Below, one piece after another: positions 1-64,000 of a DNA stretch of 64,000 nucleotides. Under the pieces are notes generated by a model. The model was not told where the DNA came from, did not search any database, and was given only the letters and a program-made list of their open reading frames with translations. Made by a program: the position numbers and the translations under genes. This stretch comes from Thermoplasmatales archaeon. Lineage in GTDB: Archaea > Thermoplasmatota > Thermoplasmata > Thermoplasmatales > GCA-001856825. Within the stretch, counting starts at the first letter, position 1. Each line of letters begins with the position of its first letter. The stretch covers positions 4,574 through 68,573 of the forward strand of contig JAJSLL010000007.1 of the NCBI GenBank assembly GCA_026127935.1. The letters are read 5' to 3'.

Positions 1-2
1 CA

Positions 3-551
3 ATGGGTGAAATAAATTATTACTTTGTCAGGGGACGCTACCACGACCTCAAGAGAGCTCTATCTGGACTGGAGAAAGAGAAGGAGATTACACAGCTCAG
101 GATCGAAGACATAGGAAGAAAAGAGGAACGATACATTCTGTCTAAAGATATCCCGCTTCTGGAATCGATGGATGACATTGATTTTAGGCCGAGGGTATCG
201 CTACTTTCTCCATTCGACAACATGATTTCTGGAAGGAACAGGACGAGGCGCGTTTTTGGTTTCGAGTACATCCTCGAACAATTCGTGCCCAGGGAGAAGC
301 GTAGGTATGGAACGTATGTACTTCCCATATTGTGGGGAGAGAGGCTCATTGGCAGGATAGACCCTAGAATGGACAGAGAAGAAAAGATTCTCAAAATAAA
401 TGCTGTACACAAAGAACCTGGGGCGGATATTCCTGCCGAAGCTATTGAAGAAATTGGAACCAGAATCGAAGAGCTGGGTCGTTTCCTGGGAGCGGACGGA
501 GTGAAATATACCTCCAAAATTCCCCCTCAGTGGAGGAGTCGACTCAACTAG
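3..551 (+). CDS. C-terminal part of a YcaQ/AlkZ-family (HTH_42) interstrand-crosslink DNA glycosylase; probably truncated by the window edge
   Basis: Motifs LLSPFDN and VPREKRRYGTYVLPILWGERLIGRID are typical of the YcaQ C-terminus; family members are about 400 aa, so the 5' part is likely outside the window. Confidence 0.75.
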   Translation: MGEINYYFVRGRYHDLKRALSGLEKEKEITQLRIEDIGRKEERYILSKDIPLLESMDDIDFRPRVSLLSPFDNMISGRNRTRRVFGFEYILEQFVPREKRRYGTYVLPILWGERLIGRIDPRMDREEKILKINAVHKEPGADIPAEAIEEIGTRIEELGRFLGADGVKYTSKIPPQWRSRLN

Positions 552-603
552 ACGCCTTCTGTGCCGCCTGGAATAGTCTGAATTGTGCAGTTCCGTTTGA
601 TTA

Positions 604-1533
604 CTAGGCTTTGCTCTCTTCCATCACCCTAGAGTTGTGTGCATCTATGAGGAGAAAGATGGATTCGTCCTTGTGTTCAAACTGAAGCGACCACACTGGA
701 ATGTGGACGAGGTACATGTCGGCAATGTCCACGTTCACGTTAGCTGAAAGGAAACCATGAACGTTTTTCTGAAGCCTCCTGATCTCCCACTGCTGTATTC
801 TGAGCTTTCCCTCCATTCTTGCTTTTTCTTCCCCCATCGTTCCGTTCATGAGCTTTATCGACCCGTTCACGTCGTCTTGTCCTATCGGTCTCTTGTCAGA
901 GAGATTGAAAACATAATCAGGTGGTTGGTACTGGTTCATGTTCTCTATTGCAATTACTGGATAATTCACCTCGTTTACATCGTTTCCTGATTCCACAATA
1001 GTCTGGACATTAATCGTTGGGCCACCAAACCCACCTCTTCCGCCCATTCCAACTCCCACAAATCCTCCGGGACTGACCTGCTCCTTCTTGAACTGATACT
1101 GTGCGGAGTATCCTGCGTCCATTATCCAGTAAGGCAGGTAATTAAGATCCGTCTTCTTGAGTGTGCTCTTCTCGAACAGATGCCTGTGGAATATGCTATT
1201 GTCTAGAAATGCCTTGGCCACTAATTCAGCCTGGTCCTTCATCTGGACTTTGATATCCAGAATGTAGTGTTTTTCGACTTTTGTCCAACCCAGTGACCCT
1301 AAAGAAATTGAAGTGCCGCAATATGTACAGACAACCATTGCCTCTCCGGGTGCAGGGTTGAGCGGCGCTCCGCAATTAGGACATTTCATGTCCTTCAGGA
1401 CTGCCTGCTGGTCTTGGGAACTATTCCCTCCCTGTTTTGCAGTTTGAGACTGACTCCCCTGCTGAGGCGCTCCACATTTAGGGCAAAAGTCCGAATCATC
1501 TGGAATAGATGCGCCGCATTTCTTGCAGTACAT
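604..1533 (-). CDS. Zn-ribbon protein, YdjG-like
   Basis: N-terminal CKKC..CPKC ribbon, second CPNC..CTYC ribbon, YLPYW and HIPVW motifs, Gly-rich loop; starts 1 bp after the SPFH gene stop. Confidence 0.6.
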   Translation of the reverse strand: MYCKKCGASIPDDSDFCPKCGAPQQGSQSQTAKQGGNSSQDQQAVLKDMKCPNCGAPLNPAPGEAMVVCTYCGTSISLGSLGWTKVEKHYILDIKVQMKDQAELVAKAFLDNSIFHRHLFEKSTLKKTDLNYLPYWIMDAGYSAQYQFKKEQVSPGGFVGVGMGGRGGFGGPTINVQTIVESGNDVNEVNYPVIAIENMNQYQPPDYVFNLSDKRPIGQDDVNGSIKLMNGTMGEEKARMEGKLRIQQWEIRRLQKNVHGFLSANVNVDIADMYLVHIPVWSLQFEHKDESIFLLIDAHNSRVMEESKA

Positions 1534-1534
1534 T

Positions 1535-2692
1535 TCAGTTCACCTTCTCGCCACAATTCGGGCAGAACTTTGCTCCTGGCTGTACTTCCGTCCCACACTT
1601 CGGACATTTGGTCGTGATGGATTTCCCACACTCTGGACAGAACTTTGACGTCTTTGGTATGTTCTTGCCACAGTATGGACATTTCATCTGCTCTTCAGAT
1701 GAAAAATCATATCCACAAGATGGGCAGAACTTTACGTTCTCGTCCACATCAGTTTGACACTTGGGGCACTTCTTCACTCTCTTTTCTGCGGGAGGCTGCT
1801 GTTGGTTCATCCCCTGCGTTATGTTTGATGCCATTGGATATGCCATTCCTGCTCCAGCTCCCAACCCCATTCCGAGCCCTATTCCTGCTCCTGCAGTTCC
1901 ACCAGGATTCTTCGCTGCATCCACCATGGCCTGACCAGCCTGGAACTGCAGATAGTTCGCACCGACTGCCTTCATGCTCGAACGGGTATCTATTGCCTTC
2001 TGGACCTCGTCCGGAAGCGATATCGTCAATCCGGAAATCTTGTTTAACTCAATTCCGTATTGATCGAAAGCAGCCTTTGCACCAGCCAACACAGCTTCCT
2101 CTGTGTTCATCAAGTTGGATGGGAGATCGAGTACCGAGATTCCCTGGTCTTTCATCTTTCCAAGCACGTTGTAAATAAGCATGACAACCTGGTCCCTTAT
2201 CCTGTCTTCCACCTGTGCAGTAGTCTCGACATTGAAAGTACCCACAAACTGATTTATGAATATTGAAGGATCTGAAATCCGGTACCTCATATCACCAAAG
2301 AGCCTGAGCATGACGATATCGAAGTCCTTGTCCCTGAATGCGTAAGGTTCCTTGGATCCAAATTTTCCGTCGATGATCCTTCTCTGCAGGTAATACACAT
2401 AGGCCTGCTGCTGGATACCGGTCAATAGCTTTACGAGACTCCCGACGATTGGCGCGTTGAGATCAGTCAGTGCATATCTTCCAGGCTTGTCTATGTAGAA
2501 TATTGCCTTTCCATCCCTGAAAAAAACAGCCGTTTCGTCTTCCCTGACGACTGCATTGTCGTTCAACTTGATCAGTCTGGGAACCTTCCACATTATGTTT
2601 CCTTCTTTGAACTGATCCTCCCATTCAAAGGTAGTCGAACCAAATGCGCTTCCACCACTTGGTGGTACTCCACCCTTCTTTCCAAACGGCAT
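1535..2692 (-). CDS. SPFH/Band-7 domain protein (YdjI-like) with three C-terminal Zn ribbons
   Basis: VVREDETAVFFRDGK..PGRY, FRDKDF..LRLFG, YGIEL..ISLPDEVQKAID, Gly/Ala-rich AGAGIGLGMGLG segment, then three CxxC..CxxC units. Confidence 0.8.
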   Translation of the reverse strand: MPFGKKGGVPPSGGSAFGSTTFEWEDQFKEGNIMWKVPRLIKLNDNAVVREDETAVFFRDGKAIFYIDKPGRYALTDLNAPIVGSLVKLLTGIQQQAYVYYLQRRIIDGKFGSKEPYAFRDKDFDIVMLRLFGDMRYRISDPSIFINQFVGTFNVETTAQVEDRIRDQVVMLIYNVLGKMKDQGISVLDLPSNLMNTEEAVLAGAKAAFDQYGIELNKISGLTISLPDEVQKAIDTRSSMKAVGANYLQFQAGQAMVDAAKNPGGTAGAGIGLGMGLGAGAGMAYPMASNITQGMNQQQPPAEKRVKKCPKCQTDVDENVKFCPSCGYDFSSEEQMKCPYCGKNIPKTSKFCPECGKSITTKCPKCGTEVQPGAKFCPNCGEKVN

Positions 2693-3214
2693 TTAGACCC
2701 CCCCATAGAGAAGCGTTTCCCTACTGCTGTTCAGATCTGAAATTGCCGAAATGATGTTGTTGATTCCTGCAATCCCGTCTTGATTGACATTTCCAGATGA
2801 GCAATTCTGTACGAACGAGTTCACTCCCTTTTGAAGATTCTGTATCTGGTCGAATATCTGCATATCCAGATCATACAGTGCAGAAATCTTCTTTGCATCC
2901 ACCTTGATTGGTGCGGATATTCCAGAATACCCTGCCCCATGGTGCTTGACAGCCTCTGCGACTGTCTGTATCCTGGATCTGATGACCCCAATCGACTCAA
3001 GTACCTTAAACTGGCCGCTGCTAACGAGTGAGCCTTCGCCAGTTTTCAGATTCGATATAACGTCCAGCATTTTCTTGTACAATTCGTCCTTCAAAATAAT
3101 ATCAGCATCACGCAAGTCTTCGTTTATCCTATATCCGTGGTAGCCAGGGAATATGAGCTGAATCTTTTTGATTACTCCTCTGTCCTCTACGACCTGATCC
3201 CTTAAGTCGGTCAT
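2693..3214 (-). CDS. Conserved alpha-helical hypothetical protein, first gene of the SPFH/Zn-ribbon operon
   Basis: Likely start is ATG 3214 (MTDLRDQVVEDRG..PGYHGYR..EDLRDAD..GYSG..LYDLD); its stop abuts the SPFH start; the ORF-track extension to 3316 looks non-coding. Confidence 0.65.
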   Translation of the reverse strand: MTDLRDQVVEDRGVIKKIQLIFPGYHGYRINEDLRDADIILKDELYKKMLDVISNLKTGEGSLVSSGQFKVLESIGVIRSRIQTVAEAVKHHGAGYSGISAPIKVDAKKISALYDLDMQIFDQIQNLQKGVNSFVQNCSSGNVNQDGIAGINNIISAISDLNSSRETLLYGGV

Positions 3215-3400
3215 GGAGCATTGATAAAAGACGAAGTCAAAATACTTTCCACTATTGTCTTTTCCTAACCCCCGTGTTCTGATGAAACTCGGAAATCCTG
3301 AATTCTGATAATTCACATTCTATAAATATTAAATTCATCTAAAATCCCTTACAGTAGGCTGTCCAGACAACGGTTAATATCTCGAGTGCGATTCTGAAAC

Positions 3401-4735
3401 ATGAGAAATGAGGGGGAAACTGGTGGTAAGAAATTTTCCGAACTTGCCATTAAGTACTCCAAGGAATATCAAGGGAAGATTCAGACCATGCTCAAGGTAC
3501 CGGTCAGAAGTCTGGAGGACTTCTCGGTGTGGTACACTCCTGGAGTTGCAGCAGTTTCACTTGAGATTGCTAAGGACAAGGAATTATCATTTGACATGAC
3601 ATGGCGATGGAACACCGTTGCGATTGTCACAGATGGAACCAGGGTCCTCGGACTTGGAAACATTGGACCGGAAGCTTCATTGCCCGTGATGGAGGGTAAG
3701 GGACTTATCTTTAAGTACCTGGGTGGGGTCGATGCAATACCGATTCCTATAAACGTTCATGAAAAGGAACAAATTGCCAGCATCGTAAAGGCAATTGAGC
3801 CTGCCTTTGGCGGGATAAACCTAGAGGACATAGAATCACCGAAGTGTTTCTACCTTCTAGAAACGCTTAGAAAAGAGATGAACATACCCGTCTGGCATGA
3901 TGACCAGCTTGGAACTGCTGGAGCGACACTTGCAGGGCTGCTCAACGCTCTCAAGCTGACGGGGAGAAACGAGAGAGACACCAATATAGTCGTCGTGGGA
4001 TCTGGCGCCGCAAACATCGCTACGATCAAGTTATTTGACTCAGCGGGATTCGATATTGGAAACATCATTGCGGTCGATTCGCACGGGGTTCTGCACCCAG
4101 AGAGGGAGGATATGGATGTTTTAATGAAAGATAATCCTTGGAAATACGACCTCGGAATCAGGACAAACAGAAAGAGGATCACGGGAGACATCCAGAACGC
4201 ACTTGAAGGTGCGGATGTTTTGATAGCGGCATCGAAACCAGGACCTGGTACCATAAAGGGCGAGTGGATCAAGAAGATGGAAAAGAGGGCAATCGTGTTT
4301 GCACTTGCAAACCCAGTGCCTGAAATATGGCCTAGCGAGGCGAAGGAGAATGGCGCGGAGATCGTTGGAACCGGAAGGTCGGATTTTCCAAACCAAGTCA
4401 ACAATAGTCTGGTGTTTCCTGGAGTTTTCAGGGGAGCGCTGGATGCTAGGGTCAGGAAGATAAGTGAACCTATGATCGTCAGGGCGTCAAGAGAGCTCGC
4501 TCTGTTTGCAGAGGAGAAAGGACTCACGGAAGACTACATCCTTCCAACAATGCAAGAGTGGGAAGTGTTTCCAAGGATCGCGTCTGCAATAGCAGAGGAA
4601 GGCGTCAAGGAGAATCTGGCGAGAGTAAAAATGAGCAAGAAGGAATACTACGAACGGGCCAAGAAAATTATCTCCAGCAACAGGGAAATGATAGAAAAAA
4701 TGATGGATGAGAATCTTATAAAGAAGGTGAAATGA
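3401..4735 (+). CDS. mae: NAD(P)-dependent malic enzyme
   Basis: YTPGVA, VTDGTRVLGLGNIG, PVMEGK, GGINLEDI, HDDQLGT, GSGAA, ALANPVPEI, TGRSDFPNQVNN. Confidence 0.95.
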   Translation: MRNEGETGGKKFSELAIKYSKEYQGKIQTMLKVPVRSLEDFSVWYTPGVAAVSLEIAKDKELSFDMTWRWNTVAIVTDGTRVLGLGNIGPEASLPVMEGKGLIFKYLGGVDAIPIPINVHEKEQIASIVKAIEPAFGGINLEDIESPKCFYLLETLRKEMNIPVWHDDQLGTAGATLAGLLNALKLTGRNERDTNIVVVGSGAANIATIKLFDSAGFDIGNIIAVDSHGVLHPEREDMDVLMKDNPWKYDLGIRTNRKRITGDIQNALEGADVLIAASKPGPGTIKGEWIKKMEKRAIVFALANPVPEIWPSEAKENGAEIVGTGRSDFPNQVNNSLVFPGVFRGALDARVRKISEPMIVRASRELALFAEEKGLTEDYILPTMQEWEVFPRIASAIAEEGVKENLARVKMSKKEYYERAKKIISSNREMIEKMMDENLIKKVK

Positions 4736-5208
4736 ACATGGAAGAAATCAAAATCAGGGACCTGAAAAGAGAAGATCTCAAGGATGCGACAAACCTGGTA
4801 ATGAGATTAAAGAAGTTCAACTCTGAGCACGACCCACTTTTCAACGTTTCTCCGGACCTTGAAAAGAATGTAACCGCATATCTCGAGAGCGCGATCAAGC
4901 TTGAGACCAGAGACGTGCTTGTCGCAGATTACAATGGAAAGATTGTTGGGGCGATAATGGGAGAAATCATAGACAGACCCTTCTACATACCAGACAAGGA
5001 ACTGAGGATAACTGAGATTTATCTCCTGCCAGAATTCAGGAAGGGCGGACTTGGCAGGAAGTTGCTGGATGCCTTGGTTGTGAGGGAGAAGGGAAAGGGA
5101 TGCGGCATGATCACAGTAGAATTTCCAACTGAGAACCTGCTTGGACACAAGTTCTATACTAGCCTTGGAATGAGAGGAATCCAGTCGATATATGGGAAAA
5201 AGTTATAG
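4732..5208 (+). CDS. GNAT-family N-acetyltransferase
   Basis: Acetyl-CoA motif FRKGGLGRKLL and C-terminal N..GHKFYTSLG; 4 bp overlap with the malic enzyme gene. Confidence 0.85.
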   Translation: MNMEEIKIRDLKREDLKDATNLVMRLKKFNSEHDPLFNVSPDLEKNVTAYLESAIKLETRDVLVADYNGKIVGAIMGEIIDRPFYIPDKELRITEIYLLPEFRKGGLGRKLLDALVVREKGKGCGMITVEFPTENLLGHKFYTSLGMRGIQSIYGKKL

Positions 5209-5295
5209 GAAATAACTCCACGCAGGATTGCCTATCTGGATCTGCTACTCTGCCCAAATCTCAGCTAGTCTGATCGAGAACCTTTATTATTCTAT

Positions 5296-5733
5296 TTACT
5301 GAATATATTTTGATAGATATAGGGAGAACACGAGTACCACGAATACTGTTGCTGCAATGACCACGAATGTTCTGTCCCTCTCCCTTGCATAGATCAAAAC
5401 CTGAATGAAAATTCTCCCGAACGGAGAGAGTATCAACAGTAGAACTCCAAGCTGAATGATTGCAAATGACTTGAACTTGAGAACTCCGTATGTGATTGTA
5501 CCCAGGTAGTGGGGAAAGACAGCAGTATTTGGTCCATATGACTGCAACAGTATATCTACTGGTACCTTCAGATAACCTGTAGAGTTTGTTGCAAGGTATG
5601 TTATGAGACCTATCACGATTACAGATAGGGATATGATTACACTCCATATGAGATAAAACGAGAGAACCTTGGAGGATATCTTCTCCTCTTCTTCCTTTTC
5701 TTTTTCAAACGATCTTTCTTTGCCAGTACTCAT
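5296..5733 (-). CDS. DUF1634-like membrane protein (TauE partner)
   Basis: Three hydrophobic segments, IIQLGVLLLILSPFGRI and ERDRTFV motifs; overlaps the tauE stop. Confidence 0.75.
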   Translation of the reverse strand: MSTGKERSFEKEKEEEEKISSKVLSFYLIWSVIISLSVIVIGLITYLATNSTGYLKVPVDILLQSYGPNTAVFPHYLGTITYGVLKFKSFAIIQLGVLLLILSPFGRIFIQVLIYARERDRTFVVIAATVFVVLVFSLYLSKYIQ

Positions 5734-6620
5734 AGGTGCAACCCCGTCCCGCCTATTAGCAACACCCCACTCCGCAACATTTCTATCGCAACAACGAGAA
5801 TTACCGCCGCAAACAGGATCCTTACTGTTCTACCCCTGACTTTCATAAGGAGCCGCGACCCAACTAATGCGCCGATGAGTACTCCAATTGCAACGGGGGC
5901 TGCAATATAGGGATTGACGTCGCCGTTGAAGAAATATATTCCTGCACTAGCGGCCGCCGTCATCCCGATCATGAAGTTGGAAGTGGTCGTGGATACCTTG
6001 ATTGGTAGCTTCATGAAGAGATCCATGGCTATGACCTTGAACACTCCTGAACCAATTCCGAGTAAACCCGACAGTATTCCGGCAACGAACATCATTGCTG
6101 AACCACTCTTGACCCCAGAAACGTTGTAGCTCACTTCTCTATCCAATTCGAGATTGTGATAGTGGGATTGGAGCGACATTCTTTCTGCGATTGGGTCGTT
6201 CTTGATATTTGCCGGCTGGTTAATCTCTCCAATCTTCTTGATAAGTGGAAGGACAGAAATCAAAAGAACAATTCCAAAAATAAGGTATATTGCCGCTGGG
6301 TTTTTGATGCGCAGTCCCAAAAATGCACCAACTATTGCACCAGTAGTCGTGAACAAGACAAGGAAAGTACCCACTCTAATGTTTGAAATCTTGTCCTTCA
6401 CATACGCAGACGCTGACCCGCTGGACGTTGCTATAACAGAAACGATGGATGCGCCTATTGCAAGATAGATGGGCACATGAAAATAAAGAGTCAGGAATGG
6501 AACTATCAGTACTCCTCCACCCAACCCAGCCATTGAACCTATGATGCCCGCAAAAACTGATGCAACTAATATTAAAATGAGGTACAGAACTAAATCAAAC
6601 ACTCGGGTTAATCCAAACAC
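5730..6620 (-). CDS. Sulfite exporter TauE/SafE family permease
   Basis: Duplicated GSMAGLGGG / SGLLGIGSG motifs, TTTSNFMIG, multiple TM helices. Confidence 0.9.
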   Translation of the reverse strand: MFGLTRVFDLVLYLILILVASVFAGIIGSMAGLGGGVLIVPFLTLYFHVPIYLAIGASIVSVIATSSGSASAYVKDKISNIRVGTFLVLFTTTGAIVGAFLGLRIKNPAAIYLIFGIVLLISVLPLIKKIGEINQPANIKNDPIAERMSLQSHYHNLELDREVSYNVSGVKSGSAMMFVAGILSGLLGIGSGVFKVIAMDLFMKLPIKVSTTTSNFMIGMTAAASAGIYFFNGDVNPYIAAPVAIGVLIGALVGSRLLMKVRGRTVRILFAAVILVVAIEMLRSGVLLIGGTGLHL

Positions 6621-6677
6621 AACAGATTAATTTTGCTTTTCGGTATGCGAATCCTACCGAATAAATTTCTCCGCATC

Positions 6678-7145
6678 TCAGGAGTATTTTAGATCATCGA
6701 TGTATTTTGCCCTCTCTAGGACTTTAAACTTTGAAATATCCTTTGGAATTTCGAGGACCTTTACGTTCACGATGGAATCGACGTAGTTCTCAAAATCCTC
6801 CTCAGACATGTTCTTGAATGTGAGGTTTCCGATATTCTTGAAGCTGATTTTTTTGTTGTTTTTGACGAGTTCGGGCCCAGATATCTCTATTGAGTTCAGA
6901 TCCTGGATGTAAGTGATCTTCGAGTCTTTTACTGCCTGTAAAAATTCTTCTCCGACCTTCTTTGTCTCCCCTGCAGCCGCAAGCAGGACCTTGAAGGCGT
7001 CGTTGGTTAAATCTCCGACAGTTTTACCGGTGTCCCTTGCAAGGTCTTTCACTCTTGCATAGACCCTCTTTTGTATTCCCTTGATCGATACATTTTCTGT
7101 GTCTTGGCGATCATTCTTTTCTTTTTCATCTACCATGAAGGACAA
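6678..7145 (-). CDS. Hypothetical protein with an N-terminal ribbon-helix-helix-like segment
   Basis: NVSIKGIQKRVYARVKDLARDTGKTVGDLTNDAFK fits an RHH pattern; repetitive beta-rich C-terminal half. Confidence 0.55.
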   Translation of the reverse strand: MSFMVDEKEKNDRQDTENVSIKGIQKRVYARVKDLARDTGKTVGDLTNDAFKVLLAAAGETKKVGEEFLQAVKDSKITYIQDLNSIEISGPELVKNNKKISFKNIGNLTFKNMSEEDFENYVDSIVNVKVLEIPKDISKFKVLERAKYIDDLKYS

Positions 7146-7183
7146 TGGTTATCTGGAATATAAGATTTCTGGTTTTCCATAAA

Positions 7184-7909
7184 TCAAGCTGTCAAGAAAG
7201 TATTCAGGAGATCTGCGAATTTCTCTGGAAATTGGACGTGAGGTACGTGGTTCCCATTATCTATCTCGACGAAGGTGCTCCCCTGTATATATGCATGGAG
7301 CATCCTTCCGTTTTCAATTGGGATGACATCGTCATCCTTTCCCCATATGATCATCGTCTTCGCCTTTAATTTCTTCAATTCAGACTCCTTTAGTTTCCAG
7401 CTCGGGTTAGAGTTATTCTTCACTATGTTGGATATGACTGACCGAGAGTTCATTGGGTTGCTGCGCACTACCATTTCCACGAATTGGTCTCTGCTTCCCG
7501 CTTCCATTTCTCCGAACGTTCTGTTTACTCCAGCGCTGTCTTCCAGCACCAGGTGAGTGGGTTGCTTTCTGTCGAGTGAATAGCGCATTGCTACCCATCC
7601 TCCGTAAGAATTGCCTACTAGAGAGACATCTTCCAGACCCAGGGCTTCTGTTAGTTCCCATATCACGTCTTCCTGCACACTGATGGTATACTCGATGTCG
7701 GGTTTCGCTGATCTTCCCTGACCCACCAGGTCAAGAAAATAGAGACCGATACCTTCCTTCAGATACTGTGGCAGCTTCATCCAGGAGTTACCTGTCCCAC
7801 CCAGACCGTGAAGGAAGATAACTGGGATTTTTCCACTTCTCTCGATGTAAGATACGTTTCCATACGAGGACTTGAAACTCCTTCTGAACACCGTCTGATA
7901 TGCGGTCAC
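7184..7909 (-). CDS. Alpha/beta fold hydrolase
   Basis: FLHGLGG, nucleophile elbow GNSYGG, WGKDD acid, GNHVPH catalytic His. Confidence 0.9.
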   Translation of the reverse strand: MTAYQTVFRRSFKSSYGNVSYIERSGKIPVIFLHGLGGTGNSWMKLPQYLKEGIGLYFLDLVGQGRSAKPDIEYTISVQEDVIWELTEALGLEDVSLVGNSYGGWVAMRYSLDRKQPTHLVLEDSAGVNRTFGEMEAGSRDQFVEMVVRSNPMNSRSVISNIVKNNSNPSWKLKESELKKLKAKTMIIWGKDDDVIPIENGRMLHAYIQGSTFVEIDNGNHVPHVQFPEKFADLLNTFLTA

Positions 7910-7924
7910 TCGATAAAGCGTTAT

Positions 7925-7936
7925 CAGTATCTCCGA
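7925..7936 (+). repeat. Left terminal inverted repeat CAGTATCTCCGA
   Basis: Exact reverse complement of 10734-10745; preceded by TSD GTTAT. Confidence 0.85.
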
Positions 7937-8016
7937 GTTGAGTAAATCTTAAGGACAGCTTCGGCTATCAATGTTGAGAGAAACGGAAAGGATAGCTATC
8001 CACAAACAGGATCAAA

Positions 8017-9084
8017 TCATTCCTGTCTGCGGTTTCTTTCCTTTCTCTCCTCGTTGTCCACCATAGTTGTGCATGCATCGCTCAGCTCGATGAGAAATCT
8101 CTTGAAGCTCACCTCCTTGTTGTAGAAGAGATACCAGATCGCCTCTATGAGCTGCTCGTATGCAAACAGAAAATAGCGGACCTCAATCATCTTTGATTTT
8201 GTCTTGATTCTGCTTTCATCTTGAACCCTGAACATCGTTTCGATTCTCCATCGTATCTTGTATTGAGCTATGATGGAATCGAGATTCAATTCCTCCATGT
8301 TCGTTGCAAACACCCAGTCGTAGTACTCCGAACTCCTCCTGTCGAATATCTTCCTCAGGAATGCCAGCTTCGTATCCCCTTTGATCTTCTTGTTGTCGCT
8401 GTAGAACGAGAACTCATAGACCATCACCTTCTTCTCTCCGAACTTCATAGATTCAAGCTCCCTCCTCTCCATCTCCCTCTTGGGTACGAATATCAAGTAT
8501 GGGACTGGAAGACTACTGAGTCTAACGATCAGGTCCTTAGAATAGAACCCCCTGTCAAATAGCAGTAGATCGATGCTCGGAACAACGGTCTTGATGGTCT
8601 CGAGAATGGACATGACTTCGGCAGGCATTATGTTCCCTGCCGGAGAAGGTATTGAGATTATAGGCAATTTCATCTCTTTGTTGACGATGCTTGCAGTAAG
8701 GTAGGAATACTTTCCCGTAACTCCATTCTCTCCAGTCCAGCCATGGATCCATCTGTCGTTCACCTCGCCGTAGAAATCCTCAGTGGTATAATCAAAGGCG
8801 ATGATGTACCTCTCCTTCCCAATACCGGAGTGTTTGGATATGGCGGATATCCTTGAGAAGAGGGAGTTCTTTATGGACGATGGGGAGGAGTTCTCTATTC
8901 CCAGGTATAAGGAATCTGATCTGTTCCCTACAGTTTCCACATAGGTGTTGGCAACGGCAGCTCTCAGTAAATCACGGTTATAATGGAATTCGCTGAGATT
9001 GGTGGAATGGTGTTTCAGGCAGAGAGAATCGTTTGTGAAGTGTTCAAGCGTTTTCAGAGATGAAATGAGGCGATCCCTGTTCAT
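8017..9084 (-). CDS. DDE transposase, IS4 superfamily (ISH3-like)
   Basis: AFDYT (D), LFDRGFY (D), YKIRWRIETMFR (Y-x2-R-x3-E signature); intact 355 aa frame. Confidence 0.9.
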   Translation of the reverse strand: MNRDRLISSLKTLEHFTNDSLCLKHHSTNLSEFHYNRDLLRAAVANTYVETVGNRSDSLYLGIENSSPSSIKNSLFSRISAISKHSGIGKERYIIAFDYTTEDFYGEVNDRWIHGWTGENGVTGKYSYLTASIVNKEMKLPIISIPSPAGNIMPAEVMSILETIKTVVPSIDLLLFDRGFYSKDLIVRLSSLPVPYLIFVPKREMERRELESMKFGEKKVMVYEFSFYSDNKKIKGDTKLAFLRKIFDRRSSEYYDWVFATNMEELNLDSIIAQYKIRWRIETMFRVQDESRIKTKSKMIEVRYFLFAYEQLIEAIWYLFYNKEVSFKRFLIELSDACTTMVDNEERKERNRRQE

Positions 9085-9233
9085 GCAACTATTATGTATA
9101 CGGTTCTACCAAGATATTCCTTGGGACAGTCAATCTTTGCGCTATTCCCGAACTTCGTTACAGTTCTTATGAAATACCCCTCTATGTTCTTTACCTCCAC
9201 CCTTGAAGCTGGTGTGATGGGTCTCTTGATCAT
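9081..9233 (-). CDS. DUF2080-family transposase-associated protein (AbrB-like)
   Basis: RTVTKFGNSAKIDCPKEYLGRTVYIIV motif; likely start ATG 9233 about 25 bp after a TATA-like TTTATTA; 4 bp overlap with the transposase start. Confidence 0.8.
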   Translation of the reverse strand: MIKRPITPASRVEVKNIEGYFIRTVTKFGNSAKIDCPKEYLGRTVYIIVA

Positions 9234-9694
9234 GGGATATACAATACATATCCAATAATAAACTTTCTGTTCGGTCAACATAAAAGAAAAACTAATGAAC
9301 TGCTATACAACTCTATGCGGAAATCACAAGAACTTGTCAAATTCTTAACACTTTCCATATTCGAGAATTAAATGAGGTTAAAGAAAGAGGGCTTTATGCA
9401 TCTTATGAAAAAGGGCGATTCTTCTATCTCAGAGTTAAAGCGATTTAACTTGATTATTTAGAGAATCTTGCGTGCACTCTAGCCGAAGAACTTGAAAGTG
9501 TGTAGTGTTTCTCAAAAAAAATTCGAAGATGCCAGAGGCAACCAGAGATAGAAAGGGTAACATACAGGAGAGAATAAGGAAACGTTGAAGAAAAGGATCA
9601 AAATGATACGTTCAAATAATAACAAAAGAATTCAGAAAAGAAACGAATGTCTTCCTGGTTTTGGTATTGTGGATAACTTCCTCCATTTAGAAAA

Positions 9695-10599
9695 CTAGGT
9701 GCCTGTGCCGCCAGATGCAACCCATATATAGCTAGCAGAATAATCACTAGATTCCCACGTGAAATCTAGGTTATTCTCGCTTCCACCGGGTGAGCCGAAG
9801 AATTGAGAGTTCGCATTAGATACATCTAGGTATTGTGATATCCAGTATCTGTTGGACGTCATCACGTTCCACTCGTTATAGAGACTATATGATACGCCAT
9901 TCGTTGTAAAATCGGTATCTTCAAAAATTACATCAGAGAATTTTGGAAGTTGCGCATATATGCTATTATAATAAAAAGGTGTTTCGACCACCCACTGTGT
10001 GTAATAGGATGGGTTGTAGTAGTATATGAATACGATGGCATCTGTTGGCCGTTGGTCAAATCATCGTAAACATAATTATACTGTGAGCCAGTAAACGTAA
10101 TGCTCACTTCCACCAAATCGCCAGGGTTCGGCACGATTGATGAGTAGGTTAATTCTCCATAATTTCCAAAGAACATCGAATAATAGACCTTTCCATTTGA
10201 AGATACGTTTCCCTGAATTCCAATCTGCATAAAGAAAGCGCCATTCCCTCCGCTTTCGGGGCTCAAACCTATCCACGCAGAAACTGTAGGGTAATAGGAA
10301 AACTGATAGTAACTCTCGTATTACACAGTCGGAACTTGAATTATTGCTGAAACTTGTGTTATTAATGCGGTATTTCCAATTTCAAATCCTATCCAGTTGA
10401 CGGTTGTCGTCTGACTTGCAGCACTATCATTCGTTGAATTACTCGTTGAATTTACAATTCCTTCTGCCGGAGATTCATTTGTTAAGTCGTGCTTGGGCAT
10501 AATCGATGAGACTGGTTGATTGCGAGTTAACATAAACACAGAAAATGCCGAAGCAATTATTATAATCACAATAAAAATTGCGATTACTTTTCTATTCAT
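9695..10599 (-). pseudogene. Secreted G1-family glutamic peptidase (eqolisin/Peptidase_A4-like), disrupted
   Basis: Reassembled frame: signal/TM MNRKVIAIFIVIIII, NWIGF, in-frame TAA at 10321-10323, SAWIGL, FMQIG (catalytic Q), PGDLV, 1 bp frameshift in a TG repeat at about 9996-10002, then QWVVETP (catalytic E) and QLPKF. Confidence 0.75.
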
Positions 10600-10733
10600 T
10601 CTCGTCACTCTTTATCTCCTTTACTATATTTATCCTTTCCCCCTGGGCAGTCCTGTCTGTTTATAAGAATTATGACGTTAAATTGTTGATCAGAAGACGA
10701 ACTCTATGAAGCAATCATTGAATGTATCTTCTT

Positions 10734-10745
10734 TCGGAGATACTG
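10734..10745 (-). repeat. Right terminal inverted repeat
   Basis: TCGGAGATACTG followed by TSD GTTAT (10746-10750). Confidence 0.85.
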
Positions 10746-10789
10746 GTTATTCAATTAATTTTATTAGCAGGTACAAATTATACTAGTCC

Positions 10790-11365
10790 ATGGAAAAGAT
10801 AGCTTCCAAAAAAAGCCTAAACGTAGCTGGAGTTCTGCTTTTTGTTTTTGCCGTTCAATTTACCATTATGCTGTTTATCACAGAGGCACTCTATCACGGC
10901 TACAGCATTGCAAACAATTACATCAGTGATCTCGGAGTCGGACCAACGGGATTCCTCTTCGACACGTCCATTTCTGTCCTTGGGATTGCTGTTATAGCAT
11001 CAGCATTCTTTGTGTATCGCGGTTTCAACGTAAAGGTGTTCCCCATCCTGTTAGGGCTGACCGGTGTAGGTGCACTTCTGGTTGGTGTTTTCAATGAGAA
11101 CTATGGAGCGCTTCACGGATATGTTTCGGACTTAACATTCATAATGGGACCATTGACCGCAATCTACGCCTACAGGTACCAGACCTCTCCCTTTAAGTTC
11201 ATGTCGGTCGCTCTTGGAGTGGTCTCGTACATCGCAATCATCTTCTTCATGTTCTTTGGGTCACCCCTTATAGGCGTCGGCGGTTGGGAGAGGCTGATCG
11301 TTTATCCCTTCCTACTATGGGGAATAGGTTACGGGGCATTCTTGACGGGATTGTCTTACAAGTAG
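10790..11365 (+). CDS. DUF998 family membrane protein
   Basis: YHGYSIANNYISDLG, GALLVGVFNE..LH, GGWERLIVYP. Confidence 0.85.
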   Translation: MEKIASKKSLNVAGVLLFVFAVQFTIMLFITEALYHGYSIANNYISDLGVGPTGFLFDTSISVLGIAVIASAFFVYRGFNVKVFPILLGLTGVGALLVGVFNENYGALHGYVSDLTFIMGPLTAIYAYRYQTSPFKFMSVALGVVSYIAIIFFMFFGSPLIGVGGWERLIVYPFLLWGIGYGAFLTGLSYK

Positions 11366-11428
11366 ATTGCAGAAAATTTGCGGCCAATTGCTTGGAAGTC
11401 AGAGGATGGTTAGAACTGACTAACCCTG

Positions 11429-12571
11429 TTATTCCTCATCGTGATCTGGAAGGCTCAGGACCTTCACATTTGAGAGACTCGGACCAATTATCCCTTGAAG
11501 ATCTCCGAACATCCCCGAGATGCTTCCAATAGCTTTGTCTATCTCCTTCGTTCTCTTGGCCCATTGTCTCTCCATCGACCTCTTTTCCGATTCTATGTCG
11601 TTTCTCATCCGCACTATACCATCCGCCACTGCTTCAACCCTCTGCCTGAACTGCGTGCTGGTGAGGTAATGGTAGAGAATGTCCTTGGTTTCATTGCTGC
11701 TCTCTCCCAACCTCCTCTGCCTTGCAAGCTCGATCAGGTTCATTCTTGCAATGATTGCGAGTGGGACCGCGTTCTCAAAATTTGTGACGAGAATCCCGTT
11801 CTTCACCCCAAACGTAGAGATGTCTCTCGGCAGAGACTTCGTGACTATTACCCCCGTCTCCGCATTATAGTTTACGAGATCTCCCTTGAGTTTCATTATC
11901 CATTCATCCTTCCATTCCTTCGTCCTCTTTGTCTCCCACGCTATTATTCCCGAGTCTATTCCAGCCGAATTCTTCACAGTGTGTATGAGATCCGGGCCCT
12001 TTGTCCCCTGAGTTACTGGCACGACCGCATCCATTGGGAATGCACCCCTCAACCTGTCCTCTAGCTCCTCCTCGAGGACCTCCCCCTGAAGCTGCTGTGA
12101 GCCCTGCTCGATTTTTTGCTTCAGGTCCTGAACCTGCTTCATCAGACTCTCGTTGGTTTGCTGAATCTCCCTGCTCTTGAGATTGAATTCTTCATTATAC
12201 TCCCTCCTCAAGCTTTCTCTCATCTTCACTTTCTCTTCGTCCAGCAGTCTTTCCGATGCGATTTTCTGTTCCCTGAGATTCTCCTCCAGTTCCATCCTCT
12301 TCTTCCTCTCTTCGCTCTCCCTCTTCTGACTTTCCTGCAGATGCCTTTCCTTTATCGATATGCTGTCCTCCATCTGAGAAAACTTTGAATTGAACTCTTC
12401 CCCAAGTCTCTCCTTCAATTTCTCTCTCTCATCGACGATTTTCTTTTCCATCTCTGATTTGAACTTCTTTTCGTACAGTTCGTTTGCCTTTGATTCTATG
12501 GACTCTCTCAGTGCGGTTGAAACTGGAATCTCGGCTCCACACTTAGAGCAAGTTACTGTGTCTTCGGCCAT
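11429..12571 (-). CDS. DUF2130 family protein (Zn ribbon, coiled coil, nuclease-like domain)
   Basis: N-terminal CSKC, long charged coiled coil, QGSQQLQGEVLE..FPMD, KGPDLIH..WETKRTKEW..WIMKLKGD. Confidence 0.8.
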   Translation of the reverse strand: MAEDTVTCSKCGAEIPVSTALRESIESKANELYEKKFKSEMEKKIVDEREKLKERLGEEFNSKFSQMEDSISIKERHLQESQKRESEERKKRMELEENLREQKIASERLLDEEKVKMRESLRREYNEEFNLKSREIQQTNESLMKQVQDLKQKIEQGSQQLQGEVLEEELEDRLRGAFPMDAVVPVTQGTKGPDLIHTVKNSAGIDSGIIAWETKRTKEWKDEWIMKLKGDLVNYNAETGVIVTKSLPRDISTFGVKNGILVTNFENAVPLAIIARMNLIELARQRRLGESSNETKDILYHYLTSTQFRQRVEAVADGIVRMRNDIESEKRSMERQWAKRTKEIDKAIGSISGMFGDLQGIIGPSLSNVKVLSLPDHDEE

Positions 12572-12721
12572 GATCTATCCAATTTCCCAGACCATTAATT
12601 ATTTTTTGATGTTGTCAAGAATCTGAGCATGCGAGGATGCTGAATATCTCTCTATGTCAAAGGAGTAAGGAAGAAATTTTAATATATCAATTTCCATCAC
12701 CCCAACTGAGGAGGTGCCCTC

Positions 12722-12781
12722 ATGTTGGCAAAGAGAAGACCGGATGATGACGAAGACTATGAGGATGATGAAGATTTCTGA
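12722..12781 (+). CDS. Putative 19-aa small protein MLAKRRPDDDEDYEDDEDF
   Basis: TATA-like TTTAATATA at 12678-12686, SD GGAGGTG at 12710-12716 five nt before ATG 12722, stop TGA 12779-12781. Confidence 0.5.
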   Translation: MLAKRRPDDDEDYEDDEDF

Positions 12782-13244
12782 ACCTTTTTTAAGAAGAGGC
12801 TCCATCAAGGACATTGAGGAAATAACAAGAATAGAGAACAGGGCGTTTGGAAGTCATGCGTATGACTACCCCTCTCTGAGATACATGCTGGAGATAGCCA
12901 ATTCTGTAACGGTAGTGGCTGTCTTGGAAAATAAGATCGTTGGATATGCTTCTGTCTATTTCAGGAAAAACTCTAAAATATCTCACCTTGAAAGCATAGC
13001 AGTGGACCCTGATTTCCAGGGGAGAAGAATTGGGAAAGTCCTTCTTGAAGAAGTCGAGAAAATATCCGTAGAAATGAAATGCACTCTCATAATTCTGGAG
13101 ACGTTTGAGAGGAACATTGCTGCACGAAAGCTCTACAAGAACAGTGGATATGCGAACGAGTTGCTGGTCCCGGACTATTACCGTACCCCTTACGACGGTT
13201 CAAAGAACGCGATAAGACTTTCAAAGTCGCTTCAAGTGAAATGA
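12759..13244 (+). CDS. RimI/Ard1-like GNAT N-acetyltransferase
   Basis: HLESIAVDPDFQGRRIGKVLL, N..ARKLYKNSGY, PDYY..A; true start among ATG 12744-12768 is uncertain. Confidence 0.85.
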   Translation: MRMMKISEPFLRRGSIKDIEEITRIENRAFGSHAYDYPSLRYMLEIANSVTVVAVLENKIVGYASVYFRKNSKISHLESIAVDPDFQGRRIGKVLLEEVEKISVEMKCTLIILETFERNIAARKLYKNSGYANELLVPDYYRTPYDGSKNAIRLSKSLQVK

Positions 13245-13273
13245 TTATTTAGCCAAGTTGAATTCTCCTGAGA

Positions 13274-13696
13274 ATGATTAGGGTTCTCGCAACCGGAGTT
13301 TTCGACATACTTCATCCGGGTCATGTCCATTTCCTGACCGAGGCAAAGAAACTTGGAGATGAGCTGGTAGTGGTAGTTGCAAGGGATTCGGTTGCTCAGA
13401 AAATGAAGAGATTGCCTTTCATACCGGAGAATATCAGGGTGGCTATGGTTGACTCACTGAAACCCGTTGACAGGGCGATACTGGGAGTCGAGGGGAACAT
13501 TTACGATATTCTGAGTGAAGTGAGGCCCGATATAGTAGCACTTGGGTATGATCAGGAATTCAATCCTGATGAAATTGTGGAAGAGGGAAAGAAGAGGGGA
13601 CTTGAACTAAAGGTTGTGAAAGTTTCCCAGTATTCGGAGAACGAATTTAACGGGACAAGAAAAATAATAAAGTTGCTCAAGACGAGATCATTGTAA
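13274..13696 (+). CDS. ribL: Archaeal FAD synthetase (FMN adenylyltransferase)
   Basis: ATGVFDILHPGH (HxGH), VVVVARD, PDIVALGYDQ. Confidence 0.85.
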   Translation: MIRVLATGVFDILHPGHVHFLTEAKKLGDELVVVVARDSVAQKMKRLPFIPENIRVAMVDSLKPVDRAILGVEGNIYDILSEVRPDIVALGYDQEFNPDEIVEEGKKRGLELKVVKVSQYSENEFNGTRKIIKLLKTRSL

Positions 13697-14425
13697 ATTC
13701 CATTCTTTCATAGAAGCCGCCCTTTCTCCGATGAATGAAATTGCGTTGGCAAGGTTCCTTGAATTGTCAAATGAGGCAGCGCGATCTATAAAATCGGTCT
13801 GCTTGAAATTCGCGAAATTGTTGAAAGTGCGCTGAACATCGTCCACGATGCTTATGTCGGCAAACCTTGATGTTCTAGACAACGGGTTCAGGTCTATCGC
13901 TATCACAAACTTCCCCATCCTTCTGAGCGCCTCAGCCCTGTCTCCGTCCTCCAGAGGAATTACGACAGTGTCGGAAGAAAATATCCCATTCCTCTCGCAT
14001 TTCCCCCTGTTGCTATCTAGACCAGGTATCATTGCGTCTTGATTCAGTCCGAGAATTTCCAGCCCCATCTCCCTGAAAAAGGCAACTATCCTTTCGATTC
14101 TTTCCTTCGACCAGTAGAATATGTTAGCTTCAACAATAATGCCAAATTTTTTGGAAAACTTCACTATCTCTGGGCCGGCAAGTGCTGCTGCGTTACCGTT
14201 AACAGATATCACAGCTTTCTTAGATTTCAGTATCTTGTCAACGGCAGCCCTCTCCGCCTCAACCGAAAATTCCTGACTCTTCTCCCCGATCAGATAATCA
14301 AACGCCTCTCCCCTTCCCTGAGAGATCAATCCGGATACCGTAACTATACCCTTTTCGTAAAAGCTCAAAAGTGTTTCCCTTTTCTTAAGGCTCTCATACC
14401 TTGGATGGCTCTTAGGTACTTCCAA
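13688..14425 (-). CDS. Phosphopantothenate synthetase (4-phosphopantoate--beta-alanine ligase)
   Basis: PKSHPRYESL, GRGEAFDYLIGE, ISVNGN, PLEDGDR, IDLNPLSRT. Confidence 0.92.
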   Translation of the reverse strand: MEVPKSHPRYESLKKRETLLSFYEKGIVTVSGLISQGRGEAFDYLIGEKSQEFSVEAERAAVDKILKSKKAVISVNGNAAALAGPEIVKFSKKFGIIVEANIFYWSKERIERIVAFFREMGLEILGLNQDAMIPGLDSNRGKCERNGIFSSDTVVIPLEDGDRAEALRRMGKFVIAIDLNPLSRTSRFADISIVDDVQRTFNNFANFKQTDFIDRAASFDNSRNLANAISFIGERAASMKEWNLQ

Positions 14426-15728
14426 TCTGTTCGCCTAGCCCTTCGTCGAGTTTTTCCAGAAATTCTTCTTCCCTGTCAAACGGTATCTCTCCACCCGCGG
14501 CAATGTTGTGCCCGCCCCCATGACCTCCTACCTTGGACGCCGCATCTCTCACTGCTTTTGAGAGGTCCAATCCCTTAGCAACCAGTTCCCTCGATGCCCG
14601 ACTCGATATCTTAGTCCTCTTGTTCTTTGATAGGGTCACGACGGGTTTGGCGCCACTGACCATGTATACCATCATTACACTAGCAGTGATCCCTGCTAGG
14701 AAAGGATTCTCCACATAAAACAGGTAGAAGTGCTTCATTTCCTTCCTTGACTCGTATGACTTCTTCACTTGTTCCAGTGCCTCTTTCCTGAGTTTCACTG
14801 AAAGAGCATCCATCTCCTCCTTACCCTCCTCATATCCCATATACCAGGCGGCGGGTAGCCCCATATTTCCGTTCCTTCCGGCCGCGTCAAAATATTCCGA
14901 GAGCTGAATGGCTGTCATTCCGAGTTCCTTGAAATTGAACATGTCTGATACCAGTGTTTCGTACCCTTCCCTCGCAGCATTTTGCTTGATCAGCTGCAGG
15001 GCTAGGGAATCCACTATCTTTTCCTTTTCATCGGTCCTCAGGTTTGCGATGGGAGAATCGGGGTCTATAGACATATTTTCAAGTAGGTACCTGGATCCTT
15101 CCTGACTCCCACTGAGTCCATCAAAGTAGGGTTCTATTGAGAGGTAAATCGCCTCTGAAATTGTCTTCCCGGAAAGGTTCAGTTCTTTGGAGCTGGGGTA
15201 TCTTGCCTTCAGGTCTTCTACTATTTTCCCGTTTATTCCATTGAACCCACCGATGTTCTGTTTGTCTCCTATGACGCCTGCAAGGAAGGCAGGAAAAAGG
15301 TCCTGATTTGATTGATCTATGGTTAAAGAAAGTATGAATGCAACCGTGCTTGAACACGCTTCCTTCGTCCCGTCATAACCAAACTTCCTGGGGTTGAGGT
15401 TTATGATCCTGTTTCCAGTTCCATCAGATATCGAGTGATGATCTATCACAACGACTGCGCTAGAACTCAGGTCCTCGGGCACGTCAGAACCGAGATCACT
15501 TAAAATGAGTGGCCCGTTTCCATACTCCCTTATCACATCCAGCTCCATCGATCTCAGAAACGAAACGTGAAAATTCTTGTTGACCCTCCGGAGTGTCTCC
15601 GCTATAATCAGGGCAGAAGAGACTCCGTCTGCGTCGTAATGGCTGAATACCCTGAAAAAATCCTCCTTATCAATTACTTTTCTGGCTTCCTCAAACTTCG
15701 ATGAATATGCTTCACTGAGGGAGATCAT
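14412..15728 (-). CDS. RecJ/Cdc45-like DHH phosphoesterase (rps15-linked)
   Basis: SHYDADG, SDLGS, IDHH, GVIGD, DHHA1 GGGHNIAAG; ATG 15728 overlaps the rps15 stop. Confidence 0.88.
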   Translation of the reverse strand: MISLSEAYSSKFEEARKVIDKEDFFRVFSHYDADGVSSALIIAETLRRVNKNFHVSFLRSMELDVIREYGNGPLILSDLGSDVPEDLSSSAVVVIDHHSISDGTGNRIINLNPRKFGYDGTKEACSSTVAFILSLTIDQSNQDLFPAFLAGVIGDKQNIGGFNGINGKIVEDLKARYPSSKELNLSGKTISEAIYLSIEPYFDGLSGSQEGSRYLLENMSIDPDSPIANLRTDEKEKIVDSLALQLIKQNAAREGYETLVSDMFNFKELGMTAIQLSEYFDAAGRNGNMGLPAAWYMGYEEGKEEMDALSVKLRKEALEQVKKSYESRKEMKHFYLFYVENPFLAGITASVMMVYMVSGAKPVVTLSKNKRTKISSRASRELVAKGLDLSKAVRDAASKVGGHGGGHNIAAGGEIPFDREEEFLEKLDEGLGEQIGST

Positions 15729-16180
15729 TTGAGAATTGATTCTGCAGTGGCCCTGGAATATTTCCAACCTGAAGGAAGCCTGCTCTTTCTCCTGTAATAG
15801 TCAGAAAGTCTCTTGATCTTTGCTTCCACGAGTTCAAGCCCTCTTCTGTTCTTGAGGTCCTTTGGATTGATACTCATGTGCTTGTTCAGGTTTATGGCCC
15901 TATTTATTAAGGCTGCGAGATCTTCAGGCACCTGATCCTTGACACCGCTTCCTTCAAGGATTTTCGAAATCCTCTCTCCCCTAATCTCCTTGACCTTAGG
16001 GATGCCATACTGATCTCTCAGGACCATTCCAAGTTTGGATTTGGTCAGACCTTCCTTCTTCAGCTTGATGATTAGTTGGTCCAGGTCTTCGTTGCCCATA
16101 GTAACCCATGCGGGCTTTCCCTCTCTTACTGGACGTTTTGATCCTGCTCTTCCTCTTTTCCTAGTATGCATCCTTGCCAT
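15725..16180 (-). CDS. rps15: 30S ribosomal protein uS15 (S15/S13e)
   Basis: MARMHTRKRGRAGSKRP..LRDQYGIP..PEDL..RRGLELVEAKIKRLSDYY. Confidence 0.97.
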   Translation of the reverse strand: MARMHTRKRGRAGSKRPVREGKPAWVTMGNEDLDQLIIKLKKEGLTKSKLGMVLRDQYGIPKVKEIRGERISKILEGSGVKDQVPEDLAALINRAINLNKHMSINPKDLKNRRGLELVEAKIKRLSDYYRRKSRLPSGWKYSRATAESILK

Positions 16181-16234
16181 TATTGCACCTTTCCCGTCCA
16201 TTTAATTTTAATACTTAAGTTTTGATAGGCTCGG

Positions 16235-17326
16235 GTGTACGATGTTCTCGTGATAGGCGCTGGACCTGCTGGATCCAACGTTTCCTATCAACTCTCCAGG
16301 AAGGGGTTCAGGGTGAGAATGGTCGATCTCAAGGAGAAGATCGGAATCCCCAACCACTGTTCAGGACTCGTGGACAAGAGGGTTGTCGATATCGTTGGAG
16401 AGGAGTTAGTCACTGATAGACCATCCATTGCGGAAATATCAACCCCGCTTGGTTCCTTTTCCCTTAAGTCGGAAAGAATGAGAGTAATAGACAGAGTGTT
16501 TCTCGATCAAAAACTCGCCTCAATGGCTGAATCGGAAGGGACTGAATTGTCTCTGCTTACATCTCTTACCGAATTCCACCAAAAAGAGGGCAGAGTAGTT
16601 TCAACTCTCAAGTCAAGAAAAGGTTTCGAGACCGTAGAGTCGAGATACATAATCGGGGCAGATGGACCGGCGAGTTCGGTCAGAAGGAGTTTGGGTATAA
16701 AATCACCAAAACTACTGAGTTCACTTCAGTTTGATCTGTCGAGGAAGTCGGATAGAGTAAAGATAAACCTAGACCGAAAGAAGACTCCGGATTTCTTTTC
16801 GTGGGAGATCCCCAACCAGAATGAAGTGGAGATCGGCGCCTCCGGATTGAACAGCGAACGAGCCGTAAGAGATATGGCGGGAGGCTCCCAGATCCTGAGG
16901 AAAAGAGGAGGACTGGTTCCGATCGGTCCTACGGAACTGGGGAGGGGAAATGGGTACCTGATCGGAGATGCTGCGGGACTCAGCAAGGCAACCACAGGCG
17001 GTGGTCTCTATGCCGCTCTGAACTCCGGAAACTCACTCTCTAGTGCCATTGAAAATGGAAACGATGTGCTGCTCGGATACCAGAGAAAGTGGAAGAATTT
17101 CTTTGGAGCAGAGGTAAGCAGAGATTTCAAGATAAGACGACTTCTGGACAGATACGAGAAATATTATTCGCTTTGGGTCCCGCTTGCAAGTTCAAGCATC
17201 TCGGGAATCAACAGGGTTGGAGACGTGGACTACCCATCCAAGACTATGCTGTACATGCTCTATTCACTGCCCTTGAGATTTCCATTGGCTCTCATGGAGT
17301 TTGTTTCGAAGTCCATCTCTTCGTAA
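16235..17326 (+). CDS. Geranylgeranyl reductase-family FAD oxidoreductase
   Basis: YDVLVIGAGPAGS, PNHCSG, IIGADG, IGDAAG..TTGGG. Confidence 0.8.
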   Translation: MYDVLVIGAGPAGSNVSYQLSRKGFRVRMVDLKEKIGIPNHCSGLVDKRVVDIVGEELVTDRPSIAEISTPLGSFSLKSERMRVIDRVFLDQKLASMAESEGTELSLLTSLTEFHQKEGRVVSTLKSRKGFETVESRYIIGADGPASSVRRSLGIKSPKLLSSLQFDLSRKSDRVKINLDRKKTPDFFSWEIPNQNEVEIGASGLNSERAVRDMAGGSQILRKRGGLVPIGPTELGRGNGYLIGDAAGLSKATTGGGLYAALNSGNSLSSAIENGNDVLLGYQRKWKNFFGAEVSRDFKIRRLLDRYEKYYSLWVPLASSSISGINRVGDVDYPSKTMLYMLYSLPLRFPLALMEFVSKSISS

Positions 17327-17367
17327 ATGTGGCTCCTGCGTTATTCACCAGGATCGAGTTGAAACAT

Positions 17368-17811
17368 TCAGTCCTTTATTGTCTTGAAGACGAGGTGCGA
17401 AAATGTGGCTTCGACTCCAGAGTAACCCCTTATCTTGTTAACAACCTTTTCACCCAGTTCCCTCAGATTTCTTGCCCTGACTTTTGCAATTATGTCAAAC
17501 TCTCCCGCAATGATATGGACTTCCTCTACACCTCCAAGTTTTGAGATGGCTTGGGCCAGTTCTTCCTGGGTGGTGCTACCCTTCCTCTTGAACGAAATGA
17601 AAACGTAAGCGAGTACGTCAAGTCCTAGCGATTCATAGTTCAGTTTCAGCGTGAATTTGCGAATGATCCCCGTCTTGACCAATCTTTCAATTCTCTGGGC
17701 TACTGTTACTCTGTTCAGATTTAACCCATCCGCTATGTCCGTTATGCGGTCCCTCCCATTCTCAATTAGATAATTAACAATTTGATTATCAATTTCATCA
17801 AATTCTTTCAT
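17368..17811 (-). CDS. Lrp/AsnC family transcriptional regulator
   Basis: DEIDNQIVNYL..NGR HTH, RIERLVKTGII, EEVHIIAGEFDII RAM domain. Confidence 0.92.
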   Translation of the reverse strand: MKEFDEIDNQIVNYLIENGRDRITDIADGLNLNRVTVAQRIERLVKTGIIRKFTLKLNYESLGLDVLAYVFISFKRKGSTTQEELAQAISKLGGVEEVHIIAGEFDIIAKVRARNLRELGEKVVNKIRGYSGVEATFSHLVFKTIKD

Positions 17812-17882
17812 AATGTAATACAATCAGCATAAATATAAGTGTTTCCATACATATTGTGAACCAAGAATGAGCTTAAAGTAAT

Positions 17883-18833
17883 ATGAGTCAATGGGATCTT
17901 CCTGCCATGATCGAATCGAATCCCATAGACGATTTTTATGAGAGAGACAGGGAGATGATGATTGTCGGTACTAAAGTGAATACGATAGTGAGGGGAAGAA
18001 TGAAGAGATACCTTGACAGGAAAGGATTTCTGGAGATTAATCCAGTAATCATATCTCCGATTTCAGATCCGCTGAATCATCCAGTAGACGATCCGACCCT
18101 GAGCTATTACGGGCACAAATACAGACTGACCAAATCGATGATCTTCCACAAGCAACTAGCACTCGTGCACTTTGACAAGATCTATTCATTTTCCCCTAAT
18201 ATCAGGATTGAGCCCATCGAGAGGAAGAGTACGGGTAGGCATCTGGCAGAGTTCACCCAATTGGACCTTGAGGTAAAAGGTGTGACAAGAGAGTATGTGA
18301 TAGACCTAGCAGAGGGAATGATCAACGACTCTATCGTGTGCGTGAAACGATCGATTGACCCCGAAAAACTGAACCCTTACTTGAAAAAATATGAGAAACC
18401 GTTCAAGAAAGTCAGATATCAAGATGCGGTCAGGGAATTCGGTAAGAACTTTGAGGCAACAATGAGTGCTGATGCCAAGGAGCCCTTTTGGATCATCGAC
18501 ATTCCGCTTCAGGAGAGAGAATTCTATGACAGGGAAAAGGACGAGGAGGAGGGAGTACTGATGGACATGGACCTCATCTATCCTCACGGTTACGGGGAGG
18601 CAATAAGCGGCGGGGAGAGGGAACATGAGTACGAACGGATCTTAAAGCGCATTGCAAAGAAGGGACAGAGGACCGAGGACTTCGCACTGCTCCTGAAGGC
18701 AGCCAGGAAAGGTCTCCCTCCGTCTGCAGGATTCGGAATTGGGATTGAAAGATTCGTCAGATTCCTTACCGGTTCTGAAGACATTTCACGCGTGGTCTTG
18801 TTTCCAAAGAAGATCGGAGAATACGTTCTTTGA
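17883..18833 (+). CDS. asnA: Archaeal asparagine synthetase A (AsnRS-like, lacking the anticodon domain)
   Basis: ISPISDPL, LTKSMIFHKQ, SPNIRIE, GRHLAEFTQLDLE, GEAISGGERE, PSAGFGIGIER; no N-terminal OB fold. Confidence 0.88.
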   Translation: MSQWDLPAMIESNPIDDFYERDREMMIVGTKVNTIVRGRMKRYLDRKGFLEINPVIISPISDPLNHPVDDPTLSYYGHKYRLTKSMIFHKQLALVHFDKIYSFSPNIRIEPIERKSTGRHLAEFTQLDLEVKGVTREYVIDLAEGMINDSIVCVKRSIDPEKLNPYLKKYEKPFKKVRYQDAVREFGKNFEATMSADAKEPFWIIDIPLQEREFYDREKDEEEGVLMDMDLIYPHGYGEAISGGEREHEYERILKRIAKKGQRTEDFALLLKAARKGLPPSAGFGIGIERFVRFLTGSEDISRVVLFPKKIGEYVL

Positions 18834-18934
18834 ACTTTTTTTCTCATTATTTTATCGCGTCGATCTGTCAATAGAAAACAGAACATTGGTCACTTCAAGT
18901 GTGAGTCAAAGTTTATTACGCTAAATTTCTATTT

Positions 18935-19447
18935 ATGCAGGTGAGTAGAGACCGCTATCCAGAACTACTTACGAGGATGGAAAACAGGGGGAATAAAGTA
19001 AAGATTCGAGTAACTATTGCATCTGGCGCTATAATAGTCATGCTGATGTTTGCAATTGCACATTACTATAACCCCCCAGAAAAAACAAATGTGACGGTCA
19101 ACCTGAGTGATATTACTGAGACTTTGATAAAGAAGAACACAACCATATTAATCAAGCCGAATAGTACCGCTGGCTTCCGTGAAACATTGAACTATAACTC
19201 TACGTTGAATGGCAGGTTTAATTCTACAGGAGAAGTCACATTCTATGTTCTGAATCAAACGGAGTACCTTTCACAAAATTCGAGTGGTAGTCTTGCTTAC
19301 ATTTATACCACAGGAACCACAACGAACCACAGCGTTCAAGTCACTCTCCAGTCGGGAACATATTATCTGGAATTCTACAATACAAACGATTCCAATCCGG
19401 TCACGGTGCAGCTGACCGAGCCATTCACCATATCATTTTCTACCTAA
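18935..19447 (+). CDS. Membrane-anchored hypothetical surface protein
   Basis: One N-terminal hydrophobic helix, many N-x-S/T sequons, SGTYYLEF beta-sandwich-like motif; start may be ATG 18977. Confidence 0.6.
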   Translation: MQVSRDRYPELLTRMENRGNKVKIRVTIASGAIIVMLMFAIAHYYNPPEKTNVTVNLSDITETLIKKNTTILIKPNSTAGFRETLNYNSTLNGRFNSTGEVTFYVLNQTEYLSQNSSGSLAYIYTTGTTTNHSVQVTLQSGTYYLEFYNTNDSNPVTVQLTEPFTISFST

Positions 19448-19805
19448 GCAAAACTCAAGCTTTCAACAAAGTTACTGCGATTCAAGTCAGTTATTGGAAA
19501 GCGACCCGGATGAACCAATCATTGCCTGCTAACACCTGGTTGGCATACAGAGGATTGGACACATTGAGGGAAGAGTCAAGTAGGTGTTGGCAAAGATTGT
19601 AACTATTTTCCAGAATTATGTATGAAGTTGAACAATCAATTCATTTGGCCTGCAGAATTGCAAGTAAATTTTTTTACAATTTGGCATGGAAGAGGGCTTA
19701 CAATTTGTGTTAACGAATTAGACGGGGATTCATTCTTTTAGCATCACTCCTTTGTAAGAAAATATAATAAGCTCTTTTCAATCTTCGGAATGGAGTGAAA
19801 AAAGT

Positions 19806-20897
19806 TTGAAGCTCTACGTTTACATTATCCGAAGGGTTCTACTGCTCATCCCAGTTATCATCGGAGTCACTCTCATAACATTCTACCTGTCTCATCTTAA
19901 CATCGGACTTCTTGTCACTGAGTATGAAGGCAAAATACACACATACGCACAGCGAGTCATAGTCATGAAAGAACTCCACCTCAATGGACCCGTTTGGGCC
20001 CAATACCTCTATTATCTTGGTGCTTTGTTCACTGGGAAGTGGGGCTTTGTCTCCCCTGGAGACATCGATCCTGGCGTACCAGTCTTTACGGAATTCTTGA
20101 AAAGATTTCCTCCGACTGCAGAGCTCGCACTCCTGGCCACCTTGCTTATTCTTGTCATGGGTCTTCCTCTGGGAGTTTTGAGCGCGGTAAGAAAGGATCG
20201 GGCAACCGATCACGCGACAAGACTGGGAGCAATGGCAGCTGTCTCGATACCCTCATTTTGGCTGGGCCTGCTCGTACTGAATTTCATGCTGGCACCAACC
20301 GTATCATTCTTACCTCACTGGCTGGTGCTGTATGGTAATGGACAGTTGAACTGGTCGGTATATGGTTACTGGCACGGGAAGATAGCACCTTTTGTTTCTC
20401 CCACAGGGGGTTTATCACAGCCAACCGGATTCCTTCTCATAGACACACTCGTCTATGGGGACTTTCCAGCATTCTTCAATGCATTATGGTATGTGTTTTG
20501 GCCATCCCTCGTGGTGGCCCTTACTACGTTCGGAGTCATCATTAGGTTCATGAGATCAAGTATGCTTGAAAACCTTGGACAAGATTACGTACGAACTGCC
20601 AGATCAAAAGGAGTTCCGGAACAATTTGTAATAAAGAAACACGCAAGGAGGAACGCCCTCGGTTCGAGCACGACTGTTATGGGACTGATTTTTGCTTCTC
20701 TGCTAAGCGGTGTTGTAGTCACCGAGATTGTTTTTAGCAGACCTGGTATGGGAACATGGCTCTATCAGGCTGCATACAACAATGACATGGTTTCAGTAAT
20801 GGCCACAACTTTCGTCTTTACAGTGGTAATCGTAGCTGCGAATCTCATCGTTGACATAATGTATTCATATCTGGATCCAAGGGTGAGACTCGAATGA
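19806..20897 (+). CDS. dppB: Dipeptide/oligopeptide ABC permease DppB
   Basis: YIIRRVLLLIPV, PPTAELA, SIPSFWLG, RSSMLE..QDYVRTARSKG, YLDPRV. Confidence 0.9.
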   Translation: MKLYVYIIRRVLLLIPVIIGVTLITFYLSHLNIGLLVTEYEGKIHTYAQRVIVMKELHLNGPVWAQYLYYLGALFTGKWGFVSPGDIDPGVPVFTEFLKRFPPTAELALLATLLILVMGLPLGVLSAVRKDRATDHATRLGAMAAVSIPSFWLGLLVLNFMLAPTVSFLPHWLVLYGNGQLNWSVYGYWHGKIAPFVSPTGGLSQPTGFLLIDTLVYGDFPAFFNALWYVFWPSLVVALTTFGVIIRFMRSSMLENLGQDYVRTARSKGVPEQFVIKKHARRNALGSSTTVMGLIFASLLSGVVVTEIVFSRPGMGTWLYQAAYNNDMVSVMATTFVFTVVIVAANLIVDIMYSYLDPRVRLE

Positions 20898-21838
20898 CGA
20901 CTGAATCAGTGGGGTCTGAATTTTCGAGGGCGTTGAAGAAACGTCTGGAATCATCCAAGAGGAGTTTCTATTTCCTAACAAGGAGCCCTCTCGCCACAAT
21001 TGGTCTGGCCATTGTTATATTCTATGTTATCCTCGCGATCATAGGACCCAGGCTGGCGGGAGGGAATCCCAGCGTAATGACCGCTTACCCTATATATCAC
21101 GGTCAGCCGATAATATTCAATCCCATTCCTCCATTCGAATATGCAAAGTTCCCCCTAGGCACGACGATCGGAGGGTACAGCATATATGAGGGAGTACTCA
21201 AGGGTGCGAGGGTCGATCTGGAGCTCGCTTCCATTATAGTATTTAGTGGTGCTTTGATAGGCACAGTTCTGGGAAGCATTGCGGGGTACAAAGGAGGTGC
21301 CTTAGGAGAGGCCATCATGAGGGGAACGGACATCTTCCTTTCTCTGCCTTACATAGTTCTGGCAGTGGCTTTCTTGACTGTATTTGGAAGATACGAATCG
21401 GTTATGATAGAGTCGCTCATCCTCATATGGTGGCCAACCTACACGAGGATTGTGAGAGGCCAGGTTCTGAGTGTTAGAGAACAAAAATATGTGGAGGCCT
21501 CCGTAGCCGCAGGTTCTTCGTCGCTGAGGACAGTGATAAAACACATCATTCCCAATTCCATCTATCCAATTTTCGTGCAGATATCCCTGGATTTCGGGAA
21601 CGTAATACTCACACTAGCCTCACTCTTCTATCTTGGATTCACATTCGCAGGACCTGGTTTTGCCGAATGGGGGAATCTCTTGTCAAGGGCTACGTCCGCA
21701 GGTACCGGAGGAGCAGCCTTGGAGAGCTATCCATGGGCGGTAACCATTCCGGGACTAGTGATCCTGATATTTGTTCTGGCCCTCAACCTGTTCGGCGATG
21801 GCCTCAGAGACGTACTGGACCCTAGGATGAGGAGGTGA
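20894..21838 (+). CDS. dppC: Dipeptide/oligopeptide ABC permease DppC
   Basis: PLGT, RIVRGQVLSVREQKYVEAS (EAA loop), HIIPN, NLFGDGLRDVLDPR. Confidence 0.9.
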   Translation: MTTESVGSEFSRALKKRLESSKRSFYFLTRSPLATIGLAIVIFYVILAIIGPRLAGGNPSVMTAYPIYHGQPIIFNPIPPFEYAKFPLGTTIGGYSIYEGVLKGARVDLELASIIVFSGALIGTVLGSIAGYKGGALGEAIMRGTDIFLSLPYIVLAVAFLTVFGRYESVMIESLILIWWPTYTRIVRGQVLSVREQKYVEASVAAGSSSLRTVIKHIIPNSIYPIFVQISLDFGNVILTLASLFYLGFTFAGPGFAEWGNLLSRATSAGTGGAALESYPWAVTIPGLVILIFVLALNLFGDGLRDVLDPRMRR

Positions 21839-23280
21839 ATAAATTGGTCGGAGAAGCATTAGTTGTCAAGGATCTCAAGACTCAATTCTTTATTTATGAT
21901 GGCGTTGTAAAATCACTGGAAGACGTAAGTTTCGTCCTGAAAAAAGGAGAGGTGCTAGGAATTGTCGGAGAGACAGGTTGTGGAAAATCTGTTACTGCTT
22001 ACAGCATCATGAGACTCATACCTGATCCACCAGGAAGGATTATTTCAGGTCAGATCAAGATGGGTGACTACGACCTCATAAAGGGAATAGACCAAGAGGT
22101 TGACATAATTCTAAAAAAGAGACCCAAGATAAGGCATCACAACAAGATAATCAAGAAGAATGAATATCTATACAACAAGATTCGAGGAAGGTACATCTCG
22201 ATGATTTTCCAGGAGCCAATGGCTGCTCTCAATCCTGTCTTCACTGTGGAAGACCAGATAGTGGAGTCGCTATATCTCCACAGCAAGACCAAGATTCTGA
22301 GGGTCATCAAATCCGCTTCAGAGCATATTTCAGATCTGCAGTCATTCAAGGACAAGGGCGGCATAACTTCAGAACTTAGTGGCGAGATAGGGGCTGAACT
22401 TCAAAAGATCAAGATTCAGAAGAAGGGGTTTGAGTCAGAAGAGAAGCACCTGGAAATGCTAATTGATGAGGCAACAAAGTACCTTGCAAAGAAGGACAAG
22501 TATGACGAAATGCTCAAAGAATCAATAGAGGTAGATTCGCTGGAGGGTACCCTCTTTGGGAATGTTAGCGAAGAAGAGCGGGCAAGGATATTGAAGGTTT
22601 TATCGAAAGAGGCGAAGAAATCGCACCTCATGGGATTGACCAAGAGACTCAAGAAAAAGAATCCCGATCCCGTGATAAGCGAGGCCAGAAGGGAGGCTTT
22701 TGGACTCCTTGAATCTGTCAACATACCAAATGCATTCCAGATATTGAAGAACTATCCGCACGAACTTTCTGGGGGTATGCTGCAGAGGGTCGTTATTGCA
22801 ATTGCTCTGTCAAACGATCCTCAGATACTGATTGCGGATGAACCAACTACCGCACTGGATGTGACCATTCAGGCTCAGATATTGGAGCTGCTCAGGGATC
22901 TCAGAAAGAATAGAGGGACATCCATCATCCTCATCACCCACGATCTTGGCGTCATTGCGGAGATGTGTGATAGGGTTGCGGTCATGTATGCTGGAAATGT
23001 AGTGGAAACTGCTCCGGCGATTGAGCTTTTCCACAACCCAAAGCACCCGTACACGATAGGCCTTCTTCAGTCAATACCAAGAATAGACGATCCAACAAAG
23101 AAACTTAACATCATTCGAGGCACCGTGCCCAACCTCATCAAGCCTCCAACCGGATGCAGGTTCAATCCAAGGTGCCAGTTTGCTTTCGACAGGTGCATTG
23201 TGGAGATACCGCCCACGATCGAGACATCGGATGGGCACACCGTGGCTTGTCATCTATTCAGTGGCAAGGAGGTGAGATAG
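21835..23280 (+). CDS. dppD: Peptide ABC ATPase DppD with large internal insertions
   Basis: Walker A GETGCGKS, IFQEPM, YPHELSGGMLQR, IADEPT, HPYT, C-terminal GCRFNPRC..C..VACH. Confidence 0.9.
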   Translation: MNKLVGEALVVKDLKTQFFIYDGVVKSLEDVSFVLKKGEVLGIVGETGCGKSVTAYSIMRLIPDPPGRIISGQIKMGDYDLIKGIDQEVDIILKKRPKIRHHNKIIKKNEYLYNKIRGRYISMIFQEPMAALNPVFTVEDQIVESLYLHSKTKILRVIKSASEHISDLQSFKDKGGITSELSGEIGAELQKIKIQKKGFESEEKHLEMLIDEATKYLAKKDKYDEMLKESIEVDSLEGTLFGNVSEEERARILKVLSKEAKKSHLMGLTKRLKKKNPDPVISEARREAFGLLESVNIPNAFQILKNYPHELSGGMLQRVVIAIALSNDPQILIADEPTTALDVTIQAQILELLRDLRKNRGTSIILITHDLGVIAEMCDRVAVMYAGNVVETAPAIELFHNPKHPYTIGLLQSIPRIDDPTKKLNIIRGTVPNLIKPPTGCRFNPRCQFAFDRCIVEIPPTIETSDGHTVACHLFSGKEVR

Positions 23281-24456
23281 ATGAGTGAAATTCTTCTGAA
23301 GGGAATTGGTATAAGAAAGTACTTCCCCATAAGGGGTGGCGTGTCCGGCAGAACGCTTGGCTATGTCCATGCGGTAGATGATGTCAATATTACCATTTAC
23401 AAGGGCGAAACAATTGGAGTTGTGGGGGAATCTGGATGCGGAAAGACGACTCTTGGTAGGGTAGTTCTCGATCTCATAGATCCCACTACGGGAGCCCTGT
23501 TCTACAAACCCAATGAATCAGAAATGAGTCAGCTAGAACAGCTCTATTCCGAGTTGACGTCCGGAGGAGCGAGGGAACTCAAGAAAGAAGAGAAAAAGAT
23601 ACTGAACACCACGAAGGACAACATATACAAGAGCAGGAGAAGGAAGAAGGATTTCAGGAGCAGAGTCCAGATAGTATTCCAGGATCCAGTCTCTTCTCTT
23701 GATCCAAGAATGCTCATAAAAGACGTGATATTCGAACCTATAAAAATAAACGGGATTCCGGTAGAGGGAGAAAATGACAATGGTAAACAGAAAAGGGTCA
23801 AGCTGAGAGGCGATGCTGCGACAAAGTACATCCTCGACATAGTTACTGAAATGGGACTCAATGAGGACCACCTCTTCAGGTTCCCTCACGAATTCAGTGG
23901 CGGTCAGAGACAGAGGATCGCTATCGCAAGAGCGATAGCGGTGAAACCCGAGTTCATTGTCCTGGACGAGCCAACTTCCGCGCTAGACGTTTCAGTTCAG
24001 GCACAGATACTCAGTCTCCTGAAGACCCTGCAGCAGAAGTACAACGTGACGTACATGTTCATCACACACAACCTTGCGGTCATAAGGGCGGTCAGCACCC
24101 GGGTCATAGTGATGTACCTTGGGAAAATAGTGGAGGAAGCACTCACGGATGAGTTGTTCGAATATCCGATCCATCCATATACTCAGGCACTCATTAGTGC
24201 AATACCTATCCCGGACCCCAACTTTAGGAGATCAAGGATAGTCCTCAGCGGGGATGTGCCTTCACCGGCCAATCCGCCATCAGGCTGCCGGTTCCACACC
24301 AGGTGCAGATTTGCAAAGGAGATTTGCAGCACGGAGGAACCCAAGCTCAAGGAGATAAGGACGGGACACGTAGTGGCGTGCCACTTTGCAGAGGATATAC
24401 TCAAGACGGAATCTGAACACACCGGAATAAAGAAGATCTCCGAGATCGCCATTTAG
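23281..24456 (+). CDS. dppF: Peptide ABC ATPase DppF
   Basis: GESGCGKT, FQDP, PHEFSGGQRQR, LDEPTSALD, GCRFHTRC..VACH; SD GGAGGTG upstream. Confidence 0.9.
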   Translation: MSEILLKGIGIRKYFPIRGGVSGRTLGYVHAVDDVNITIYKGETIGVVGESGCGKTTLGRVVLDLIDPTTGALFYKPNESEMSQLEQLYSELTSGGARELKKEEKKILNTTKDNIYKSRRRKKDFRSRVQIVFQDPVSSLDPRMLIKDVIFEPIKINGIPVEGENDNGKQKRVKLRGDAATKYILDIVTEMGLNEDHLFRFPHEFSGGQRQRIAIARAIAVKPEFIVLDEPTSALDVSVQAQILSLLKTLQQKYNVTYMFITHNLAVIRAVSTRVIVMYLGKIVEEALTDELFEYPIHPYTQALISAIPIPDPNFRRSRIVLSGDVPSPANPPSGCRFHTRCRFAKEICSTEEPKLKEIRTGHVVACHFAEDILKTESEHTGIKKISEIAI

Positions 24457-24467
24457 CGGGGTCACCC

Positions 24468-24779
24468 TTGACCGGGAGGAAACAGTTGCTCATTCCTAAG
24501 AGAGTAAAGGGCTCAGAAAGACAGGAGCTGGTGGATCAACCGGGTAAGAGCTGGAAACGGTGGGCGAGGGAGGATCTTGCAAGGTACTGGTATGTGATAC
24601 TGTGTATGTTCCTAGACCTTTCACTCAACTTGATGTTCGTTGAGAACTACTCGAGATATCACGACGAGCTGGATCTGATCCTCTCAATAGCGTCTGCAGT
24701 TGCCCTTGTACCCATCATATATCTCGAGTACAAGATATACGAGAAACTCTTTTCGTTTCGTTTTTCAATGCTGGTATAA
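24468..24779 (+). CDS. Small two-TM hypothetical membrane protein
   Basis: Two hydrophobic helices; lies within the dpp cluster; start uncertain. Confidence 0.5.
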   Translation: MTGRKQLLIPKRVKGSERQELVDQPGKSWKRWAREDLARYWYVILCMFLDLSLNLMFVENYSRYHDELDLILSIASAVALVPIIYLEYKIYEKLFSFRFSMLV

Positions 24780-24891
24780 AAAGGCTTTAGGTTCGGCAAA
24801 TTCTTTTCGATAAGTGAAAATCGCCGTATAACACGTGTTCGGAAACTGAGAAACCTTTAAGTATAGTTTATGAGTAAGGGGCTGAGGTTTT

Positions 24892-27726
24892 ATGACACAA
24901 CAGACAGATTCACAGCCAGCCCCCGCACCGCCGAAAAAGGGGTCAGCTGTGAAATGGGTAGTAATTGTGGTCGTCGTGATAGTCATTATAGCCGGAGTGG
25001 TTGTCGCGCTGACGTACAAACATCCAACAACACCACCAAACGGTGGATTCCACGCTCTTTCAGTAGCACCATCGGCAAGTGGAATAGTAGCAATAGCGAA
25101 CTCTAGCATAACATTCTTCCCTGGGACGCCCAGTGGATATAAGTGGACACAGGTAACCTGGAACTTTGGTGACGGAAGTACTTTAACAACGAATTCGACG
25201 GCAGGAGTATCTCACACGTATAAAACTCCTGGAAGCTATCTGGTAGACGTTTATGCGGTAGCTGCAAATGCAACGGCATCTGGAAATAATTCGTTGATCC
25301 AAGTCACAATAGATCCGCCACTCACTCCAACTCCAGGAGCAATTTACGGACCAGTCATATGGACAACAGCATCTGGTAACCAGACGATCAACTCTGGTGG
25401 ATATGCTAACATGTCCTTCCAAGGATCTGCTGATACTCCTCCATTGACGGTTGGATCTGCAGTACCTGGTGACGTGTCGTACACAATACAGTCATTCTCT
25501 TGGAATATCGACAACGGAACCCAAGTCATAAATGACAACAACACTGGTTTGCCCGAAACAATAAACACGACATTTAATGCGGGAGTGCACACAGTCGAGC
25601 TGACAACAACAAGCAGCAGCTCTTCTGGAAGTGTGACAGGTAACTACATTCTTACAATTTACGCAGGCAACTATTCAGTAACAACGAACATCCACAAGGG
25701 AACAGTCGACACCAGTCAGATAGTTAACGCAGAATTCCTACCTGGAAACCCGAGAACACTTGATCCCGCTCTGTCCTACGATACTCAATCGTACGAAGTC
25801 GTTTACGAAATATATCAGTTCTTACTCGGATACAATGGATCTTCCACAAGCCAGTTCCATCCTGTTATAGCGACAAACGTGCCGTCTACGGCGAACGGTG
25901 GATTGTCAGTATCAGGAGCCTATACGAACATAACATTCTACATCAACACATCCATAAAATTCTCCAATGGAGATAACGTAAACGCATACGACGTCTTTGA
26001 GAGTTTCGCGAGATCCATGCTGTTCGGTAACAATTCAGCAACAGCAGCTTGGATACTTGATCAGGGCTTACTGCCTGGATTGAGCATATACGGACCGTTC
26101 GATACAAGCTACTACTGGATACACCACGCAATCACATATAGCAACGCCTCACAGAGTGTCACATTCCATCTACTGCCTTCAACCCCAGTCTATGCATACG
26201 CAAGTGAAGTTGGAGGAAATGGAACGAACGTTTCCACGACTTATTCAAACCACCTTGTAGAATTCATGAATGCGACCGGAGTTACTTCAGTCGAGGTATA
26301 CAACTACGGAGTTGCTGGAATATTCTATCAGTTCTTGGCTGGACCAACTGTATCTGAAGTCATGGACAGCAGCTGGCTAGTTGCGCACGGAGGATCACCC
26401 GGAGACAGCAACGCATCATTCGCAGCATTCTCCAACTCTGCAACTACACCAAGTGCGGTAGTGAACTGGAACCAGTACATCAAGAACAATCCTATGGGAA
26501 CCGGACCCTATGTGCTTAGTCTGAATCAACCTGGAGAAATTGTACTGACTCTGAACCCATACTACAATCAGGTCCAGAATGGAGTTCCTGCGAGCAAGTT
26601 GATACCGAAGGTCATACTTGAATACCTTAGCAACGAGCAGGAAGCAATGAATCAACTGGAGTCTGGATATGCTCAGTTTGCAGCTGGTACGGCAACAGTC
26701 ACAGAGATTCCAACCCTACAAGCGATGGTCAAAGCCGGAACACTGAGTTCGGAAATTGTAACGCAGATGGATACGTTCTTCTGGGCTTACAACTTTGACA
26801 TTAACGTGGCCGGTGCGAAAGGACTTGACAGCAAGTTCAACGCACCAGCCAGCTTCTTTGTCAATCTAAGCGTTAGAAAGGCATTCAGCTATGCGTTCAA
26901 CTATTCCTACTACATCAACGATCTCAACTCTGCGGATGGAATCCCACTCGCTGCAGTTGAATCCGGAATACTACCTACAGGAATAGGAAACTTCCCATCG
27001 AATCTCTCGTCCTACGGACCTGAGCCCAACTACAATGCCAACGGTAATTTGGCACTTGCTGCGAAGTACTGGAATCAGACCAATTATTCTGCAGGGAGTA
27101 CGGTCTATCACATCCCGATAGTGGATCCTTCAGGAGCGGTTTCACAAGATGCAATGGTACAAATCTGGGGGGCAGCAATTAGCGCAGTTACCGGAGGAAA
27201 AGTGCAGATAGACCTGATTGACATTCCGTTCGGTCAGGAAGTAACAGACACATCCCTCGGTGGACCGGGAACGAATCCGATGCCCGTCTACTATTTGGGA
27301 TGGATAGATGACTATCCTGCAGCTGCTGACTTCACTGCGCCAATTATCGGCCATCTGGGAATATATTCCTATCCTGACGGAATAGACCCTGCGGTCTTCA
27401 ACAACTCGTCATTTGAAGCTGCACAGGGAATGACTGCCGCTCAGAACGCGGATGTAGCTCAACAGTGGGCAAACATCAGTGCAATGTGGAATGCTCTCGA
27501 CGCTGCAAACCTTCAGCCACCTACAGCAGCCGGAAATCTCGCCGTGACGGCATATAACTACAATGCTAGCAAGATCGACATTAACGAGTTCTTCTACGTG
27601 GGAACAATCCAGGGTGTCGGTCCAGCATACTACAGTTCTTCGATCTCGTCCTCGTCACTTGAGCCGACTAGAAACGTTGCGGTAGGATTCAGCTTCGTGA
27701 TATACAACGCTATACAGTACTCTTAG
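24892..27726 (+). CDS. Peptide ABC substrate-binding protein (SBP family 5) with N-terminal anchor and PKD-like domains
   Basis: TM VVIVVVVIVIIAGVVV, PKD motif WNFGDGS..HTYKTPGSY, TLDPALSYD, GTGPY, VRKAFSYAFN, GWIDDYP. Confidence 0.85.
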   Translation: MTQQTDSQPAPAPPKKGSAVKWVVIVVVVIVIIAGVVVALTYKHPTTPPNGGFHALSVAPSASGIVAIANSSITFFPGTPSGYKWTQVTWNFGDGSTLTTNSTAGVSHTYKTPGSYLVDVYAVAANATASGNNSLIQVTIDPPLTPTPGAIYGPVIWTTASGNQTINSGGYANMSFQGSADTPPLTVGSAVPGDVSYTIQSFSWNIDNGTQVINDNNTGLPETINTTFNAGVHTVELTTTSSSSSGSVTGNYILTIYAGNYSVTTNIHKGTVDTSQIVNAEFLPGNPRTLDPALSYDTQSYEVVYEIYQFLLGYNGSSTSQFHPVIATNVPSTANGGLSVSGAYTNITFYINTSIKFSNGDNVNAYDVFESFARSMLFGNNSATAAWILDQGLLPGLSIYGPFDTSYYWIHHAITYSNASQSVTFHLLPSTPVYAYASEVGGNGTNVSTTYSNHLVEFMNATGVTSVEVYNYGVAGIFYQFLAGPTVSEVMDSSWLVAHGGSPGDSNASFAAFSNSATTPSAVVNWNQYIKNNPMGTGPYVLSLNQPGEIVLTLNPYYNQVQNGVPASKLIPKVILEYLSNEQEAMNQLESGYAQFAAGTATVTEIPTLQAMVKAGTLSSEIVTQMDTFFWAYNFDINVAGAKGLDSKFNAPASFFVNLSVRKAFSYAFNYSYYINDLNSADGIPLAAVESGILPTGIGNFPSNLSSYGPEPNYNANGNLALAAKYWNQTNYSAGSTVYHIPIVDPSGAVSQDAMVQIWGAAISAVTGGKVQIDLIDIPFGQEVTDTSLGGPGTNPMPVYYLGWIDDYPAAADFTAPIIGHLGIYSYPDGIDPAVFNNSSFEAAQGMTAAQNADVAQQWANISAMWNALDAANLQPPTAAGNLAVTAYNYNASKIDINEFFYVGTIQGVGPAYYSSSISSSSLEPTRNVAVGFSFVIYNAIQYS

Positions 27727-27732
27727 AACAAA

Positions 27733-27760
27733 TTTTTTCTATTTTTTTATTTTTTTCCAC
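27733..27760 (+). terminator. Oligo-T archaeal terminator
   Basis: Three consecutive T-runs just after the SBP stop codon. Confidence 0.65.
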
Positions 27761-28305
27761 ATTTTTCATAAGATACTTTTATGAGAGTTTCTTTTTTATC
27801 TATGTCCCTTTGATTACTTGATATTTCGTTCCATTCTCTTCAAAGTAACTGTACATCCAGAATGAATAGGTAAGTGAAGAATAACCAACCTGTTTGATTT
27901 CATACTTGGGAAGTGCCTGCACCGAATTTGTCCCTATTCCCAACCTGATTATTGACGCAGATGCATTAATGTAAAAATGATTCTGGAGGAAGTGCAAGAA
28001 CGGGGAGAAGTCTATTGTGTACTCCATTGAATCACTCATATTGATGGAGGGCATAAATGCATAATCAGGAAAGTATCCTGATGCGCTCGTACCTCTCTCA
28101 AGGTACCGTTAACCATCTCCTTTTACCATTAACTTGGACGGGAGTTGTGAAATGCTGCCCCGACATCGCTCCCTTCGATAACGAAATAGATGGTACTAAG
28201 ATTCTAGTAAAACCACCTTAGAATTATCAGCACAGAACTTTAAAATATTTTCTCCCATGTCTTGTAGGGATGCTCCTTTAGGATTCCTTCTGGGATATAT
28301 CGAAT

Positions 28306-29046
28306 CTATTCTCCCCAGATGTCTCTCTTGATCTCTTCATCCTTGACCCCTTTGGCCTTCAACTCATCGACTATGTCCTTTACGAATCTTATGCCTCCGC
28401 ACAGGTAAATCGTCCTAGAAGTATAATCACCGAGGTGGTTCTGAATCATCTGTGTGCTGATCCGACCTTTTTCCCCCTGCCATGCCCCGTTTTCGGTGTC
28501 CCTTGTTACCGTGTATATTGTGTTCAGGCCTAACCCCTTATACTCCTCTAGTTCGGCTGCATTGACTATATCTTCTCTGTGTTTTATGCTGTAGAAGAGA
28601 CAGACGTTCCTCTTCATACCCTTGCTCTTCAGATATCGGAGCATGGAAAAGAATGGTGCGATTCCTATTCCAGCAGCAAGGAAGAGGTCGTTTTGTGAAT
28701 CATCTGGTTCGTACAGGAAAGCTCCCCTCGGCTCGGAGACATATATTTCATCCCCTGCCTTCAGATTTGCCAGCCTGCTTGTGAACTTACCATTTATCAG
28801 TTCTATCATGAACTCCATGTAGTCATCCGTAGGACACGATGCGATGGAATATGAACGGAACAATTTGTCTTCAGGATTGAAAAAAAGAGAAGAGAACATG
28901 CCGGGAACGAAATCGAATTTCTGACCGTCCTTTGGCTTGAGCTTGAAACTTGCAATTTTGGGACTGTCAGGTTCACCACGAGTTAGATCTTTAATTTCAT
29001 AGATCGTGTAGGGCTTGAGGCCCATCTTTCCTAACATCAAGCGCAA
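28306..29046 (-). CDS. Ferredoxin-NADP reductase-like FAD/NAD(P) oxidoreductase
   Basis: RSYSIAS, PRGAF, AAGIGIAPF, KGRI, YLCG. Confidence 0.85.
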   Translation of the reverse strand: MRLMLGKMGLKPYTIYEIKDLTRGEPDSPKIASFKLKPKDGQKFDFVPGMFSSLFFNPEDKLFRSYSIASCPTDDYMEFMIELINGKFTSRLANLKAGDEIYVSEPRGAFLYEPDDSQNDLFLAAGIGIAPFFSMLRYLKSKGMKRNVCLFYSIKHREDIVNAAELEEYKGLGLNTIYTVTRDTENGAWQGEKGRISTQMIQNHLGDYTSRTIYLCGGIRFVKDIVDELKAKGVKDEEIKRDIWGE

Positions 29047-29125
29047 GTTATCCAGACTTTAAATAATTTTCTTGGTCGAACTAAAGCTATCACTTTTTTA
29101 AGGTTTCCTGCATTCTCTCAAGAAC

Positions 29126-31831
29126 ATGGGTGATCAGACTGAAGCAAGGGTCGAAGAAAGGATTCTAGAGGTCCTCAGAAAGAGGGGATTTAGTGATTTC
29201 ACGGATCCTCAAAGGATTGGGATACCTGAAATTCTGAAGAACCAGAACGTTCTTCTGACCTCTCCCACTGGAAGCGGTAAGACTGAGGCGGCAGTGCTAC
29301 CCGTTTTCTATAGACTCAGCGAGGTGAAAGAAGATATAAGAGGCTTCGGTGCGATCTATATTACTCCCCTCAGAGCACTAAACAGGGATGTACTCTCAAG
29401 GATAGAGTTCTACGGTAATGCATTCAAACTGGAAGTTGGTGTGAGACATGGAGACAGCAGCGAGAGTGAGAGAAGATATCAACTGCTCCATCCGCCACAG
29501 GTTCTCATAACAACACCCGAGACCCTCCAGTTGATCATTAGTGGCAAGAAGATTAGGAACCACTTGAGCACTGTAAAGTATGTGATAATAGACGAAGTCC
29601 ACGAACTCCTGAACGATGAGAGAGGCTGGCAGTTGATGATAGGACTCTCCAGGATGAAAGAGATTACTCCCGATTTTAAAATAATTGCAATCTCCGCAAC
29701 CATTGGAAATCCCGAAGAAGTGTCAAGAAACCTGTTCTTTGACAAAGATTACAGAGTCCTGAGGGCAGGCATTTCAAAACGATATGATATCAGCGTCGCA
29801 ATGCCGAACGGAGCTGCTCCCGCCTTCAAGGACATAATTGGCTCGGATGAAGACTATGCACAAATTGTGGATTACATATTCAAACTCTACAACTCCGGCA
29901 AGCAATTCATAGTTTTCTCAAATACTAGAGCCACTGCTGAAGACATAGTCATGAGACTCAGACTCGTTGATGAGAAAATTTTGGTAGAAGTCCACCACGG
30001 GTCTCTCGGGAAGGATATTAGGACGAAGATAGAAGAGGATTTCAAGAAGGGAAAATTGAGGGGGATCATCTGCACTTCAAGCATGGAACTGGGCATTGAT
30101 GTTGGTAGCGTCGATTTCGTTGCTCAGGTCAATTCTCCAAGACAGGTAATAAGATTAGTTCAGAGAGTAGGAAGGGGGAAGCACAGACTCGCAGAGGCAT
30201 CTGAGGGCCAGATAGTTGCAATGAACGAGATCGAGTCAGAGGAGGGAGCAGTGATCGCAAAATTTGCTGAAGAAAATTCCATCGAAAATGTCAAGATCAG
30301 AGACAAACCTCTGATAGTGGCGGCAAACCAGGTTATGGCAATCGTCCACTCTGAAAGACAGATCGGTTTTGAAAAAGTTCTGTCCATTCTGAACAGAGTC
30401 CAAAACTTCAGTTCGTTGTCCAAAGAGGAGTTTGAATCTCTTCTCATCTTCTTGTCTTCCATCTACGTGATAAGATACGATCCGGAAACAAAGACGATCA
30501 GGAAGAGCGGGAGGACACTCAAATATTTCATCGAAAACATTTCAATGATTCCTGACGAGAAGCGATACGTGGTGAAGGAATCGAGCACAGCGAAGATAAT
30601 CGGCTTCCTCGATGAGGGTTATGTCGCCACGGAGATCGACGTTGGTTCCACTTTCACTCTGAAAGGGAGTACGTGGCGAGTACTCAGTATTAAGGATCGA
30701 TACATCTACGTAGACTTCATCCAAGGCATATCCGTTCCCCCCAGCTGGTCTGGTGAAGAGATACCCGTCCCTTACGAAATAGCAATGGAAGTGGGGAGGG
30801 AAAGAAGGGAGGGAATTTTGGATGACAACCTTGATGATTTTACGAAGGAGAAGTTGAGAGTCTTCAGGAAAAGCGTTGCGACAGACCAGAGTATCAGGGT
30901 CGAGAAAGAGAGCGTCACAACTGTCATTCAGATCACGGCTGGGACTAAGGTGAACTATACGCTCGCGCTGATCCTCACTTTCAGACTCTCTGAAAAGTAC
31001 GGTGAATCTTTCCTCTTTGACAATTCACCCTATCACATCGTTATCCAAGGCAACACGAGGTATAGGGCTGATGAGATAGTAGATATCCTAGAGCACTTGG
31101 AAGATGAATTCCAGAATCTGAATAGGTATGTAGAAAAGTCAAGGACTTTCCAGTACAGCACAATAAACGTAGCAAAAAAATTTGGAGTGATCTCTAAGGA
31201 GAGCGATTTCACTAGAATCAGGACGGATAGGATTTTCGCAGCCCACAGGGAGACTCCGTTCTTCCAGGAAGCACTCAACAAGTTCAAATGGGACTACCTT
31301 GACCTTGAGAATCTCGCAGAGATCAGCAAACAGATCAAGTCCGGTAAAATTGTCATAGACTTTAAGGGAGCTTTCTCAGATTCGTCGAAACTGTACATGA
31401 GCAGCCTCAAGGAAAAGATGATGCCCATCAGGCCAACTGCTCCCATCCTTACTGCCGTGAGAAGAAGACTGCTCTCTGAAGAGATGGGGTTCTACTGCCT
31501 CAGTTGCCACAGGGTATTCAAGAGTAGAATTCAGGAATTGAAGGAGAGGAGATGCTTATTCTGCAGCAGTCCGAGGATTGCACCAATCAAACCCTACGAG
31601 ATAGAAAATGTTCACAAGATGAGTGCAGAAACGATGAGGAAGGTGAGAACATCTTACCATCTCCTGAGGATGTATGAAGACAAAGCACTACTCGTGCTTG
31701 CGGCTCATGGGATAGGACCTGAGAGCGCGTCCCGGATACTAGAGGTCCCAACAAAGTCAGAGAATGAATTGTTAGAGAAGATACTGATCAATGAAGTTCA
31801 GTTTGCAAAGAACAAAAGGTTCTGGTCTTAG
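29126..31831 (+). CDS. lhr: Lhr-family SF2 helicase
   Basis: PTGSGKT, TPLRAL, TTPETL, DEVH, SAT, HHGSL, ELGIDVG, QRVGRG, SMIPD, PSWSGE, C-terminal CLSC..CLFC. Confidence 0.92.
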   Translation: MGDQTEARVEERILEVLRKRGFSDFTDPQRIGIPEILKNQNVLLTSPTGSGKTEAAVLPVFYRLSEVKEDIRGFGAIYITPLRALNRDVLSRIEFYGNAFKLEVGVRHGDSSESERRYQLLHPPQVLITTPETLQLIISGKKIRNHLSTVKYVIIDEVHELLNDERGWQLMIGLSRMKEITPDFKIIAISATIGNPEEVSRNLFFDKDYRVLRAGISKRYDISVAMPNGAAPAFKDIIGSDEDYAQIVDYIFKLYNSGKQFIVFSNTRATAEDIVMRLRLVDEKILVEVHHGSLGKDIRTKIEEDFKKGKLRGIICTSSMELGIDVGSVDFVAQVNSPRQVIRLVQRVGRGKHRLAEASEGQIVAMNEIESEEGAVIAKFAEENSIENVKIRDKPLIVAANQVMAIVHSERQIGFEKVLSILNRVQNFSSLSKEEFESLLIFLSSIYVIRYDPETKTIRKSGRTLKYFIENISMIPDEKRYVVKESSTAKIIGFLDEGYVATEIDVGSTFTLKGSTWRVLSIKDRYIYVDFIQGISVPPSWSGEEIPVPYEIAMEVGRERREGILDDNLDDFTKEKLRVFRKSVATDQSIRVEKESVTTVIQITAGTKVNYTLALILTFRLSEKYGESFLFDNSPYHIVIQGNTRYRADEIVDILEHLEDEFQNLNRYVEKSRTFQYSTINVAKKFGVISKESDFTRIRTDRIFAAHRETPFFQEALNKFKWDYLDLENLAEISKQIKSGKIVIDFKGAFSDSSKLYMSSLKEKMMPIRPTAPILTAVRRRLLSEEMGFYCLSCHRVFKSRIQELKERRCLFCSSPRIAPIKPYEIENVHKMSAETMRKVRTSYHLLRMYEDKALLVLAAHGIGPESASRILEVPTKSENELLEKILINEVQFAKNKRFWS

Positions 31832-32721
31832 CCCAACTCTTTCCTCAGAGCACCAAGGGTGCCAGATTTTTCCGCATATGCATTGTGCTTGTGTATTGTT
31901 TCAAAACTCTCGCTCGTGACCTTCACGTAAACATCGTCTGGCATCTTCGCATACTGCTTCACTATGAGCTTCATTGCATCCCTTACTGCATCCTCCACGA
32001 ACTTCGGGTTCTTGTGTGCCTGGAGCACTAGCATGCCCTCCTCCTCCCTCTTTAGAAGTTCGTAGGTTGGTGCACTCATTGATTTTTCTGCTATGTCGAT
32101 TATTTCGTTCACTTCAATGTCCCACCCATCTGGGATTTCCATGAGAATGGAGACGTCATTTCTCTGATTGTGTGAAATGTAAGGCGGAGAATCGTCTCCT
32201 CTGTTCATTAGAGCAGAAACTGTCTTCATTGCGGATGGACAGACGGTGATTCCTGTGGCGGTGGCTCCTATATATCTCTTGGACTTCTCGCCGTCTTTCT
32301 GGGTGGCTCTCCCTCGAATCACGTACCTTTCGACGGTCTTCCTCCCCTTCGGGTTAGACCTTTCCAGAAAGTAATCAGCCGTCAGCTCTGCTTCAGCAGA
32401 GGAAGCATATGGGTGCCTAGTCAGAAGTTTGTTCACTATCAATTCGGCAACGTATTCAATTCCCTTAGCTCTGCCTTCTACCTCTCCTTCCACCACATCT
32501 TCAACTGCTTCAATATCCCTCGATAGATCGCTTCCCTTTCTTGATGGTGGCAGGTCTACAAATACCTTGAATGAGGGTATCAGGGTTATGTTCTTCCCCT
32601 TTCTTTCCACTGAGATCGGCCTCATCACGTTGGTGAGTCCTACCCGGTCCAGTCTGTAGTTGCTCTCTGGAGCCTCAGACTGCACATCCTTGAATTTTTG
32701 CATGTAACGGGTAGTGCTCAT
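31828..32721 (-). CDS. mptA: GTP cyclohydrolase, MptA/FolE2 family
   Basis: DVQ, VDLP..KGSDLSR, TVCP, SHNQR, LLKREEE, NPKFVED, ESFETIHKHNA. Confidence 0.88.
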   Translation of the reverse strand: MSTTRYMQKFKDVQSEAPESNYRLDRVGLTNVMRPISVERKGKNITLIPSFKVFVDLPPSRKGSDLSRDIEAVEDVVEGEVEGRAKGIEYVAELIVNKLLTRHPYASSAEAELTADYFLERSNPKGRKTVERYVIRGRATQKDGEKSKRYIGATATGITVCPSAMKTVSALMNRGDDSPPYISHNQRNDVSILMEIPDGWDIEVNEIIDIAEKSMSAPTYELLKREEEGMLVLQAHKNPKFVEDAVRDAMKLIVKQYAKMPDDVYVKVTSESFETIHKHNAYAEKSGTLGALRKELG

Positions 32722-32768
32722 TTCTTATCAAACTTTTCTTGATTTTGCGAGCAAAACTAATTGGTGCG

Positions 32769-33572
32769 TTATTTCTTTGTCACAAATGAAAGCAGTTCCT
32801 TTGAGAATGAGACGGGATCAACCGGAATCTTCTCACTCTTGTCTGGGTCCGTAGAATAACCCATATAGAAGCCCTGTGGATGAAAGAACCACTTATCGAT
32901 ATGAGCAACGTCCATGCTCTTCACTCGCTCCTTGAAATCGTTAAGATCCGGCGATTGCAATTTAGCAGTTCTCGTGACCGATAGACCTCGTTTCGAAACC
33001 TTAACGAGGAACTGCGGCGAATACAGTTGAAACAAAACATCCTTTGGAAAATCTCCATCTACCGCAAGGACCTCGTTGTTTTCGCCTCTAAACAGTATCT
33101 TTTTTTCTATCCGAGAAACTACCTTCTCGTCTTCCTCGAATTTTGTTATAAGAGAATCGAATATAGTTTTAAAAATCCTGTCAAATTCTTCCGGTTTGTA
33201 TCCTGCAACCATCAGCCCCTTGAGTGCGGTATCCAGAAGATTGTCCATCCCGTCCTTGCCAAGAACACGCCAACCTGCATTATCCTGCCAGCAGACTGCC
33301 TCTGCTAGTCTCCTCTCTGCATTTCCCATCTTAAAATATTCCACAACCTTCATCGCAGAACACGTCCAAGCTTTCGTGTCGTGATGGTCAAACCTCTGTA
33401 CTTTCGCTATACCGTGAGGCGAGTCGAGAATGTAATCAGCCTCCATTGTATCTATAACGCTGTGATCCAGATACTTGACTTCAACTTCCTTCTTCAGGGC
33501 TCTCTTCAGCAGGTAAATTGATGCAACTGAATCTAAATCTGGTGGACTAGCTACAGCGAGAACTCTTCCCAT
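32769..33572 (-). CDS. Hypothetical DHH/MYG1-like metal-dependent hydrolase
   Basis: PDLDS, RFDHHD..CSA, WQD, C-terminal WFFHPQGF; 1 bp overlap with the tal stop. Confidence 0.5.
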   Translation of the reverse strand: MGRVLAVASPPDLDSVASIYLLKRALKKEVEVKYLDHSVIDTMEADYILDSPHGIAKVQRFDHHDTKAWTCSAMKVVEYFKMGNAERRLAEAVCWQDNAGWRVLGKDGMDNLLDTALKGLMVAGYKPEEFDRIFKTIFDSLITKFEEDEKVVSRIEKKILFRGENNEVLAVDGDFPKDVLFQLYSPQFLVKVSKRGLSVTRTAKLQSPDLNDFKERVKSMDVAHIDKWFFHPQGFYMGYSTDPDKSEKIPVDPVSFSKELLSFVTKK

Positions 33573-34240
33573 CAGAACATCAGTTTCTTCTTGTCTATTT
33601 TCTTCCAGTCGTCCAGGAATCTCTTGAGACCCTCGTCAGTTTTTGGGTGGTTCATCAATTTCTTGAAAACGTCGAATGGCATGGTTGCAACATCCGCACC
33701 TATCAAGGCAGCGTCCCTGACATGAACTGGGTGTCTTATTGATGCAGCCAGGATCTTTGTTTCGATACCGTAATTGTCGTAAACTTCCCTGATGTCTTCG
33801 ATGAGGTTCATACCATCTTCGCTTATATCGTCCAATCTCCCTATGAATGGAGAAGCATAAGTGGCTCCGGCCTTTGCAACCATCAGGGCCTGATTTAGAG
33901 AAAATACCAATGTTGCGTTCGTCTCGATCTTCTGTTCCTTCAACACCTTAAGTGCTTTTAGACCTTCTATAGTAGTCGGTATCTTGACTACTACATTGTT
34001 GCCCAATTTCTTCAGTCTATTCGCCTCCTCTATCATACCGTCAGCACTGAGGGATGTCACTTCGAGAGATACCGGTCCGTCCACGATATCAAGTATCTTC
34101 TTCACAAGAGTCTTGAAGTTTGCATTCCCTGCAAGTTCCTTTGAAATTAGAGTAGGATTAGTGGTGATGCCGTCAACGCAACCCCAGGATACCCCTTCCT
34201 CGATCTCAGCTATGTTTGCGGTGTCAAGAAAGAACTTCAT
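33572..34240 (-). CDS. tal: Transaldolase (TalC/FSA-like)
   Basis: [20 protein letters not shown] (Schiff-base Lys), [22 protein letters not shown]. Confidence 0.95.
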
Positions 34241-35217
34241 TTATTCACCTTCATTATTTCTTTCACACTATTTACGATTCCCATCGGGTTCAGACTATAC
34301 TTATCCATCAATTCCCACGACTTTCCAGATTCTCCAAATGTGTCGTAGACTCCTAGCCTCTTGACTTGTACTGGATAACTTTCGGTTACAACTTCACTGA
34401 CCCTGCTGCCGAGGCCGTTGTAGATGCTATGCTCTTCTGCAGTGACTATTCTTCCAGTTTCTCTTGCGGCCTTCACTACTGAGTCCCTGTCAATGGGTTT
34501 TATCGTCGCCATGTTCAGTACTCTTGCTGATATTCCTCCTTGTTTCAGGTGGTTTGAGGCGACCTTTGCAGCTGCGACAAGAATTCCCGTTGCAATTATC
34601 GTAACGTCATCTCCATCAATAATAGTTTCTGCCTTGCCGTACCTGAAAGTATCTGAGTCGTGTATAACCGGTACCTTCTCTCTTGATAGTCGTACGTAAA
34701 AGGGTCCCCTGTTCTCATACACATATCTGATTATCTGTTCTGTTTCTCTCGCGTCTGCTGGCACAAGCACCCTCATCCTCGGTAGGCCTGACATCAACCC
34801 GATGTCCTCAAGCATCTGGTGTGTAGCTCCATCCTCTCCTACTGTCAGTCCGGCGTGAGTTGCCACTATCCTGACGTCGCTATCTGCGTAGCATACACTC
34901 TGCCGCACGAAATCATATGCTCTCCCTGTCGCAAATATCGCGAAGGAAGAAACGAATACTTTTTTACCCGTCCAGGAGAGACCTGACGCAACGCCCATCA
35001 TGTTGTTTTCGGAAATTCCGACATTGAAAAATCTATCTGGATATTTTTTCTGGAACATTGATGTGTGAGTTGAAGTGGAAAGATCTGCATCTAGAACGAC
35101 CACATTCTTGTCTATTCCAATCGAGACGAGTGTGCTTCCATACGCCTCTCTGACGCTCTTCTTATCCAGCTTATTGATTAGATCAGGGAGCCAGGAAAGC
35201 TCATTGGACATCATCAT
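34237..35217 (-). CDS. Transketolase, C-terminal subunit
   Basis: [41 protein letters not shown]. Confidence 0.95.
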
Positions 35218-35219
35218 GG

Positions 35220-36044
35220 TTACATCGCCTCTATGTCCCTGAGGGCCTCGTTCAGTTTCTCTTCATTGGGCACGGGCTTTCCGTGATATTCTGGGTTGTT
35301 TTCCATGAACTTTACACCTTTTCCCTTGACCGTCTTTGCGATTATCATCTTCGGGCCTTTTAACTTCTTCGCCCATTCGACTGCCCTGGCTATTTCATCG
35401 AACGAGTGACCATTTATGGTAGTGGAAGCCCAACCGAATGAAGTGAACTTAGCCTCCAGGTCACCAAGTGTCAATATTTCCTCAGTGAACCCATCCAGCT
35501 GTATCATATTCCTATCGAGGAAAACGATGAGATTTGATAACTTTAGGTGAGCAGCAGACAGTGCTGCCTCCCATATGCTTCCTTCATCGGCCTCACCGTC
35601 CCCTATGACAGCGTAAACCCTGTAGTTCTTCTTATCTATCCTTGCGGCTAAAGCGAGCCCCACTGCATTGCTTAGACCCTGTCCGAGTGACCCGGCGGTT
35701 ATGTCTACGCCCGGAACGTGATTTACCACGTGCCCCTGGAGCAGTGAACTTATTTTCCTAAAACCGAGGAGAAGACTCTTATCGAAAAATCCCTTGGTCG
35801 CAAGAACTGAATAGAGTGCAGGCGTTGCGTGTCCCTTTGAGAGAACAAATCTATCTCTATCAGGCCAGTTAGGATTCGCTGGATCTACATTCAACTCCCT
35901 GAAATATAGATAGGTGAGGATTTCCGTTACGCTTAAAGATCCGCCCGGATGACCGCTCTTTGCCTCAAAAGTCATTTTTACAATGGATTTTCTAACTTCT
36001 TTTGCTATAAATTCCAGATTCTCCGATTGCACGGACCCTTGCAC
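35220..36044 (-). CDS. Transketolase, N-terminal subunit
   Basis: SGHPGGSLS, DRDRFVLSKGH, GSLGQG, GDGEADEG, TVKGKG. Confidence 0.95.
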   Translation of the reverse strand: MQGSVQSENLEFIAKEVRKSIVKMTFEAKSGHPGGSLSVTEILTYLYFRELNVDPANPNWPDRDRFVLSKGHATPALYSVLATKGFFDKSLLLGFRKISSLLQGHVVNHVPGVDITAGSLGQGLSNAVGLALAARIDKKNYRVYAVIGDGEADEGSIWEAALSAAHLKLSNLIVFLDRNMIQLDGFTEEILTLGDLEAKFTSFGWASTTINGHSFDEIARAVEWAKKLKGPKMIIAKTVKGKGVKFMENNPEYHGKPVPNEEKLNEALRDIEAM

Positions 36045-36287
36045 GTTCCCAAATCGGCATCCGTCTTATTCAATTTTTTGTAAGTGAGCGGTACTTATAT
36101 AAAGGCATTATAGTATTATTGTCGTCAGCTTTCCATTTAAATAAAGAATATTTATGTAATTCAAAAAGACATTTGATATCGCACGTAGGAGCCGATTTAT
36201 GTGGGCTTAAATTATAATAATAAATGGACCATTATTTAACTAAGTCAAATAAACTACTTAAATAGTAGAATTCTTCTATTTATATTT

Positions 36288-36719
36288 ATGCGAAAAAGGG
36301 TAATACTCCCTAAAATATTTAGGTCTGTGAAAACGAACGAGGATAGGGAGAAATATCTCGAATCCATCGATCATTTCATAAGGGAACAAGGATACGCACG
36401 ACCTCTAGAGATTGCAGAGTTCTTGAAAGTGACACCTGCTTCCGTATCGCAGATGTTGAGCAAACTGGCGGATGATGGACTTATAAACTACCAGAAATAT
36501 AGAGGGATGACGCTTTCAGACAAAGGGAAAAAACTTCTTGACAACCTGAGCAAGAAGGAGAGTTCCATTTATGAACTTTTGAAACTGATGGGATGCGACG
36601 AAGAAACGGCTAAAGAAAGAGCTTGCTTTTTTGAGCACTTCATTGATGAAGACCTGTCTGAAAAAATGAGGTCTTTCACAAACAAAGTGAAAGAGAGCAA
36701 ACTTAAACTTCCGGCATAA
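36288..36719 (+). CDS. DtxR/MntR-family metal-dependent regulator
   Basis: EKYLESI, IAEFLKVTPASVSQML, Y.KYRGMTL, ACFFEH; start may be GTG 36327. Confidence 0.88.
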   Translation: MRKRVILPKIFRSVKTNEDREKYLESIDHFIREQGYARPLEIAEFLKVTPASVSQMLSKLADDGLINYQKYRGMTLSDKGKKLLDNLSKKESSIYELLKLMGCDEETAKERACFFEHFIDEDLSEKMRSFTNKVKESKLKLPA

Positions 36720-36991
36720 AACGTATCTTTCCGCTGGTCGCATTTACGAGATCAGATAGAAGAAACAGCTTTAGCTCTTTACAGGTATGACTGAAAGGTT
36801 GTCATTCAATTTCCGTCATTGCGTTTCAGAATCATAGGAGATTAACAAAGCGGAACGGACCCTAAAGGATCGACTAAAATTGTTCCGACGAAGGTTCACT
36901 GATACTATTCATTTTGTCTAAATTTTCATAAATAGACTAAATTCCTAATCACTCTTTTATAATCGTTAGATCTAGCATTTATGTGATCTAA

Positions 36992-38149
36992 ATGTTGGCT
37001 CAAAAACCCACCATAAATTATGGGTTAGAAGGGATTTATGTTGATGAGAGCGCCATATCAAAGGTAGACGGTCAAAACGGAAGATTGTGGTACAGAGGTT
37101 ATTCAATTGAGGAACTTGCAGATAAGTCAAACTTCGAAGAGGTCTCTTATCTCCTGATTTACGGGAAACTTCCGACTAAGGCAGAATTTGACGAATTTGT
37201 CAAGAAACTGAAAGATAGGGCAGGCCTTCCAGATGAGGTGAAAAAGATCATAAGAAAAATGGCACCCGTTGCACACCCTATGGACATTATGAGAACTGCG
37301 ACATCGATGTTGGTAATGTACGACAAGGACCCTAACAACAGGGACCTTGAATCAACAATCGACAAGATCATTACTCTGCTTGCAAAACTTCCAAGCATCG
37401 CGGCTGCAATCGGAAGATTCAGGGAAAAGAAAAGATACATAGAACCAGACAGTTCGCTGAACCTGTCTGAGAATTTTTTGTACATGTTGACTGGAAGAAG
37501 GCCAAACAAGTTCGAAGGCAAACTAATTGACCTGATGTTCATCCTTCACGCTGAACACAGCACTAATGCATCGACCTTTTCCGTTCTAGTCACCGCATCA
37601 ACCCTAGCAGACGTTTATGCCGCAACAACAACGGGTATCGGAACACTGAAAGGACCACTCCATGGAGGCGCCGATGAGGCGGCCCTGAACATGATCAAAG
37701 CAATAGGAGACCCCGACAACACAGAGAAGTACATAGAGGAAGCACTCGAAGGAAAGCAGAAAATCATGGGATTCGGTCACAGGGTGTACAAAGCATATGA
37801 TCCGAGGGCGAAGCTGGTTAGAAGTTATCTTGAGGAGAGCCTGATCAAGGAACCTACTGACGAAGTTAGGAGACTCCTTCAGATTGCCCTCAGGGCCGAG
37901 AAACTTATGATAGAAAAGCTTGGAAAATCAAAGGGAATATGGCCAAACATTGATTTCTTAGCTGGTCCACTCTACAGAGTGCTGGACATAGACAGCAAAC
38001 TCTTCACTCCGATATTCGTAGCGTCGCGGATGTCTGGCTGGGGATCACACATAGTCGAATACTGGAACAACAACAAACTCGTGAGACCTTTGGAGTACTA
38101 TACCGGTCCACTAGATATACCCTACAAACCTATCGAGTTAAGACAATAG
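36992..38149 (+). CDS. Citrate synthase (or 2-methylcitrate synthase)
   Basis: GLEG, LHAEH..NAST, GPLHGGA, MGFGHRVYK..DPR, PNIDF. Confidence 0.95.
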   Translation: MLAQKPTINYGLEGIYVDESAISKVDGQNGRLWYRGYSIEELADKSNFEEVSYLLIYGKLPTKAEFDEFVKKLKDRAGLPDEVKKIIRKMAPVAHPMDIMRTATSMLVMYDKDPNNRDLESTIDKIITLLAKLPSIAAAIGRFREKKRYIEPDSSLNLSENFLYMLTGRRPNKFEGKLIDLMFILHAEHSTNASTFSVLVTASTLADVYAATTTGIGTLKGPLHGGADEAALNMIKAIGDPDNTEKYIEEALEGKQKIMGFGHRVYKAYDPRAKLVRSYLEESLIKEPTDEVRRLLQIALRAEKLMIEKLGKSKGIWPNIDFLAGPLYRVLDIDSKLFTPIFVASRMSGWGSHIVEYWNNNKLVRPLEYYTGPLDIPYKPIELRQ

Positions 38150-38299
38150 AAAGAGTTCCAATTGGATTACCACAACTGACCGTCAACACTTAACATAAAC
38201 ACAATTAGAGGATTTTCTTTCTCAATGAAATGCTCGAAATAAATAGCTAAGATATTCTAAAAATTGAGAAAAGTTTTGAAAAATGAAGAAGATAGATGC

Positions 38300-39271
38300 T
38301 CAGATGTGGAGGTATGCGTTGACTTTGTCTACGCTCTCTTTGACGTGACCAACGGTGACATCCCAGAGTTTTCTTTCATCTTCATTAAAAGACATTTTGT
38401 AAATTTGTTCCACTCCGGACTTTCCAATCTTGATAGGCACTCCGACGAATAATCCATCGGCTCCATAGTACTTTCCAAGTTCCCCATCCAGTAAAACAGG
38501 AGAAGTGACTACCCTCTTCTTGTCTTTCAGAATCGATTCCACCATTACAGTTACTGCTATTCCCGGTGCGTAGTATGCAGAACCAGTCTTCAGGTAAGAG
38601 ACAATTTCTCCCCCGCCGCCTCTAGTCCTTGTTACGATTGCGTCAATCTTCTCCTTTGGAAGAAGTTCTGTGATCGGTATTCCTCCAACAGTGCAGTACC
38701 TAACAAAAGGAACCATGTCGTCCCCATGCCCTCCAATTACGAATGCGACCACATCATCGACGGACACTCCGAGTTCCTTGGCCACAAACGTTCTGAACCT
38801 TCCGCTGTCTAGGGTACCACCCATTCCCATTATCTTGTGCTTCTTTGGAGAAATTGTCTTGTATGTTGCATAGGTCATTATATCCATTGGATTCGTCACA
38901 ACGAGTATCGTTGCGTTCGGGGAGTATTTCTTTATGTTTTCTGCCGCACTCTTTATGATATCCACATTCTTGTAAAGAAGGTCATCTCTACTCATCCCTG
39001 GCTTTCTGGCGAGCCCTGCAGTGATTACTACTACTTCTGAGTTCTTCAGATTCTCGTAGTTCTCTCCGTTAGGTCCTACAGTGTAACCTTCCATGAATGA
39101 GTCTGAGCCCCAGTGAGGCATTGCTTCCATTATGTCGAGACTCTTTCCCTTTGCCACTCCATCAACTACATCGAACAGGTATATGTCCGCAAGTTCCTTG
39201 ATTGCGATGTGTTCTGCGACCATTGCCCCTACTTGGCCAGCGCCTATTACAGAAACTTTTGGTAAAGACAT
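38300..39271 (-). CDS. mdh: Malate dehydrogenase (LDH-like)
   Basis: IGAGQVG, TAGLARKPGMSRDDL, VTNPMD, LDSGRF, GGHGD, GSAYYAP. Confidence 0.95.
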   Translation of the reverse strand: MSLPKVSVIGAGQVGAMVAEHIAIKELADIYLFDVVDGVAKGKSLDIMEAMPHWGSDSFMEGYTVGPNGENYENLKNSEVVVITAGLARKPGMSRDDLLYKNVDIIKSAAENIKKYSPNATILVVTNPMDIMTYATYKTISPKKHKIMGMGGTLDSGRFRTFVAKELGVSVDDVVAFVIGGHGDDMVPFVRYCTVGGIPITELLPKEKIDAIVTRTRGGGGEIVSYLKTGSAYYAPGIAVTVMVESILKDKKRVVTSPVLLDGELGKYYGADGLFVGVPIKIGKSGVEQIYKMSFNEDERKLWDVTVGHVKESVDKVNAYLHI

Positions 39272-39361
39272 TTTAGATCACAATACTTAATTATAGAACA
39301 GTGCAAAAACCTTTCACTCTAAGGCAATAATTAAAACGTGGAAAATATACGGAAGATGCAA

Positions 39362-39436
39362 GGGCGCATGGCCTAGTTTGGATAGGGCAATGGCCTCCTA
39401 AGCCATAGGTCGAGGGTTCAAATCCCTCTGCGCCCG
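39362..39436 (+). tRNA. tRNA-Arg (anticodon CCT), no intron, no encoded CCA
   Basis: Acceptor GGGCGCA/TGCGCCC, anticodon arm ATGGC-CTCCTAA-GCCAT, T arm GAGGG-TTCAAAT-CCCTC. Confidence 0.95.
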
Positions 39437-39711
39437 TATTGTTCCGTTCATCATCCACATGTTTTTGAACCTCTCCTCTCATCTCTCCCTTCTCGTTGCG
39501 AAACAAGGCGTTATGACCCTATCTCGCTTCTTCAACACTGACCCTTTAGAGTTCTCTTGTCCTCATACTAAGGATTATCAGGAAGCCAAAGATTGTTGCA
39601 TACTTCAACCTGAGACCCTTACCTGGGATGAATTTATGATGATCTTGAGACAAAGAAAACGGAAAACTACTGCAATAGCACGAACTGACCAGTAGGTATG
39701 AATTACAGGAT

Positions 39712-40428
39712 CTAAATTTTTAGTTCAAAAAGAGATGCAGCAGCAAAGTCCTCAAATGGTTTGAGAAACTTCGCGACCTGATCTCGCCATTTAGATGGAA
39801 CGGCTACATAACCAGAATTCGTGACGCTCAACGTTTTGAGTTCTCCGCTAATTATAATGGTCTGAAATGCGTTGTTATTGGGTCTATCTTTCTCAATAAC
39901 TATTACCCCTTCCCTTTCTTTTACAGAAAGATCGCTCAATCTGTAGTCCTTCAATCGAACGAATGCCCAACCAGCGCCAACGTACATATCCTCTTCAAGG
40001 TTGGAAAGTTGCCAGCCAGAAGTATCGATTAGTCCGCAGAAGATACTGTAATCTTCCCTAAACTCGAAACCCAGCTTCTTTACAAGGTTAATAGATTTAT
40101 GATTCGATGGTTCTACGAACATCCTTGCAAACTTGAAACCTCTTTTCTTTGCCAGTTCCAGAGCAAATTTTGTAATATCTTCACCTATTCCTTTCCTTCT
40201 GTGTGATGGATGTACTCTTAGTGCGCTTAACCACATAGACCCGTCTCCAGCATCTTCAGCCTTTGCAAATCCGAGTACACTTTCACCCTCTGCAACCATG
40301 GTATAACCGCTTTCCAAGAACTCTATTCCAGTATCGTTGATCCAATCGCTATATCCAGATATTCTAGAAAGGTTGCTGATCGACCCCCAATCTTCCTTTG
40401 TAGCGATCCTGATAATCACCCTGAACAA
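39712..40428 (-). CDS. GNAT-family acetyltransferase
   Basis: WLSALRVHPSHRRKGIG, N.KSINLVKKLGF. Confidence 0.85.
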   Translation of the reverse strand: MFRVIIRIATKEDWGSISNLSRISGYSDWINDTGIEFLESGYTMVAEGESVLGFAKAEDAGDGSMWLSALRVHPSHRRKGIGEDITKFALELAKKRGFKFARMFVEPSNHKSINLVKKLGFEFREDYSIFCGLIDTSGWQLSNLEEDMYVGAGWAFVRLKDYRLSDLSVKEREGVIVIEKDRPNNNAFQTIIISGELKTLSVTNSGYVAVPSKWRDQVAKFLKPFEDFAAASLFELKI

Positions 40429-40668
40429 TGTTCTCTTGACATTTCTATCTTATGCCCCAATGACCTCTCTGGCGAAGAATTGATATTACGGATGAAAATT
40501 GGAAGAAGGTATAATTTCATAAATTATTCAAGAATAAACAGACTCAATTATTTAGACATTAGAATCGAAATAACAATCGACTGACCTGCTGCCTTCCTTG
40601 ATAATAGAAGTTCATTCAGTCATTAAATTAGTTAGAGTTTTTATATTAGATTAACTGTAAAGCAATGA

Positions 40669-41856
40669 TTGATAGACCTAATTACAGAGATTCTGGTCCT
40701 TCTGATCGTCGCGATAGGACTGGGGGAAATATTCCACGCATTCTCTCTTCCAGAGGTGGTGGGCGCGATCATAGCTGGGGTACTGTTAGGTCCGGCCATA
40801 TCGGGCCTCATAGTTCCATCAGCTGCACTTTCTACCATAAGTGTTCTAGCTCTATTTTTCATTATGCTTCAGATTGGAATTGAAGCATCAGCAGACATTT
40901 TCTCAAAGAACATCAGATACGTTACAGGGTTCGCAATAACGGCCTTCATTGTCCCTTTCATAGTGATGTCCGTTGGTTCATTGTTTATTTTTAGGCTGCC
41001 GTACTTAGAGGCTGTAAGTACCTCTCTATCGGTTAGCATACCCTCCATTTCAATAGCTTCAGTGTTGCTGGTCAGATCTGGACTGATAAGAACCGAAGAT
41101 GGATTCAAACTTCTCGGAGGGGTTGCAATGAGTGACGCTGTGGCTTTCATCATCTTTGTCTCATTCCACAGACCGCTCTTGACCATAGGTATTGATTCCG
41201 CTGCTCTGGCGACATTCGTAGTTGCATTGTACTTTCTCGACATGTTCCTCAAGTCAAAGTCGTTTCTTTTGATTAGCTGGCTGGACAGAGTCACCAAGAT
41301 TGAGAAAGAAGGAGTCATCTTTGCAATAGTGATACTGATGGGACTTGCTGCATCTGTACTCTTTGAATTTATAGGAATTACCTTCGTTCTGGGAGCCTTC
41401 TTCTCTGGACTGATCATTCATCAGAATTCGATTGGGGAACAGGCGTACGGAGTGCTTAAGCGAACTTTCCAGCGAATAAATTCCAGTTTCTTTATTCCGC
41501 TCTTCTTCAGCATCTCTGGTCTGGAAGTGTCAATCTTCCCGCTTTCGACACTCCCCTATATGTTGTTTCTGATATTGATCACTGTCTCTATCGGAGGGTT
41601 TGCGGCCTACATGTTTTCAAGAAAATACATGAAGAGCATAACCCCGGGAACATCACTTGGGATCTTTGGAGGCAGGGGAGCTGTTGGCATAATCATAGCT
41701 TCTATCGCCCTGTCTAAGGGATTTATCACTAATACATACTATTCAGTTGCAATATTTGCCACCGTGATAATGGCATTGACGTTCACCCTTGTATTCAGTC
41801 ACTTCATGAAAAAAAATCCTCCCACAAAGACAGGTGTTCCCATTAGAAATGGATAA
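40669..41856 (+). CDS. Cation:proton antiporter (CPA2/Kef-like)
   Basis: LPEVVGAIIAGVLLGP, GIE, LGAFFSGL, FFIPLFF..GL, GRGAVG; about 12 TM helices. Confidence 0.85.
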   Translation: MIDLITEILVLLIVAIGLGEIFHAFSLPEVVGAIIAGVLLGPAISGLIVPSAALSTISVLALFFIMLQIGIEASADIFSKNIRYVTGFAITAFIVPFIVMSVGSLFIFRLPYLEAVSTSLSVSIPSISIASVLLVRSGLIRTEDGFKLLGGVAMSDAVAFIIFVSFHRPLLTIGIDSAALATFVVALYFLDMFLKSKSFLLISWLDRVTKIEKEGVIFAIVILMGLAASVLFEFIGITFVLGAFFSGLIIHQNSIGEQAYGVLKRTFQRINSSFFIPLFFSISGLEVSIFPLSTLPYMLFLILITVSIGGFAAYMFSRKYMKSITPGTSLGIFGGRGAVGIIIASIALSKGFITNTYYSVAIFATVIMALTFTLVFSHFMKKNPPTKTGVPIRNG

Positions 41857-41917
41857 TACTTTGTTGTTCGTGACAACGTAGAAAGTTAATTAAGATCTTT
41901 ACTTACTATGGAAGGCA

Positions 41918-42485
41918 TTGATTCCCGATTCTGTCTTTCAGAAGTTCCCAGTGTTGTACACAGACCGGTTAGAATTAAGGCAAGTTAGGGTGGGGGACGA
42001 AGATGACATCTATTCTTTCAAGTCCGACGACTCGGTTACTGCGCCCTACTTCGCCTAACCTTATTCGAGTAAGTCTCCGTGCTGTGACCTGGATTAAGAC
42101 CCTAGTAGAGAATTACAAAGAGAAACAGAGCATGATGTGGATGATAGTTCTTAGGGGCAGCAATAAAGTGATTGGAGATTGCAGTATTTGGCATCTGGAC
42201 ATTGAGTCTGGATGTGGAGAACTGTGATATGAACTTCATCGTGATTATTGGAGAAAGTGGTTAGCCTCAGAAGTGGTAAGGGCAGTCATTGAGTACGGAT
42301 TCACTACCTTGAATTTGAACAGAATAAAAGCAGCCCCGTTCAAGAAAAATGGTCCTTCATCCAAATTGTTGGAAAGATTTGGATTCAAGCTCGAAGGCGA
42401 TCTCAGGGAAAAGTGTGTCCTCAGAGGAGAATCCTACGACCAGTTATATTATGGCCTACTTAGAAATGAATGGGAAAATCGCTGA
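41918..42485 (+). pseudogene. RimJ/RimL-type GNAT acetyltransferase pseudogene
   Basis: FQKFPVLYTDRLELRQ..; TAA 42056-42058, a frameshift near 42075, TGA 42225-42227 in the GEL*YEL motif, then LNRIKA..N..S.KLLERFGFK.EG. Confidence 0.8.
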
Positions 42486-42653
42486 GATCAGTCGCCTGTC
42501 AAGGTTGAATCTCACCCTGTTTCTGAAAGTCGAAACATCATACAGTTCAGAGCAGGTGATGGAGAGGCAGCTGCTACAAGGGTCAGCTCAATGTTCGCAA
42601 CATCATGTCCAGGACCAAGAAAAGCGAAATACCCCTAGCAGATACATATTCAA

Positions 42654-43232
42654 ATGGGTGCTTCGTCATCTTTCGGCCCGATGCCCGACAAAGTTGTGGT
42701 TGTGTTAGGTAATCGTCTCTTGTCAAACGAAATTCATGTTGAACTTAGGGGGAGAATGGATACGGCAATAGAGTTGTGGTCCACTCTCAGCAATTCACTG
42801 TTTCTTGTTTCGGGAGGGAGGACAAATCCCTCGATATCGAAGACCGAGGGCGAGGCAATGCGTGATTATGCAACTGAGAAAGATGTTCCCTCGAATTACA
42901 TCTTGGTTGAAAGTGAAGCTCTCGACACGATAGGAAATGGTTACTTCACAAGAAAGATATTGGACAACTTTCCGGATATTGTATCCGTTTATACTGTAAC
43001 ATCTTGTTATCACGCACCACGTGCCGAGTATATTTTCAAATTGTGCCTCGGACCCAAATACATCCTTGATTCCAAGACCTGTTTCAAATCTGACAGGAAA
43101 GCGGATGAATCTGAACGCAAGGGTTTCGAGAATGCTCAGGAATTTTTCTCTGGGATAACTCCGGGATCGATTGAGGAAATTGGACAGAGACTCAAGAAAA
43201 GTCACTCTTTGTACAAAGACCTTCATAACTGA
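42654..43232 (+). CDS. YdcF/DUF218 family protein
   Basis: VVVVLG, VSGG, TEGEAM, E.EALDTIGN, VTSCYHAPRA. Confidence 0.85.
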   Translation: MGASSSFGPMPDKVVVVLGNRLLSNEIHVELRGRMDTAIELWSTLSNSLFLVSGGRTNPSISKTEGEAMRDYATEKDVPSNYILVESEALDTIGNGYFTRKILDNFPDIVSVYTVTSCYHAPRAEYIFKLCLGPKYILDSKTCFKSDRKADESERKGFENAQEFFSGITPGSIEEIGQRLKKSHSLYKDLHN

Positions 43233-43340
43233 GTGGTGCTGGAGAAAATAATTACAGTATCACTTTTCTGAAGGAAACACATTTTAACAGTAAAAGGAGT
43301 AAAGAATAAAAAAGGAAAACGCTGTGACTCGTATCGGAGG

Positions 43341-44144
43341 TCAGTCTCTGATCTCTTTCTCCACAAGAATCGCGGTTAGCAGCATTAACACTCCTGCGAG
43401 TATCGCCAATCCGCCAAGCCACTGCCCTACCTGAGTCCACTGGGAGGCTGTAAGACTTCCATTTATTATGACCATCCTAATTGCCTCGGCAGACCAGGAA
43501 ACAGGATTATACTTCGCCACATTCGCTAGCCATGGAGCCATCATGGATGGCGAAAACATTGCATAACTCACGAACATCAACGGAAGATTCACCAGATTCA
43601 CTATGCCGAATATGGAGTTCATGTTCGTCATTCGTGTTGCTATGACACTGAATATCGAAGAGAATATGAACGCTACAAGGACTATCGCCGTTGCAAGCAC
43701 GAGAACGTCTATTATCGTGAATCCGTGAACGAATTTCAGTCCGTTCGGTATGAGATACGCGGCCACGATCAGGATGACCACTTGAGGCATGATCCTGACG
43801 ACTGAGGATATAATTTTCGAGAAAACTATTGAACTTCTCCTGATAGGGGAAGAAAGGAATCTTCCCATCGGGCCGAGTCTTCTGTCGAATATTATCTGCG
43901 TTCCTGCAAACATTGCAGTGAAGAGACCCATTGTGGTCAGAACCCCTCCGACTATATACGTTATGTAATTGGGTGCTCCTCCTAGCACGGACGTGCTTGC
44001 ACCAGGGAAGAACCTTGTGATGTCAAATGCACTTCCAAACAGTGCAATCCAGAAGATTGGCTGGATCAGATTGGTGACAAAGAATATGGGATTCCTTACC
44101 CACTTCTTCAGTTCCCTGACAGTCAGGGGCCCCAGTCCGCTCAT
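43341..44144 (-). CDS. ABC-2 exporter permease (DrrB-like)
   Basis: RELKKWVR, QPIFW, DRRLG..FLSSPI, NPVSW. Confidence 0.88.
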   Translation of the reverse strand: MSGLGPLTVRELKKWVRNPIFFVTNLIQPIFWIALFGSAFDITRFFPGASTSVLGGAPNYITYIVGGVLTTMGLFTAMFAGTQIIFDRRLGPMGRFLSSPIRRSSIVFSKIISSVVRIMPQVVILIVAAYLIPNGLKFVHGFTIIDVLVLATAIVLVAFIFSSIFSVIATRMTNMNSIFGIVNLVNLPLMFVSYAMFSPSMMAPWLANVAKYNPVSWSAEAIRMVIINGSLTASQWTQVGQWLGGLAILAGVLMLLTAILVEKEIRD

Positions 44145-45139
44145 CGTCTCGCCCTCCTCATGTTCATTGCAACCTTCATTCTGTCCATTCCTCCTTCTTC
44201 TTCTCTAATCGATCTCCCAGTGTATTCTAGGAATACTTCATCAAGTGTTGGTTTCACCACGGTCAATTTGATCGTTGACAGCTTGTGTTGAGATATGAAA
44301 TTGATAATTGCGGGAAGCGAGTCATCTGCATTTACAACCTTTATCTTGACCGTGTTCTGCCCCGCATCTGTTACCTCTACAGCATCAGGAATCGTTTTAA
44401 TCAATTCAGCACTTTGTTGGTCTGAAAGGGTGATCGTGATAATATCCCCCTTAAGAGACGTCTTAAGCTCGGCTGGGCTTCCAGTTATCAAAACCTTGCC
44501 ATGATCTATGATTGAAACCCTTGCGGCCAGTTCATCTATCTCCTCGAGATAGTGAGAGGTCAGTATGATTGTGACGTTGAGTCTCTTTTGGATTTCCTTC
44601 ACATAGTTCCACATTTGCATTCTGGTCTGTACATCTAGACCTAGGGTCGGTTCATCTAGAAAGAGAATTCTTGGTTCGTGAACGAGACCTATGATCAGCT
44701 CGAGTCTCTTCCTCATGCCTCCTGAATATGTTCTTACATACCTGTCAGCTGCCTCTTCCAAGTCCACGAGTTTTAGTAAGGTTCTGATGTTCTCCTGTGC
44801 TTTTGCTCTGGGCACATCGTAGAACTGGGAAACCATCATCAAATTCTCCCGTCCAGTGAGATCTTCGTCCGCTGTGAAATCCTGCGGTACCACACCAATC
44901 AATTTTCGTACTGCCAACGAATTTTTCGCAATGTCAAAACCCCCAACCGTCGCAGTTCCTCCAGTGGGGGCGATTCTTGTTATCAGCATGTTTATTGTCG
45001 TCGTTTTGCCTGCACCGTTAGGACCCGCAAGACCGTATATTTCGCCTTCCTTAATTTCCAGGTTCAGATCTGAGACTGCTTTGATTTTCCCATTGTAGAC
45101 TTTAGTTAGATTCTTAGTTTCTATAATAGTTCCATTCAT
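44141..45139 (-). CDS. ABC exporter ATPase (DrrA-like)
   Basis: GPNGAGKT, YSGGMRKR, LDEPTLGLD, PTLDEVFL. Confidence 0.92.
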   Translation of the reverse strand: MNGTIIETKNLTKVYNGKIKAVSDLNLEIKEGEIYGLAGPNGAGKTTTINMLITRIAPTGGTATVGGFDIAKNSLAVRKLIGVVPQDFTADEDLTGRENLMMVSQFYDVPRAKAQENIRTLLKLVDLEEAADRYVRTYSGGMRKRLELIIGLVHEPRILFLDEPTLGLDVQTRMQMWNYVKEIQKRLNVTIILTSHYLEEIDELAARVSIIDHGKVLITGSPAELKTSLKGDIITITLSDQQSAELIKTIPDAVEVTDAGQNTVKIKVVNADDSLPAIINFISQHKLSTIKLTVVKPTLDEVFLEYTGRSIREEEGGMDRMKVAMNMRRARR

Positions 45140-45675
45140 TGTTTCACCACTTGGCTATCTGCCAATTTCTTTCTTGCATCTCTGAGGGTCTTCAACGTCT
45201 TTTCTAATTCCAGTTCGTAGGACATTAGGAATATTTCGAACTGTTTTTGATCTTCAGTTCCTTCCCGGATATTTTTGAGGTTTTCTTCAAGTGATTCCGA
45301 CGTGCGTTGCGCAGAAGTGAGTATGAACCTCATTCTTTCCTCTGGATTCTGTGCATCCATCCACAATTTCCCCATAAATTTGGCCATGGGTGAGCGTTCA
45401 AGATGCCTCGTTTTTATCTTGGCTATGAAGGTAGATCCTTTTTCTGTTATCCTGTACATAACCTTGCCGTTATCTTCATAACGTTCAATGAGCCCTCTGT
45501 GTTTCAACCGCTCTAGTGCTGGGTAAATCGAGCCTGCACTTGGTTTCCAAGCCCCGTCCGTTCTCTCGGAAATCCAGTTAGCTACCTGGTTCCCGTAGAT
45601 AGGACCATCCTTTGCCATAGATAGAATTATGAAGAAGATGATCCCTCTATTCCATCGACCCTCTTCAGGTTCCAT
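45136..45675 (-). CDS. PadR-family transcriptional regulator
   Basis: GPIYG, WKPSAGSIYPAL, YRITEKG. Confidence 0.9.
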   Translation of the reverse strand: MEPEEGRWNRGIIFFIILSMAKDGPIYGNQVANWISERTDGAWKPSAGSIYPALERLKHRGLIERYEDNGKVMYRITEKGSTFIAKIKTRHLERSPMAKFMGKLWMDAQNPEERMRFILTSAQRTSESLEENLKNIREGTEDQKQFEIFLMSYELELEKTLKTLRDARKKLADSQVVKQ

Positions 45676-45692
45676 AACAGTAAATTCAACAA

Positions 45693-45718
45693 TATATATA
45701 ACGATATCGATATCGATA
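45693..45718 (-). promoter_or_regulatory. TATA box plus palindromic putative PadR operator
   Basis: TATATATA (45693-45700) next to overlapping perfect palindromes CGATATCGATATCG (45702-45715) and TATCGATATCGATA (45705-45718). Confidence 0.6.
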
Positions 45719-46148
45719 ATGATTTCGAGAGTTTTGCACTTTAACCTCTGGTAATAGGTTCAAAAAAACATTTTTGACGTTTAGTAAGTCACCCTGATTT
45801 CCTGCATCTTATCCAAGTTCCATCCACAAGGTGGAGATTAATGAAAAGTCTGCCTCTTTGAGTTTTTACCCTCTCTTTTATCTTGATCGTGGTCATTGAA
45901 TCTGAGAGCTCCTCGATTCCCCTAACTCTCTACGGACTGTGTTACTTACTTTTAGGTTAAGAGAGTGCAATTCTTCTCGTTGTCTACTCCACATTATCGC
46001 ACTGAACGGCTCCGCTAAACATCCATTCGTTCGATTGGTCGACTTAGCCGATTTCCACTGTAATTGTCTCTCCTTCACGAAAAGCACGCATAATTCTTGC
46101 TCTCACCGATTATTAGGGTCAAAATGGTTGAAAAGATTTTAATGATTA

Positions 46149-47948
46149 TTGGGTTGGAGGAAGGTGCCTATAGATCCGGAATATCCACGCATCGAAGATC
46201 ATGGAGTATTGTTGAACAATAGAACCGCAGCTCTTGTATCAAAGTTTGGCGAGGTCGACTTTGCCTGTTTCCCCAATTTTGATTCCCAGATGGTGTTTTC
46301 CTCCATACTAGATAGGAAGAAGGGAGGCTATTTCAGCATTCGTCCTCTCAACAAGAATCTGGAATCCAGACAGTTCTATGAGCCAGACACGAACATTCTG
46401 CACACCCTTTTCACGGAAAAGAGGAACAAGATAGTGTCGATAATGGACTTTTTGCCAATGAATTTCGAACATTCGGTATACTTCTCAGAGATCCACAGAA
46501 GGATTGAGACGTATGCCGATGTTAACATCGAAGTTGACTTCAGTCCGTTCATATCCAGTATTAGGAAGTCGGTTGAAAAAGCTGATGGGAAAGGGTACAT
46601 CGTTTTCTCCAACGACTCGAGCCAGTTTCTTTCAACGGATCTAGAACTCGATATCAAAGATGACTCGGTTTGTGGGGCAGTGAACATCCCTGCTACTGAA
46701 GTGAAGTGGGTAGTGACAACTCACAATCTTAAGAAAGCATACCCTCCTGCACTCTTTGCGAGTGAAGACAGGTTGTGGCAGACTAGGAAATTCTGGAAGA
46801 CCTGGCTGATGAGATCAAAATATCAGGGAATTTACTATGACGTTGTCAACAGATCGTTACTCACGCTCAAGGGACTGTTCTTCGACCCCAATAATTTCAT
46901 GGTGGCATCTCCGACCACTTCCCTACCGGAGTCAATCGGTGGTGAGAGAAACTGGGATTACAGGTTCATGTGGGTAAGGGACACATCGTACGTTATTGAG
47001 GGCCTCGTACAGTTGGGTTACATAGATGAAGCGACCAAATTCTACCTGTCCATCATAGATAGATTTGAGAAGGACGGAAAGTTGACTTCCATGTATAAAG
47101 TAAGCGAGGACTCTGTCATAGACGAGTCTTCACTGGATCTCTCTGGATACATGAATTCGGCCCCGGTTAGGATCGGTAATGGTGCGGAAAGTCAGCTCCA
47201 GATCGATCAGTATGCCTCGCTGATTGTCTCCCTGAGAATGCTGCTGGAGAATTCTGGATTTCTGAGTATCCATACCATGGAGAAGGCATTCGATATCGGA
47301 AACTCGCTCATCGATATTTGGAGAGACCCGGATTCATCGATCTGGGAAATCAGAGGAGAGAGGAGAAACTACGTTTACTCAAAAGCCTTGGCCTGGAAGG
47401 CATTGGTAGATCTTGCGTGGCTTCATTCAAAGATGGGTGACGAGGAGAATGCTGCGTCGGTGATGAGTGAAGCTAGACAACTGCGTGAAGAGATATATGG
47501 GAAGGGAGTTTCGTCAAAGGGTTATTTCAAACAGAGTTACGAAACGGATGATATTGATTCCGCTCTCCTCAGGCTTCCTTTATTCGGTTTCTGCACAACC
47601 TCAGACAATGTGTACAGAAACACCTTCAGAGCCGTTGAGGAGAATCTGATGCCTGAGAGATTCCTATTCAAGCGATACACTCTTGACGACGGTCTCAAGG
47701 GAGAAGATAATGCATTTCTGATGGTGTCGTTCTGGTACATAAGGAACCTGATCTTGAATAAACAGTTGCAGACAGCTCACGATGGAATAATGATGATTCT
47801 GGACCTCCTCAATGACATTAACCTATTGCCAGAGGAGATAGAGTTCGTGACTCACCGTTACCTCGGTAATTATCCTCAAGCCTTCAGCCACCTTTCACTC
47901 ATAACTACCATCATGGAATACAACAATGCAGTCAAGACGCAGAAGTGA
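46149..47948 (+). CDS. Glycoside hydrolase family 15 (trehalase/glucoamylase)
   Basis: ASPTTSLPESIGGERNWDYRFMWVRD, PVRIGN, SIWEIR (acid Glu), LLPEE (base Glu), GNYPQAFSH. Confidence 0.92.
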   Translation: MGWRKVPIDPEYPRIEDHGVLLNNRTAALVSKFGEVDFACFPNFDSQMVFSSILDRKKGGYFSIRPLNKNLESRQFYEPDTNILHTLFTEKRNKIVSIMDFLPMNFEHSVYFSEIHRRIETYADVNIEVDFSPFISSIRKSVEKADGKGYIVFSNDSSQFLSTDLELDIKDDSVCGAVNIPATEVKWVVTTHNLKKAYPPALFASEDRLWQTRKFWKTWLMRSKYQGIYYDVVNRSLLTLKGLFFDPNNFMVASPTTSLPESIGGERNWDYRFMWVRDTSYVIEGLVQLGYIDEATKFYLSIIDRFEKDGKLTSMYKVSEDSVIDESSLDLSGYMNSAPVRIGNGAESQLQIDQYASLIVSLRMLLENSGFLSIHTMEKAFDIGNSLIDIWRDPDSSIWEIRGERRNYVYSKALAWKALVDLAWLHSKMGDEENAASVMSEARQLREEIYGKGVSSKGYFKQSYETDDIDSALLRLPLFGFCTTSDNVYRNTFRAVEENLMPERFLFKRYTLDDGLKGEDNAFLMVSFWYIRNLILNKQLQTAHDGIMMILDLLNDINLLPEEIEFVTHRYLGNYPQAFSHLSLITTIMEYNNAVKTQK

Positions 47949-48084
47949 AGGAGATCTACTTTTGTGCTAGGTGCACGAACTCTTAGATGTTGAAATAGGC
48001 CATATTTTGACGGATTGTAGGGCTTTTAACTAGAGTTGGAAACCAACCTCAGTAAGATTTAATAGGGTGATTTTGATTACTACT

Positions 48085-48097
48085 CAACAAGCGGTTG
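48085..48097 (+). promoter_or_regulatory. Putative heat-shock repressor operator CAAC-N5-GTTG
   Basis: CAACAAGCGGTTG about 20 bp downstream of TATA-like TTTAATA (48058-48064), upstream of hsp20. Confidence 0.45.
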
Positions 48098-48116
48098 TTA
48101 ACCGAAGGTGGTAAAC

Positions 48117-48668
48117 ATGGTCAATAGAAAAAATAGACGAAAAGAAGATGACTTCTGGAGCGACGTCCAAGACTTCCTCCAGAACAACGACAGGGAATAT
48201 AGGAGATTCATAGAAAGATGGTTCGATACTTTTGACGAGATCGAGAATATAAAGGAACAGGTCCAACCTGGAACTTATGTTTACGGATTCACATACAGAT
48301 TAGGGGAAGACGGAAAACCAGAGTTCAAAGAATTTGGAAATATCCCCAGGGAGACTGGTGATTATTCGGAATTGCCGAACATGGAATACAGAGAACCGAT
48401 AACGGACGTTCAGAAGAGGGAGAATGAAACTGACATTACGGTGGAGCTCCCGGGAGTTACCAAGAGCGACATATCGATCGAAACGAGGGACAATATTCTG
48501 GTCTTGAAAGTCGAAAAAGAGGGAAGGAAATATTACAAGGAAGTCGAACTTGATGATGAAGTCCCTCCTGAAAATATCAAGGCTTCGTATTCGAACGGAG
48601 TCCTAGACATAATAGTGAAGAAACCTCAAACAAAGAAGAAGACGGGGAAGAGGATTCCAGTAGATTAA
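48117..48668 (+). CDS. hsp20: Archaeal small heat-shock protein Hsp20
   Basis: YVYGFTY..GEDGKPEFKEFGN, REPITDV, ELPGV, ASYSNGVLDI, C-terminal IPV; SD-like AGGTGG before ATG 48117. Confidence 0.93.
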   Translation: MVNRKNRRKEDDFWSDVQDFLQNNDREYRRFIERWFDTFDEIENIKEQVQPGTYVYGFTYRLGEDGKPEFKEFGNIPRETGDYSELPNMEYREPITDVQKRENETDITVELPGVTKSDISIETRDNILVLKVEKEGRKYYKEVELDDEVPPENIKASYSNGVLDIIVKKPQTKKKTGKRIPVD

Positions 48669-48670
48669 GC

Positions 48671-49207
48671 ATGACACCAGACCTGCTGGACCTCATTGAT
48701 AATGACATCAGAAGAAAGATTATGAGCATACTCTCCATTAGGCCCTCGTACACGTTCGAACTCGCAAGGTCGCTTGGGAGTTCGCAGCAGTTGATAGCAA
48801 AGCACATCAAGCTGCTGGAGGACAGTGGCTTGGTTTTCAAAGTGGGAAAAATAGAGTCGGATGAGGGTCCTCCCAGGATCCTTTACAAGGCCAATCACCC
48901 CCTCCTTTCCCTCTTACAGTTCATAGAAAGCATATCAGTTTTCACTAACGAGGAGGAAGAGTCGGAAACTCTGGGAGGTACCTTGCAGGATCTCATAGTG
49001 CAATTGAAAGAGATCGATAACAGGATCAGGCTCCTGGAGGGCGACCTCAAGGAAATGATCTCTACTAAACAGAGACTTTTGCTCGCAATTAACGGTCTCC
49101 TTCCGGATACCGAAACTTCACTGTTCTTCAGGATGATAGATGAAGCTTTCGAGAAGGGGAATTTTGATCTGTTTTTTCAGGCAGTGAAGAATCGCACAAT
49201 GGAATGA
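48671..49207 (+). CDS. ArsR-type heat-shock regulator (Phr/HSR1-like)
   Basis: LLDLIDNDIRRKIMSILSIRPSY..ELAR..SQQLIAKHIKLLE, GPPRILY, C-terminal coiled coil; directly follows hsp20. Confidence 0.75.
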   Translation: MTPDLLDLIDNDIRRKIMSILSIRPSYTFELARSLGSSQQLIAKHIKLLEDSGLVFKVGKIESDEGPPRILYKANHPLLSLLQFIESISVFTNEEEESETLGGTLQDLIVQLKEIDNRIRLLEGDLKEMISTKQRLLLAINGLLPDTETSLFFRMIDEAFEKGNFDLFFQAVKNRTME

Positions 49208-49215
49208 AAAGCGAA

Positions 49216-49281
49216 AGGAGCAGATCAGATCGCCTGTCACTCATCATACTCAGTTAAGGCTAAACTCATCACACTGCTCCT
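49216..49281 (-). ncRNA. Box C/D guide sRNA (dual guide)
   Basis: Minus strand: AGGAGCAG-t-GTGATGA(C)-GTTTAGCCTTAA-CTGA(D')-gt-ATGATGA(C')-GTGACAGGCGAT-CTGA(D)-t-CTGCTCCT; all four boxes are consensus, with two 12-nt guides and an 8 bp terminal stem. Confidence 0.9.
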
Positions 49282-49402
49282 AATGGCTTAGCATATGATC
49301 ACTTCCCTTTGAATAGTTCTTTTCATTTGTGGCAGTTACTTTCATCTGAATGAGCGGATATTTCTCCGTAACATATTTATAGAAATTTGATTTGAAATCG
49401 CT

Positions 49403-50035
49403 GTGCCCCAGGTACCTTCAGTCGCAGAGACTAAGAAGAATCTGTCAAAGAAATCCAAGGTCATGATCGTCGTGGTCATCATACTGGCGGTCACAACCAT
49501 CGGAGTGTCTGGAGTCCATGAGCTTACTCTAAGCAGATCCCTCTCTCCGGGCAACATGATTTTGAATTCGAGTGAGATCGAAACGGTAATGCACAACAGT
49601 AGTAGATGGAATGTTGCCTTTCTGCCAAGTGGAGACAATATTGCGAGTGCCGACTATACCAATGCGTCCCCAGTCCCTCCCTTTGGAGGGAACGTAACCT
49701 CTCCGAACATAATACTGGCAATCATCGAGAACTCATCAAACAGGTCGGCGCTCTCCGGATACCACTACCTGGAATCGCACCTGCTTTCAGTAATTTCAAG
49801 TGGAGTGGCTCTGGGAAGGTTGACGAACATCAGCATTGCCAACTATTCTGGAGATTATTTCGGTTTCTATAATTCCACAAAGAGCATAGGTGCGATTGTG
49901 GCGACCGAAGCCAATTACATCATAGTCGTCATTGTCTATAATCTAGAACCGGGCGAACTCACCCACCTGTTCAAACTGCAGGTAGACAAGATCATCAAAA
50001 TAACTGGACATGATTCTTCTCATTTCATAATTTAG
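49403..50035 (+). CDS. Membrane-anchored hypothetical surface protein
   Basis: Basic N-terminus plus TM VMIVVVIILAV, many N-x-S/T sequons. Confidence 0.6.
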   Translation: MPQVPSVAETKKNLSKKSKVMIVVVIILAVTTIGVSGVHELTLSRSLSPGNMILNSSEIETVMHNSSRWNVAFLPSGDNIASADYTNASPVPPFGGNVTSPNIILAIIENSSNRSALSGYHYLESHLLSVISSGVALGRLTNISIANYSGDYFGFYNSTKSIGAIVATEANYIIVVIVYNLEPGELTHLFKLQVDKIIKITGHDSSHFII

Positions 50036-50134
50036 AAATGTACCATTGCACCGTTCAGAATCCTTGCAAACGAATATAAAAATGGAAATTCACACATGAA
50101 ATAGTAAGTCTTATAGTTCACCAAAACGAGAAAT

Positions 50135-50701
50135 ATGGGATTAGGATTGTTACTAGTGTATTCAAGACGTGGAGATACGGGAGAGACGGACACCCCTTCC
50201 GGAAAGAGAGTGACGAAGGACACCCCAGTCATTGAATGGGAGGGAACTCTGGACGAACTGATATCGCATATAGGTTATTCGAAAGTACAGCTACCGTGGG
50301 ACGATATGAAAAGGGATCTTTCTCAGGTGCAGACCGATCTGTTCCACATGGGGGAAGAGATACTAACATCAGGCAAGGGACGTAAGCTAAGAGACGAAGG
50401 AGTATCTTGGATGGAGGGCAGGATAGCTACCTACCTCAAGGAGATAGGAGAAGTCAAGCTGTTCGTCATCCCCGGTGGGTCGCAAGAAGCTGCTGTCCTG
50501 CAACTATCGCGTGCCGTGACACGGAGGGCAGAGAGAAGGCTCGTAGAACTCAACATCATGGAGAGGGTCAATCCGCTTTCCCTGCAGTACATAAACAGGC
50601 TCTCCTCCCTGATCTTCATGATGGCACTCACCGCAAACAAGCGAAGGAAATTTACTGAGGTATTGTTCCCATGGCCCAACCCAGACACCCAGAGCAAGTG
50701 A
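50135..50701 (+). CDS. pduO: ATP:cob(I)alamin adenosyltransferase, PduO type
   Basis: YSRRGDTGETD, GTLDEL, FVIPGGS, RAVTRRAERR, YINRLS; real start probably near 50157. Confidence 0.9.
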   Translation: MGLGLLLVYSRRGDTGETDTPSGKRVTKDTPVIEWEGTLDELISHIGYSKVQLPWDDMKRDLSQVQTDLFHMGEEILTSGKGRKLRDEGVSWMEGRIATYLKEIGEVKLFVIPGGSQEAAVLQLSRAVTRRAERRLVELNIMERVNPLSLQYINRLSSLIFMMALTANKRRKFTEVLFPWPNPDTQSK

Positions 50702-50734
50702 TGATATTCAAATAGAAACTCGTGATAACGCTGC

Positions 50735-51088
50735 ATGGCTCAATCTGTTGTTAAGGGAGCCTCTGAGATAGAACAACTGGACCTAGAGGGTGGGGGAAAA
50801 ATCAGGTGGCTTATCACCCACAAAGACGGAGCGAGAAATTTCTCGATGAGACTGATAACGGTTCCGAAGGGCCAATCAACTCCTGACCATAGCCACGATT
50901 ATGAACATGAGATATTCGTACTTGAGGGAAAGGGAGAGGCGACCCTAGATGGTAAGACTACTCTCTTCAACCGAGACAGCTTCCTGTTCATTCCTGGGGG
51001 AGTGATGCACACATTGATGGCTCTAAAAGATCTGAAACTGATTTGCATTGTCCCAATTTCTGCTGCAATAAAGATACTAGGTCCCTGA
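50735..51088 (+). CDS. Cupin domain protein
   Basis: NFSMR, PDHSHDYEHEIFVLEG, IPGGVMH. Confidence 0.88.
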   Translation: MAQSVVKGASEIEQLDLEGGGKIRWLITHKDGARNFSMRLITVPKGQSTPDHSHDYEHEIFVLEGKGEATLDGKTTLFNRDSFLFIPGGVMHTLMALKDLKLICIVPISAAIKILGP

Positions 51089-51181
51089 ACAATCTTTTGA
51101 TGTGCTGAGAGCCACATTTGCTGATACACGGTGAGCAATTAGAAAACAGAGTTTAAAAAAATAAAGAAAAAAGTGGGAAAA

Positions 51182-52429
51182 TTACTCCACAGATGCGTAC
51201 TTCTTGTTGAGTTTCTCTGGGGTCGTGAATTTGAAGAACCGCTCAAAGATAGGATCTGCAGTGCCCATCAGGGTCATCCAGTAGATTCTAGCCATGCTCA
51301 TTTTCATAAAGTGTTTGGTGGCCGTCGGGGGGTACGGAACAACTGGATTCTTGTAATCTGCAATTACAAATGTTGCCTTCCCGTATGCTGTGTCGAACGG
51401 ACAGTTTATTCTCCCATTGAACTCGGAATATTTTCCCTGAATGAGTTCAGAAACCGCCATAGCCTCAAGATGTGCGGTCACACCAGTCTTGGATGTAGGT
51501 AACGTATTGCAATCTCCTATGGCAAACGCGTCGTCGTATCCAGGTATTTTCATGTGGTTCTTGTCGGCCTTTATGAACCTGTCTTCGTCCTGAACTGTCT
51601 CCGGGGTGAACTTGATTTTAGGTCCCTTGCAAGGTGGAACAATTATGGGAAGATCGTACTTCAACGATTCCCCCTCAAGCGAATTGATCGTCTTGTTTTG
51701 AACGTCGATCGTATCAACATCGAAGAAAGGCATTACCTCGATTCCCCTTTCCTTCACCATGGGTTCTACTACCCTATTCATGGGTTCTGCCGAATAGGCC
51801 CTTGGAAAAGGTGTGAAGAACACTATCCTTGACTTCCCCTTTGTCCCTGTTTTCGCAGGATCGTTCCCGTTGGAAGGCGAAATGGAATCAGAGATTCCAA
51901 CACTCATACCCATTCCTCTAAGACGCTCCTCCAGAAGGAAGGCTCCCTCCAGCAGAGAAGGGGGGCATTTGCAAGTTGGAGATGCCTGGCCAATTGCAAT
52001 TGTACCGCCCTTGAAATTCTTGACGTGGGACCACAGTTTCTGAGAGTTGTAAACGCTGGAGTGATAGTCTCCATACTCGTCGTAGATTTGTCTTAATCCT
52101 GGAATAGAGTCGGGATCTGGAGAGGTGCCTGTGGCTATTGCAATATAGTCGTAGTTGTAGACTACCTTCCTTGACCCGTACGCCTTTCTTTCATCCAGAT
52201 TTATCTCTGTAATCTCGTCCTTGACGAAATTTACTCCCGGTCTAACCAGTTCTCCGATAGGCCTGGATATTTTTCTTTTTGAACCTTTAAAGGCTATATA
52301 TAGGAACCATGGCTGGTAGAAATGCAGGTCACTCTTATCGACTATGGTTACATCAAATTCGTTTGTATCCAAGTGGTTTGCGAGGATGAGACCTCCGCCA
52401 CCACCGCCAATTATCAGTACCTTCTTCAT
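51182..52429 (-). CDS. sqr: Sulfide:quinone oxidoreductase-like flavoprotein
   Basis: IIGGGGGG, YQP, IATG, CKCPP, FAIGD, SKTG, NCPF; clustered with tusA and dsrE. Confidence 0.75.
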   Translation of the reverse strand: MKKVLIIGGGGGGLILANHLDTNEFDVTIVDKSDLHFYQPWFLYIAFKGSKRKISRPIGELVRPGVNFVKDEITEINLDERKAYGSRKVVYNYDYIAIATGTSPDPDSIPGLRQIYDEYGDYHSSVYNSQKLWSHVKNFKGGTIAIGQASPTCKCPPSLLEGAFLLEERLRGMGMSVGISDSISPSNGNDPAKTGTKGKSRIVFFTPFPRAYSAEPMNRVVEPMVKERGIEVMPFFDVDTIDVQNKTINSLEGESLKYDLPIIVPPCKGPKIKFTPETVQDEDRFIKADKNHMKIPGYDDAFAIGDCNTLPTSKTGVTAHLEAMAVSELIQGKYSEFNGRINCPFDTAYGKATFVIADYKNPVVPYPPTATKHFMKMSMARIYWMTLMGTADPIFERFFKFTTPEKLNKKYASVE

Positions 52430-52442
52430 GGCAATCTTCCGT

Positions 52443-52688
52443 TTATCTCTTGTTTATCTTTATTCTGATGACTATCTTGTCCGGCTCTTCTCTGGATTCC
52501 AATATCTCATTTCCAGTCTTCGTTGCCCATGCCTGAGTGTCAGCCTTAACTCCCTTGTCCGTAGCCCACATCTCGAATATGTCACCCACTTTGGAGTTCC
52601 TATAAGCTCTAGCAAGGTCCGTAATTGGACCCGGGCATGCCGCCCCTCTAGAATCTATTATCTTAACACCAACATCCATCTTCTTCAC
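52443..52688 (-). CDS. tusA: Sulfur carrier TusA family
   Basis: IDSRGAACPGPI, ATDKG..D..W..TGN. Confidence 0.9.
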   Translation of the reverse strand: MKKMDVGVKIIDSRGAACPGPITDLARAYRNSKVGDIFEMWATDKGVKADTQAWATKTGNEILESREEPDKIVIRIKINKR

Positions 52689-52689
52689 C

Positions 52690-53094
52690 TCATATGAAAA
52701 GTGTTTGTCCGCCTTCTGCTTGCTGGAGGAAAGTTGCTGCTCCTACCATATCGTCGACTATTGGGTCGAGATCCTCTCTCTTTATGCCCATAACACCGCA
52801 CGCCATGGAGCAGGCGTAAACTTTTGCGCCGAATTCCTTGGCTTCCTTGATCATGCTGTACCAAGATGCAACGTGCTCCCTTGCCATCCCTTCCATCATG
52901 GTTTGCCCCATGTGTTCAAATTCCTTCGGCATTATCATCTTCTTCTCTCCCTTTGTAAAGCTCAGCAATCCCCAGAATGTCACAAAAATATTCACTTCAG
53001 ATCCCATCGCAGCTGCTGCTTGTGAGAGAACTCCTGCGGAAAGAATCTTGTCCGTAGTTCCGCTGAATACTATTATAGATAGTTTATTCCCCAT
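52690..53094 (-). CDS. DsrE/DsrF/DrsH-like sulfurtransferase (DsrE2 type)
   Basis: KLSIIVFSGT.DK, AAAMG, FVTFWGL, YACSMAC, VGAATFL. Confidence 0.85.
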   Translation of the reverse strand: MGNKLSIIVFSGTTDKILSAGVLSQAAAAMGSEVNIFVTFWGLLSFTKGEKKMIMPKEFEHMGQTMMEGMAREHVASWYSMIKEAKEFGAKVYACSMACGVMGIKREDLDPIVDDMVGAATFLQQAEGGQTLFI

Positions 53095-53235
53095 AGGTCA
53101 ACACCTAATTAGAAATGTTTTTCGGTGATTTAATCCAATGCCTAAATATATTCATGGTTCTTATTGTTTTTAGGTAGGTTAAAGTCATTTAAAGTCCATG
53201 AAATCGACTTCATGAAGCGATAAGCCAAACAAACA

Positions 53236-56232
53236 TCATTTTAGTCCCTTAATCGGTTGTGCTGAAATCTTCTCAGGGTTTGCTATCACTTCGGCGAAAG
53301 CTGCTGCCTGAGATCTGGTGCTCATATAGAGGACTCTCCTCTCATAGCATGCTCGTCTCATCAGTTTACCATCAGCTTCTGATTTATAGTTTTCAGACAA
53401 TATGTTGATGACCCCTGAGATGTTTCCGAGCTTTAGCATGTCTAAGGCATTTTGACTGCCTTCAAAAATCTTCTTTATTTTCACTGTATTTATGCCATAT
53501 TTTGTCAATCTGTCGTGTGTCCCTTCTGTGCTATAGATGACCTTCCCCGAATCATTAATAATTTTAATGATTCCTAAATATTCGTTGATCCGTTTGGACG
53601 TAATTGATACGATTACTCCCTCCTTGGAAATGTCGTAACCGGCCGCTCTGTAGCCGTTGAATAGCGCATGTTTCAGGTCCTTCCCTATTCCAATAACTTC
53701 ACCGGTGCTCTTCATCTCAGGACCCAGAACAACGTCTGACCCCTTGAGTTTGTCAAACGGAAAAATGGGTACCTTCACTCCTATGAGTTCCGTTCCCCCT
53801 GAGTTTTCATATATCTTTCCACCGAACAATACGTCTACAGAAAGCTCAGATAGATTTACCCCAGAAATCTTGGAGACAAAGGGGAATGTTCTCGAAGACC
53901 TCGGGTTGATCTCTATGATGTGAACGACGTTGTCCTTGATGGCAAACTGGATGTTTATTGGACCGACGATATTGAGCCTCTTGCAGATCAGTTTCGTATA
54001 CTCTTTCATGGTTTCCCGGATGTGATTCGCAATGTTTATTGAGGGGAATATGCTAATCGAATCTCCGGAATGGATTCCGGCCTCTTCTATGTGCTCTATG
54101 ATCCCGGGTATCATGACTCTCTCTCCATCTGAGACTCCGTCGATCTCAGCTTCGATCGAATTTTCTAGATACTTCTCCACCAGAAATTCCCTGACAAACC
54201 GGCCGTGAAACTTCAGATATTCTTCCGCTTCTTCCTGAGATTTCAAAATGGCCATGTGCGCCCCGGATATGGTATAGGAAGGTCTAACGATAACGGGGAA
54301 CGAGAGCTTCTTCACTGCTTCCGTGAACGAGTCTAAAGAAGCAAAATTGTATTCTGGATAGGGGATGTTCATTTCCTTCATCAGTTCCGCGAACTTTTCC
54401 CTAGTTTCCAGGGTATCTATTGAATCCACGCTCGTGCCCAATATTTGGATTCTGGTTCCAAATTCCTGCTGAATTCTCTTGAGGATATTGATCGGTCTCT
54501 GACCACCAAACCACGGCACGAGATATTTAGCGGTGGAGTTCTGGATGACGTTTCTTACCGTCTCAAAGTCGACGGGGTCAAAGATGAGAAAGTCGCTCTC
54601 GTCAAAGTCTGTAGATACAGTCTCGGGATTGTCGTTCACCATTATTACCTTGTACCCTTTCTTCCTCAGACTGTTTGAGACGTGCACGCAGCTGTAGTCA
54701 AATTCTATACCTTGTCCAATTGTTATCGGACCTCCACCCAGAACAATCACATCTCCCTGGATCTTTTTACCCGGGTTGGAAGAGTAGTAGTAAGGAGTTT
54801 TAACGTCAAATTCTCCCGCACAGGTATCGACTATCGAGAATCCTGCTGAAGAGTTTTCTTCCTCGAACGCAGTTATCAGTTCGCTGACGAATAATTTGTT
54901 CCAACCGGTGATAGAAGATATTTTTTCCAGATCGTAACCGTGCTTGTGTGCTTCCATTATTTGAGGTTCCCTTTCCGGATTCGGAATGGCCAGGAGCGTT
55001 TCATCAAAATTCACTCTCTTGTGGAGCATCCCCGTTGATCTCAGAGATTTTCTGAATGCTTCTGAAAGAGTCTTGCCTATGCTCATGGCCTCTCCCGTGC
55101 TCTTCATCTGAGTTCCGAGCTTGAAGTCTTCCTCTGGAAATTTTTCAACAGGCCAGACCGGGCACTTGACTACCACATAATCTATCGCAGGCTCTCTTGC
55201 GGCATTGGTCTCTCCGGTTACGGTGTTCTCGATCTCTGTCAGCTTCCTTCCCAGCGATATGAGCGCCGCGACCCTTGCTATTGGATACCCTGTCGCTTTC
55301 GATGCGAGGGCAGATGACCTTGACAATCTGGGGTTTACCTCAATCACATAATACTCCCCCGTTCCGTTGTTGAATGCGAATTGTACGTTGCAAGCACCAA
55401 CGATGTTGAGATTTTCCGCAATCTTGAGTGCGGAGTTTCTGATCTTCTGATAATTGAAATCGTTGAGCGTCAGGAACGGTGTTACTACTATACTGTCTCC
55501 GGTGTGCACCCCCATCGGGTCAACGTTTTCCATTGTACAGACGGCTATCTTATTCCCGACGGAATCTCTTACAACTTCTACCTCGAGTTCGTTCCATCCG
55601 ATCACCGACTTTTCTATCAGGATTGAACCAACCTCGGAGAGAAACAGGCCCTGTTCAACGATCGACCTGAGCTCCTCTACGTTCCGTGCAATTCCTCCTC
55701 CCGACCCTCCCAGAGTGAATGAGGGCCTGACAACTATTGGGAAACCAATCTGTTTTGAGTACTTTATAGAGTCCTGAAGGGTTGAACAGTAGAATGATTC
55801 GAGAACTGGTTCTCCGATTTCCTGCATTTTTTCTTTGAATTTGAGTCTGTCCTCCGACACATTCACAACGTCCGGCTGAGTTCCCAGTATTCTCACATTC
55901 CTTGACGATAGGACGTTCGATTTCCAGAGTTCTACCAGTAGGTTGAGGCCAGTCTGTCCTCCGAAAGTACCAAGGATCGCGTCTGGTCTTTCATCATCTA
56001 TGAGTTGGGTGATGCTCTCAAGGTTTAGTGGGATCATCTTTGGCCTGATTCCTTCCCTCCGGTCCGTTTGGATTGTCGCAGGATTGGAATTTGCAACTAC
56101 AACTTCAATTCCCTCCTTCACCATTGCCTTTATTGCCTGGTTGCCCGAGTAATCAAACTCGGCAGACTGCCCGATAACTATAGGTCCCGAACCTATGATG
56201 AGTATCTTCCTCGGGAGAGATTCAATGCTCAC
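53236..56232 (-). CDS. carB: Carbamoyl-phosphate synthase large subunit
   Basis: GSGPIVIGQSAEFDYSG, NPATIQTD, RPSFTLGG, GVHTGDS, EVNPRLSRSSALASKATG, second ATP-grasp unit, MGS domain. Confidence 0.96.
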   Translation of the reverse strand: MSIESLPRKILIIGSGPIVIGQSAEFDYSGNQAIKAMVKEGIEVVVANSNPATIQTDRREGIRPKMIPLNLESITQLIDDERPDAILGTFGGQTGLNLLVELWKSNVLSSRNVRILGTQPDVVNVSEDRLKFKEKMQEIGEPVLESFYCSTLQDSIKYSKQIGFPIVVRPSFTLGGSGGGIARNVEELRSIVEQGLFLSEVGSILIEKSVIGWNELEVEVVRDSVGNKIAVCTMENVDPMGVHTGDSIVVTPFLTLNDFNYQKIRNSALKIAENLNIVGACNVQFAFNNGTGEYYVIEVNPRLSRSSALASKATGYPIARVAALISLGRKLTEIENTVTGETNAAREPAIDYVVVKCPVWPVEKFPEEDFKLGTQMKSTGEAMSIGKTLSEAFRKSLRSTGMLHKRVNFDETLLAIPNPEREPQIMEAHKHGYDLEKISSITGWNKLFVSELITAFEEENSSAGFSIVDTCAGEFDVKTPYYYSSNPGKKIQGDVIVLGGGPITIGQGIEFDYSCVHVSNSLRKKGYKVIMVNDNPETVSTDFDESDFLIFDPVDFETVRNVIQNSTAKYLVPWFGGQRPINILKRIQQEFGTRIQILGTSVDSIDTLETREKFAELMKEMNIPYPEYNFASLDSFTEAVKKLSFPVIVRPSYTISGAHMAILKSQEEAEEYLKFHGRFVREFLVEKYLENSIEAEIDGVSDGERVMIPGIIEHIEEAGIHSGDSISIFPSINIANHIRETMKEYTKLICKRLNIVGPINIQFAIKDNVVHIIEINPRSSRTFPFVSKISGVNLSELSVDVLFGGKIYENSGGTELIGVKVPIFPFDKLKGSDVVLGPEMKSTGEVIGIGKDLKHALFNGYRAAGYDISKEGVIVSITSKRINEYLGIIKIINDSGKVIYSTEGTHDRLTKYGINTVKIKKIFEGSQNALDMLKLGNISGVINILSENYKSEADGKLMRRACYERRVLYMSTRSQAAAFAEVIANPEKISAQPIKGLK

Positions 56233-57217
56233 GCATCATCCTCCGGAATTCCTCGAAGACCCCAAGCTCGTCTGTGGGTCCTGGTCCTCCCTCCGGATGA
56301 AACTGTGAGGTCAGGAAGTTCTTTCCTTCGAGGCCTTCGTTAGTTCCATCATTCAGGGACCTGTATCTCTCTCTCACTCCCTCTTGCTTATCATAAACAA
56401 CCGTGAATCCATGATTGTGGGTGGTGATACCTATCCTGCCGGAGAAAATATCTTCGACAGGATGGTTTATGCTCCTGTGCCCAAACTTCATCTTCTCTGT
56501 CTTCAGCCCCACCGAGAGTGAAATCAGTTGATGCCCCAGACAGATTCCAAGTGTTGGCTTCTTACCTATGACGTCCTTCAACGACCTCACCATCTCATTG
56601 AGATCACTGAATTCTGGATCACCCGGTCCGTTGGAAACTATCACTCCATCCACTTTTTCAATCTGCCGTGGATTAAACTGATCGTAAGGAATTATTGAAA
56701 CCGAGTAGTCCCCGAGGAATTTCAGGATGTTTCTCTTGAACCCGAGGTCAATCAGCAATAACTCCCCTTCTTTTCGAACGGCGTCCTCAATAGTTTCATC
56801 AATAAGATTTGAACTGTAAGGATTTATGAATCTGTTTTCAGAGAATGAACCCAGCTTGTTACCGTTGACCCGGATGAAATCTACAATCTTCCTCGTTTCC
56901 TTAGTTATTATTCCTGGAACTCCAAACTTTTCCAGGTATGAAGAAAATTCCTCCTTGAGGATTTCGGGAATGTGGTTTACCACGACTCCTCTGACCCTAG
57001 GGCGTCCACTCTCACCTTCTTCTCCAACCCCGTATGAACCGATGAATGGGAATGAGAATACGAGTATCTGACCCGAGTAGCTGGGGTCCGTTATTGACTT
57101 AAGATAACCGGAAGGTGAGGTGTTAAAAACAAGCTCTCCCTGAGAAACAACGTCCCTGCCAATGGATTCCCCCTCAAACACACCCAACCCATCAACGTAT
57201 AGCTTACCTAATCTCAC
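56222..57217 (-). CDS. carA: Carbamoyl-phosphate synthase small subunit
   Basis: GELVFNT..GY..TDPSY.GQI, SNGPGDP, GICLGHQ, NHG, QFHPE. Confidence 0.95.
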   Translation of the reverse strand: MRLGKLYVDGLGVFEGESIGRDVVSQGELVFNTSPSGYLKSITDPSYSGQILVFSFPFIGSYGVGEEGESGRPRVRGVVVNHIPEILKEEFSSYLEKFGVPGIITKETRKIVDFIRVNGNKLGSFSENRFINPYSSNLIDETIEDAVRKEGELLLIDLGFKRNILKFLGDYSVSIIPYDQFNPRQIEKVDGVIVSNGPGDPEFSDLNEMVRSLKDVIGKKPTLGICLGHQLISLSVGLKTEKMKFGHRSINHPVEDIFSGRIGITTHNHGFTVVYDKQEGVRERYRSLNDGTNEGLEGKNFLTSQFHPEGGPGPTDELGVFEEFRRMMREH

Positions 57218-57295
57218 TCTGACCTTTAGCGTATAGTGACTCTGAATAAAAATTTAAGGGTAAGAAAGAAGAGAATCATGAGTATCAAACTGATA

Positions 57296-58606
57296 CTACG
57301 TTTGCTCAGGTATGTATCTAAATTTTCTGAACTCCTTGAGTGATAAGAGTAAGATCCCTATTATCAAAAGACCAATTCCCGAAACCGTAAAGTCGAATAC
57401 TATTCCATTGGATTGAATGAGGAGCCCGCCAACTGCTAAACCTGCCGGAATTGCTGCAAAGGAGCCAACCGAATCAATACTCAATACTCGCGCTAGCAAC
57501 TCTGTTGGAACGGTTGCCTGAACGGTGGCAAAATAAGTAGTATTGAGTAGACCGAACATTGACCCTGCAACAGCTCCCGTCGCTAGTGAAAGATAGATAT
57601 TGTTTGAATAACCCATCAGAATGATTACTCCACCAGCAACTAGTATTGTGATGGAAATCAACGGGCCCGCAAACCTGCTCCCATTCACCCGTCCCACAAG
57701 AAGGGCACCTATGGCCATTCCGGCTCCAATTGCTGCCACAAGAAAACCAAATGCAGAAGAACTTGAACCGAACTTTACTGCAGCATAAACTACAAAGAAC
57801 TGATAGAACATGCTCCCGAAAAAATTCGCAGGGAGACCTCCTATAAGCGTCCCTTCCAATAAAGGAATATTAGCCTTCATGTATGCAATGCCTTCCCGCA
57901 AGTCACTTGAGAAGGAGTTTGGCGCGAGTTGCTCCTTGGAAGTTCTACTCTTGAATTCTCCAGCAATCTGGAATAGGAAGATGGCAGAAATAGCGTATGT
58001 CATTGAGTTGACCCCCAACCCCCAGACTCCTCCGAGATATGCGACAATCAGTCCACCTGCTGCCGCCCCAACTGATTGAAAAACACTGAAAGATCCCTGT
58101 AGCATACCATTACCATTCTCCAGACTTTCTTTGCCGATCAACATGGGAAGTAATGCCTGACTGGCAGGTTGGAATAGAGTTGAGAACGAGTAAACTATGA
58201 CCATGACCGACAGTATAAGTGAGAAGGAAAATCCTATGAAATAAAGGAAGAGGGCAAGGAATGCCATGGATATCGTTCTGACCACGTCTGATGTTACCAT
58301 CAGGAGTTTCCTGTCATATCTGTCCGCTATAACTCCTGCAAGCAGTCCCAATATTATTCCAGGGATCACACCTGCCATCCCGAGATAGGCTATGTAGTAT
58401 GCATTGTGAGTCACGTGGTATACGATATAACTGACTGCTACTGTCGAAACCGATCCTCCGAATGCAGCAACGGTAGTTGAGGCGAATAGATTTCTGAATC
58501 CCTTACCCAGCGGTGTTCGTTTAGTTTTGGTTGATGTTTCTCCACCAAAATTCCCTTCAGATTTTGTCATTTTATCGTTCCATGTTGACCGTTCATCGTT
58601 CTTCAA
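57296..58606 (-). CDS. MFS transporter (DHA3/macrolide-efflux-like)
   Basis: AGVIADRYDRKLLM, FQPASQALLP, QATVPTELLARV; 12 TM helices; start may be ATG 58570. Confidence 0.88.
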   Translation of the reverse strand: MKNDERSTWNDKMTKSEGNFGGETSTKTKRTPLGKGFRNLFASTTVAAFGGSVSTVAVSYIVYHVTHNAYYIAYLGMAGVIPGIILGLLAGVIADRYDRKLLMVTSDVVRTISMAFLALFLYFIGFSFSLILSVMVIVYSFSTLFQPASQALLPMLIGKESLENGNGMLQGSFSVFQSVGAAAGGLIVAYLGGVWGLGVNSMTYAISAIFLFQIAGEFKSRTSKEQLAPNSFSSDLREGIAYMKANIPLLEGTLIGGLPANFFGSMFYQFFVVYAAVKFGSSSSAFGFLVAAIGAGMAIGALLVGRVNGSRFAGPLISITILVAGGVIILMGYSNNIYLSLATGAVAGSMFGLLNTTYFATVQATVPTELLARVLSIDSVGSFAAIPAGLAVGGLLIQSNGIVFDFTVSGIGLLIIGILLLSLKEFRKFRYIPEQT

Positions 58607-59244
58607 TTTGGTATGTTTCTCGATAGCTTCTCTATCTTGGTCACTCTTCCAACGTTAGCATTGGGAGAGATTTTTGCGACCTTCACATACCTTATTTCCT
58701 TGATATCTGAATATTTCTCAACGTTGATCACATTGCATTCAATTGTACCACAGTCTGTGTCTTTCTCTATATTCACACTATCGGCAAATATATCCTCAAC
58801 CTCTCCCCCCTTCTCTATGTTTATCGTCCTGCAAATTATCGTCCCCTTTATTCTTGAGTCTTTGTCTATTTCAATTTCTTGGGCCCTTATTTCCATTGCA
58901 CTCATTTTTCCAGACAGCTCTATTCTGGTAGCTTCGATATTTTCCGCTGCAATTTTACCTGAAACTTCTATCTTCCCTGATTTCAATCCGCTCCCAATTT
59001 CCGCAGCCCCACTTATTTCGAGATCTTTACACTCGAGAGATTCTCCAATTTTCAGGCTGCCGCTGACTTTGATCGAGTCCACCTTGACTTGGCCAGAAAT
59101 CTTCCCGGACCCACTTATCTCAAGACTTTTCCCTTCCGCACTTCCATCTATATTCAAGGAGCCCGACAGATCTATTCTCTTGAACTTCACAGGGCCGGTA
59201 AATCTCAAAGAACCTCCTATTGAGAGATCTTCTATCTCCTGCAT
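58603..59244 (-). CDS. Bactofilin-like (polymer-forming cytoskeletal) beta-helix protein
   Basis: Tandem repeats of about 17 aa: LEISGSGKISGQVKVDS / IKVSGSLKIGESLECKD / LEISGAAEIGSGLKSGK / IEVSG.. Confidence 0.65.
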   Translation of the reverse strand: MQEIEDLSIGGSLRFTGPVKFKRIDLSGSLNIDGSAEGKSLEISGSGKISGQVKVDSIKVSGSLKIGESLECKDLEISGAAEIGSGLKSGKIEVSGKIAAENIEATRIELSGKMSAMEIRAQEIEIDKDSRIKGTIICRTINIEKGGEVEDIFADSVNIEKDTDCGTIECNVINVEKYSDIKEIRYVKVAKISPNANVGRVTKIEKLSRNIPN

Positions 59245-59295
59245 GACTTTTGATTTAGCCGATATTTATAAGTATAACTCACAACTTGTTAGTTA

Positions 59296-59544
59296 ATGAA
59301 CAGATGCAGACACGATATCATTGACGATATGTTGAAGGCTCTTTCAATTGATGCAAAGAGAGTCACAGACCTGTGTTTTGCAAGTAATGTTCCTGTCGAT
59401 AGGGGAATATTAATTCTCTCAAAGATGGAAGAATTTGGATTGTTATTTAAGACCGAAGAAAAAGGTGAAAGTACGTACAAACTTACCGATCACGGGTATG
59501 AATGGATTGGACTTTACAAACATTTGAAGAAAGTATTACCTTGA
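59296..59544 (+). CDS. Small archaeal winged-HTH protein
   Basis: R.RHDIIDDML..T.L..SN, GLL, YKLTDHG pattern. Confidence 0.75.
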   Translation: MNRCRHDIIDDMLKALSIDAKRVTDLCFASNVPVDRGILILSKMEEFGLLFKTEEKGESTYKLTDHGYEWIGLYKHLKKVLP

Positions 59545-59621
59545 CTGTTTTAGTAGTTATTGAAAACTCGCAAGATCTGACAAGTAGGTCAAGGTTAATA
59601 ATTTGAGTATAATTTAGGACT

Positions 59622-61169
59622 ATGCCATTTGACAATGAGAACACCTATATCAAAATGGTTGAAAAAAAAGAAGAGGATCTATTTCACAAGAAATTCGATG
59701 AAAGTGCAGAAAGTGTGAAGAAACTTTTTGAAAAAGAGTACCCAAACCTGGTGAATGGAGAGGTGATAGAACAAGAAAAACTCATTCACCTTTCTCCCCT
59801 TGATGGAAAGACCCGGGTTGGTACATTCCAGATGTCTACGAAGGAAACTTCGCAAAAGGCTGTCAAGATTGCGAGAGAAAACTACAAGGAATGGTATTCG
59901 AGGGGATATCTTGCCAGAAGCGAGATATTCATGAGGGCAGCAGACTTGCTTTCCAAGGAGAAATTTGAACTTTCAGCCCTACTGAGTTATGAAAATGGAA
60001 AGAATAGATACGAGGCTATGGGTGATGTCGATGAGGCGATCGATTTCGTCAGGTACTACGCCCTGAATCTGTTGGAAAACCAGGGCTTCTCAAAATTCAC
60101 CGGAACGGCATATTACGGGGAAGACTCGAAGAGTGTGATGAAACCTTACGGAGTTTTCCTAGTAGTGGCACCTTTCAACTTCTTTTCGATTACGGTTGGA
60201 ATGGTCAGCGGTCCTCTACTTGTAGGCAACAGCGTTATTCTGAAACCTTCGTCGGATATCCCCCTTTCATCTTACAAGTTTGTTGAACTCATGCACAAGG
60301 CAGGAGTTCCAAGGTCAAATCTGATATATCTTTCTGGATCGGGTGGAAGGGTGGGAAGGACGCTCTACACCGACGATGGAGTTGATGGCATTGTCTTCAC
60401 GGGAAGCAGGGATATCGGTACGAAAATTTACAAAGAGTCTCAGGAAAGGAGACCGAAGGTGGCGGTCACAGAGATGGGTGGGAAGGACACCATAATCGTC
60501 ACGGACAAGTGTGATTTGGATAAGGCTGTTGAGGGCGTTGCGAGATCAGCGTTTGGGTACAACGGTCAGAAATGTTCCGCAGCAAGTCTTGCCTTGATTG
60601 ACGAAAAACTCTACGATACCTTCAAGAAGAAAATCGTAGACTTCAGCTCCAAACTGATTATTGATGACCCGAGGAAGAAGGGAACCTTCGTTGGACCGAT
60701 CATTAACAGGGAAGCGTACGACAAATTCCAGAGAATAATGGAGACAGTTCCCGCGGACAAAGTACTGCTTGGTGGAAAGAAGATTCCAAGGGAAGGGTTC
60801 TATGTCGAGAACACAATTCTTGATAATGTTGGAGATCCGAACATCGAAAGAGTAGAGCTCTTCTTGCCGATCCTTGCTCTCAAACCGATCAAGTCTCTTC
60901 AGGAAGCGGTCGATTTCGTCAACAGCATGGAATACGGGCTGACTGGCGGCATTTTCTCGGAGGACAAGAAAGAGATAGACTACTACTTCAACAATGCTGA
61001 TGTTGGGGTCATCTATGCAAACAGGAGAAGAGGAGGATCTACGGGGGCGATGGTAGGTTCACAACCATTCGTGGGATGGAAATGGAGTGGCACGTCAGGT
61101 AAGGGGACGGGTTCCTTCTACTACCTTCAGCAATTCCTGAGAGAACAGGCCCAGACGATAGTCAGGTAG
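59622..61169 (+). CDS. Aldehyde dehydrogenase, probable 1-pyrroline-5-carboxylate dehydrogenase
   Basis: DVDEAIDFVRYY, APFNF, FTGS, EMGGKD, FGYNGQKCSA, YGLTGG, STGAMVGSQPFVG. Confidence 0.85.
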   Translation: MPFDNENTYIKMVEKKEEDLFHKKFDESAESVKKLFEKEYPNLVNGEVIEQEKLIHLSPLDGKTRVGTFQMSTKETSQKAVKIARENYKEWYSRGYLARSEIFMRAADLLSKEKFELSALLSYENGKNRYEAMGDVDEAIDFVRYYALNLLENQGFSKFTGTAYYGEDSKSVMKPYGVFLVVAPFNFFSITVGMVSGPLLVGNSVILKPSSDIPLSSYKFVELMHKAGVPRSNLIYLSGSGGRVGRTLYTDDGVDGIVFTGSRDIGTKIYKESQERRPKVAVTEMGGKDTIIVTDKCDLDKAVEGVARSAFGYNGQKCSAASLALIDEKLYDTFKKKIVDFSSKLIIDDPRKKGTFVGPIINREAYDKFQRIMETVPADKVLLGGKKIPREGFYVENTILDNVGDPNIERVELFLPILALKPIKSLQEAVDFVNSMEYGLTGGIFSEDKKEIDYYFNNADVGVIYANRRRGGSTGAMVGSQPFVGWKWSGTSGKGTGSFYYLQQFLREQAQTIVR

Positions 61170-62496
61170 TCTCATTATTTTTCATGAGTTCGTTCACTTT
61201 TTCAACGAACTCAACTTCTTTACCCACTGGCACGATTGCACCTGCAGCATTTCTGTGACCTCCGCCGGAGCCTCCTAGGGTATCGGCTGCCTGCCGGAAG
61301 ATAACCGAGAGATCCACCCTTTCCGAAAGTTCAAGAGATATTCTGGCCGATATTTTCTTCGTGTTTCCCAGGTTTGCCATTACAACCACGACAGTTGTCT
61401 TCGGGACGTTCATGTGAGTAATGATCCTCGTTGCGAGGGTGCCCGTTATATTGTTTTGCAATTTTTCTCCAAAGTCATAATAAAGAACGTTCCCGACCGT
61501 TTTGCCCTCTGCAGCTTCCAGTGCTTTCGATGCGTTTCTAAGGGAATCAAGGTGGTCCGAATAGAGCTGCATTGCCTCCTTCATGACTTCTCCCCTCTCA
61601 AAGAGACACAACCTAATTCCAACATCTGGTTTCCCCTTTCTTGAAGTTGCATTGATCAGTGAAGAGAAGTCCCTTAGGTCTTTGATCATTGAAGTTGTTG
61701 GTTCTCCTTTCATTTCATAGACTTCGCCGATTAGACGACTGGAATCCCCCCCTCCCCTTTCAACCATGTCCTTGAGGTCCGCAATCAACTCTTCCTTCTT
61801 TTTCTGGTCAAGGTCCAACCATCTTATCGACTTGAGATTTCTCCTATCAAAACCGTGACCTGATAGGAAATCGGCAACGGCGTTTGGGTTATCGTAGAGA
61901 GACTTTATTCTCGGATCGTTACCGAATCTCAGCATGTATGAAACTGATTTTGAGCTCCTTCCATAATACCTTATGTCTTCCTTCACCTCAATGATCCCCA
62001 TATTCTTAGCCAGAAGCATTATCTCTCTGTCCGTGCCCACCAGCCTTCCAAATTTCTTGTCGTGGAGGTCCCCCACCGATCCGATGACTGGGAGATGAGA
62101 AACAGCTGAAACTTCTGAAAGAACATTGGTTGCAAAGAGGAAGGAAGTTGTCGACCCGGATTGTGAAATGCTCCCATCCAGCCCCTCCAGGTGTGGGTTG
62201 AACTGATAGATGTTGTTTCCATCCTTTGTGTAGTGCGTTTCCATCACTATTGGAGTGTGATGATCTGTAACTATTCCACTCACGTTTCTCATGTCATTTA
62301 GTCGGGCAGAGCCCATGTCATTAAACCAGTAGATGTCAGAGCCCCCAAAAACGTCCTGCGGAGTCAGTTGATTTCTGATAGTAACCTCATAATTGAGACC
62401 CAATCTTTTTGCTACAAAGACTGCAATCGCTGCGGATGCTATTCCATCTGCATCATGATGAGAAAAGATCCTGAGTTTCTTCGCGGAGGTGACCAT
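61162..62496 (-). CDS. Second RecJ-like DHH phosphoesterase
   Basis: SHHDADG, NDMGS, TDHH, NPH, GSVGD, GGGHRNAAG. Confidence 0.88.
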   Translation of the reverse strand: MVTSAKKLRIFSHHDADGIASAAIAVFVAKRLGLNYEVTIRNQLTPQDVFGGSDIYWFNDMGSARLNDMRNVSGIVTDHHTPIVMETHYTKDGNNIYQFNPHLEGLDGSISQSGSTTSFLFATNVLSEVSAVSHLPVIGSVGDLHDKKFGRLVGTDREIMLLAKNMGIIEVKEDIRYYGRSSKSVSYMLRFGNDPRIKSLYDNPNAVADFLSGHGFDRRNLKSIRWLDLDQKKKEELIADLKDMVERGGGDSSRLIGEVYEMKGEPTTSMIKDLRDFSSLINATSRKGKPDVGIRLCLFERGEVMKEAMQLYSDHLDSLRNASKALEAAEGKTVGNVLYYDFGEKLQNNITGTLATRIITHMNVPKTTVVVVMANLGNTKKISARISLELSERVDLSVIFRQAADTLGGSGGGHRNAAGAIVPVGKEVEFVEKVNELMKNNETT

Positions 62497-62509
62497 TTCG
62501 ACTGCTTCG

Positions 62510-63541
62510 CTAATCGTTTAATATCACCTCACTGATTGGTACGCCGGTTTTGTCTTCTACCTCGCAGAAATTCTTCCAAGCCTCTTGGCACTCACAATTC
62601 AGGTCTTCGAGATATCGATAGTCTAAAGTTTCGCTGAACAACCTTATCCTTTCCGAGAATTTCCTGTCACAGCTGTGACCGTTGTGAGCGCCTCTCTTCT
62701 TTCCTGACGCAGTTACAAGTGAGACAACTGGAACATCGATGTCCCTTAGAGATTGGAGTACGGTCACCACCGTCCAAAGCCAAGGTGGCCGGTAACTGCC
62801 CTCTTTGTACATACTTTCAACTAGAGTGCCTCTTTGTATGTTCATTGGGTTGATTGAAATGAAGTCGCTGTACTGAGCAAGATCCCTTGAAGACTTTACC
62901 GAGTCTCTAAGAGCCTCGTTTTCTGTTAGGAATGGTGGCTTAAGTAGAAGATACGTCCTGACCGATATGCCATTTTCTCTCAGCAGTTTAGCGGCTTCCT
63001 TGAAGTCTTCGAAGTCGTAATTCTTATTCACTGAATTCTTCAAGATTGATGGGTCGGTGCTTTCAAGGCCAATTGCAACCTGCACTTTCCCCGAGTACTT
63101 CTTGAGCTTCTCAACCACTTTGGCGATGTACTCAGGTCTGCTCTCTACGATGAGGTGGGCATAACCCTGGAGCACCCTATCAATGATTGTGAACTGTACT
63201 CCGGCATCTATTTCTATCGGATCGAAGAAGGAACCTGATGTGAATATCTTCAAGACTTCTCCATTGGGAAACTCCCCCAGGAAAGTGTTGACCTGATTTT
63301 CAATCTCCTCTTTCCCTATCTCTGGGTTCGTGTCGTCCCAGTATCCGCACATCGAACACCCAGAATGATAACTCCAGCTACACCCCCTGGTTCTTAGAAT
63401 CAATACTCTCTCAACAGTCGTCTTGCCATCAAAAAATTCCTTTTCGGTATACGTTGTCACGTAGTCCGTCCTACCATTTCTCCCGATTGCATTCCTAATC
63501 CTCGCTATTTCACCCGCGAAGTGGGGATCGACCTTATTCAT
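62510..63541 (-). CDS. Archaeosine biosynthesis radical SAM protein RaSEA-like
   Basis: LRTRGCSW..GCSMCGY, KIFTSGSF, ESRPEY, IGLES, YLLLKPPFL, YRPPWLW, RGAHN. Confidence 0.88.
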   Translation of the reverse strand: MNKVDPHFAGEIARIRNAIGRNGRTDYVTTYTEKEFFDGKTTVERVLILRTRGCSWSYHSGCSMCGYWDDTNPEIGKEEIENQVNTFLGEFPNGEVLKIFTSGSFFDPIEIDAGVQFTIIDRVLQGYAHLIVESRPEYIAKVVEKLKKYSGKVQVAIGLESTDPSILKNSVNKNYDFEDFKEAAKLLRENGISVRTYLLLKPPFLTENEALRDSVKSSRDLAQYSDFISINPMNIQRGTLVESMYKEGSYRPPWLWTVVTVLQSLRDIDVPVVSLVTASGKKRGAHNGHSCDRKFSERIRLFSETLDYRYLEDLNCECQEAWKNFCEVEDKTGVPISEVILND

Positions 63542-63680
63542 TGTTTCGATTATCGATGTGAATTATAAAACCGTTTTGAAATAATCCCTTCGTGTTATGC
63601 TTTTTGGGGGTTTGAAGACCCCATTGTTATATATAAAAAAGGTATGCTAATGATTTTTTACCCGGAAATAATGGGAAGGC

Positions 63681-64000
63681 ATGTGCAGGATGCTCCTGTC
63701 GATAGGGAATTATTCTGACCTCACTCAATATATGGATTTCCTCTATGAGATGGCAAATGAGGGCAAGCACTCTCCTCACCACGACGGTTTTGGTTACGTC
63801 TTGTACTCAAAGAATGAAATAATGGTTCAGAAGAGTATAGAACCAATTCGCAAAGTGGATGGGTTGTACGGAACTGCGCTCATTGCACATGCGAGAAAGA
63901 AGAGTTCCTCCACAGGTTCATTGATCAATACCCAACCCTTCCTATCTGATAATGTCTCCTTTGCCCATAACGGCACGATAAAGAAGTTGGGAAAGCGAGG
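63681..64000 (+). CDS. Class II (Ntn) glutamine amidotransferase, YafJ/EgtC-like; runs off the window
   Basis: Own translation: MCRML..HHDGFGY..IAHARK..NTQPF..FAHNGTI. Confidence 0.85.
   Translation, partial: MCRMLLSIGNYSDLTQYMDFLYEMANEGKHSPHHDGFGYVLYSKNEIMVQKSIEPIRKVDGLYGTALIAHARKKSSSTGSLINTQPFLSDNVSFAHNGTIKKLGKR

Follow-up and report, generated by a model that had tools for sequence, protein, structure and literature searches.

A probable transporter-IS-like derivative of an ISH3-type insertion sequence, with a glutamic peptidase pseudogene as passenger, in a Thermoplasmatales archaeon

Is a gene-bearing segment of a Thermoplasmatales genome, enclosed by the ends of an insertion sequence (IS), one mobile element that carries a passenger, or did an IS and foreign DNA come to lie side by side at this locus? 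The segment is 2,821 bp long (7925–10745), its 12-bp ends match perfectly and it is flanked by a duplication of 5 bp, GTTAT; it lies in a stretch of 64,000 nucleotides (hereafter, the window). Its left 1.40 kb is an ISH3-type IS with a transposase gene and a DUF2080 gene, and a passenger of 1.37 kb (9327–10699) resides between a truncated inner right end of this IS and an outer right end. An earlier note, made from the sequence alone, had proposed either a transporter IS carrying passenger genes in an archaeon or a cargo cassette into which a transposase-DUF2080 unit was later nested. We consider, with a probability of approximately 0.78, that an archaeal IS of the ISH3 type has here given rise to a transporter-IS-like element that moves as one 2.8-kb piece. 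The features on which this reading rests are listed in Table 1.

Table 1. Features of the element and of its flanking host genes (window coordinates; a dot indicates that no strand applies)
Feature	Position	Strand	Basis or remark
Alpha/beta hydrolase, flanking host gene	7184..7909	-	Start codon 11-15 nt from the insertion point
Left target-site duplication GTTAT	7920..7924	.	GTTAT present once at the empty sites L014 and L015 and at the X4 joint
Left terminal inverted repeat	7925..7942	+	12 nt perfect with the right end; 18 nt kept in relatives
DDE transposase, 355 aa, intact	8017..9084	-	Pfam DDE_Tnp_1, E 6.7e-8; alignment with 8 relatives
DUF2080 transposase-associated gene	9081..9233	-	Pfam PF09853, E 5.7e-17; NF033496, 43.4 bits (cut-off 22)
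IS right subterminal region, including likely promoter	9234..9326	.	Homology to canonical copies, to 9262 (L002) and 9326 (L006)
Inner 18-nt right-subterminal motif	9309..9326	+	15/18 identical to 10700-10717 (direct repeat D4)
AT-rich spacer, 351 bp	9327..9677	.	No recognisable gene or RNA; outside the mangrove-matched stretch (starts at 9678)
G1 glutamic peptidase pseudogene (Pfam Peptidase_A4)	9695..10608	-	TAA stop at 10321-10323; 1-nt deletion at ~10010
Peptidase upstream (promoter) region, within passenger	10609..10699	.	Covered by mangrove contigs at ~95% identity
Outer, putatively functional right end	10700..10745	+	Subterminal motif plus TCGGAGATACTG (10734-10745); aligns with L002, L003, L004, L006 and L046
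Right target-site duplication GTTAT	10746..10750	.	Empty-site comparison; X4 joint
DUF998 membrane protein, flanking host gene	10790..11365	+	

The 12-nt left end, CAGTATCTCCGA (7925–7936), forms a perfect pair with the right end, TCGGAGATACTG, and an 18-nt sequence that includes it, CAGTATCTCCGAGTTGAG, is conserved at the left ends of relatives. A perfect 12-nt inverted pair alone is not rare here, because a second one (I15, 8926/10280) is also present in the same 3.7 kb. The ends at 7925 and 10745 can be regarded as real because homologous ISs of relatives terminate in the same way and because an empty site exists. The target of the insertion is the 54-nt divergent promoter region between the hydrolase and DUF998 genes. 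In two sister-species genomes (G006, locus L014; G007, locus L015), this site reads ATAAAGC GTTAT TCAATTA, with a single GTTAT and flanks that are 95–97% identical, and a metagenome contig of run X4, from another study, joins 7919 to 10746 and thus contains the same uninterrupted site with one GTTAT. The hydrolase and DUF998 genes are adjacent, without an insert, in 13 of the 14 relatives' loci that were compared (L014–L026), the fourteenth comprising part of the left flank only, and an IS at this GTTAT site was found in none of them. The insertion is defined to the base by the empty site; together with the GTTAT duplication, it proves that the intervening DNA was inserted, not strictly that this occurred in one event. 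No tRNA or Rfam family was found in 7800–10900, so that there is no hint of an integrase-type attachment site. The homologous IS termini and the empty site bear out the perfect terminal inverted repeats, the GTTAT duplication and the length of 2,821 bp given in the earlier note. That note had also tied its proposal to an empty site with a single GTTAT and to other elements with these ends, and both exist, the former in G006, G007 and the X4 contig and the latter as the homologous ISs of relatives.

When the element, the transposase and the DUF2080 protein were compared with the host genome (G000; blastn and tblastn), only the window copy was recovered, a count that may miss unassembled copies because this genome is a draft of 33 contigs. 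No second complete 2.8-kb unit was detected in G000 or in 40 relatives, and a single insertion site was seen. In the probable source run of the genome (X1), the summed depth is approximately doubled over 7937–8064, with a loose end behind 8064. This rise more likely reflects a diverged copy of the IS in this sample; a short deletion derivative was considered and dropped, the loose letters resembling, by eye, L002 and the homologous stretch of the window.

The transposase is full length in comparison with its relatives and contains the motifs AFDYT, LFDRGFYS and YKIRWRIETMFR. The D, D and E motifs are conserved in an alignment of nine transposases, and the Y-(2)-R-(3)-E-(3)-R motif, present here as YKIRWRIETMFR, is kept across all nine. 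Seven NCBIfam families were matched by this protein, of which ISH3 (NF033541) was the best (93.9 bits, E 9.3e-27, model positions 8–297 of 298) and IS4 the next (47.5 bits). The score does not reach the cut-off of NF033541 (225 bits) and is far below it, which points to a divergent ISH3 branch. A set of 1,496 transposase homologues was obtained, whose source names include Thermoplasmata, Thermoplasmataceae and Thermoplasmatales, and the host is archaeal, a partial SSU rRNA on contig C30 of G000 matching the archaeal model best (637 bits). The DUF2080 product corresponds to the 50-aa form found in relatives (the open frame extends to 9281), and its stop codon overlaps the transposase start (ATGA). 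A DUF2080 gene precedes the transposase gene in 10 of 16 IS loci. The intact DDE transposase and the coupled DUF2080 gene that had been read from the sequence were thus both confirmed. In the literature searched, with subscription journals mostly outside the search, no publication linking DUF2080 with a transposase was found.

Seven complete relatives of the IS are 1,414–1,426 bp long, have the same termini and carry transposition genes only. In these relatives, the distance from the transposase start to the right tip is 240–266 bp, whereas it is 1,661 bp in the window copy. The ends read CAGT in the window copy and in the seven relatives, with one-end variants (CACT/CAAT) in L002 and L004. 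Among the eight complete copies, two have a perfect 5-bp duplication (the other being L046, with AAGTA on both sides), two have one matching at 4 of 5 positions and four have none; the habit of generating 5-bp duplications therefore rests on few cases here and on the literature. In the part of the ISH3 family description available to us (PMC2266710), termini of CRGT, a duplication of 4–5 bp (typically 5 bp) and a length of 1,225–1,500 bp are given, and Y-(2)-R-(3)-E-(3)-R is stated to replace the full YREK motif in ISH3 transposases (De Palmenaer et al. 2008, PMC2266710). The present element resembles the family in its CAGT termini, 5-bp duplication, Y-(2)-R-(3)-E-(3)-R motif, archaeal host and best NCBIfam model, and its canonical relatives fall within the length range quoted from that part of the description. 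It differs from the family in its low NCBIfam score and in length and gene content, being 2,821 bp long with a peptidase passenger, and an accessory DUF2080 gene is present, none being mentioned for ISH3 in the same available part (PMC2266710).

The extra length is found on the right side of the element. The inner right end stops at 9326, approximately 23 bp before the canonical tip, and its inverted repeat is missing, whereas the outer right end aligns with canonical right ends over 46 bp. Inverted-repeat-like sites with two or fewer mismatches are absent from the interior of the element; four internal sites with three mismatches were detected versus about two expected, and none of them is at the expected place. 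A scan for sigma-70-type promoters gave results at chance level, with a model that is unsuited to archaea.

The passenger is foreign in composition: its GC content is 0.38 (9327–10699), versus 0.44 in the IS part and 0.44–0.46 in the flanks, and falls to 0.345 over 9327–9694. No Pfam family was found in the open reading frames of the spacer (the best match was DUF7337, E 0.18). The peptidase pseudogene, with a GC content of 0.398 versus 0.449 for the window, contains two lesions only and retains an N-terminal hydrophobic segment, and 17 bp reside behind its stop codon. The AT-rich peptidase pseudogene of the earlier note was accordingly identified as a member of Peptidase_A4; its ‘about 460 bp of decayed DNA’ had to be corrected to 45 bp of the IS right subterminal region (9282–9326), the 351-bp spacer and these 17 bp.

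An intact relative of the peptidase, P0001 (304 aa), is encoded by 11 contigs, the longest of 10,790 nt, and shows 86–90% identity to the pseudogene product. P0001 matches PF01828 with 53.4 bits (cut-off 22.3), and the middle piece of the window's product reaches 20.7 bits, just below the cut-off. A profile of P0001 and 19 distant relatives matches the G1 peptidases aspergillopepsin II and scytalidopepsin B (1y43_B, E 2.3e-31; 1s2b_A, E 4.3e-28). Two residues, Q128 and E209, are invariant; their counterparts in the heavy chain of 1y43 are Q24 and E110, and we take them to be the catalytic Gln/Glu dyad of G1 peptidases. Both codons survive in the window's frames. The protein differs from these enzymes in its isolated sequence, in its N-terminal hydrophobic segment and in that the window copy is broken. 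The isolation is pronounced, since only 20 of 1.84 billion representatives matched P0001 at E ≤ 0.001, and identity to the next full-length relative drops to 41%. Comparison of the passenger DNA with 169 genomes of the order yielded matches of 26–59 nt only, and P0001 had no match above 33% identity outside G000 among 401 genomes of the class and 401 of the phylum. A JGI metagenome scan for P0001 (162 pattern matches) and a viral contig scan for the peptidase (2 pattern matches) each returned no relatives, word-index protein searches for passenger relatives returned P0001 only, and among 72 pattern matches to a 112-aa piece of the peptidase in genome contigs there was a single weak relative, in a Bacteroidia MAG (55% identity over 22 residues), which was taken as chance. 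A 27-nt match of 9568–9594 to contig C29 of G000 falls at the end of an unrelated gene and was considered irrelevant.

The passenger and the outer right end also occur together elsewhere. The X2 and X3 contigs, from one study with a mangrove label, match 9678–10720 with 53 differences and three indels (approximately 95% identity) and run through the right end, where 3 of 26 positions differ, into a different flank. The peptidase gene is intact in these contigs, one of which, from X3, is 3,913 nt long: position 10321 is G, one additional base follows 10010, and neither the stop nor the frameshift is present. The module in these contigs may be part of a cassette that lacks a transposase or of a diverged IS. 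The contigs were not placed on 7925–9326 at 80% likeness, which is not counted as absence of the IS. The presence of the passenger and the right end with another flank argues that both travel together.

These results support the earlier note's proposal of a transporter IS carrying a passenger gene in an archaeon, given the ISH3-type termini, the empty site, the lack of a usable internal end and the recurring passenger module. Its other proposal, a transposase-DUF2080 unit nested in a cargo cassette, found no support, because homology to the IS begins precisely with the outer left end, and neither an inner left end nor an inner duplication was found. In the preferred reading, the transposase, probably aided by the translationally coupled DUF2080 protein, would recognize the left end at 7925. 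Since the IS lacks a right tip of its own, the partner would be the following genuine right end, at 10745, which is 1.4 kb beyond. The mobile piece would then comprise the transposase gene, the DUF2080 gene, the 351-bp spacer and a gene for a secreted-type G1 glutamic peptidase with its upstream region, and this piece would have been inserted between the hydrolase and DUF998 genes, duplicating GTTAT. IS4-related transposases act by DDE cut-and-paste, and by analogy the same chemistry may apply here. The element may have arrived by horizontal transfer, and capture of the passenger through loss of the inner IS end is the presumed route. A similar one-ended mobilization is known for ISEcp1-type elements, whose transposase skips or lacks the proximal right end, uses a distal one and takes the intervening DNA along. 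The present element shares the bypassed proximal right end, the use of a distal end and the transport of the DNA between them; unlike in ISEcp1, the distal end is a genuine 46-bp IS right end rather than a fortuitous look-alike, and the proximal tip is physically absent.

A fusion is a possible, although rather doubtful, origin of this structure. A complete IS would have lain beside a transposase-less cassette consisting of a left end, the peptidase gene and a right end (a ‘mobile insertion cassette’), the IS left end and the cassette right end would have come into joint use, and the two inner ends would have decayed or been deleted. This proposal concerns origin and is compatible with a unit that now moves as one piece. 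It is consistent with the mangrove match to the window beginning only at 9678, at least 255 nt further left in those contigs matching nothing in 7425–11245 at 80% likeness, and with the three mismatches between the inner and outer 18-nt motifs, as would be expected of copies from two diverged elements. A weak left-end-like stretch at 9425–9470 also aligns with the L046 left end, but its score of 24 (z 3.3) lacks significance, shuffled sequences having reached 29, and the stretch was therefore dropped as a candidate for a decayed inner left end. Furthermore, no inner left end with two or fewer mismatches is present, and no such transposase-less cassette was seen.

It is improbable that two events occurred in place, i.e. 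that a 1.42-kb IS was inserted at GTTAT and a 1.37-kb passenger later entered its right end, the 2.8-kb unit never having transposed. The duplication and the empty site are compatible with two events as well as with one, and the passenger is bracketed by the imperfect 18-nt direct repeat D4; however, the same junction between passenger and right end recurs in the mangrove contigs, in another habitat and with another flank, which indicates that it was not made at this locus. In addition, a simple insertion would not remove the inner tip of approximately 23 bp, and none of the 14 relatives' loci compared has an IS at this site. An artefact, either a chance inverted repeat and duplication or a misjoined IS and foreign fragment, is highly improbable even though the I15 pair arose by chance in the same 3.7 kb and the draft genome was assembled from a metagenome, because homologous ISs share the termini and the empty site agrees to the base. 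Moreover, when the probable source run was assembled independently, a 10,392-nt contig covered 9114–11245 without differences and another covered 7425–8064, although these contigs may derive from the same reads as the window's assembly.

The transporter-IS-like derivative can be compared with several known classes. Transporter ISs have been defined as ISs with passenger genes unrelated to transposition (ISsaga paper, PMC3129680, in its available part), and elements of the IS231 subgroup carry extra DNA and passenger genes (PMC2266710, likewise in part). As in these elements, there are one transposase and one pair of ends (7925–10745), and an unrelated gene, the peptidase pseudogene (9695–10608), resides inside and would move with the element. 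The examples in the available parts of these sources are bacterial, whereas the window element is archaeal, and the extra DNA of IS231 is described there as separating the transposase gene from the left end. Here, it separates the accessory gene from the right end and, unlike in IS231, is bracketed by a duplicated right-subterminal motif. The element shares with compound transposons and mobile insertion cassettes the mobilization of passenger DNA by IS ends, the outer right end representing a further IS end that is distinct from the inner one. It belongs to neither class: a compound transposon would contain two complete ISs, whereas there are one transposase gene and 46 bp of IS end on the right, and a mobile insertion cassette or MITE would encode no transposase, whereas an intact one of 355 aa is encoded inside the ends. 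According to the available part of the discussion of a 2019 survey, composite transposons with passenger genes were undetected in archaea (PMC6563490), and in the available part of the 2008 family description, modular extra DNA was unseen outside the IS231 subgroup (PMC2266710). Neither an ISH3 element with a passenger nor an archaeal transporter IS was found in the literature searched, from which subscription journals were mostly absent. The passenger-bearing ISH3 variant is thus apparently unreported; it belongs to an already known family and is not a new kind of system.

In bacteria, passenger-carrying ISs make the boundary between ISs and transposons indistinct and are among the principal means by which single genes gain mobility. 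One full copy of the present element was seen, its passenger is dead here and bacteria already exemplify the principle; within these limits, it provides a concrete case, amenable to testing, in which an archaeal IS would have captured a gene by losing its inner end. The two ends, the transposase and the DUF2080 gene also constitute a defined mini-element for probing the accessory role of DUF2080. Tentatively, we suggest that an ISH3-type transporter IS, or an IS together with an end-sharing cassette, might shuttle the gene for a rare secreted glutamic (acid) peptidase among archaea of unrelated lineages in different habitats (mine drainage and mangrove sediment). If this were true, it would be the first documented case of an IS-borne, potentially adaptive cargo spread horizontally in archaea, and the duplicated right-subterminal motif would represent a reusable capture site.

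The element between the two GTTAT copies measures 2,821 bp, and the perfect terminal inverted repeats and 5-bp duplication claimed for it by the earlier note could be read directly in the window. A second perfect 12-nt inverted pair (I15) occurs by chance within the same 3.7 kb, so the comparison with other genomes is decisive. The left flank (6900-7924) is present in 18 of 41 related genomes, counting the window's own draft genome (G000), and among 14 loci retrieved from the other genomes, 13 (L014-L026) have the flanks adjacent without the 2.8-kb insert; the remaining locus (L027) contains part of the left flank only. G006 and G007, the two closest genomes, have 95-97% identical flanks and read ...ATAAAGC GTTAT TCAATTA... 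across the junction with one GTTAT, exactly the empty site that had been predicted. A contig from sequencing run X4, which belongs to a study other than that of the probable source run, also fuses 7919 to 10746, the 5 letters fitting either side. Thus, the whole of 7925-10745 was inserted, with duplication of 5 bp.

Features of the inserted element and its target duplications (window coordinates)
Feature	Position	Strand	Remarks
Left target duplication	7920-7924		GTTAT
Left terminal inverted repeat	7925-7936		CAGTATCTCCGA
DDE transposase, 355 aa	8017-9084	-	Pfam DDE_Tnp_1, E 6.7e-8
DUF2080 'transposase-associated' protein gene	upstream of transposase ORF		stop overlaps transposase start (ATGA, 9081-9084)
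Peptidase_A4 gene, broken	within passenger	-	two frames after a stop
Right terminal inverted repeat	10734-10745		TCGGAGATACTG
Right target duplication	10746-10750		GTTAT

The transposase, described earlier as intact, is full length in comparison with eight relatives and retains the motifs AFDYT, LFDRGFYS and YKIRWRIETMFR in their alignment. Its top NCBIfam model is that of the ISH3 family (93.9 bits, short of the curated cut-off of 225, with positions 8-297 of the 298 in the model covered), followed by IS4 models with 47.5 bits or less. The coupling of the DUF2080 gene to the transposase was borne out by the overlap of the two genes; at 10 of 16 IS loci a DUF2080 gene was found to precede that of the transposase, and the relatives encode a 50-aa form with a start corresponding to 9233. 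At E<=1e-20, 1,496 transposase homologues were found, the few with named sources deriving from Thermoplasmata-type MAGs, mine-drainage records, a Candidatus Acidifodinimicrobium MAG and Methanospirillum (49% identity). The transposases of several relatives look inactivated, namely those of L003 (G014:C1), in which N replaces the second catalytic D (LLNRGFYS), and L046 and L047, which have truncated reading frames; the window transposase belongs to the intact ones in this alignment.

Matches to the element were found in 13 of 41 related genomes (including G000), and those outside G000 are confined to element positions 1-1402, save three of 26-27 nt. Seven complete relatives of 1,414-1,426 bp (L002, L003, L004, L044, L045, L046 and L048) carry homologous termini (left, CAGTATCTCCGA(G/A/C/T)...; right, ...CTTTCGGAGATACTG), and are thus other elements sharing these ends, the lack of which would have spoken against the reading in the earlier note. 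Among the eight complete copies, a perfect 5-bp duplication surrounds two (window and L046), the duplication matches at four of five positions in two, and four have none. The ISH3 family, as defined by De Palmenaer et al. 2008 (PMC2266710), comprises archaeal elements of 1,225-1,500 bp with CRGT termini, a duplication of 4-5 bp (typically 5) and the transposase motif Y-(2)-R-(3)-E-(3)-R. The window element agrees with this description in its archaeal host (the partial SSU rRNA matches the archaeal model best), termini, duplication and transposase motif, and departs from it only in its length of 2,821 bp.

This length reflects a passenger. Homology to canonical copies covers 7925-9262 with L002 (86%) and extends to 9326 with L006, where the right-end alignment tracks the canonical subterminal sequence to ...GAAATCA; the final ~23 bp, including the inverted repeat, are absent thereafter. 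No end-like site with two or fewer mismatches was found throughout the element interior, and the four sites with three mismatches (~2 expected) do not lie at the expected place. The outer right end (10700-10745) can be aligned over 46 bp with those of canonical copies and opens with the 18-nt motif that closes the inner stump (15/18 identical). The distance from the transposase start to the right tip is accordingly 1,661 bp, versus 240-266 bp in relatives. Since the inner tip is missing, the interior lacks an end and the outer end is genuine, the element has, as judged from its sequence, one usable end pair, with the passenger obligatorily within it.

The passenger (9327-10699) has a GC content of 0.38, compared with 0.44 in the IS part and 0.44-0.46 in the flanks. 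No recognisable gene or RNA was detected in its 351-bp spacer, of which 27 nt (9568-9594) match the 3' end of a beta-lactamase-like ORF (26/27; G000:C29:61329-61355) and also contig C20 of G006, probably by chance or as a short shared motif. The peptidase pseudogene proposed as cargo was recovered as a Peptidase_A4 gene broken by one TAA stop and one frameshift relative to its intact 304-aa relative P0001 (86% identity over residues 3-206 and 90% over 199-304). P0001 exceeds the Pfam cut-off (53.4 versus 22.3 bits), and a profile of P0001 and 19 distant relatives matches aspergillopepsin II (E 2.3e-31) and scytalidopepsin B (E 4.3e-28). The invariant Q128 and E209 align, in the 1y43 heavy chain, with Q24 and E110, which form the catalytic dyad. 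The protein is highly isolated in sequence: of 1.84 billion representatives, just 20 reach E<=0.001, the next full-length relative being 41% identical. Only two remain at E<=1e-10, making the family almost orphan; one is a 105-aa protein, 87% identical to P0001 residues 145-237, that covers the same region as the middle pseudogene piece. The passenger DNA was not found in the 169 genomes of the order searched, and a protein search of 401 class and 401 phylum genomes did not find the passenger protein.

Two runs of one study labelled as mangrove metagenome (X2 and X3) each yielded one contig (1,943 and 3,913 nt) that matches 9678-10720 apart from 53 differences and 3 indels. A G at 10321 gives a Tyr codon in place of the stop and an additional base behind 10010 abolishes the frameshift, so that the peptidase gene is intact in these contigs. 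Past 10720 they continue into a right end differing from that of the window at 3 of 26 positions, beyond which they differ from the window flank for at least 255 nt; left of 9678 their sequence is unlike the window. The peptidase is thus linked to this IS right end in another organism and genomic context, which argues for a passenger-right-end junction formed elsewhere than at the G000 locus and for a module that is mobile or was so in the past. The outer right end also contains its own hairpin (10724-10743; 8-bp stem, GTATCTTC TTTC GGAGATAC); the loose end of the mangrove contigs reads GTATCTTCTTTTGGCGATAC at the matching place, and the GTATCT arm is missing from canonical right ends of relatives (e.g. 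L046).

The passenger may have been captured either by insertion into the right end of the IS, whose tip was lost in the process, or by fusion of the IS with an adjacent transposase-less cassette. The fusion is the less likely rival; the possible trace of an inner left end that has decayed lacks significance. In view of the junction in the mangrove contigs, a history of two steps at this locus is unlikely, and chance or misassembly is scarcely credible.

The earlier reading of a transporter IS mobilising a passenger gene in an archaeon is the most likely one, and we assign a probability of roughly 0.78 to mobilisation of the whole 2.8 kb via the left end and the one right end left to it, with 5-bp staggered integration. 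The transposase, with or without DUF2080, would bind these two ends, excise or copy the whole 2.8 kb and integrate it through a 5-bp staggered cut; DDE chemistry and a cut-and-paste mode would be expected by analogy with the IS4-related fold.

The window's copy is the only one in G000, a draft assembly that may miss copies. The IS part was matched in neither G006 nor G007, the nearest relatives (89% and 76% complete), the former having only the 27-nt spacer match and the latter none; horizontal acquisition of the element, later than the divergence from these genomes, is therefore likely. In the probable source run (X1), the summed depth is ~607 at 7937-8064 versus ~294 in the flanks, and one contig leaves the window sequence past 8064. 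The probable source sample thus contains further, near-identical IS left ends, and the single copy may be an undercount. Outside the window, contig C20 of G000 (~89860-90039, minus strand) carries a left-end-like sequence with 17 of 18 conserved nt and, ~165 nt further, a degenerate right-end-like ...CATTTCTGAGAAACTG with no matching 5-bp duplication; this pair could represent a short non-autonomous derivative that has decayed. A solo right-end-like CGGTATCTCCGAAAGCAGG at G000:C21:4037 (minus strand) has no counterpart within 3 kb and could be the scar of an IS.

The insertion divides a 54-nt divergent intergenic region (7909-7924/10751-10789). The hydrolase start codon (GTG, 7909) now lies 11-15 nt from the IS left end, and the A/T-rich box that in the empty site precedes this codon by 22-30 nt (now 10753-10765) lies 2.8 kb away. 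The hydrolase gene is intact, yet it has probably been deprived of its promoter or relies on the IS end; the DUF998 gene still has its own TTTTATTAG box.

Transporter ISs are known in bacteria (PMC3129680), including passenger-bearing ISs of the IS231 subgroup (PMC2266710). Literature searches found no report of a transporter IS within the ISH3 family; the discussion of a 2019 survey describes composite transposons with passenger genes as undetected in archaea (PMC6563490), and the words 'passenger', 'composite transposon' and 'DUF2080' do not occur in the main text of a 2026 archaeal IS survey (PMC13343696). A passenger-bearing ISH3-type IS appears to be unreported; its principle is known from bacteria, and it is well documented here at one site.
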